Shown piece by piece: positions 1 through 32,000 of a DNA stretch of 32,000 nt. The number at the start of each line of letters is the position of its first letter. Position 1 is the first letter of the stretch. Below the pieces are notes generated by a model. The model made no database searches, was not told the DNA's origin, and saw only the letters and a program-made list of their open reading frames with translations. The DNA is from Microcystis aeruginosa NIES-843 (GTDB lineage: Bacteria > Cyanobacteriota > Cyanobacteriia > Cyanobacteriales > Microcystaceae): contig NC_010296.1 of assembly GCF_000010625.1 (NCBI RefSeq), positions 1,650,001 through 1,682,000 of the forward strand, in the 5' to 3' direction. The position numbers and the translations under genes are program-made.

Positions 1-78
1 ACAATTATTTGTAGGATGGGTTAGCGGTAGCGTAACCCATGCGGGCGTTGGGTTTCATGCTTCAACCCAACCTACGTT
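1..78. repeat. Dispersed ~78-bp repeat (family C), copy 1; paralogue at 6313-6390
   Basis: ATTATTTGTAGGATGGGTTAGCGGTAGCGTAAC...GTTGGGTTTCATGCTTCAACCCAACCTACGTT recurs almost verbatim at 6313-6390. The 3' part can form a hairpin; the stem GTAGGTTGGGTT/AACCCAACCTAC is perfect in copy 2. Confidence 0.75.
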
Positions 79-242
79 CTTCTTTTACTATTTATTTTGA
101 CTAAACATTAGTTTTAAGTCGCGGGTAAAGCCGCTGACTTTTCCAGTTTAGATTAGGTTTTTCTCTTTCCCTATCATTGTAGTGACGTAAAAACAACAAA
201 GAAAAGATTAAGGTTTTTAGTCATCATCCCTCAGCCTTGAAT

Positions 243-280
243 CAGTTATCAGTTATCAGTTATCAGTTATCAGTTATCAG
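243..280. repeat. Heptamer tandem array (CAGTTAT)x5.4
   Basis: Direct reading. The same unit recurs at 21876-21910 and inverted at 22733-22767 and 4640-4667. Confidence 0.9.
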
Positions 281-324
281 ATGTGAGTTTTCAGTTCACC
301 GATTACCGATTACAGCAAAAAACT

Positions 325-356
325 CCCCACTACCCCACTACCCCACTACCCCACTG
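325..356. repeat. Octamer tandem array (CCCCACTA)x4
   Basis: Direct reading of ccccactaccccactaccccactaccccactg. Confidence 0.9.
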
Positions 357-408
357 ATAACTGAAAAGTCTCCCCAATACCCGTTTTTACTTTCTCCTTT
401 TTACACCT

Positions 409-1443
409 ATGCTAGGAATTTTTACTCAGCTATCTCGTCCCACCAAAGTAGTGGCAATTGTCCTGGGTACTGCCCTAATTTTACCCGCCTGTGCCAATAT
501 TAATCCTCAAGACCTAAAACCAATTAAAATCGATGGTTCGAGTACCGTAGCACCAATTACCGATAAAGTTCTCGAAGATTTTAAAGCTAATACTCCTAAC
601 AAAGCTTTGGCTGATGTTAAAATTGACGCTAATATTTCAGGAACTGGCGGCGGTTTTAGAAAATTTTGTGCGGGAGAAACCGATATTAATAATGCTTCTC
701 GGCCGATTTCTGTGGAAGAATTAAAAGAATGTGATGCTAATAAGGTCAGATTTATCGAACTACCGATCGCTTTTGATGCTTTAACCGTGGTAGTCAATCC
801 CCAAAATAACTGGCTTGATGATATTTCCACCAGAGAATTAAAAACTATTTGGGAACCAGCAGCCGAGAATAAAATCAAACGTTGGAATCAAATTAATCCC
901 GCTTGGACCGACCGACCGATTACCCTTCACGGGCCGGGTAAAGATTCCGGAACCTACGATTTTTTTAGTGATGTAATTAACGGCAAAGATGCCAGTCGTG
1001 GGGACTTTAATTTTAGTGAAGATGACCAAGCTTTAGTTAATGCCGTCAGTCAAGACCCCAACGCATTAGGCTATTTTGGCCATGCTTACTATGAACAAAA
1101 TCGGGATAAATTAAAAGCTTTGAAAGTTAATGGTATTGAACCAACTCGCAGCAATGTCGAGGATAGTAAATATCAGCCTTTATCGCGTCCTTTGTTTATT
1201 TATGTTAATGCCCAAAAAGCCCAAGAGAATCCCGCTTTAGAGAAATTTGTCGAACATTATCTCGATCGAGTTCCCAATTTATTAGATAATATTGGTTATA
1301 TTCCCCTACCGGATGAGGCCTATCATTTGGCAAGGGTACAGTTGCAAAAATTTGAGGTAGGAACGGTTTTTGAGGGCAAACCTCAACCCAATTTAACCAT
1401 CGGGGAATTACTTCGTAAACAAGCCCAATTTGAAGCTAAATAG
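409..1443 (+). CDS. PstS-family phosphate ABC transporter substrate-binding lipoprotein (SphX/PstS-like)
   Basis: 344 aa. The N-terminal signal has the lipobox-like ILPAC. GSSTVAPI and later type-II periplasmic binding protein motifs are typical of PstS homologues. No pstCAB genes are adjacent. Confidence 0.85.
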   Translation: MLGIFTQLSRPTKVVAIVLGTALILPACANINPQDLKPIKIDGSSTVAPITDKVLEDFKANTPNKALADVKIDANISGTGGGFRKFCAGETDINNASRPISVEELKECDANKVRFIELPIAFDALTVVVNPQNNWLDDISTRELKTIWEPAAENKIKRWNQINPAWTDRPITLHGPGKDSGTYDFFSDVINGKDASRGDFNFSEDDQALVNAVSQDPNALGYFGHAYYEQNRDKLKALKVNGIEPTRSNVEDSKYQPLSRPLFIYVNAQKAQENPALEKFVEHYLDRVPNLLDNIGYIPLPDEAYHLARVQLQKFEVGTVFEGKPQPNLTIGELLRKQAQFEAK

Positions 1444-1622
1444 GGTTTGCGGCAAAAAGTAGGGGCGAAGCATTCGGATAGAAAATCTACGGTTTCACCG
1501 ATAGGTTATTGCCCGAATGCTTCGCCCTTACAGGACTCTCAAAATCTTGCACCTGTGGGGGCGAAACAGTACCCTAAAACTCTTACCTCGTCTATATTTC
1601 ACATTTATTCAGCAAACCCTAA
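1441..1622. mobile_element. MITE-like element, family A (termini TAGGGTTTGC ... GCAAACCCTAA), copy with a long internal hairpin
   Basis: Terminal inverted repeats lie at 1441-1450 and 1612-1622. There is an internal near-perfect inverted repeat, GTAGGGGCGAAGCATTCGG (1459-1477) / CCGAATGCTTCGCCCTTAC (1513-1531). The same termini occur at 27632-27857. No ORF. Confidence 0.65.
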
Positions 1623-1819
1623 GTAACGATTCCCATCTGGTAGGAAAATATAGCGTTTCCTGTTCGCAAGAGGTACATTGTCGATGGTGAAAAGCTTAAT
1701 CAGCAAAGGTTTGACTGTGCCACACAGGTGTGAGAAACGCTATACATAAGGATTTTCCTGCTCCTATCTGCCCCCTACTATAGCAAGAGGTTTGCCAATT
1801 TAAAGCAACAGAGATACAG

Positions 1820-1844
1820 AAAAAAAAGAGGGGATAAACCCCCC
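1820..1844 (-). terminator. Candidate intrinsic terminator of nirA
   Basis: On the minus strand, about 22 nt after the nirA stop, GGGGGGTTTATCCCCTC (6-bp G/C-rich stem, 5-nt loop) is followed by a run of 8 T. Confidence 0.55.
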
Positions 1845-1866
1845 AGCGTATCGAGAAACTTGTTAA

Positions 1867-3408
1867 TTAACCTTTCGGTGTCGCCCCAAATTGTTCGATG
1901 AGGATAGAGGTTAACACCGATTTTAAGTCTTCACAGGGAATCCCTTTTTGTACACAACTTCCCAGGTGGGCATCTTTACCCACTTTACCCCCCATGTAGA
2001 GGTCAACTCCCTCCACGGTTTTGCCGTCTTTGCGCGCTTTTGTCCCCATCAAACCGATATCGGCCACTTGGGGTTGTCCGCAGGAGTTAGGGCAACCGGT
2101 CCAATGGATCCGCACACCCCGGGGGATATTTAATTCAGCATCTAACTGACTAATCAAGTCCACAGCCCTGTTTTTGGTTTCAATCAGGGCAAAATTGCAG
2201 AATTGCGCCCCCGTACAGGAAACGAGCGCTCGTTGCAAAGGAGTGGGATTGGGGGTAAACTTAGCCAGTAAAGGCTCGCTTAAAAGAGTTGGCATATTTT
2301 CAGCCGCTATATTGGGAATAATCACGTTTTGTTCCACGGTTAAACGCAATTCTCCGCTGCCATACACTTCAGCAATCCGGGCCAAATCGAACATATCATC
2401 GGCAAATAGACGACCAACGGGAACACAAAAACCGATATAGCTCAATCCCTCCTGTTTTTGCGGAAAAACTCCTAAATGATCCCGTTTTTCCCAGTCGATT
2501 GCATCTTTTTCGGCTGCCGTTGCCAAGGGATAACCTAACTGATTAGCCACCCGCGTGCGGAATTCCTCAATTCCCCACTCATCAATTAACCACATTAAAC
2601 GGGATTTTTGACGATTGGCGCGTAATCCGTTATCGCGGTAAACTTCTAAAATTGCTCGGCATAAATCCACCACTTCCTGATTCGGTCTCACCCAAACATT
2701 GATGGGAATTGCCGCTTCACAGCGTTTAGCCGAGAAAAAGCCGCCCACCACGACATTAAAGCCTAATTCTCCCTCTTTATAGGCAGGAACAAAGGCAATA
2801 TCGTTAATTTCCGCATGAACGGAGTTATCCCGTCCCCCCTCGATGGCAATATTAAATTTGCGGGGCAGATTGCTAAATTGATAATTACCTTCACCGTAGT
2901 TGGTAATCATATCTTGGACTTTTTGGACTAATTCCCTGGTGTCAATTAATTCATCCGCATCTAGTCCCGCCATGGGTGAACCGGTAATATTTCTGACATT
3001 ATCCATGCCCGATTGTACCGAAGTCATACCCACGGATTTTAGTCGTTGGAAAATATCAGGAATATCTTCGATGCGAATACCGCGTAATTGTAGGTTTTGA
3101 CGAGTAGTAATATCGGCATTACCATCATCACCGTAACGCTGCACGATTTCCCCTAAAACGCGCATTTGCTCACTGCTGAGAATGCCGTTAGGAACCCGCA
3201 AACGCATCATGAATTTGCCCGGGGTGACGGGACGATAAAACACCCCCACCCATTTTAAGCGATGTTCTAAATCGGTTTTATCCATCGCTTCCCAACCGAT
3301 TTGGGCAAAATGATCTAGTTCATCTTTAATGGCTAATCCGTCTTTTTCGGCTTTAAATTTCTCGAATTTATTGAGAGTTGTTCCATCTTTTTCAGGTGCT
3401 TGTACCAC
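1867..3408 (-). CDS. nirA: Ferredoxin-nitrite reductase
   Basis: 513 aa. The N-terminus LNKFEKFKAEKDGLAIKDELDHFAQIGWEAM...TTRQNLQLRGIRIEDIPDIF and the C-terminal siroheme/4Fe-4S Cys cluster (SCTGAQFCNFA...TGCPNSCGQ) match cyanobacterial NirA. The length fits NirA rather than the longer Sir. Confidence 0.93.
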   Translation of the reverse strand: MVQAPEKDGTTLNKFEKFKAEKDGLAIKDELDHFAQIGWEAMDKTDLEHRLKWVGVFYRPVTPGKFMMRLRVPNGILSSEQMRVLGEIVQRYGDDGNADITTRQNLQLRGIRIEDIPDIFQRLKSVGMTSVQSGMDNVRNITGSPMAGLDADELIDTRELVQKVQDMITNYGEGNYQFSNLPRKFNIAIEGGRDNSVHAEINDIAFVPAYKEGELGFNVVVGGFFSAKRCEAAIPINVWVRPNQEVVDLCRAILEVYRDNGLRANRQKSRLMWLIDEWGIEEFRTRVANQLGYPLATAAEKDAIDWEKRDHLGVFPQKQEGLSYIGFCVPVGRLFADDMFDLARIAEVYGSGELRLTVEQNVIIPNIAAENMPTLLSEPLLAKFTPNPTPLQRALVSCTGAQFCNFALIETKNRAVDLISQLDAELNIPRGVRIHWTGCPNSCGQPQVADIGLMGTKARKDGKTVEGVDLYMGGKVGKDAHLGSCVQKGIPCEDLKSVLTSILIEQFGATPKG

Positions 3409-3582
3409 GAATCTATCTCCTTACTGGTCTCTGGGTGCAATTGTTCTAGTTGGTGCGGGTTAGAAATGAAGAAATCGGGATTTAACAATAAGTATTATTT
3501 AAAATACCGTCGTCATTAGCAAAAATTTAGTAACTTACCTAGTCTCTATCTGTTATTTAATTCGTTTTAACTTGGGTAATTT

Positions 3583-3598
3583 TGTATTGTCTGTAACA
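3583..3598 (-). promoter_or_regulatory. Candidate NtcA-type site upstream of nirA (GTTN8TAC, one mismatch)
   Basis: The minus strand reads TGTTACAGACAATACA (TGT-N10-ACA; GTT-N8-TAC versus consensus GTA-N8-TAC), about 175 nt upstream of the nirA ATG. An A/T-rich -10-like stretch (TTAAATAA) lies about 23 nt downstream. No perfect TAN3T is present. Confidence 0.3.
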
Positions 3599-3645
3599 GA
3601 AATCCGTTAACCATCGTGTTTAAGGATTTATATCATGCAGTAAGT

Positions 3646-3759
3646 GCATTGAGGGGGGGTGTGGGGTCTGGGGTGTGGGGTGTGGGGTGCATTGAGGGGG
3701 GGTGTGGGGTCTGGGGTGTGGGGTGTGGGGTGTGGGGTGTGGGGTGTGGGGTGTGGGGA
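3646..3759. repeat. (GGGTGTG)n heptamer array with a higher-order duplication
   Basis: GCATTGAGGGGGGGTGTGGGGTCTGGGGTGTGGGGTGTGGGGT occurs twice in tandem, followed by further GGGGTGT units. It then runs into GAGAATAAATAAAGGCAATCTCC and the hairpin GACTCC...GGAGTC. Confidence 0.9.
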
Positions 3760-3879
3760 GAATAAATAAAGGCAATCTCCCGACTCCTGAATACTGGCTC
3801 GGAGTCTCTTGCCCTTACCTAGCGGTTCAGGGGGTATTGTGTAAAAATAAGAAAAGATCGGTTTTTTTTTACTAAACCT

Positions 3880-4518
3880 ATGGCCACTTCTTCCATTGCC
3901 GTTAGAGAATTACCTCTCTTTCCCCTACCCGAAGTTGTTTTATTCCCGGGTCGTCCTCTGCCCCTGCACATCTTCGAGTTTCGCTATCGGATTATGATGA
4001 ATACGATATTGGAAGAAGATCGCCGTTTTGGGGTCTTAATGGTAGATCCAGCCACGGGAGAAATCGCTAAAGTCGGCAGTTGTGCCGAAGTTGTCCGTTG
4101 TCAACGTCTCCCGGACGACCGGTTAAAAATTCTCACCATCGGTCAACAGCGCTTCCGTGTCCTAGAATACGTCCGGGAAAAACCCTATCGTGTCGGTTTA
4201 GTGGAGTGGATTGAAGATGTCCCCACCACCCAAGATCTGCGACCTCTGGCCAAAGAAGTGGATCGACTGCTGCGGGATGTGGTTCATCTCTCAGCCAAAT
4301 TAACCGCTCAGAAAATTGAACTCCCCGACGATTTGCCTAGTCTTCCCCTGGAATTATCCTACTGGGTGGCGGGTAATCTCTACGGTGTGGCCGGGGAACA
4401 ACAAGCTTTATTAGAAATGCTCGATACAGTCAGTCGTCTGCAACGAGAATCGGAAATTCTCACCTCGACTCGCAATCATCTGGCCGCTCGCACGGCTCTT
4501 AAAGATGCTTTAAATTAA
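3880..4518 (+). CDS. LON peptidase substrate-binding (Lon N-terminal) domain protein
   Basis: 212 aa. LPLFPLPEVVLFPGRPLPLHIFEFRYRIMM is the characteristic start of stand-alone Lon N-terminal domain proteins. Confidence 0.8.
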   Translation: MATSSIAVRELPLFPLPEVVLFPGRPLPLHIFEFRYRIMMNTILEEDRRFGVLMVDPATGEIAKVGSCAEVVRCQRLPDDRLKILTIGQQRFRVLEYVREKPYRVGLVEWIEDVPTTQDLRPLAKEVDRLLRDVVHLSAKLTAQKIELPDDLPSLPLELSYWVAGNLYGVAGEQQALLEMLDTVSRLQRESEILTSTRNHLAARTALKDALN

Positions 4519-4567
4519 TGATCTTTAGGTTTTTCAGCTTCGGGAGATGGCAGTGGCCGTCTTATTT

Positions 4568-4667
4568 CAGTGAACAGTAAACAGTAATCAGTGAACTGAT
4601 AACTCACATCTGAAAACTGATGACTGACCCACTGATGACTGACCCACTGATAACTGATAACTGTTAA
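4568..4667. repeat. Mixed heptamer array (CAGTGAA/CAGTAAT/CTGATAA/CTGATGA units)
   Basis: 7-nt periodicity by direct reading. It contains CTCACATCTG, the inverse of CAGATGTGAG at 278-287, and (CTGATAA)n, the inverse of the 243-280 array. Confidence 0.8.
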
Positions 4668-4742
4668 TCTGGGGATTACCTAATGTTTACCTTGATACAG
4701 TAAAGTGGGGTTAAAATTGTTAGCCCCTCACCCAGGAGAACT

Positions 4743-5351
4743 TTGATCATGTTGCTGACCTATAATCCCAGCGTCTCACCCTTCCGAGAAGACTATAGCG
4801 AGAGTCGTCGGCTCCATTTTTATGATCGCGGGGAAAATATTCCTCTGGTGGTTGATGGAGTCTGGCAAGTTTATCGGGGTATGGCGCAACTAAGTCAAGT
4901 ATCTGAGAGTGGAGAGGAAATTTTACTAGGCTGGGCCCATTCATCCCACTTTTTTGGCTTAAATTTGACCCATCTAGAATCCTATCACGCCAGAGCCTTG
5001 TCGGAACTGTACCTAAAATGGTACACGATCGCCGAAGTAGAAAATTCGGCGGAATTAACTAGGATGATGTTAAATCAAATGATCCGTCGTCAACAACAAA
5101 CGGAATCGCTTCTTGCGATCGCAGGACTCAAACGAGTGGAGGAACGTCTCCAGCAGTTACTACAGTTATTAAAGCGGGAAATGGGAGAACCAATCGCCCA
5201 AGGCAGTCGTTTAAAGATCCGTTTAACCCATCAAAATCTCGCCAATGCTATCGGTACTACAAGGGTAACGGTGACGCGTTTGTTAGGCGAATTTCAGCGT
5301 CAGGGAGCCGTGAGCAGCGATTGCGATCGCCACTTAATTATTCACGATTAA
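4743..5351 (+). CDS. Crp/Fnr family transcriptional regulator
   Basis: 202 aa. The C-terminal HTH is LTHQNLANAIGTTRVTVTRLLGEFQRQGAV and a cNMP-binding-like N-terminal half precedes it. The start is TTG at 4743 or ATG at 4749. Confidence 0.85.
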   Translation: MIMLLTYNPSVSPFREDYSESRRLHFYDRGENIPLVVDGVWQVYRGMAQLSQVSESGEEILLGWAHSSHFFGLNLTHLESYHARALSELYLKWYTIAEVENSAELTRMMLNQMIRRQQQTESLLAIAGLKRVEERLQQLLQLLKREMGEPIAQGSRLKIRLTHQNLANAIGTTRVTVTRLLGEFQRQGAVSSDCDRHLIIHD

Positions 5352-5352
5352 G

Positions 5353-6270
5353 TCAGTCCCCCCCCATAATAGACTCCTTGCGGAGGTCCAATAATTGCCA
5401 AGCTAATTTAGCGGCCCCCACCATCCCAGCGCGATTACCTAACTCGGCCGTTAATACCTCTAATCCTTCTCTGGAACTAGGTAACACCCGTCCTTCGATT
5501 TCTGTGAGCAGAGAGGGAAAGAAAAACTTAGCACTGGCGCTAATGCCGCCGCCGATAATTACCGCCTCTGGAGTGAGAACATAGAGTAAACTGGCGATAC
5601 CAGCCCCCAGTAAACAGCCGTAACGCTGCCAGAATTCTAAAGCCTCTCGATCGCCTTTTTCGGCCAATTCTGCCAATTGCTTCGGTTCTTTGCCGGTCAT
5701 CCGGCGAATAGCTTGCCGGGAGACGTATTGTTCCAAGGAACCCCGATTACCGCTATTGCACAATGGACCGTCAAAATTGAGGGTTATTAAGCCTAATTCT
5801 GCGGCTGTTCCCTTGCTGCCCACAAATAAGTTACCATCGAGGATAATTGCCCCTCCTACTCCCGTCCCCAAGGTCAACAGGATCAAGTTTTGAAACCGTT
5901 TGCCCGCTCCTAACCAAGCTTCCCCCAAACCGGCACAATTGGCATCATTGGCTAAAATTGTCGGCATTCCCGTACTTTCTTCTAACCAATCGGCGAGGGG
6001 AATATCCCGCCATCCTGCCAAATTAATCGCTATTTTGGCAATTCTTCCCTGAGCATCCGCCGGCCCCGGCGTTCCCACACCGATGGCTTGACAACTTTTA
6101 TCTAAATTTACTTGACAAATGCCTTGATGTATGGTAAGGGCGACTTCTTTGGGTGTAGCGGGTTGGGGAGTGGGCAAGGTGAGAGATTCGAGACAATTGC
6201 CCTCTTGGTCAAATTTACCAATTTTAATCGCAGTTCCACCTAAATCGACACCTATTACTGTTTTCACCAT
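5353..6270 (-). CDS. ROK family protein / glucokinase
   Basis: 305 aa. IGVDLGGTAIKIG is an ATP-binding motif. ANDANCAGLGE and the GTGVGGAII motifs are typical of ROK sugar kinases. Confidence 0.85.
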   Translation of the reverse strand: MVKTVIGVDLGGTAIKIGKFDQEGNCLESLTLPTPQPATPKEVALTIHQGICQVNLDKSCQAIGVGTPGPADAQGRIAKIAINLAGWRDIPLADWLEESTGMPTILANDANCAGLGEAWLGAGKRFQNLILLTLGTGVGGAIILDGNLFVGSKGTAAELGLITLNFDGPLCNSGNRGSLEQYVSRQAIRRMTGKEPKQLAELAEKGDREALEFWQRYGCLLGAGIASLLYVLTPEAVIIGGGISASAKFFFPSLLTEIEGRVLPSSREGLEVLTAELGNRAGMVGAAKLAWQLLDLRKESIMGGD

Positions 6271-6312
6271 CGGGCTTTTCTTGTTACTCTGGGAATAGCT
6301 AAGTAGGGAGGC

Positions 6313-6390
6313 ATAATTATTTGTAGGATGGGTTAGCGGTAGCGTAACATAATCGTAGGTTGGGTTTCATGCTTCAACCCAACCTACGTT
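6313..6390. repeat. Dispersed repeat family C, copy 2
   Basis: Near-identical to 1-78. It contains the perfect hairpin GTAGGTTGGGTT-tcatgcttc-AACCCAACCTAC and lies about 45 nt upstream of the glucokinase start. Confidence 0.75.
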
Positions 6391-6768
6391 CATCTTATAT
6401 TTAATTCCACCCACCCACTTAGGTTTATTATCACTCTTTTTGGCGGTTTTTTTCGCAGTTAGATGTGATCGAGAGGATAATTCGGCTAAACCGGCAAAAC
6501 TAGCTGATTGATTAGCCCCAAATTTCTCCTATACTTTGGACACCGGCAGCTTAACTCCTGATTTTGGTTCTTCGTTACTTGGTATGGTTCGATAGGGGGT
6601 CATAAATCGACTAAATCCTTATCTGGTAAGAGACTTAATTGATTAGTTCGCTCTAGATCAAAAATAATTGACAAAAATCGCTAAATGCCTTTCTATATAA
6701 GGGTTCCATCCCTTATAACCCCCGTCCATTGCATAACAATTACCGAAGAGCCCTGATTTTTACCCATT

Positions 6769-6990
6769 TTTAAGTAGGTAGGCGTTAAAAATTATCAGAT
6801 GCCCCCCTTATTAAGGGGGGATTAAGGGGGGATCGGCACCCCCCTTATCAAGGGTAGCTCCCCCCGCCTGCCTATCGGCACCCCCCTTATCAAGGGTAGC
6901 TCCCCCCGCCTATCGGCACCCCCCTTATCAAGGGGGGCAGGGGGGATCGAACCTAAAATCCATTTTTAATTTAATTATAACCAGCTACTT
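6769..6990 (+). mobile_element. MITE-like element, family B (TTTAAGTAGGTAGGCGTTAAAA ... CCCCCCTTATTAAGGGGGG palindromes ... TTTAATTTAATTATAAC), expanded copy
   Basis: It shares left and right ends with 28137-28257 and its left half with 11183-11253. An internal subrepeat of about 38-42 bp (GGCACCCCCCTTATCAAGGGTAGCTCCCCCCGCCT..ATC) is present about 3 times. Confidence 0.7.
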
Positions 6991-6993
6991 AAA

Positions 6994-7485
6994 ATGATGA
7001 ATATTACCATCCCAAATCTCTACGATAGCGATTATCAACTTTGGTTAGAGTCCACTATCAACCAATTGCGTCAAGGGGATTTTCAAGCGGTAGATTGGCC
7101 GAATTTATTAGAGGAGTTGGCAGATTTGGGAAAAAGTGAACGACGAGCATTAGAAAGTTTATTAACTCGACTTTTAGAACATTTACTGAAGTTAACTTAC
7201 TGGCAATCCCAACGGGATTATAATCAAGCTGGATGGAAAAAAGAAATTCGCAATTTTCGTATTCAGATCAAAAAAATTCTCAAAGATAGTCCCAGTTTAA
7301 AGTCCTATTTAAGGGAAATTTTGCCGGAATGTTATCTCGATGCTCGCAATCTGCTTATTGACGAAACCGAATTAGATGCCAGTATTTTCCCTCTGGAAGT
7401 GTTAGCTAGTCTAGAGGAGATTCTCGCTGAAAATTGGCTGCCGGATTGGGAAGCTATCGGCAATGATTCTGAAAAGTGCAATTAA
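6994..7485 (+). CDS. DUF29 domain-containing protein (paralogue 1)
   Basis: 163 aa. YDSDYQLWLESTINQLRQGDFQAVDWPNLLEELADLGKSERRALESLLTRLLEHLLK is the hallmark DUF29 N-terminal signature. Confidence 0.85.
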   Translation: MMNITIPNLYDSDYQLWLESTINQLRQGDFQAVDWPNLLEELADLGKSERRALESLLTRLLEHLLKLTYWQSQRDYNQAGWKKEIRNFRIQIKKILKDSPSLKSYLREILPECYLDARNLLIDETELDASIFPLEVLASLEEILAENWLPDWEAIGNDSEKCN

Positions 7486-7495
7486 GGAGTAAAAA

Positions 7496-7963
7496 ATGAT
7501 GAATATTACCATTTCAAATCTCTACGATAGCGATTATCAACTTTGGTTAGAGTCCACTATCAACCAATTGCGTCAAGGGGATTTTCAAGCAGTAGATTGG
7601 CCGAATTTATTAGAGGAGTTGGCAGATTTGGGTAAAAATAATCGACGAGCATTAGAAAGTTTATTAACTCGACTTTTAGAACATTTACTGAAGTTAACTT
7701 ACTGGCAATCCCAACGAGATTATAATCAAGCAGCATGGAAAGGGGAAATTAGAACCTTTCGGAAACAAATCAAGAAAATACTGAGAGATAGTCCCAGTCT
7801 CAAACCCTATTTATCCGAGATACTTGAGGAATGTTACAGCGATGCTCGGGAGATAATTATTGATATCACCCAATTAGATGCCAGTATTTTCCCTGTGGAA
7901 TTGTTAGCTAGTCTAGAGGAGATTCTCGATCAAAATTGGCTGCCGGATTTTCGGGAGACATAA
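7496..7963 (+). CDS. DUF29 domain-containing protein (paralogue 2, tandem duplicate)
   Basis: 155 aa. The first 78 residues are nearly identical to the upstream paralogue. It is separated from it by 10 nt carrying an AGGAG-type RBS. Confidence 0.85.
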   Translation: MMNITISNLYDSDYQLWLESTINQLRQGDFQAVDWPNLLEELADLGKNNRRALESLLTRLLEHLLKLTYWQSQRDYNQAAWKGEIRTFRKQIKKILRDSPSLKPYLSEILEECYSDAREIIIDITQLDASIFPVELLASLEEILDQNWLPDFRET

Positions 7964-8001
7964 ACAGCGATAAATCTTCCCAAGCAAACTAAAGATTAGC
8001 T

Positions 8002-8382
8002 TCACCTACCCGGTTTACAGACGTTATAATCTTCGTGAGAGATGACCGCTTCCGGGACGAGGAGATTGCCGTGGTCGCGACAGATGAGGCGATAATTGCG
8101 GGTAACGGGGATACTGATAATAAAGCGATCGTGTCGCAATCGTTTACCGTGGAAATCTCGATAATTGCGGTGATTTTGCAATCCTTGCAGGATTTCCCTA
8201 GCTTTAAGTACCACATTTTTCGGTAATTCCCGCAGATCGATCGGATCTTGCGAAAAAGTGGCTTCCCAAGCATTTTTTTGACGTTTTCTTTCTTCCCACG
8301 CGGCATCTAGTTGAGCGCAATGATGGCAGACTTGGCCATAACCCTTGTGACCACAGGGAAACTTCTTCTTTCTTCTGGACAT
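8002..8382 (-). CDS. Hypothetical protein: N-terminal basic/Cys-His motif plus C-terminal RelE/HigB-like toxin-fold region
   Basis: 126 aa. The N-terminus is RRKKKFPCGHKGYGQVCHHC. The C-terminus FHGKRLRHDRFIISIPVTRNYRLICRDHGNLLVPEAVISHEDY resembles the beta-sheet core and terminal (D/E)Y(H/N) of RelE/HigB-type mRNA interferases. The assignment is by eye only. Confidence 0.45.
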   Translation of the reverse strand: MSRRKKKFPCGHKGYGQVCHHCAQLDAAWEERKRQKNAWEATFSQDPIDLRELPKNVVLKAREILQGLQNHRNYRDFHGKRLRHDRFIISIPVTRNYRLICRDHGNLLVPEAVISHEDYNVCKPGR

Positions 8383-8559
8383 AATACCATCTGTCTGTGA
8401 GGCTGTGAGAGAGTATTCAAAAGCGGTAAAGCTTGCTTCACTTTTGGCAGATGGAGAAGAAAGTCTTTACCTAGTGATTATCTATACTTACCAGCATACA
8501 GGGATCGATCCCTCGTTTGGCCATTGACCAGCAAGAAAGTTGATCTTGGTTAGTTGGGG

Positions 8560-8700
8560 CCGGCTTTTTGGATAAGACTTTTAGACTTTTTGGCCATCAA
8601 AAAGTGCCGGTCATTGGAGTGATCAGGGGGAAAATTCAGGTAATTTTTCCCTGAAAATTAGGTAAAACCCCACACCCCACAACCTACCCCCAGGAAATTT
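8560..8700 (-). mobile_element. Degenerate, inverted copy of the MITE family A internal region
   Basis: GGATAAGACTTTTAGACTTTTT...CCCTGAAAATTAGGTAAAACCCCACACCCCACAACCTACCCCC is the reverse complement of most of 27655-27825. The TAGGGTTTGC termini are not recognisable. Confidence 0.6.
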
Positions 8701-8724
8701 GCTCACCAGCAGGATCAAGGCTGC

Positions 8725-9795
8725 TTAGAATAATTCCCATTCTTGGGTTCTTAAACGTTTGAGAATGGCCAAACGGCTGCTAAAATAATTGGCGCACAGA
8801 CGACTATAATCGGTTAAACGCAGGTTATTTAAGCTAATTGACCAAGACCAAATATAGGCCGCTTGGGTGAGATACTGAAGACAAGATAATTCACCATCGG
8901 TTAAAGGCACTGTTTCATCGTAGCCTTGGATGAAACCATGGCGAACCTGGCGATTTAAGCCGGATTGTAGGGAAACTTGCAGAAATTTAGCGATATCAAA
9001 AACTCGCCAACCATAACCGCACTGATCGAAATCAAATAGGGTCATCTGATTATCAGGGGTGATATGCACATTACCACTATGAGGATCGCCCCAACAAATG
9101 CTCCAATAGGGAGATTCTGTCGGTAATTTAGCGGTTTCTTCCTCTATTTCCCCAATGGTTTCTAAAACACAGTCTAGGTCGCTCGGTCGTTGGTGCAGAA
9201 AAGGTGCGATAATTTGCAGGGAATCGTCGAGAAGATATTTGAGGTTGAGGGGATGACGATAGGCTAGGGGTTGAAAATCTGCTGTCACCCGATGTAAATT
9301 AGCCACGATCGCCCCTAAATGATAGGCTTGTTCTATATCTATGTCCCCAATAGCAATTCCTCCAGGAGCATAGGGAAAAAGGACGGCGTAACGTTTCCCT
9401 TCCGGAGCCTTAATTTCTACGGATAAATTACCGTTTTTGGTGCGAATTGGCGCAGCGACGGGAACCTGAGAGCGATCGAGATAATCTAATAATTCTAACT
9501 CGAAGTCTATTTCCATTTTGCTGCGCCAATGGCAGTGAGATACGCGCAAAATGTAGGGAGTTTTCAGGGTTTCGAGGAGATACACATCACTTAAACCCCG
9601 ATGCCAAAATTGACAATTTTTCGGTACATCAATCTCGTAACGAGAAAAAACCAAATCTGCTAGGGCAGCAGGAGCCAGAGTGGAGTAGAGTGTGGGAAAA
9701 GTCCATTCTCCAGTCCGAAAATTGGCAGCGGGAGAACTAGAAGGCAGTATATTGAGCGAAGCCAGAAAAGTCGTCACGGTTCCCTCCCGATGCAA
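8725..9795 (-). CDS. Phosphotransferase enzyme family protein (APH / homoserine kinase type II-like)
   Basis: 356 aa. A catalytic-loop-like GDPHSGNVH and a Mg-binding DFD (LFDFDQCGYGWRVFDIA) are characteristic of aminoglycoside/choline-kinase-fold phosphotransferases. Confidence 0.75.
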   Translation of the reverse strand: MHREGTVTTFLASLNILPSSSPAANFRTGEWTFPTLYSTLAPAALADLVFSRYEIDVPKNCQFWHRGLSDVYLLETLKTPYILRVSHCHWRSKMEIDFELELLDYLDRSQVPVAAPIRTKNGNLSVEIKAPEGKRYAVLFPYAPGGIAIGDIDIEQAYHLGAIVANLHRVTADFQPLAYRHPLNLKYLLDDSLQIIAPFLHQRPSDLDCVLETIGEIEEETAKLPTESPYWSICWGDPHSGNVHITPDNQMTLFDFDQCGYGWRVFDIAKFLQVSLQSGLNRQVRHGFIQGYDETVPLTDGELSCLQYLTQAAYIWSWSISLNNLRLTDYSRLCANYFSSRLAILKRLRTQEWELF

Positions 9796-9895
9796 GTATG
9801 GACAACGCTCGCATCATCCTATTTTATAGCCCACATATATTACAAATTGGTTCGATCGCTCCGTATATTTCGCTACATTCCTCTGACTTGAAAGA

Positions 9896-9925
9896 GGGTG
9901 TAGGGTGTGGGGTGTGGGGTGTAGG
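9896..9925. repeat. Short (GGGTGTG/GGGTGTA) heptamer array
   Basis: Direct reading: gggtgtagggtgtggggtgtggggtgtaggg. Confidence 0.85.
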
Positions 9926-10100
9926 GAAAGAAACCTCTTTCATCTGTGGGGGTGAAAATTTTTTCATCGGGACTGACTCCTTACCCCACAGTTAACTTTA
10001 CTTTTGTCCAACTACTTATCAGTACCCCAAAAATTAATATAGGAGCTGCTGAAAAAGTCTTTGAGTGGCAACGCCGGAACAGTTTTTGATGCTTTAACAT

Positions 10101-11144
10101 CTACTTACTAACCGCCGATTCTAACATAGTAATTGTTCCCCGATTAGCATCAAATTCTACTGCAATACCAATAGCTAGAGTCTCGATAATCTCCAAATGT
10201 CCGATCATCAAACCTAAACAAGCGGGAATTTTTAAGGGTTGGATATATTCTCGGATCACTTCTTCTAAAGTCAGGGAACCATAGTCACTATCGGCGCTAC
10301 AATTGCTACATTGACCGAAGATAAACCCAGCTAAATTATCGAGAATTCCTGCTAATTTTAATTGATTTAACAGGCGATCTATTTCATAAATATCTTCACC
10401 AATATCTTCTAAAAATAGGATAGCACTGGTAAAATCTGGTAGATAGGGAGAACCTGCGATCGAGGCTAAAGTGGTTAAATTACCACCGATTAATTTACCT
10501 TTTGCTTGACCTTTAGTAATAGTTTGAATCCGATTTTTTACCCGCATTAAACGATTGGCATCATCGGGATCGGGAATATTTCTAAAAGTCAACTTTTCCC
10601 CGGAAAATAAAACCTGTCGAAAGCTTTCAGTTTGAGCGGTGCGCCAACTAGAAAAGCCATTGGGAGCATGGAAAGTAACTAAACCAGTTTTGGCATAAAT
10701 AGCTAATAATAAAGAAGTTATATCACTAAAACCACAGATAATTTTCGGATGACGGCCAATTAAATCGTAGTCGAGATAAGGTAATAAACGAGCGCTTCCC
10801 CAACCGCCGCGAATTGGTAAAATTAAGGCAATATTATCATCGGCAAAAAATTGATTTATATCCGCGGCTCGCTCCCTATCTTTACCGGCTAGATAACCAT
10901 AACGATCTAAAGCGTGTTGACCAACTTTTGGGACTAATTTTAAAGCTTTAACTGCTTCAATAACTATATTCAAATCATCTTCTTTAAAAGTTGCCCCCGC
11001 CGGACTAATAATACCCACTCCGTCCCCCGGTTGTAGATGTGGCGGTTTAATTAGAGGAAAATTATTGCTAATAACTTTTCTGGTAATTAGGGAAAAACTA
11101 ACAGCAGTTAGAGCGGAATTAATGAAAAATTGACGGCGCTTCAT
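10101..11144 (-). CDS. S66 family LD-carboxypeptidase (LdcA/MccF-like) with a Tat-type signal
   Basis: 347 aa. GFSDITSLL carries the nucleophile serine and a C-terminal GHLE-type motif (His/Glu) is present. The N-terminus MKRRQFFINSALTAVSF resembles a twin-arginine signal. Confidence 0.85.
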   Translation of the reverse strand: MKRRQFFINSALTAVSFSLITRKVISNNFPLIKPPHLQPGDGVGIISPAGATFKEDDLNIVIEAVKALKLVPKVGQHALDRYGYLAGKDRERAADINQFFADDNIALILPIRGGWGSARLLPYLDYDLIGRHPKIICGFSDITSLLLAIYAKTGLVTFHAPNGFSSWRTAQTESFRQVLFSGEKLTFRNIPDPDDANRLMRVKNRIQTITKGQAKGKLIGGNLTTLASIAGSPYLPDFTSAILFLEDIGEDIYEIDRLLNQLKLAGILDNLAGFIFGQCSNCSADSDYGSLTLEEVIREYIQPLKIPACLGLMIGHLEIIETLAIGIAVEFDANRGTITMLESAVSK

Positions 11145-11182
11145 TCTGATAGTTTTTAGAGAAATTGCCAGGGAAATAAGAA

Positions 11183-11253
11183 TTTAAGTAGGTAGGCGTT
11201 AAAAATTATCAGATGCCCCCCTTATTAAGGGGGGATTAAGGGGGGATCGAGGG
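11183..11253 (+). mobile_element. MITE family B, left-half copy
   Basis: TTTAAGTAGGTAGGCGTTAAAAATTATCAGATGCCCCCCTTATTAAGGGGGGATTAAGGGGGGATC is identical to 6769-6836. Confidence 0.7.
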
Positions 11254-11489
11254 AAAAAAAAAGTTTTCACAATTGCCCCAGCTAAGAGGACAATTAATGC
11301 CCAAACCTGATATTTTTGGTTTCCTTCTAATGAGTTTAGTCGATTTTCTATTCCCTCAACTTTTCCCGTTAACACCGCTTGTCCTACCTTTAAATCCGTC
11401 ACATCTTTTTGTAACGAATCGATTTTTCCCTCCATCCGCGTCAAGATAGTTTCTAGGGAATAAGTAACCGTTTCCTGAGATTGATTCAT
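11199..11489 (-). CDS. Hypothetical small coiled-coil/membrane protein; C-terminal ~18 codons encoded by MITE family B
   Basis: 96 aa. It has a heptad-like N-terminal half and a hydrophobic segment, VWALIVLLAGAIV. The tail PRSPLNPPLIRGASDNF and the stop lie within the repeat at 11199-11253. Confidence 0.4.
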   Translation of the reverse strand: MNQSQETVTYSLETILTRMEGKIDSLQKDVTDLKVGQAVLTGKVEGIENRLNSLEGNQKYQVWALIVLLAGAIVKTFFFPRSPLNPPLIRGASDNF

Positions 11490-11531
11490 TTGTTCAAGAC
11501 CTTTTAGTTAATTGTTGCCCTAGAAAAGCCA

Positions 11532-12044
11532 TTATGCTTCCGATTTTGCCATATCGCGAATGATATCGCCGCGAGTGATAATACCAATTACTTTGTGGGT
11601 TTCTTCCTCAATCACCGGTAAACGACGCACATGACGATCATACATTAACGAGGCCGCTTCTTTCAAAGGGCGATCGGCTGTGATACTAATAGGTTTATCG
11701 GTCATTACTTCCCCCACGGTTTGACCGAGAGCTTTATGGAGTAATTTCTCGTGACGGCTAGGATTTTGTAGATAGATGACACTATCGAGGAGCATAATGT
11801 AAGGAGGAGCTTCTACTCCCGTTTCCTGCCACATAAGGTCAGTTTCGGAGATAACCCCAATCAGTCGCATATTGTCATCCACCACGGGTAAACCACTAAA
11901 CCGCTTTTCGGCCAAAATCTTCACTGCTTCAGACAGAGAAGTGTTAGCGGTGACGGTGATGGGATTGGGAGTCATGATATCGGCAACTGTTTTCGTCATC
12001 TTAGCGACCTGCGATAATAATGCTTTCTGTCTCCATCTTATCAT
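11532..12044 (-). CDS. CBS domain-containing protein (tandem CBS pair)
   Basis: 170 aa with two CBS motifs (VADIMTPNPITV...GLPVVDD...GVISETDL and VGEVMTDKPISI...RLPVIEE...GIITRGDI). The true start is probably the internal Met (MTKTVADIM, about 11999). Confidence 0.85.
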   Translation of the reverse strand: MIRWRQKALLSQVAKMTKTVADIMTPNPITVTANTSLSEAVKILAEKRFSGLPVVDDNMRLIGVISETDLMWQETGVEAPPYIMLLDSVIYLQNPSRHEKLLHKALGQTVGEVMTDKPISITADRPLKEAASLMYDRHVRRLPVIEEETHKVIGIITRGDIIRDMAKSEA

Positions 12045-12160
12045 TAGGGTAATCAGTCACCGCTTAATTATAACTATTCTTAAATCTTCGGGCGAGAAAA
12101 TGGTATAAGATAAAAAGGAAATGGGATATTAATTTAGTTAGTTGACAAGGAAAAAGAAAA

Positions 12161-12727
12161 ATGATCGCTCAACCTCAATACCCAGAAAGAATGACCCCGG
12201 AAGAGTATCTAGAATGGGAAGCTACACAGGAATGTCGCCATGAATATATTGATGGGGAAATTATCGCCATGACTGGGGGTAGTCTGCCTCATAATGATAT
12301 TACCCTAAATTTTTACAGAACTTTATATTCTCATCTCCGTCCGCGAGGCTGTCGAGTCAATGTATCTGATGCCAAGGTACAAGCTAATAATAGTCGTTAT
12401 TTTTATCCCGATTTGGTGATTAGTTGCGATTTTAGGGATAGAGAATCTCGTAATTTTATTCAACATCCACAAGTGATTATTGAAGTGCTTTCCCCTAGCA
12501 CAGGAAACTATGATCGCACTAAAAAGTTACAATATTATCGTCAGATTCCTAGTTTACAAGAATACGTTTTAGTCGATCCTGAATCGATCAGTGTCGAGGT
12601 TTATCGTCGCGGTGAAGATAAAATTTGGTTTTACTGCGCTTATAGTCAAGGGGAAGAAATTATTCTATCTAGTCTCGATTTTCACTGTGCGATCGAGTTA
12701 CTCTATGAAGGGATAAGTTTCGATTAA
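12161..12727 (+). CDS. Uma2 family (DUF820) PD-(D/E)xK-type endonuclease
   Basis: 188 aa. The N-terminus has PEEYLEWEATQECRHEYIDGEIIAMTGGSLPHNDI. PDLVI and IIEVLSPST are typical Uma2 motifs. Confidence 0.85.
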   Translation: MIAQPQYPERMTPEEYLEWEATQECRHEYIDGEIIAMTGGSLPHNDITLNFYRTLYSHLRPRGCRVNVSDAKVQANNSRYFYPDLVISCDFRDRESRNFIQHPQVIIEVLSPSTGNYDRTKKLQYYRQIPSLQEYVLVDPESISVEVYRRGEDKIWFYCAYSQGEEIILSSLDFHCAIELLYEGISFD

Positions 12728-12798
12728 AGAAAGTTTACAAAAAGGTCAAACATTCCTAGACTTAAAATAAATACGTCCCGATTGTTTCGATAAATTCT

Positions 12799-13647
12799 AT
12801 GTTACCGCCCCTATTAGTTCTTGATCCCTTGTTAGAAAACTGGTTACGAGAAGATCTCGGTAGAGGCGATCGCACCACCCAAGCAATTTTCTTCGGTCAT
12901 GCTAAAATCGGTCAAGCTAGTTGGATTGCCAAAGAAGCGGGAGTTATTGCCGGTTTACCCGTAGCTGAACGAGTTTTTCAACTGCTTAACCCCACTATTC
13001 ACTTTACCCCCACCGTTGCCGAGGGGGAATTCTGCCCCAAGTCTAAAGTTATTGCTGAGATAGAAGGTTCCCTCGATGCGCTGTTAATCGGGGAAAGAGT
13101 CGCTTTAAATCTTGCCATGCGCTTGAGTGGGATTGCTAGTGCCACTCGTCAGTATGTGCAGAAAATTGCCGATTTATCGACAAGATTGGTGGATACTCGC
13201 AAAACTACCCCCGGATTGCGAATTTTAGAAAAATATGCCTCCGGTATCGGTGGCGCTATTAACCATCGTTTGGGGTTAGATGATGCAATTATGATTAAAG
13301 ATAATCATATTCAAGCAGCCGGCAGCATTGAGGAAGCAGTGCGTCGTGTACGGCAAAATATGCCCTATCCTCTCACAATTGAGGTAGAAACCAGCCAATT
13401 AGAAGAAGTGAATCAGGCCCTGCAGCAGCAGGTAGAGATCATTATGTTAGATAATATGGATTTAGAGATGATGCAAACTGCCGTGGAGATGATCCGCAAT
13501 TTTAATAGTAAAACCAAAATAGAAGCATCGGGAAATATTACCCTCGATCGCATTCGCAACGTTGCCGAAACAGGAGTAGATTATATTTCCACTAGCGCCC
13601 CGATTACCCGTTCTACTTGGTTAGATATTAGTATGAGAATTGATTAA
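12799..13647 (+). CDS. nadC: Nicotinate-nucleotide diphosphorylase (carboxylating) / quinolinate phosphoribosyltransferase
   Basis: 282 aa. LREDLGRGDRTT, DTRKTTPGLR, IKDNHI and IMLDNM are motifs characteristic of NadC. Confidence 0.93.
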   Translation: MLPPLLVLDPLLENWLREDLGRGDRTTQAIFFGHAKIGQASWIAKEAGVIAGLPVAERVFQLLNPTIHFTPTVAEGEFCPKSKVIAEIEGSLDALLIGERVALNLAMRLSGIASATRQYVQKIADLSTRLVDTRKTTPGLRILEKYASGIGGAINHRLGLDDAIMIKDNHIQAAGSIEEAVRRVRQNMPYPLTIEVETSQLEEVNQALQQQVEIIMLDNMDLEMMQTAVEMIRNFNSKTKIEASGNITLDRIRNVAETGVDYISTSAPITRSTWLDISMRID

Positions 13648-13669
13648 AAAGCTATATCAGTTATCAGTA

Positions 13670-13746
13670 GGGTGTGGGGTGTGGGGTGTGGGATGTAGGG
13701 TGTGGGGTGTGGGGTGTGGGGTGTGGGGTGTAGGGTGTAGGGTGTG
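13670..13746. repeat. (GGGTGTG/GGGTGTA)n heptamer array, 5' flank of the intron
   Basis: About 11 units by direct reading. It starts 23 nt after the nadC stop and is interrupted at 13746/13747 by the intron. Confidence 0.9.
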
Positions 13747-14532
13747 GTGCGATTCGTTGGCTAGAAACTAGACAGTAAGACGTTTAGAGGATTAGCCGCT
13801 TGGTAAATGTAGTACCTTGATAACTTTATAACCCTACAGGTGCGGGTTAGTAATAACCTTAGTCCTGTCCTCTAGATGCCTAGAGTGACGGCATTTCCTG
13901 CTGCTTTAGACTTGGTACATCTGAGGTAGTGAGCGAGGAAAAAAAAAGCGGTATCTGATAGCCTAAATCAGAAACCCGTTGAGCCAGAACCTATGGATAG
14001 CCCTGGGGCGAAGATACGAATTAACCATCGTCAACACCCACGAGCCAAAAGGCTGACAGGCTCGAAACAAAAGTTAACAGAGTTGGGGCTGATAGCTCAT
14101 ACCACTATCAGTAAGGCATTCCCGTTACTCTGTTGTGGACAGTATCATCCTAAGGGTTCAACCAATGGTTATAGGGAACGAAGTAACCCTGATTGACTCT
14201 GCCCGTTCGGGGCAGTAGGAAACCATCCGCAAGTCAATAGAGGGAGAGGATGTCCTTAAAAGCCAAGGCTTTGAGTAATATCAAAGATATGCTGACAAAG
14301 GACGGGTAACTAGGAAGTCTAAGCAACAATCAACGGTCATATACGCCCTAAAACCAACAATCTTGTCTGGTGGGGATACAGCCAAGAGGGTTGAATAGAC
14401 AAGGAAATAATAATTCCCATTATTATTCTACTAATGACAGTAGCCTAGTTACTCAGGAGCCGGATACGGCGAAAGTCGTAAGTCCGGTTTTGAAGCAGGG
14501 GGTGGGAAGGCGACTTCCTGCTCTACTGTAAC
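13747..14532 (+). mobile_element. ORF-less group II intron (self-splicing ribozyme/retroelement derivative), 786 nt
   Basis: The 5' end is GTGCG (13747-13751). A canonical domain V lies at 14457-14490. A domain VI-like stem-loop with a GCGA tetraloop and a candidate bulged branch A (14525) sits 7 nt before a terminal ...AC (14532). A short AATAATAAT/ATTATTATT hairpin occupies the place where domain IV would carry an ORF. The flanks rejoin into a continuous GGGTGTG array. There is no RT-like ORF. Confidence 0.7.
14457..14490 (+). ncRNA. Group II intron domain V
   Basis: The sequence is GAGCCGGATACGGCGAAAGTCGTAAGTCCGGTTT, 34 nt with the AGC catalytic triad. The lower stem is GAGCCGG/CCGGTTT with G-U wobbles. 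A 2-nt bulge (AG) lies on the 3' strand. The upper stem ACGGC/GTCGT is closed by a GAAA tetraloop. Confidence 0.8.
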
Positions 14533-14693
14533 GGGTGTGGGAAGAATAAATAGAAATAATCTCCTATCTCCTGACTCCTGACTCCTGACTCCTATCTCGG
14601 AGTCTCCTGACTCCTATCTCCTGACTCCTATCTCCTGACTCCTAACTCCTATCTCGGAGTCTCCTGACTCCTATCTCCTATCTCCTATCTATT
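14533..14693. repeat. 3' flank: GGGTGTGGGAAGAATAAATA junction then a (CTCCTGA/CTCCTAT)n heptamer array with GGAGTC/GACTCC hairpins
   Basis: Direct reading. It is paralogous to 3752-3810. The last 5 codons and stop of the DUF62 gene overlap the array. Confidence 0.85.
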
Positions 14694-15472
14694 CTAACCT
14701 CGATCGCATCGCCAATATTTAGGTGTAATTGCTTTTGGGCGCTACCACTATTGACGGCAATTTCTAACCCCCCGTGACTACCGATAAAAGCGACTATTTC
14801 CCCCCAAGGAACATCACTGTAGGTGTTTTTTGCGGGGATAATTTTTGGCCCCAACTGCACCGACCAATTTTTTCCCTCTAGGAGATAATCGGGAATATTG
14901 CTGATTAAATTGCCGAAAATGTCAATATATTGAATTTGACCCCTGATTTTATCTTCCTCGATTTGCGGAACAGCGATCGCTAATTGTTGCAAGCTATCGG
15001 GATCAATAATCTCACCTAACATTTCTAGGGGTACTCCCCGGGACAAATAAGCGGCCACAGGAGCAAAAATATCACGACCATGAAAAGTAGTGCTAGGGTT
15101 AGGGGTGCGCCAATAGGAAGAATTATTGAGATTAACGGCAGATATAGCGGTATATTGGCTTAAAATGCCACTAAATAAACCATTATCTGGCCCGACTAAA
15201 TAACCACCGGCAAAACGAATCCCTACCCCGCGTCTTTTGCTTCCTACCCCCGGATCTATAACTGCCAGATGAATAGTGCCTTGGGGAAAGTATTGATAGG
15301 CATTCAGGAGAATAAAACGACCAGCGTAAAGGTCTTGGGGCGAAATTTGATGATTCAGATCGATCGTGCGAGCATGGGGGGCAATTCCCGCGATTACTCC
15401 CTTGATAATGCCCACATAACCGTCTCGTAGTCCAAAATCGCTAGTAAGGGTTATCAGTGCCTGTTCCGTCAT
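14678..15472 (-). CDS. SAM hydrolase / SAM-dependent halogenase family protein (DUF62, S-adenosyl-L-methionine hydroxide adenosyltransferase-like)
   Basis: 264 aa. The N-terminus ITLTSDFGLRDGYVGIIKGVI, VIDPGVGS and the GPDNG motif are typical of the DUF62 family. Confidence 0.85.
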   Translation of the reverse strand: MTEQALITLTSDFGLRDGYVGIIKGVIAGIAPHARTIDLNHQISPQDLYAGRFILLNAYQYFPQGTIHLAVIDPGVGSKRRGVGIRFAGGYLVGPDNGLFSGILSQYTAISAVNLNNSSYWRTPNPSTTFHGRDIFAPVAAYLSRGVPLEMLGEIIDPDSLQQLAIAVPQIEEDKIRGQIQYIDIFGNLISNIPDYLLEGKNWSVQLGPKIIPAKNTYSDVPWGEIVAFIGSHGGLEIAVNSGSAQKQLHLNIGDAIEVRIDRR

Positions 15473-15525
15473 TGACTTGTCACTAAGGTTGCCAACAGCT
15501 TTAATAAATCTTAACGCTAAATTCA

Positions 15526-15539
15526 GTAGCTAAAGATAC
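15526..15539 (+). promoter_or_regulatory. Perfect NtcA consensus box GTA-N8-TAC
   Basis: GTAGCTAAAGATAC. A TAN3T-type -10 (TATGAT, 15559-15564) follows after a 19-nt gap, slightly shorter than the canonical ~22. The box is 68 nt upstream of the ATG at 15607. Confidence 0.5.
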
Positions 15540-15606
15540 AGTTTCCTAAGGAGAATGTTATGATTTAGATATAAGGTAAGTTAAGTCGCTCAAAAGTCTG
15601 TCCACC

Positions 15607-15768
15607 ATGAACAAAAATCGTCAGCAAGTCCTAACACAGGCCACCGTGGCCCATAGGGAAACACTCCGTAGAAATTTACAACACCGACTGGAAGTAGCTA
15701 GAGCGCAGGGAAATGAGGCTCTAGTGCGTCAATTGGAAGCAGAGGCGGCCTATTTGCACCTTCGTTAG
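15607..15768 (+). CDS. Small conserved-looking protein, 53 aa (not in the supplied ORF track); candidate NtcA-regulated small regulator
   Basis: Hand translation gives MNKNRQQVLTQATVAHRETLRRNLQHRLEVARAQGNEALVRQLEAEAAYLHLR*. It is helical and charged. An NtcA box lies upstream and a strong intrinsic terminator downstream. Confidence 0.5.
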   Translation: MNKNRQQVLTQATVAHRETLRRNLQHRLEVARAQGNEALVRQLEAEAAYLHLR

Positions 15769-15808
15769 ATTTAATCGGTGTTTAGTCAAAGTCTAGTTGT
15801 CGGTTTCT

Positions 15809-15838
15809 AGTGATCGGTATGCCGATCACTTTTTTTTG
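15809..15838 (+). terminator. Intrinsic terminator
   Basis: AGTGATCGG-tatg-CCGATCACT (9-bp perfect stem) is followed by TTTTTTT, 40 nt after the small ORF stop. Confidence 0.8.
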
Positions 15839-15922
15839 GGCGAATTTTTTTAAAAAAATTGCTGATATCTCCACTGGCAATCCTTAAAATAGAAGGAACA
15901 GCAGTTTAGAGATCAAATAATT

Positions 15923-16087
15923 ATGGCTTTTTTTCGGCAATATATCGCTCCGCTCCTGACTATCTTCGTGTTTTTAGTTGCTCTGGTTGCCACCGGCATC
16001 CGGATTTTTTTACCGGCAGATTTAGCGGCACCCGCTCCGATCGAGCCATCCCTGGGCATAATTTTCTCTTATCCTTGGCATGGCTAA
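15923..16087 (+). CDS. Hypothetical 54-aa single-pass membrane peptide overlapping the GNAT start (not in the supplied track)
   Basis: Hand translation gives MAFFRQYIAPLLTIFVFLVALVATGIRIFLPADLAAPAPIEPSLGIIFSYPWHG*. Its stop overlaps the downstream start (ATGGCTAA, 8-nt overlap). Confidence 0.35.
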   Translation: MAFFRQYIAPLLTIFVFLVALVATGIRIFLPADLAAPAPIEPSLGIIFSYPWHG

Positions 16088-16535
16088 CCTTCCCGAAGAT
16101 TATCGGCTGCGACTGGGAAAAATGGGTGATCGCTATCTACTCATTAATTTTCTCACCCGCACCTATGAAGAATTTTTTCCCGAACAAAAAAACCTCTCCC
16201 ATCTAGCTGATACAGTCAGACAGTTTTTTGGCCTTGATACTCCCCTGTGGATCGTCGAAGGACAACAAACGGCGATCGCTTGTCTCTGGATGGGGAGCGC
16301 CGTCGATCAGGTGACAGGCGATCGCTATGGTCATATTTTTCTAATTTATGTCGATCCCCAGCATCGTCGCCAAGGTATCGCCAGCGCACTAATCGATCGA
16401 GCTAAGGATTGGGCAAAAAGTCGCGGACAAACCCGCATCGGTTTACAAGTCTTCATCAATAACGACAATGCTCTCAATCTCTACCAAAATCTCGGCTTTC
16501 AAACTCGCTCTTTGCTGATGTTGAAAAATATTTAA
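16080..16535 (+). CDS. GNAT family N-acetyltransferase
   Basis: 151 aa. The acetyl-CoA binding motif is HRRQGIASALIDRAKDWAKSRG (R/Q-x-x-G-x-A) and NDNALNLYQNLGF lies in the C-terminal part. Confidence 0.85.
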   Translation: MANLPEDYRLRLGKMGDRYLLINFLTRTYEEFFPEQKNLSHLADTVRQFFGLDTPLWIVEGQQTAIACLWMGSAVDQVTGDRYGHIFLIYVDPQHRRQGIASALIDRAKDWAKSRGQTRIGLQVFINNDNALNLYQNLGFQTRSLLMLKNI

Positions 16536-16540
16536 AAACT

Positions 16541-16725
16541 GTCAGGAGACAGGAGATAGGGTGATAGGGTTTTGGGGTGATAGGGTTTTGGGGTTTTAGT
16601 TCAATTTCCCCACTTCCCCACTTCCCCACCCCCCCAATTCATAATTCATAATTCCCACTTCCCCGCTTCCCCATCTCCCCAATTCATAATTTATAATTTA
16701 TAATTCCCACTTCCCCAACCCCAGA
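16541..16725. repeat. Composite short-repeat block: G-rich (GATAGGGTTTTGGGGT)x2 followed by C-rich (CCCCACTT)n and (AATTCATAATT)n units
   Basis: Direct reading. It starts immediately after the GNAT stop. Confidence 0.85.
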
Positions 16726-16883
16726 CATACCTATAGAGATGGCACTGTCAGCATTAATTATTCCTGATCGAGCCACAAAGGGTAAAATTTGGGAAACACT
16801 GCAATACACTGGCAGTCATCGTGGATAAAAACACGCTATTTTATTAACCTATACTAACCGCGCTTTAGGAGTCAGCAGTTTTC

Positions 16884-18890
16884 ATGGATTCCGTGACAAC
16901 CCTCCAATGTCAAAACCTAACCTGTCTATCCCCGAACGCTCTTACTAATAGATTCTGTGAAAAATGCGGTACTCCTTTAGTTAAGCGCTATTTATGGATG
17001 ATGGGTGATTGGGTGAGAACCTATTATCATGTTGGCGAGCTAATTGATAATCGTTATTTGGTCAAACAACCACAAATTGTTCTTGATACTAAACCCGCTC
17101 AAGCACCCCAAGCACCGGACGAACCTCCTAGCTGGATTTCCCTCTACCTAAAATTGTTACCCTTCCATCTCCACATTCCCCAAGTCTATGGCTATATTCC
17201 CAGTCCCGATGAACCCCTAAATATGGACATCTGGCTGTTGGAGTACGGCACTATTCCCCTCGATCAAACGGGAGAATTAATATATCCAGAACTATTGCCC
17301 ACTCTAGCCGAGGTTTGGTCGCAAGCTTCCGATTTAAGACAAATTCACTGGTTATGGCAAATGGCCAAACTCTGGCATCCCCTCCAGAAAAAAGCTCTGG
17401 TTTCTAGTCTGCTTAACCCTTTTCTGACGAGAGTGAATAATCAGCTGCTGCAATTGCTAGAATTAAGCAAAGATGAGGCCACCGCTCCCAATTTAAAAGA
17501 TTTAGGAGCTTTCTGGACCGGTCTGATCCCGACGGCAGCCGCTAATATTCAAGATTTTCTCGTATCCCTGACCCAAGAGCTAGAATCCGGTGATCTCGAT
17601 CGCCCGGAATCCCTGATCGCTATCCTCGATTATGCACTACAGCACTACGGTGGAGGTCAAGAACGCACCTATGAGATTTTTACCTGCACTGATACCGGTC
17701 TGATGCGGGAACACAACGAGGATGCCTGTTATCCCCCGACTAATCAGGCCATAACCCTCGCTCATGGTCAAAATCCCCTGGCGATTGTCTGTGATGGCAT
17801 CGGCGGTCAGGAAGGGGGCGAAATCGCTGCTCAATTGGCGATCGAAACCCTGCCTAGGGAAATTAATCGCAGTGCCACCACTGATATGGAAGTCTATCCC
17901 GATAGTCACAGTCTTGTCCTCGAACAGGCGATTCGTGTCATCAATGATCTGATCAGTCAACGCAATGATCAGGAGTCAAGACAAGATCGTCAGCGCATGG
18001 GTACGACTCTAGTTATGGCTTTTGCCCAGGCCCAGGAAATGTACGCGGCCCATGTGGGGGATTCCCGCATCTATTGGATTACTGCCCACAGTTGTCATCA
18101 AGTGACGGTGGATGACGATCTCGCTTCCAGGGAAGTGAAATTAGGCTATCTCCTCTATCGTGATGCCATACAGTATCCCAACGCGGGGGTCTTGGTGCAA
18201 GCTTTGGGCATGAGTAGCGCCAATAATCTCCATCCCACCGTTCAGAGGTTGATTATTGATCAAGATTGTGTTTTTCTCCTCTGTTCCGATGGTTTAAGTG
18301 ATTACGATCGGGTAGAACAATACTGGGACAGTGAAATTGTGCCTCTTTTGCGAGGAGAGAAAAATGTAACCGCCGTGGGGGAAAGTTTATTACAACTAGC
18401 TAACCAGAAAAACGGTCACGATAACTCCACCATCGCCCTAGTTTATTGTCGGGTAGTTCCTGCGGCTGAACCTGTCACGCCTTTAGTTTATGCTGAGGCC
18501 AAAGAACGGATTATTCCCGATCTTAATGACCAAGATTTTGATCACAGCGGGGACACCTACCCCGGAGAAGAAGTGGTGACAGCAATACCCACTCCCCCCC
18601 CTGCATCTTCTTCGGTTTCTAGTCGTACTTCTCCCCCCGCGCTCACTAGGGTTTCACCCCTAGTCGTAGTAGCGATCGCTGTCGGTGTTCTCGGTTTGCT
18701 GGCTGCGATCGCTTGGCAATTCCTGAGTCGTCATCCCGCTTCCAATCCATCGATTTCTCCCGCACCTGTCACCAGTCCGAGTCCCACGACCGGGACGACA
18801 CCTTCCGCACCTGTCACCAGTCCCACGACCGGGACGACACCTTCCGCACCTGTCACCAGTCCCACTCCCCCCAATGCTTCTCCTAACTAG
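16884..18890 (+). CDS. PP2C-family protein Ser/Thr phosphatase with an N-terminal zinc-ribbon, a C-terminal TM helix and a P/T/S-rich repeat tail
   Basis: 668 aa. The zinc-ribbon is CQNLTCLSPNALTNRFCEKCG. PP2C motifs are REHNEDA, VCDGIGG, MGTTLV, HVGDSRIY, LCSDGLSD and GHDNSTIALV. The TM helix is LVVVAIAVGVLGLLAAIAW and the tail carries PAPVTSP...TTGTTPSAPVTSP repeats. Confidence 0.85.
   Translation: MDSVTTLQCQNLTCLSPNALTNRFCEKCGTPLVKRYLWMMGDWVRTYYHVGELIDNRYLVKQPQIVLDTKPAQAPQAPDEPPSWISLYLKLLPFHLHIPQVYGYIPSPDEPLNMDIWLLEYGTIPLDQTGELIYPELLPTLAEVWSQASDLRQIHWLWQMAKLWHPLQKKALVSSLLNPFLTRVNNQLLQLLELSKDEATAPNLKDLGAFWTGLIPTAAANIQDFLVSLTQELESGDLDRPESLIAILDYALQHYGGGQERTYEIFTCTDTGLMREHNEDACYPPTNQAITLAHGQNPLAIVCDGIGGQEGGEIAAQLAIETLPREINRSATTDMEVYPDSHSLVLEQAIRVINDLISQRNDQESRQDRQRMGTTLVMAFAQAQEMYAAHVGDSRIYWITAHSCHQVTVDDDLASREVKLGYLLYRDAIQYPNAGVLVQALGMSSANNLHPTVQRLIIDQDCVFLLCSDGLSDYDRVEQYWDSEIVPLLRGEKNVTAVGESLLQLANQKNGHDNSTIALVYCRVVPAAEPVTPLVYAEAKERIIPDLNDQDFDHSGDTYPGEEVVTAIPTPPPASSSVSSRTSPPALTRVSPLVVVAIAVGVLGLLAAIAWQFLSRHPASNPSISPAPVTSPSPTTGTTPSAPVTSPTTGTTPSAPVTSPTPPNASPN
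18760..18866 (+). repeat. In-frame 39/45-nt perfect tandem repeat inside the PP2C gene tail
   Basis: CCGCACCTGTCACCAGTCC(GAGTCC)CACGACCGGGACGACACCTT starts at 18760, 18805 and 18844. It encodes SAPVTSP(SP)TTGTTP. Confidence 0.9.
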
Positions 18891-18960
18891 GGTTTGATGA
18901 AAAAGTTGTTCGTGGGGACAGGGTGTGGGGTGTGGGGTGTGGGGTGTGGGGTTTTACCTG
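18888..18960 (+). mobile_element. MITE family A, left part only (TAGGGTTTGATGAAAAAGTTGTTCGTGGGG-(GGGTGTG)n-GGGGTTTTACC)
   Basis: Collinear with 27632-27712. No matching right terminus was found. Its first three bases are the PP2C stop codon. Confidence 0.6.
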
Positions 18961-19036
18961 ATGATTAATCGGCTTGTCGGGGGTTGCCAGAGCGAGTTAA
19001 GATAAAATGCCCGATTAACTGCCGAGTCTATCATAT

Positions 19037-20086
19037 ATGGTTGATGCTGCGACATTCTCCTCCGACACCTCCGCGATCATTGATGCCTTTGAAACGCCTC
19101 TAGAGTTTAACTTTCAACTGCCGGATCCCGAAGATGAAACCATCCAAGATCATGACTTTCAGCAGCAACTGGATTCTTTTTGGCAAGTTTGCGATCGCTT
19201 TGATTTGCAAACGGAAATCTGGCGGGGGCGAATTTTGCGAGCTATTCGCGACCGGGAAAAGCAAGGCGGTGATAGTCGCGGTACAGGCTTTTTAAACTGG
19301 TTAAAACAGCGAGAAATCACTAAAAGTCAAGCTTATGCTCTGATTCAATTGGCTAATAGTGCCGATACTCTCCTGGCGGAAGGACAACTGGATCCCGATA
19401 GTATCAATAATTTTAGTAAACGCGCCTTCGTAGAAACGGCCAAATCTGCCCCCGAAATTCAAAAATTAGTCAGTGATGCAGCCCGACAAGGGGAGAGAAT
19501 TACCCGTCGGGAGGTGAAGCAATTGGCCGATGAATGGACAGCGATGAGTTCAGATTTACTACCCGATGAAGTGAAAGAAAAAGCCAGCGACGGCAGTTTA
19601 CCGGCGCGTCATCTCGCTCCCTTAGTGAAAGAATTAGAAAAGTTACCCGATACTCATATCGACACTCTCCGTCAAGAAATCGCCGCTAATCCCGATGTGG
19701 ACACGGTAAAATTAATCACCTCGGAAGCACGCAGCTTAGCCAAATATCTCGATGCGGCGGCCCAAGTACAAACTCTCCGACGGGGTAATTTAGATATCGA
19801 AATGGCTCTAGAAGAAGCTTTGCGCGTTGATTGTCTAAATACGGCGGCGGATCTGGTTAAACAAGCCACACAATTAGAGCAGGCCGTAGCTAAACTTTAT
19901 ACTACTTGGAAACGTTTAGGTAGTTTGTCCGATCGCCTCTATGTGGATACGGGAGCAAGTAATCCCCATCTGCGATCGATGTTAACCTGTTTGGAAAGTT
20001 TAACCAGTGAAGTGATCGAAGTAGAACTGGATGAAGGTGGCCAGAAAATGGTACGTTTACGCATTATCAGCGATGGGGGAAGTTAG
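19037..20086 (+). CDS. Hypothetical protein (acidic N-terminus, largely helical)
   Basis: The ORF is 349 aa and has no overlapping competing frame. I recognise no diagnostic motifs. Confidence 0.6.
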   Translation: MVDAATFSSDTSAIIDAFETPLEFNFQLPDPEDETIQDHDFQQQLDSFWQVCDRFDLQTEIWRGRILRAIRDREKQGGDSRGTGFLNWLKQREITKSQAYALIQLANSADTLLAEGQLDPDSINNFSKRAFVETAKSAPEIQKLVSDAARQGERITRREVKQLADEWTAMSSDLLPDEVKEKASDGSLPARHLAPLVKELEKLPDTHIDTLRQEIAANPDVDTVKLITSEARSLAKYLDAAAQVQTLRRGNLDIEMALEEALRVDCLNTAADLVKQATQLEQAVAKLYTTWKRLGSLSDRLYVDTGASNPHLRSMLTCLESLTSEVIEVELDEGGQKMVRLRIISDGGS

Positions 20087-20215
20087 ATGCTTTGTTGGTG
20101 GTTGCGTGTTGGGTGTTGGGGTTTGAGGGTGTTGGGGTTTTAGGGTTTTAGGGTTTTAGTGGAAATTCCCCTATCCCCCCCATTACCCTATTCCCCCATT
20201 CCCCTAACGGCTTGC
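20087..20215. repeat. G-rich block (GGTGTTGGGGTTT..., (GGGTTTTA)x3) followed by a C-rich block (CCCCTATCCCCCCCATTACCCTATTCCCCCATTCCCC)
   Basis: Direct reading. It begins at the first base after the stop codon at 20086. Confidence 0.85.
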
Positions 20216-20275
20216 TGCTATAATCTCTGATTATCCTCAACTTTTATGAAAACTTATTAACAGATACTTGACTTT

Positions 20276-21874
20276 ATGCTAAAAATCAAGGAAAAAAAAC
20301 CAATAATTAGCATCGGTTCCATAACTGCGGCGATCTTGCTCAGTTTAACCCTAATTCCTGCCGCTATAGCCAAGGATGTCCTTCTGAGAGTGGGCATTGT
20401 CCAACGTTTTGGCGATGAAGCCAAGGAAAAATTAACCCTGGGCAGTACCAGTGGTGATCATCTCACCCTGCGGGTGGTGGGAGAAGATGGCCAATCCCAA
20501 ACCCTGCAAACCAATCGCCTACAATTAGAAGTTATTCCCCGTCCCCTCGCTTCTCCCATCCTCCAAGAAAAAGTCATTTTGAGCGACCACGCCACCTTTG
20601 AAACCGCCGAAAATAGTGCCAAAAATTGGGCAAAAATGGGCATTAAAGTGGAAATTACCCAACCCGGACGCTGGCAGGTCTGGGCAAAGCGAGAAGTTTA
20701 TGAAAATCCCCTAGTGCGACGTTGGTTGCTGACCAGTTTGCAAACCAAAGGCCACAATCAACCCTATATTAATAGTGTTTTACTCAAAGAAAAGCCGCAA
20801 GTTTCTTTCCAGATCAACGGGGTGCGCTATTTTCCCAAAGAATTAGAAATCGAGAGCCAAAAAAACCTGATTCAAGTCACCCATAGCCCCGATCAGGTAC
20901 GTTTGTACGGGGGAACCATGCGCCTACAGCCCAACGCCTACGGCACTTTTACCCTAGTTAATAACGTTCCCCTCGAAACCTACCTGCGTGGGGTTGTACC
21001 CCACGAAATCGGTCATGATGCCCCGGAAAGTGCCACCCGGGCGCAAACTATTATCGCCCGCACCTACGCCCTCCGCAATCTCCGCCGTTTTCAAGCCGAT
21101 AATTACGAACTCTGTGCCGATACCCATTGTCAAGTTTATTATGGATTGACGGGAACTAATCCCCGGGCTGATCAAGCGATCGCAGCCACGCGAGGCCTGG
21201 TTTTAACCTACCAAAATGAGTTAGTGGATGCCCTTTATTCCTCTACCACCGGCGGAATAACTGCTCTCTTTAGTGATGTTTGGGATGGGGAGGAAAGACC
21301 TTATCTCCGGGCAGTGGTGGACTCCCCCAATCGAGTCTGGGATCTCTCGAAACAATCTCTCGCTAATGAGACAACTTTTCGCCAGTTTATTAATCTTAAA
21401 GATGGTTTTAATGAGACGGGCCGACGGGTTTTTCGCTGGCAAAAACAAGCTTCTTTAGCTGATTTGAGTCAAGACCTAGAAACCTATCTAAAACGCAGAA
21501 AACATCCCCTCGCCCATTTCCAGAAAATCCAATGGATGGAAGTGACTAAGCGCTCTCCTTCCGGTCGGATTCTGACTATGACTATTCAAACCGATAAGGG
21601 GATTTTGGAACTGCATAAAAATGAGGTGCGTAGTGCTTTGGGACCGCCTCGCAGTACCCTATTCTACATCGATCCTATCTACGATACCAATCGACAGATC
21701 CAGGGTTATAACTTTATTGGTGGCGGTTTTGGCCACGGGGTGGGATTAAGTCAATTTGGTTCCTATAATTTAGCCCGTTTGGGTTGGTCTCCCGAACAAA
21801 TTCTCGCTTTCTATTATCCCGGCACCACCATTCAACCTCTCAATAATTCGATTGTCTTTTGGCGAGGAAATTAA
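20276..21874 (+). CDS. SpoIID/LytB domain-containing protein
   Basis: 532 aa with an N-terminal signal/TM. LETYLRGVVPHEIG...AQTIIARTYAL...CADTHCQVY...ALYSSTTGGIT...GHGVGLSQFG is the SpoIID amidase-enhancer domain signature. Confidence 0.85.
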   Translation: MLKIKEKKPIISIGSITAAILLSLTLIPAAIAKDVLLRVGIVQRFGDEAKEKLTLGSTSGDHLTLRVVGEDGQSQTLQTNRLQLEVIPRPLASPILQEKVILSDHATFETAENSAKNWAKMGIKVEITQPGRWQVWAKREVYENPLVRRWLLTSLQTKGHNQPYINSVLLKEKPQVSFQINGVRYFPKELEIESQKNLIQVTHSPDQVRLYGGTMRLQPNAYGTFTLVNNVPLETYLRGVVPHEIGHDAPESATRAQTIIARTYALRNLRRFQADNYELCADTHCQVYYGLTGTNPRADQAIAATRGLVLTYQNELVDALYSSTTGGITALFSDVWDGEERPYLRAVVDSPNRVWDLSKQSLANETTFRQFINLKDGFNETGRRVFRWQKQASLADLSQDLETYLKRRKHPLAHFQKIQWMEVTKRSPSGRILTMTIQTDKGILELHKNEVRSALGPPRSTLFYIDPIYDTNRQIQGYNFIGGGFGHGVGLSQFGSYNLARLGWSPEQILAFYYPGTTIQPLNNSIVFWRGN

Positions 21875-21875
21875 G

Positions 21876-21910
21876 CAGTTATCAGTTATCAGTCATCAGT
21901 TATCAGTGAA
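21876..21910. repeat. (CAGTTAT)n heptamer array
   Basis: 5 units beginning 2 nt after the SpoIID stop. It is the reverse complement of the array at 22733-22767. Confidence 0.9.
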
Positions 21911-21979
21911 CAGGGATATCAGGAGAAAAAAGCTGACTGCTGACGGCTAAAAAATCGCCTTCATCTATTTGACTAAAAT

Positions 21980-22669
21980 TTACATCGGTAAACGCTGAAT
22001 ATCTCGGTTAGAACCAATCACCACCATGGCTAAATCCTTGTATAATCTTTCTTGGGGATTGGGGTTAATCTTGAATTTTTCCGCATTACCGACAGCGACA
22101 ATATTTAACCCATAACGATTACGAATTTCTAACTCTGCTAGGGTTTTACCGTGAAAAGCTTCCGGGACTTTTAACTCGACAATACTATGTTCGGGATCGA
22201 GATCAAATCGTTCTAAAATTGATGGTCTAGTTAAACGGTGCGCTAACTCACAACCGGCATCGTATTCGGGAAAAACTACTAAATCTGCACCAACTTTTTT
22301 GAGTAATTTTCCATGGATTTCTGTGGAGGCTTTAGCGGCGACAAAATTAACCCCTGCTTCCTTACAATTGAGAGTAGTAATGATACTTTCTTCCACGTAT
22401 TTACCAATAGCGACAATCACCGTATCGGTTTCAAAAATTCCCGCTTCTCGCAGGGCGTTAGGTTTGGTAGAATCAAGCTCGATCGCATTATCTACTATTC
22501 GATCGGATAACGCTTGTGCTACTAATCCTTCGTCAATATCTGTCGCTACCACTTGATAACCTTGTTTGCGTAAGGTTTCACAGACGGCGCGCCCAAATCT
22601 GCCTAATCCGATGACGGCAAATTGACGATTTTGGGGACGCATACTACTAAAAAATTTAATTGATTGCAT
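21980..22669 (-). CDS. ktrA: TrkA-family K+ uptake regulatory subunit (KtrA)
   Basis: 229 aa. The Rossmann motif is FAVIGLGRFGRAV...ATDID and a C-terminal RCK_C-like half follows. The start is more likely the internal Met at 22642 (MRPQNRQFAVIG). Confidence 0.88.
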   Translation of the reverse strand: MQSIKFFSSMRPQNRQFAVIGLGRFGRAVCETLRKQGYQVVATDIDEGLVAQALSDRIVDNAIELDSTKPNALREAGIFETDTVIVAIGKYVEESIITTLNCKEAGVNFVAAKASTEIHGKLLKKVGADLVVFPEYDAGCELAHRLTRPSILERFDLDPEHSIVELKVPEAFHGKTLAELEIRNRYGLNIVAVGNAEKFKINPNPQERLYKDLAMVVIGSNRDIQRLPM

Positions 22670-22732
22670 AATTTTAAGTTAAACTGTTACGCATTTAAAA
22701 TGCTAGTGTCAATGAGTGAGGAGACAGGAGAA

Positions 22733-22767
22733 ACTGATAACTGATAACTGATAACTGATAACTGATA
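22733..22767. repeat. (ACTGATA)n heptamer array
   Basis: 5 units in the ktrB-ktrA intergenic region. It is the inverse complement of 21876-21910. Confidence 0.9.
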
Positions 22768-22771
22768 TTAA

Positions 22772-24106
22772 TTATCCCACTAAAAGGTTTTCTTCGGGGT
22801 AATTAATAACTGTTGGTTTCGGATCGCCGATAATAGCCGCTATTAAAAGTATAACTCCCACCCGTCCCAAATACATCATAAAAACAATAATTAACTTAGA
22901 AATCGGTGATAAAGCGGCAGTTATACCCATAGATAGGCCGACAGTTCCAAAGGCAGAAACTACCTCAAAAAACAGCTGAATCATTTGAAAATCTGTCTCC
23001 ACAAATGAGATGGCTAGGGTGGAGATAATAATCGCTATAACCGAACCAAAAACCACCGCCATTGACTTTAAAATTAACGGCGTGGGAATGCGTCTTTGAT
23101 AGAGAGTCACTTCTTCACGACCTCTTAAAACCGAGCGGGTACAGTTATATAAAATCCTAAAGGTTGTGGTTTTAATACCGCCGCCTGTACCGCTAGGACT
23201 GGCTCCTATAAACATGAGAGCCATGGTAATTGATAAACCTTCTACGGAAATTTTACCGATATCAATAGTATTAAATCCTGCTGTTCTCGATGTTACCGAT
23301 TGGAACCAAGCAGCCAGCAATTTATCTTTAATTGATAAATTAGCCAAAGTGTCACCATTTCCCTGTTCAGTAAATAAAAAAGCCAATGTTCCCATCACTA
23401 ATAAAAATATAGTTGTACTGATAGCAACTTTATAGTTAAGAGAAAAAACAAAGCCTTTTCGTTTATATTGAAAGCGGTAAATAAACCAAGTGTAAAACTC
23501 GATAATTACCTGATAACCGATACCTCCAAAAATGATCAATCCTGTGATAGATAAGTTAATAATAATTGAAGACTGATAGGACATTAAGTTATCTTTAAAC
23601 AAGCCAAAACCCGCATTATTCCAAGCACTAATACTATGGAATAAAGATAACCACACCGCATATCTAAAATCATACTTTTGGGCGAAGACAGTTAACATAA
23701 CCAAAGTTGCTGTTAACTCAAAAACTAGAGTAGTAGCAATCACTGATTTCATTAAACTTTGACTACCTTGTAGGAAAGGTCGATCAAAGGATTCTTGAAT
23801 CGCTAACTTCTGTCTCAGGTCAAATTTTCGCCCAACTAATAACATTAAAAAAGTGGTAGTGGTCATATATCCCAAACCCCCCACTTGCACTAATAAAGCA
23901 ATAAATAATTGACCCCAAAAAGAAAAATAAGTACCCGTATCTACTACTGCTAAACCCGTGACACAGACAGCAGAAGTGGAGGTAAAGAGGGCAACAATTG
24001 GGTCATTCCAAGTGCCGCTAGTGGTAGAAACAGGCAACATCAACAGGGAAGTTCCCGCTAAAATTACCGCAATAAATCCCAAGCAAATTGTCCGGGCAAT
24101 CGTCAT
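22772..24106 (-). CDS. ktrB: TrkH-family K+ transporter membrane subunit (KtrB)
   Basis: 444 aa and polytopic. Repeated pore-loop glycine motifs (CVTGLAV, NNAGFGL, RTAGFNT, TVGLSMG) are typical of the Ktr/Trk/HKT superfamily. Confidence 0.9.
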   Translation of the reverse strand: MTIARTICLGFIAVILAGTSLLMLPVSTTSGTWNDPIVALFTSTSAVCVTGLAVVDTGTYFSFWGQLFIALLVQVGGLGYMTTTTFLMLLVGRKFDLRQKLAIQESFDRPFLQGSQSLMKSVIATTLVFELTATLVMLTVFAQKYDFRYAVWLSLFHSISAWNNAGFGLFKDNLMSYQSSIIINLSITGLIIFGGIGYQVIIEFYTWFIYRFQYKRKGFVFSLNYKVAISTTIFLLVMGTLAFLFTEQGNGDTLANLSIKDKLLAAWFQSVTSRTAGFNTIDIGKISVEGLSITMALMFIGASPSGTGGGIKTTTFRILYNCTRSVLRGREEVTLYQRRIPTPLILKSMAVVFGSVIAIIISTLAISFVETDFQMIQLFFEVVSAFGTVGLSMGITAALSPISKLIIVFMMYLGRVGVILLIAAIIGDPKPTVINYPEENLLVG

Positions 24107-24115
24107 ATAAATTCC

Positions 24116-25264
24116 TTAGTGAAAGTAGCTAAGAGAAGATTGTTTTTTGGCTAACACTTCTTGATAAACTAACTGTAAGCGATCAATATTTTTACTGAGA
24201 GTGTAAGAGTCTAAAACTCTTTGACGGGCTTTTTGTCCTAAAATTGTTGTTAATTCAGGATGCTCTCGTAATACGGGCAAGAAAGTTTTTAATTGGGTAA
24301 TTAGTCCTTTAGTATCTAGAACTATTCCCGCACCTTTTAACACTTCCCCATCGGCCCCCACATCCGTAGCCATACAAGCAACACCGCAGGCCATCGCTTC
24401 TAAGAGGGAAATCGATAAACCTTCCACTAATGAGGGTAAAATAAAGCAGTCAACCCCGCGCAAAATTTCAATTCGTTTATTTTCATCGCCGATAAAACCT
24501 AACCAGATAATACCATCTTCTTCTCCATAAAAAGGTTTGAGGGAAGGAGTTAACGGACCATCGCCAACAATGAGCAGTTTGCATCTACTCCCTAAATTGG
24601 TTTTTTTCCAAGCTTTCAATAAAGATTCTACATTTTTCTCCGGCATGATCCGACCGAGATAAACAAATAAACAATCGGCATTATATTGAGCTTTAATATT
24701 CGAGGGACCTGGACAATACTTATTAACATCAACCCCATTGGGAATAATTGCTAATTTTTCTTCGGGAACCCCCAATTTAACTAAAAAATCCCGTTGAGAG
24801 GTGGAAAAAATAATTACCTTATCGTAATTAGCTAAAAAAGGGGCGTGTAGTTGGTAGGTTAATAATTGGGTACTAGAGATGAGATTGCGAATTTTACTAT
24901 CAAAAGCCGGGTGAAAAGTCGCCACCAGAGGCAAATCTAAAGACTCACAAATTTCCGGTAGCAGAAAATCGAGGGGAGACAGGGGTAAGGACGCATGAAC
25001 TAGATCGGGTTTCAGTTCCCTGAGCTTATCCTGTAGAACCCGACTCGATTTCAGGGTGGGAATAGTATAGACTTGGGAACTATAGAGACGTGGCAGGGTG
25101 ATTTCGTCGTAAAAGTCGGGCCAATCGCTTACGGTGGGTTTTTCGGAAGAAAAATGCAGAAAACTGACTTGATAATCTCGATCGAGCAGGGAATTAGTCA
25201 CTTCTCGCCCATAGGTAACGTTACCGCAAAAAGGAGATTTTTTTCCTAACCAGGCAATGTGCAT
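24116..25264 (-). CDS. Glycosyltransferase family 4 (GT-B); DgdA/KtrE-like by synteny with ktrB
   Basis: 382 aa. The C-terminal GT1/GT4 motif is PSLVEGLSISLLEAMACGVACMATDVGADGEV. It ends 9 nt before the ktrB start. In Synechocystis the gene upstream of ktrB (slr1508, ktrE/dgdA) is such a GT. Confidence 0.8.
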   Translation of the reverse strand: MHIAWLGKKSPFCGNVTYGREVTNSLLDRDYQVSFLHFSSEKPTVSDWPDFYDEITLPRLYSSQVYTIPTLKSSRVLQDKLRELKPDLVHASLPLSPLDFLLPEICESLDLPLVATFHPAFDSKIRNLISSTQLLTYQLHAPFLANYDKVIIFSTSQRDFLVKLGVPEEKLAIIPNGVDVNKYCPGPSNIKAQYNADCLFVYLGRIMPEKNVESLLKAWKKTNLGSRCKLLIVGDGPLTPSLKPFYGEEDGIIWLGFIGDENKRIEILRGVDCFILPSLVEGLSISLLEAMACGVACMATDVGADGEVLKGAGIVLDTKGLITQLKTFLPVLREHPELTTILGQKARQRVLDSYTLSKNIDRLQLVYQEVLAKKQSSLSYFH

Positions 25265-25432
25265 TGAGATTCTCTTAAGAAAAAGTTAATTTAGCCAAAT
25301 ATCAGCTTACTAAATTAGCCGTAAAATTAAAAGCTAATAGAGTACCTAAAACAATTAATTACCCATCTAAGTCCTCAGCCAAAAATTGCCTTTTGTAAGA
25401 GTGCCTATTTGATAGTTAAAATTCTCGGCTTT

Positions 25433-25588
25433 TTACTGATTGGCCGAGGACTTGCGACGACGACAACGTTCTGAACAGTATTTGACCTCATGCCAACAGT
25501 TTTGCCACTTTTTGCGCCAAGTAAAGGATAAACCGCAAACGGGACAAATTTTACTGGGAAGATCGGACTTCGAGAGCTGACGTGCCAT
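25433..25588 (-). CDS. DUF2256 domain-containing zinc-ribbon protein, 51 aa (not in the supplied track)
   Basis: Hand translation gives [51 protein letters not shown]. The pattern C-x2-C...F-x-WRKKW...V-x-YCS-x-RC matches DUF2256. Confidence 0.7.
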
Positions 25589-25624
25589 GATTAAAATTAA
25601 AAAGTCAAAAACTGCGCCTTATCT

Positions 25625-26425
25625 ATGAGTGTAGATGAAAATAATCAGAGTTCCCCACTCGATCGCCTGAGAATTATTTTGGTCGAACCAGCAGGAGCCT
25701 TAAATGTGGGTTCCACCGCCAGAATTATGCGGAATATGGGCTTAAGTCGCTTAATTATCGTCAATCCCGCCTGTGATATCCTGGGAGAAGAAGCGCGACG
25801 CATGGCAGTACACGGGATTGAAGTCCTAGAAAACTGTTCACGGGTAGCCACCCTTGGGGAAGCTTTGCAGGGTTGTCATCGCATCATTGCCACCACCTCG
25901 AAACCCCGTCACCTGAATACTCCCCTCGAAACACCCCGGGCCGCTTTACCCTGGTTACTCACCCCTAACCTAGAATCGGCCTTAATTTTCGGGCCAGAAG
26001 ACCGGGGTTTAAGTAACAGCGAACTGAACCACGCCCAGCGTTTTGTCGGTATTCCCGCTAATCCTCAATATTCCTCCCTCAATCTCGCCCAAGCGGTGGC
26101 GGTTTGCTCCTACGAACTGTACCAAAGGGCGACGGAAAATAGGCTCGAACCCCCGTTAGAAACGCCCCCTAATGCCACTTTTGAGGCTCTAGAAGGCTAT
26201 TATCAGCACTTGGAGAGCTTTTTGCTCAAAATTGGCTATCTTTACCCCCACACCGCCGCCGCTAGGATGGAGAAATTCCGGCAATTTTATCATCGGGCCC
26301 GGCCCACGGTGGAGGAATTAGCCCTGCTGCGGGGTATTATCGGTCATATTGAAAGTATCGGGCAACTTTTTCTCGGTCTTGATAGTCTCAAGGGCAAGAA
26401 AAAAAATTCTCCTAGCGATCGATAA
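25625..26425 (+). CDS. SpoU/TrmH-class RNA 2'-O-methyltransferase, TrmJ/LasT-like
   Basis: 266 aa. RIILVEPAGALNVGSTARIMRNMG, LIFGPEDRGLSNSEL and IPANPQYSSLNLAQAVAV form the SPOUT knot motifs. Confidence 0.8.
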   Translation: MSVDENNQSSPLDRLRIILVEPAGALNVGSTARIMRNMGLSRLIIVNPACDILGEEARRMAVHGIEVLENCSRVATLGEALQGCHRIIATTSKPRHLNTPLETPRAALPWLLTPNLESALIFGPEDRGLSNSELNHAQRFVGIPANPQYSSLNLAQAVAVCSYELYQRATENRLEPPLETPPNATFEALEGYYQHLESFLLKIGYLYPHTAAARMEKFRQFYHRARPTVEELALLRGIIGHIESIGQLFLGLDSLKGKKKNSPSDR

Positions 26426-26440
26426 TAAATCTGGATACCC

Positions 26441-27634
26441 TTGAGGAAAACCGTGACTCGTCAAGTAACTCGTCGTCCTACTAAAGTCCAATCTGGCCCT
26501 GGGTCCCCTAAGTCCATGGACTCAAACAACAAAAAAAAGTCTTTACCGGTTAAAAGGGCAAAAAAACAGCGTAAACCTAACCTAATCGCTTCTTTTCTCC
26601 TTCAGGTTCTTCGCTTCTCTATCCTTGGTGTCGGTTTAGGTGCGATCGCTGGTACGGTTTTAACGGTGGTGGATCCGAGCAAATTACCCCTACATCCAAA
26701 ACCCACCGCTACTAATTCCCCGACTCCCAAACCCGTCACCCCAAAACCGACCACGTTAGTTTTCAACGAAAATCTCAGCAGCCTCAACCAGAAATTACAG
26801 GCTTTAGCGGTCAAATATCCGAAATTACAGGCGGGAGCTTTATTTATTGACCTCGATAACGGTGCTTACGCTAATTTTCGCGGAGATACTATTTTTGCCG
26901 CCGCTAGTACGATTAAAATCCCGATTCTGGTCGCCTTTTTTGAGGATGTGGATGCGGGAAAAATTCGTCTCGATGAACCCCTTGTGGCCACTAAGGATGT
27001 CCTGGCCAGTGGGTCCGGGGATATGCAGTATCTAGGAGTGAATAAAACCTATACTGCCCTAGAAACCGCCACTAAAATGAACGTAATTAGCGATAATACC
27101 GCTACTAATATGTTAATTAAGCGTATGGGCGGCAAAGAGGCTCTTAATCAGCGTTTTCAAGCTTGGGGTTTGACCAGTACGGTAATTAATAACGCTTTAC
27201 CTGACTTGGAAGGAACCAATACCACAAGTCCGAGAGATTTGGTGACAATCTTAGGAAAAGTTAATCAAGGGGAATTACTCAGTTTACGTTCCCGCGATCG
27301 TCTATTGAATATTATGCAGGAAACGCGCACTCGCACCCTGCTGCCGCAAGGTATCGAGAAATCCGCCGATATTGCCCATAAAACCGGTGATATTGGCTCG
27401 ATGTTAGCGGATGCGGGGATTATTGATATGCCTAACGGGAAACGCTATCTAGGAGCAGTGATGGTGAAACGTCCCCACAATGATAGTAACGCTAGGACTC
27501 TGATTCAACAAATATCGCGCACGGCCTACCAACACTTTAAATGGTATCAAACTCAACCCGCAGCCAAACCGCAACCGGTCGCCCAATCTTCTCCCTCTCC
27601 TAGTCCGGTCCTTAGTCCTAGTCCGGGTAATTAG
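26441..27634 (+). CDS. Membrane-anchored class A beta-lactamase-related serine hydrolase
   Basis: 397 aa with a basic N-terminus plus a TM. The motifs are S-x-x-K (AASTIKIP), SDN (ISDNTATN) and KTG (HKTGDIG). Linkers are Pro-rich. The start is uncertain: TTG 26441, GTG 26453 or ATG 26516. Confidence 0.75.
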   Translation: MRKTVTRQVTRRPTKVQSGPGSPKSMDSNNKKKSLPVKRAKKQRKPNLIASFLLQVLRFSILGVGLGAIAGTVLTVVDPSKLPLHPKPTATNSPTPKPVTPKPTTLVFNENLSSLNQKLQALAVKYPKLQAGALFIDLDNGAYANFRGDTIFAAASTIKIPILVAFFEDVDAGKIRLDEPLVATKDVLASGSGDMQYLGVNKTYTALETATKMNVISDNTATNMLIKRMGGKEALNQRFQAWGLTSTVINNALPDLEGTNTTSPRDLVTILGKVNQGELLSLRSRDRLLNIMQETRTRTLLPQGIEKSADIAHKTGDIGSMLADAGIIDMPNGKRYLGAVMVKRPHNDSNARTLIQQISRTAYQHFKWYQTQPAAKPQPVAQSSPSPSPVLSPSPGN

Positions 27635-27857
27635 GGTTTGCGGCAAAAAGTTTTTCGTGGGGGTAGGGTGTGGGGTGTGGGGTGTGGGGTGTGGGGTGTG
27701 GGGTTTTACCCATTTTCAGGTGGTCAATTACCTAATTTTCAGGGAAAAAGTCCAGGAATTTTGCCCCCGATCCCCGCAATGGCTGGCACTTTTTGAGGTC
27801 AAAAAAGTCTAAAAGTCTTATCCAACAAGGTTTTTAGATTTATTAAGCAAACCCTAA
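27632..27857 (+). mobile_element. MITE family A, complete copy (226 bp)
   Basis: Termini are TAGGGTTTGC (27632-27641) and GCAAACCCTAA (27847-27857). An internal (GGGTGTG)n array lies at 27663-27705. No ORF. The first three bases are the stop codon of the upstream gene. Confidence 0.7.
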
Positions 27858-27864
27858 TTAGCCC

Positions 27865-28131
27865 CTAGGTTAAATTATTGGCTAAAAGACGGGCCAATTG
27901 TTCGGCATTTGCCCGGGGGGAAAGACGAGGAAGGATTTTTTCCCCCGTGGCCAGTTTTTGACAGAGGACGGGGATTTCGTACTGATAAGCGTTAAACCAA
28001 TCCTCTCGACTGGTAATGTCCCTAATTTCTAACTGCCACTCCGGTTGACGGATTTTTTCTAGTTTTTCTAGCAACCCTTCGCAAAGATGACAGTCCGGTT
28101 TACTGTATAAAATTAGTTCTATGGTAGTCAT
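27865..28131 (-). CDS. Glutaredoxin-like (DUF836/thioredoxin-fold) protein
   Basis: 88 aa. LYSKPDCHLCEGL is a CxxC active-site context and the size is typical for the family. Confidence 0.7.
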   Translation of the reverse strand: MTTIELILYSKPDCHLCEGLLEKLEKIRQPEWQLEIRDITSREDWFNAYQYEIPVLCQKLATGEKILPRLSPRANAEQLARLLANNLT

Positions 28132-28136
28132 AAATA

Positions 28137-28257
28137 TTTAAGTAGGTAGGTGTTAAAAGTTGTCAGATCCCCCCACCTATCGGCACCCCCCTTATTAAGG
28201 GGGGCAGGGGGGATCAGAGGCAAAATCTATCTTCAATTTAATTATAACTACTTACTT
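28137..28257 (+). mobile_element. MITE family B, compact copy
   Basis: TTTAAGTAGGTAGGTGTTAAAAGTTGTCAGATCCCCCCACCTATCGGCACCCCCCTTATTAAGGGGGGCAGGGGGGATC...CAATTTAATTATAACTACTTACTT shares both ends with 6769-6990. Confidence 0.7.
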
Positions 28258-28497
28258 ATGTTCATTACCTCCACGATTAGTCTCTCATCAACAATTCTAC
28301 AAACTCCCACACCCACACCGACTTTAAATAATAATTTAGTTAATTCAGGTTCTCAAAATCTAGTCTATATCGGTGTGTTTCTTCTGGCAATTACCCTAGT
28401 CATGGTTATTGGTATTATCAATCAAAAAATTGAATACGCTCTCATTTTTGCCGCCACTCTCACTGCTATTTTAGTTGCTTTCTTCTGGTTTTTATAA
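28258..28497 (+). CDS. Hypothetical small membrane protein (79 aa, two predicted TM helices)
   Basis: This is the part of track ORF 28150-28497 that lies downstream of the MITE. It has hydrophobic segments VYIGVFLLAITLVMVIGII and LIFAATLTAILVAFFWF. No homology was recognised. Confidence 0.3.
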   Translation: MFITSTISLSSTILQTPTPTPTLNNNLVNSGSQNLVYIGVFLLAITLVMVIGIINQKIEYALIFAATLTAILVAFFWFL

Positions 28498-28656
28498 GTC
28501 CTTCAACCAAGGGGATTGAGGTCATGATATTCTGACTTCCCCAACCGACTCCTAACACCCTATATACAAGCAAAACGATCGGACTTATAATATAATTGTA
28601 TTGATTGTGGCTTGTTGCTAGAATCACCCCAAATTGACTCAATGGGTTTATAAACG

Positions 28657-29340
28657 ATGACAACCCTAGATATTGCTACCGATATTGTCTGTCCTCCCAC
28701 CGATTTATGGAGTGATGAACCACCCTTGGAAAGTGATCTGCATTTACAACAAATTATTTTATTATTATCTTGTCTTGATTGGCTCTGGCAAGATAGAAAC
28801 GATTACTATGCCTCGGGCAATTTGACTATTTATTATAACGAAAGACAACTAAAACAGCGAGATTTTTGTGGCCCAGATTTTTTCGTGGTTTTAGATACAG
28901 AGAAACGTCCCCGGAAAAGTTGGGTTGTCTGGGGAGAAGGGGGTAAATATCCCAATCTAATCATCGAAATTCTCTCCGATTCCACCACTAATGTGGACAG
29001 AAAAGCCAAAAAGGAACTATATCAGCATACTTTCCGGACTCCTGAATATTTTTGGTTTGATCCTAATACTTTAGAATGGCAAGGATTCACTTTAATCGAG
29101 GGACAATACCAACCGATTACCCCCAATGAAAACGGTTATTTATGGAGTAAGCAACTAGGATTATATTTAGGAATTTTTGCCAATAAATTGCGCTATTTCA
29201 CCGAATCAGGTGAATTGGTTCCCACCCCTCAAGAGTCGGCCCGACAGGAAAGATTAGCCAAAGAAAGAGAACAACAACGGGCGGAAAAATTAGCCCAAAA
29301 GCTGCGAGAATTGGGCATTAATCCCGATGAAATTGCTTAA
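28657..29340 (+). CDS. Uma2 family (DUF820) endonuclease with a C-terminal charged coiled-coil tail
   Basis: 227 aa. PDFFVV and IIEILSDST are core motifs. The tail RQERLAKEREQQRAEKLAQKLRELGINPDEI is common in cyanobacterial Uma2 proteins. Confidence 0.85.
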   Translation: MTTLDIATDIVCPPTDLWSDEPPLESDLHLQQIILLLSCLDWLWQDRNDYYASGNLTIYYNERQLKQRDFCGPDFFVVLDTEKRPRKSWVVWGEGGKYPNLIIEILSDSTTNVDRKAKKELYQHTFRTPEYFWFDPNTLEWQGFTLIEGQYQPITPNENGYLWSKQLGLYLGIFANKLRYFTESGELVPTPQESARQERLAKEREQQRAEKLAQKLRELGINPDEIA

Positions 29341-29512
29341 ATATCCTGTTGGAGGTGTTAGGGTGGAAACCATGGCGCAATTTTTCCTTAATTGCTAGGC
29401 ATTAAAACGAGTAATCCGAAACTCTGATTCTAGCCTAGAAATCATGGCAAAATCTCCACACTGATGTTACAATAATGACCAAGGGCAACAATCTTCAAAT
29501 ATAATTAATGCC

Positions 29513-30577
29513 ATGGTGCAAAAAATAGCTTTTTTTAATCATAAAGGTGGAGTCAGCAAAACTACAACCACTTTTAACCTTGGTTGGATGCTTGCTGAGA
29601 AGGGTAAAAGAGTAATTATTGTCGATACCGATCCCCAATGTAACTTAACTGGTATGGCTTTGGCTAAAGAAAGTGAAGATAGGGAGGAAAGACTACAAGC
29701 CATCTACAATACTTACTCTAATATTAAAACAGCTTTAGCACCTGCTTTTGAGTCTCAACCGAGATTAATTGAAGCTGTGGACTGTATTCCTATTGATGGT
29801 CGTGATCGTTTATTTCTATTGCCCGGTCATGTGGGATTAGCTGAATATGAAGTTATCCTAGGTATTGCTCAAGAACTTAGTGGGTCAATTCAGGCTTTAA
29901 AAAATCTCCCCGGTGCGATTACATATTTATTAGACAAAACTGCCGAAAGATTTGAAGCTGACTATATTTTAATCGATATGAGTCCCAGTTTGGGGTCAAT
30001 CAATCAAAATATACTGATGACCAGCAACTTTTTTATTGTGCCAACCACAGCGGATTTTTTCTCGGTTATGGCTATCGATTCTTTAACTAAAATCTTGCCT
30101 AAGTGGCACCAATGGGCTAAGGCAGCTAGTGCTTTACCAATTCTCAAAACAGCCAACTATCCCTTTCCCGAAGTTGACCTACATTTTTTGGGAACTATTG
30201 TTCAGAAATATCGAATCATAGGTGGCCAAGAAACAAAAGCTTTTCAAAACTGGATTAACACAATCGAGGAAAATATCGGCAATAAAATGATTCCAGCTTT
30301 AGAAAGAACTGGCATGATGCTACCGAAATTTATCTACGATCAGAATGGTGTACCGGCTTGCTGTACTCTAGTAAAAATACCTGATTTTAATAGTCTTATT
30401 GCCTTATCTCAAGAGCATCAAACGCCCGTTTTTGCGCTAACTGCTGAACAATTAGGATGGCAAGGTACAGTGTTAGATCAAGCCCAAGAAAAACAACAAA
30501 AATTTAAAGATATTTTTTCTGACTTAGCAGACAAAGTTATCGGTCTTACCTCCGAGATTTATGCAGTTAGCCATTGA
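29513..30577 (+). CDS. ParA/MinD-superfamily P-loop ATPase (deviant Walker A), long form
   Basis: 354 aa. The deviant Walker A is KIAFFNHKGGVSKTTT (29543-29563). The A' motif is VIIVDTDPQCNLT and Walker B is ILIDMSPSLG. It is about 100 aa longer than typical ParA and no parB-like gene is adjacent. Confidence 0.85.
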   Translation: MVQKIAFFNHKGGVSKTTTTFNLGWMLAEKGKRVIIVDTDPQCNLTGMALAKESEDREERLQAIYNTYSNIKTALAPAFESQPRLIEAVDCIPIDGRDRLFLLPGHVGLAEYEVILGIAQELSGSIQALKNLPGAITYLLDKTAERFEADYILIDMSPSLGSINQNILMTSNFFIVPTTADFFSVMAIDSLTKILPKWHQWAKAASALPILKTANYPFPEVDLHFLGTIVQKYRIIGGQETKAFQNWINTIEENIGNKMIPALERTGMMLPKFIYDQNGVPACCTLVKIPDFNSLIALSQEHQTPVFALTAEQLGWQGTVLDQAQEKQQKFKDIFSDLADKVIGLTSEIYAVSH

Positions 30578-31322
30578 ACAATTTCGCCTTAGTCTTGCCC
30601 GCGTTCGTGACTTGATCGCTATCCACAATTCCCTCAAATCTCAGACTACTTCCGCCCTAGATGTATCGGATATCCTCAGAGCCGCTTTAGTCCTGACTGT
30701 GAGCGCTTTAGATTATTATATTCACGAAGTGGTTACTCTAGGAATGCTAGAAATTTATCGAGGCCAACGTTCAGAACCTTCTCCCACTCCTAACAGTTCT
30801 CAATCTGCCTTTTCTCGTTTTCAAGTCTCCTTGAATGGCGCACGACAAGAACGATTGATAGCTATTAGTATTGGCTCTTGGTTAGAGAACGAAATTCAAC
30901 AAAACTACGGTTCTTTTTTTGATCAAGAATCTCGCTCAATTTCCGAGGTACTACCAATGATTGAAAATCTCCTCACCAACAAACTTAATAGTAATTATTG
31001 GCTAGAGACTGAAATTAGAGAAAACCTCAGATATAAAAGCTTTCAACAACCGGACAAGATAGCGGAGGCCATTAGATTAATTTCAGCCAAGAAATTGTGG
31101 GAAGAAGTGGCCAGCAAACTAAATAAACCAGCCAAAGATATTAAAAGCCAACTTAGCATAATTGTTGATCGAAGGAACAAAATCGCCCACGAAGCTGATA
31201 TAGACCCGAGTTATGGCATTGGCAGTCGCTGGAATATCGATGAAAATCTCGTTAATGATGCCGTTACCTTTATAGAACAGCTTGTTGAAAATATCCATCA
31301 GGTACTTGAGGACATCCACTAG
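30561..31322 (+). CDS. Predicted HEPN-domain protein (Rx4H motif; RiboL-PSP / MAE_28990-like class suspected)
   Basis: 253 aa and all-helical in appearance. VDRRNKIAHEAD carries R205-x4-H210 (31173-31190) in the C-terminal third, as in HEPN RNases. The start codon lies 17 nt inside the ATPase gene. Confidence 0.6.
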   Translation: MQLAIEQFRLSLARVRDLIAIHNSLKSQTTSALDVSDILRAALVLTVSALDYYIHEVVTLGMLEIYRGQRSEPSPTPNSSQSAFSRFQVSLNGARQERLIAISIGSWLENEIQQNYGSFFDQESRSISEVLPMIENLLTNKLNSNYWLETEIRENLRYKSFQQPDKIAEAIRLISAKKLWEEVASKLNKPAKDIKSQLSIIVDRRNKIAHEADIDPSYGIGSRWNIDENLVNDAVTFIEQLVENIHQVLEDIH

Positions 31323-31469
31323 CCGAGAATTTCCCCGGCAGTCCAGCCATCAATACTTATTGATTTCTCAGGGAATTATAACAATTATTAAATAATGTGT
31401 AGTTTTGTATACTGATGTCAAGAACTTAGCTACAATATCAAGTGGCGTAAGATATATAGAGATTAGCTA

Positions 31470-32000
31470 GTGAGTCGGCATCAAGACAGTCAAACTGACC
31501 GGAAACGAGAAGAAACACAGTTCACTCCTTACAGTGCAGAAGCGATCGCTCAACAATACCGTTACAAACCTTGGCAATTGTTTGGTCGCGCTTTCGTGAT
31601 TATTTGGTCTTTAGGATTATTTCTGCTCAGTCTCCTCTGGGACAAATGGACAAAGCAAGAAGAAGCCAATAAATACAGGCGTGCCAGCGAACTTAGGCAA
31701 ATTCTCACCCGTTTGGGTCCGACCTTCATCAAAGTCGGTCAAGCTCTCTCTACCCGTCCCGACCTCGTTCGCAAAGACTTTTTAGACGAATTAGTTAAAC
31801 TGCAAGACCAACTTCCCCCCTTCGATAACGACGTCGCTTTTGCCCTTATCGAGACAGAATTGGGGATGCCTGTAGAAAAAGCCTATCGAGAAATATCCCC
31901 CACCCCGGTAGCTGCCGCTAGTTTAGGACAGGTTTACAAAGCGATACTCCCCACCGGTGAAGAAGTAGCCGTTAAAGTGCAACGGCCCGGGCTGCGGGCG
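31470..32000 (+). CDS. ABC1/UbiB-family atypical kinase, 5' part (runs off the window)
   Basis: The frame is open from GTG 31470 to the window end (177 codons). LRQILTRLGPTFIKVGQALSTRPDLV...PVAAASLGQVYKA...VAVKVQRPG is the ABC1 domain signature. It is absent from the track because it has no stop. Confidence 0.85.
   Translation, partial: MSRHQDSQTDRKREETQFTPYSAEAIAQQYRYKPWQLFGRAFVIIWSLGLFLLSLLWDKWTKQEEANKYRRASELRQILTRLGPTFIKVGQALSTRPDLVRKDFLDELVKLQDQLPPFDNDVAFALIETELGMPVEKAYREISPTPVAAASLGQVYKAILPTGEEVAVKVQRPGLRA

Follow-up and report, generated by a model that had tools for sequence, protein, structure and literature searches.

HEPN ribonucleases become active when two Rx4H motifs are joined in a dimer. 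A toxin-antitoxin dyad combining a HEPN protein of the MAE_18760 family with a ParA/Soj-like ATPase was predicted by Anantharaman, Makarova, Burroughs, Koonin and Aravind in 2013, and the ATPase was proposed to be the antitoxin (PMC3710099). This proposal was computational only; the same work described the RiboL-PSP-HEPN proteins as distant relatives of AbiD/AbiF (PMC3710099). In our literature searches, no experimental work on a ParA-HEPN module was found, the 2013 computational analysis being the only study. If the prediction is right, a widespread family of RNase toxins is controlled by a partition-type ATPase, and our searches yielded no experimental study of an antitoxin or sensor of this type. 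The pair of genes described here is located in Microcystis aeruginosa NIES-843, the organism from which the namesake of the 2013 family also originates, within an analyzed stretch of 32,000 nt (the window). As in the 2013 dyad, a gene for a ParA/Soj SIMIBI ATPase is followed immediately downstream by a small gene for a HEPN protein with an Rx4H motif, and the two form a conserved pair. The encoded proteins are identical to BAG01697.1/WP_012265160.1 and BAG01698.1 of strain NIES-843, respectively. Locus-tag arithmetic points to MAE_18760, the family namesake itself, as the most probable identity of the HEPN gene and to MAE_18750 as the probable one of the ATPase gene. This count was anchored at the window start by nirA (MAE18410) and by a gene for a phosphate-binding protein (MAE18390 in PMC2779907), from where the HEPN gene lies ~27 kb, or roughly 30-35 genes, further on. 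Arithmetic with UniProt accessions, starting from B0JQN8 (MAE_08750), was inconsistent with the genome order and was discarded. The ParA/Soj-HEPN architecture has already been published as a prediction, probably derived from this very Microcystis locus, and does not constitute a new kind of system. When the preliminary description presented the pair as an uncharacterised module, this agrees with our literature searches with regard to experiments but is not accurate with regard to the architecture.

Both reading frames, including the position of the second start codon 17 nt inside the ATPase gene, are exactly as first described (Table 1). Judging from this overlap, the two genes are likely to be translationally coupled. 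A promoter-like site ~40 nt before the ATPase start, inside the 172-nt gap that follows the Uma2 gene, came from a consensus scan only and may hint at a promoter of the pair's own. The neighboring Uma2 gene had been pointed out before and is indeed present, but outside Microcystis the pair occurs without it, and it was rejected as a third component of the module. The surroundings had also been called rich in MITEs; this is partly borne out by an element of ~239 bp with 17-nt terminal inverted repeats. The remaining neighbors in the window are housekeeping genes.

Table 1 Features of the ATPase-HEPN locus, in coordinates of the 32,000-nt window
Feature	Position	Strand	Remarks
~239-bp element with 17-nt terminal inverted repeats	27625-27863		
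Uma2 gene	28657..29340		upstream of ATPase gene; Pfam
Promoter-like site ATGGCA-18-TACAAT with TG extension	29444..29473	+	consensus scan only
ParA/Soj-type ATPase gene (SIMIBI, deviant Walker A)	29513..30577	+	354 aa, ATG start; ORF confirmed
Deviant Walker A KGGVSKT, residues 11-17 (signature K11, catalytic K16)	29543..29563	+	read in sequence
Walker A'/switch I VDTDPQ, followed by invariant Cys43	29621..29638	+	alignment A3
Walker B ILIDMSPSLG (D155)	29966..29995	+	alignment A3
HEPN-family gene (RiboL-PSP-HEPN, PF18735), predicted RNase effector/toxin	30561..31322	+	253 aa, ATG start
17-nt overlap ATGCAGTTAGCCATTGA with HEPN start codon and ATPase stop codon	30561..30577	+	read in sequence
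Conserved N-terminal HEPN motif SALDYYIHE (S48, D51 and H55 invariant)	30702..30728	+	alignments A1, A2
HEPN insertions, residues ~72-79 and ~98-138; modeled as a helical hairpin with lower confidence	30774..30974	+	alignment A2, representative search, AF2
HEPN catalytic motif RRNKIAHE (R205-x4-H210)	31170..31193	+	read in sequence

The upstream protein combines Walker A, A' and B motifs, which had correctly been reported as intact, with a predicted fold that places it among the ParA/Soj/MinD ATPases (SIMIBI class, deviant Walker A). In Pfam it matches AAA_31 with 108 bits and CbiA with 55 bits, while searches of Pfam and NCBIfam gave no match to a nucleotidyltransferase (NTase) family. Most of 90 ATPase homologues retain the stretch NHKGGVSKTT, with degenerate versions in 4 to 6 of them, and the ATPase motifs altogether are intact in ~85 of 90 loci. 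The best Foldseek match of the AF2 model (pTM 0.84) is PDB entry 3PG5 (E 2e-10, probability 1.00); Soj (1WCV/2BEK) was matched at 1e-8 with probability 1.00, and NifH, BcsQ and McdA were also among the top matches. Entry 3PG5 is DIP2308 of Corynebacterium diphtheriae, an uncharacterised structural-genomics protein that is also the nearest solved structure at the sequence level (E 2.6e-25, family profile). At 361 aa, DIP2308 is about as long as the ATPase and has the same unusual switch-I motif, DPQCN, although the two proteins align well only over the N-terminal ~200 residues.

For the downstream protein, the Rx4-6H motif and a curated clan model point to the HEPN superfamily. It scored 56.3 bits against PF18735 (HEPN_RiboL-PSP; cut-off 28.4), a family matched by all 51 of its aligned relatives. 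The Rx4H motif is retained in 89 of 90 homologues and therefore not a product of chance; R204, R205 and H210 are invariant in alignment A2. These results agree with the HEPN identity given in the preliminary description. The family named there, PF18737 (MAE_28990/MAE_18760-like), is not the significant one: the protein reached 17.2 bits against a gathering threshold of 26.8, and only 11 of the 51 relatives matched this family (best E 3e-4). Note that Pfam thereby differs from the 2013 study, which named its family after MAE_18760, by placing the protein in PF18735 and below the threshold for PF18737. Other HEPN families, Csx1 and an Abi PHROG matched the same stretch more weakly, and no DNA-binding family was matched in Pfam. 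The AF2 model is all-helical (pLDDT 83.7). The insertions, modeled with pLDDT values of 66-76, occur in a form of ~250 aa that is seen in cyanobacteria and are missing from a form of ~200 aa (alignment A2). Foldseek searches of PDB and BFVD with the model returned nothing significant; for solved HEPN structures the best E was 0.35, structures of HepT, AF_0298 and Csm6 appeared with E values of 1-4 and probabilities of at most 0.25, and a sequence search of the PDB gave no significant match. It is therefore the Pfam profile and the motif that support the HEPN assignment. That the model has no significant match among solved HEPN structures and that PADLOC does not recognise the pair are counted against the mechanism proposed further below.

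As a unit, the pair is genuine and conserved over a wide range of genomes. Starting from the HEPN protein, the ATPase gene was found directly upstream in 78 of 80 loci from cyanobacteria. The same applied to each of the 16 other loci examined, which comprise other phyla, Burkholderia plasmids, Pseudomonas Pf prophages and viral contigs. A HEPN gene is the downstream partner of the ATPase in 94 of the 96 loci, and the three look-ups that began from the ATPase side all led to a HEPN gene downstream. The co-conservation on which the preliminary description had made its case depend was therefore found from both sides. In 79 of 93 loci, across phyla, the genes share the same 17-nt ATG...TGA overlap. 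The two proteins also co-vary, as their pairwise-identity matrices are correlated (r = 0.88, Mantel p = 0.001). When clustered at 50% identity, the HEPN family splits into more than 1000 clusters, and both proteins share 50-60% identity with their counterparts in other phyla. Deviations from the intact pair were also found: a single Stigonema MAG has an intact HEPN gene and a replaced ATPase, and in Raphidiopsis D9 a frameshifted ATPase gene adjoins an intact HEPN gene. In addition, Crocosphaera and Prochlorothrix encode a full-length ATPase in which Walker A, A' and B are destroyed, while the motif of the adjoining HEPN protein is intact.

Many filamentous and bloom-forming cyanobacteria carry the cassette, and it is present in almost every Microcystis assembly examined; it also resides in an accessory region of Pseudomonas aeruginosa Pf prophages and on Burkholderia glumae plasmids. 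In the Pf prophages it lies beside att or an integrase gene, and the Burkholderia plasmids that carry it are conjugative. On a viral contig it is found beside genes for a serine recombinase and a RelA_SpoT protein, in a Terriglobia genome beside MazE/PIN. The flanks are unrelated between lineages. Within the cyanobacteria, flanks are conserved inside genera and differ between orders, so that flank synteny proved uninformative as a test of mobile versus vertical descent in this group.

Taken together, the most likely role of the cassette is that of a toxin/regulator or phage-defence module. As its mechanism we propose, at roughly even odds, that the ATPase dimer restrains the HEPN RNase in a self-contained, horizontally mobile and translationally coupled toxin/regulator cassette. 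The downstream protein would be a ribonuclease that becomes active upon dimerisation of its Rx4H motifs, and the upstream ParA/Soj-type ATPase would be its cognate regulator. As a dimer, the ATPase would bind the HEPN protein and hold it inactive, acting as an antitoxin by sequestration, and its nucleotide state would tune this hold. Loss of the hold, possibly triggered by loss of the cassette, ATP depletion or a phage factor, would free the RNase, which in turn would cleave RNA and arrest growth in the service of abortive infection or mobile-element maintenance. Inhibition by binding is favored over enzymatic modification or ATP-driven activation because of Crocosphaera and Prochlorothrix, where a dead ATPase is combined with an intact HEPN protein. 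On the other hand, the Stigonema HEPN gene without its ATPase and the frameshifted ATPase of Raphidiopsis D9 are not expected if free HEPN protein is lethal. That the ATPase regulates a HEPN effector had been suggested in the preliminary description and is supported here: a lacking HEPN family match, a pair not conserved as neighbors and a consistent linkage of the ATPase to parB were the three computational findings that could have spoken against it, and all three came out in its favor. It is also conceivable, though rather doubtful, that the cassette controls a toxin or defends against phages by a mechanism of a new class: a ParA-type nucleotide switch would keep a HEPN RNase inactive until infection or element loss disturbs its state, possibly while nucleoid-bound like ParA dimers or under redox or metal control via two invariant cysteines, with the same system operating in bloom-forming cyanobacteria and P. 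aeruginosa Pf prophages. Since the Pf-prophage, Burkholderia and cyanobacterial hosts are easy to manipulate genetically, the prediction of 2013 is directly testable.

In principle, the control could also run in the opposite direction: The ATPase would detect an invader, either foreign DNA by ParA-type non-specific binding or a phage protein, and would switch the RNase on in an ATP-dependent, PARIS-like manner. The intact motifs in the great majority of loci suggest that nucleotide turnover matters, the cassette is found on prophages and plasmids and adjoins other toxin-antitoxin or defence-like genes, and both an orphan HEPN gene (locus L022) and a frameshifted ATPase gene (locus L075) are tolerated. 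However, the lineages with dead ATPases keep a well-conserved HEPN protein, which is hard to explain if activation needs ATPase activity, and likeness to PADLOC models does not extend beyond the P-loop. We regard such a sensor-activator as unlikely.

Less probable still is a domesticated cyanobacterial housekeeping function outside any conflict system, i.e., an enzyme of RNA processing or turnover with its activity or location set by a ParA-type positioning ATPase. It would be in line with the 65-75% identity of both proteins across Nostocales, Oscillatoriales, Chroococcales and Leptolyngbya-like lineages, a conservation that, like the 50-60% identity with other phyla, is unusually high for a conflict system and is counted against the restraint model. 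It would also fit the fixed, syntenic chromosomal site in Microcystis, where 359 blocks of the assembly collection list the identical protein, and the insertions that set the form seen in cyanobacteria apart from the short one. The location of this site amid housekeeping genes is another point counted against the restraint model. Conversely, a housekeeping role is difficult to reconcile with a cassette that is also carried by Pf prophages, conjugative plasmids and viral contigs and that recurs, differently flanked, in unrelated phyla, with Microcoleus-type cyanobacteria that carry both the long and the short HEPN form, and with the frequent pseudogenes within Microcystis. There, the HEPN gene has been pseudogenised repeatedly while the ATPase remained intact, an observation counted in favor of the restraint model.

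A true partition module, in which the downstream protein would be an unusual ParB-like adaptor or a centromere-binding partner of ParA, is very improbable: It would match the gene order of type Ib par loci with ParA first and a small overlapping partner second, a hit to PHROG 164 'ParA-like partition protein' (E 4.8e-46) and the carriage on plasmids and episomally replicating Pf phages, but the partner has an invariant RNase motif and no DNA-binding family match, the ATPase reaches only 64.3 bits against NCBIfam ParA_partition (cut-off 180), most copies are chromosomal and far from replicon functions, no centromere-like repeat array was found adjoining the genes, and neither a ParB or replication gene within the window nor a ParB-family gene beside the ATPase in the gene tables of ~30 loci was present. 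From the context in the window, the preliminary description had likewise considered a partition role unlikely. A functional par locus was rejected on these grounds, together with the HEPN partner.

Among characterized systems, HepT-MntA (HEPN-MNT, type VII toxin-antitoxin) resembles the pair in that the gene for an enzyme is followed immediately by, and coupled with, that for a small Rx4H HEPN protein, a known RNase there and a predicted one here, in that this enzyme neutralises the RNase, as the ATPase would do here, and in that the module is mobile and widely spread. The parallel in gene order, enzyme first and HEPN second, has been counted in favor of restraint by the ATPase. In contrast to HepT-MntA, a ParA-type ATPase takes the place of the minimal nucleotidyltransferase, so that no AMPylation is to be expected; the HEPN families differ as well (DUF86 versus PF18735), and the Foldseek likeness to HepT structures is not significant. 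Membership in type VII was rejected because the ATPase matches no NTase family. Type Ib ParA-ParB systems such as ParF-ParG, and Soj-Spo0J, likewise have a deviant Walker A ParA fold and a small partner gene immediately downstream, but their partner is an RHH/HTH centromere binder instead of a HEPN protein, and no centromere-like repeats were found at the locus studied here. Compared with Soj, the ATPase is ~100 residues longer and falls under the NCBIfam partition cut-offs. In PADLOC-DB v2, the ATPase matched PDC-M28B over residues 3-40 only, which corresponds to the level of the P-loop, so assignment to a known anti-phage system was rejected; none of the matches of the HEPN protein was significant (best E 0.015 and 0.027). 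In agreement with the preliminary description, neither our literature searches nor these models yielded an experimentally characterized system with such an architecture. PARIS (AriA-AriB) and similar anti-phage systems of ATPase and nuclease, which pair a nuclease effector with a controlling NTPase, and the HEPN Abi proteins AbiD/AbiF and RnlA-RnlB, in which HEPN RNases act as suicidal effectors, follow the same logic as the pair without membership at the sequence level. The closest counterpart is the dyad predicted in 2013, for which the same roles were proposed as are considered here, the HEPN protein as an RNase toxin and the ATPase as its antitoxin.

As read in the window, the two open reading frames place the ATG of the HEPN gene 17 nt inside the ATPase gene, just as the preliminary description had it, and the ATPase motifs listed there as intact are all present: a deviant Walker A (KGGVSKT), A' (VDTDPQ) and Walker B (ILIDMSPSLG). 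The upstream protein matches Pfam AAA_31 with 108 bits and CbiA with 55 bits. Its AlphaFold2 model (pTM 0.84) finds its best match in 3PG5 (DIP2308, an uncharacterised protein; E 2e-10), followed by Soj, NifH/BchL, BcsQ and McdA. The protein is a genuine ParA/SIMIBI ATPase. An alignment of 31 ATPases, among them Pf-prophage, plasmid and pseudo-ATPase forms, shows two cysteines without exception, Cys43 in DPQC and Cys91 in VDC, and DPQCN is also present in 3PG5. Since paired cysteines bridge metal or Fe-S sites in other SIMIBI dimers, redox or metal control of the ATPase via Cys43 and Cys91 is conceivable.

Features of the window, with positions in nucleotides
Feature	Position	Strand	Length	Remark
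Periplasmic phosphate-binding protein gene	409..1443			landmark, window start
NirA-type nitrite reductase gene	1867..3408	-		landmark near window start
Element with 17-nt inverted repeats	27625-27863		~239 bp	
G-rich 14-nt tandem repeat	27659-27707			inside the ~239-bp element
Uma2 gene	28657-29340			
ATPase ORF	29513..30577	+	354 aa	sequence reading
Cys43 codon	29639-29641			DPQC
Cys91 codon	29783-29785			VDC
HEPN ORF	30561..31322	+	253 aa	sequence reading

The second protein carries the anticipated R-x4-H motif (RRNKIAHE, R205-x4-H210) and belongs to a HEPN family, albeit not to the one named in the preliminary description: PF18735 (HEPN_RiboL-PSP) is matched with 56.3 bits (cut-off 28.4), while PF18737, named after Microcystis locus tags, stays below threshold at 17.2 bits. 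Further sub-threshold matches over the same stretch are to HEPN_Swt1, HEPN_Apea, Csx1 of PADLOC and a PHROG with an abortive-infection annotation. The predicted model is all-helical and confident (pLDDT 83.7). Because a Foldseek search with it gave no significant match to any structure and listed solved HEPN domains at E 1-4 only, the HEPN assignment rests on profile and motif. R-x4-H is kept in 89 of 90 loci, alongside a second conserved motif, SALDxYIHE. Most members of the wider family are proteins of ~200 aa without the two insertions of the ~250-aa cyanobacterial form; this shorter type is found in Terriglobia, Zixibacteria and Tectomicrobia, among others.

ATPase and HEPN protein are one unit. 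All 80 loci that came back from a genome scan seeded with the HEPN protein are cyanobacterial, and in 78 of them the ATPase gene lies immediately upstream, in agreement with the expected conservation as neighbours. One of the other two is at a contig end (L004); in the second, a Stigonema MAG (L022), the ATPase is replaced. A ParA-like gene of ~351 aa precedes the short-form HEPN in five of five contexts, and look-ups seeded with the ATPase found a PF18735 gene downstream in three of three. Among 93 loci, 79 show an overlap of exactly 17 nt, and the matrix of pairwise identities for the ATPase correlates with that for the HEPN protein (r = 0.88, Mantel p = 0.001).

We give an even chance to the reading that the pair is a translationally coupled toxin/regulator cassette, for which we infer RNase activity and toxicity of the HEPN protein, its binding by the ATPase and a trigger. 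A ParA-type ATPase dimer would hold the HEPN RNase in check; once freed, the RNase would cleave RNA and arrest growth, and this arrest would serve abortive infection or maintenance of a mobile element. Natural variants bear on this proposal. In Crocosphaera (L009, L024, L025) and Prochlorothrix (L079), Walker A, A' and B are destroyed in full-length ATPase ORFs (degenerate Walker A sequences NYEFGFSQEI and NHNGGDSTAL), while the adjacent HEPN protein keeps RRNKIAHEAD; compared with the query, identity in Crocosphaera is ~50% for the ATPase and 71-74% for the HEPN protein. In several Microcystis genomes, it is the HEPN gene that is broken beside an intact ATPase gene, by frameshifts in L006 (about 6153) and L077 (about 6444) and in L069 by a 95-nt MITE-like insertion (6541-6635) with terminal inverted repeats ATAGCGGT/ACCGCTAT. 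The Microcystis cluster also holds many shortened HEPN members. Repeated HEPN breakage with the ATPase kept is the decay pattern expected of a toxin gene. Alternatively, the ATPase may sense an invader and then activate the HEPN RNase. Most ATPases retain their Walker motifs, but a dead ATPase beside a live-looking RNase is more readily explained by a binding or inhibitory role than by modification through an enzyme or by activation driven by ATP, and we regard activation as rather unlikely. Note that two loci speak against a simple antitoxin model. In L022 (4736-5986), compared with L014, ~1.25 kb of unrelated DNA ending 14 nt before the HEPN ATG takes the place of the ATPase, and the HEPN ORF is intact; this could be a true orphan or a MAG assembly artefact. 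In L075 (Raphidiopsis brookii D9, 5916-5928), the ATPase is frameshifted C-terminally next to an intact HEPN. Both genes are damaged in the Crocosphaera MAG L078 (2393-2966), with residues ~175-331 of the ATPase deleted and the HEPN truncated.

A domesticated RNA-processing function in cyanobacteria is a less probable reading still. A settled chromosomal gene is indicated by 65-75% identity across cyanobacterial orders and by a fixed, syntenic Microcystis site (Glrx-like, Uma2, ATPase, HEPN, ABC1 kinase); the assembly collection lists the identical HEPN protein in 359 blocks. Mobility, on the other hand, is indicated by flanks that are unrelated between lineages, by high cross-phylum identity (50-60% in alignments) and by the presence of both long and short forms in Microcoleus-type cyanobacteria. 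The pair is carried by conjugative Burkholderia glumae plasmids, by a Pf5-type prophage beside att (L089, AY324828.1, 2977-4519), by Pseudomonas phage WX-TY beside an integrase and by five IMG/VR contigs. The prophage and Burkholderia plasmid ATPases, the two mobile-element forms compared directly with the window ATPase, align over the full length with 35-38% identity (E 4e-64 and 5e-79). In a Terriglobia locus (L082, 602-3479) the neighbours of the cassette are MazE/PIN and an HTH-Peptidase_M78 gene, and in an IMG/VR contig (L093, 616-2831, 5694-6302) they are a DUF2924 gene, a serine recombinase of the large type and a small protein with a RelA_SpoT domain; these neighbourhoods are defence-island or cargo-like. 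In the public annotation of the prophage, 'Orf317, similar to Soj' begins 78 nt late, which cuts off Walker A, and the overlapping HEPN ORF (4001-4519) beside att is absent. A true partition module is highly improbable: the ATPase scores 64 bits against the NCBIfam partition ParA, far below the cut-off of 180, and the pair did not pass partition-locus tests.

Uma2 adjoins the pair in Microcystis only and was rejected as part of the module. Its start differs by Microcystis assembly (L097-L106), giving 227, 234 or 241 aa, and in Thermoleptolyngbya (L108) the pair has a Uma2 gene close by on the opposite side, together with a DDE transposase. The ~239-bp element of the window is bounded by GGGTAATTAGGGTTTGC / GCAAACCCTAATTAGCC. 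Microcystis strains differ in the distance that separates the beta-lactamase-like gene from the Glrx-like gene, consistent with a MITE insertion polymorphism.

The ATPase and the HEPN protein have the same sequences as the M. aeruginosa NIES-843 entries BAG01697.1 and BAG01698.1, respectively. Genes in window 1-5351 served as landmarks for NIES-843 tags, including those for a Lon-substrate-binding-domain protein and a Crp-family regulator. MAE18390 is a monocistronic phosphate-binding protein gene in the genome paper (PMC2779907), and nirA is MAE18410 according to a transcriptome paper. The HEPN gene follows ~27 kb downstream, and with 23 large ORFs before it, besides several small ones, its tag should be ~MAE_1872x to MAE_1876x. 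A HEPN family was named for MAE_18760 by Anantharaman et al. 2013 (PMC3710099), and the locus is very probably MAE_18750/MAE_18760, the prototype of their prediction. One point fits poorly: PF18737 bears the MAE_18760 name, yet Pfam assigns the window protein to PF18735.

PADLOC matched the pair to no known system. In its logic, with the enzyme encoded first and the HEPN protein second, the pair resembles HepT-MntA; it lacks the MNT partner that defines that system. The architecture matches the predicted ParA/Soj-HEPN dyad of 2013, of which this locus is very probably the type locus, and literature searches found no experimental study, in line with the earlier statement that no such system has been characterised experimentally; the pair is therefore filed as an architecture already known as a computational prediction. 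New details are the conservation of the 17-nt overlap across phyla, Pf-prophage and plasmid carriage, natural pseudo-ATPases, the two invariant ATPase cysteines and 3PG5 as nearest solved structure. No surprise for specialists, the pair is a sound, testable lead in tractable hosts.
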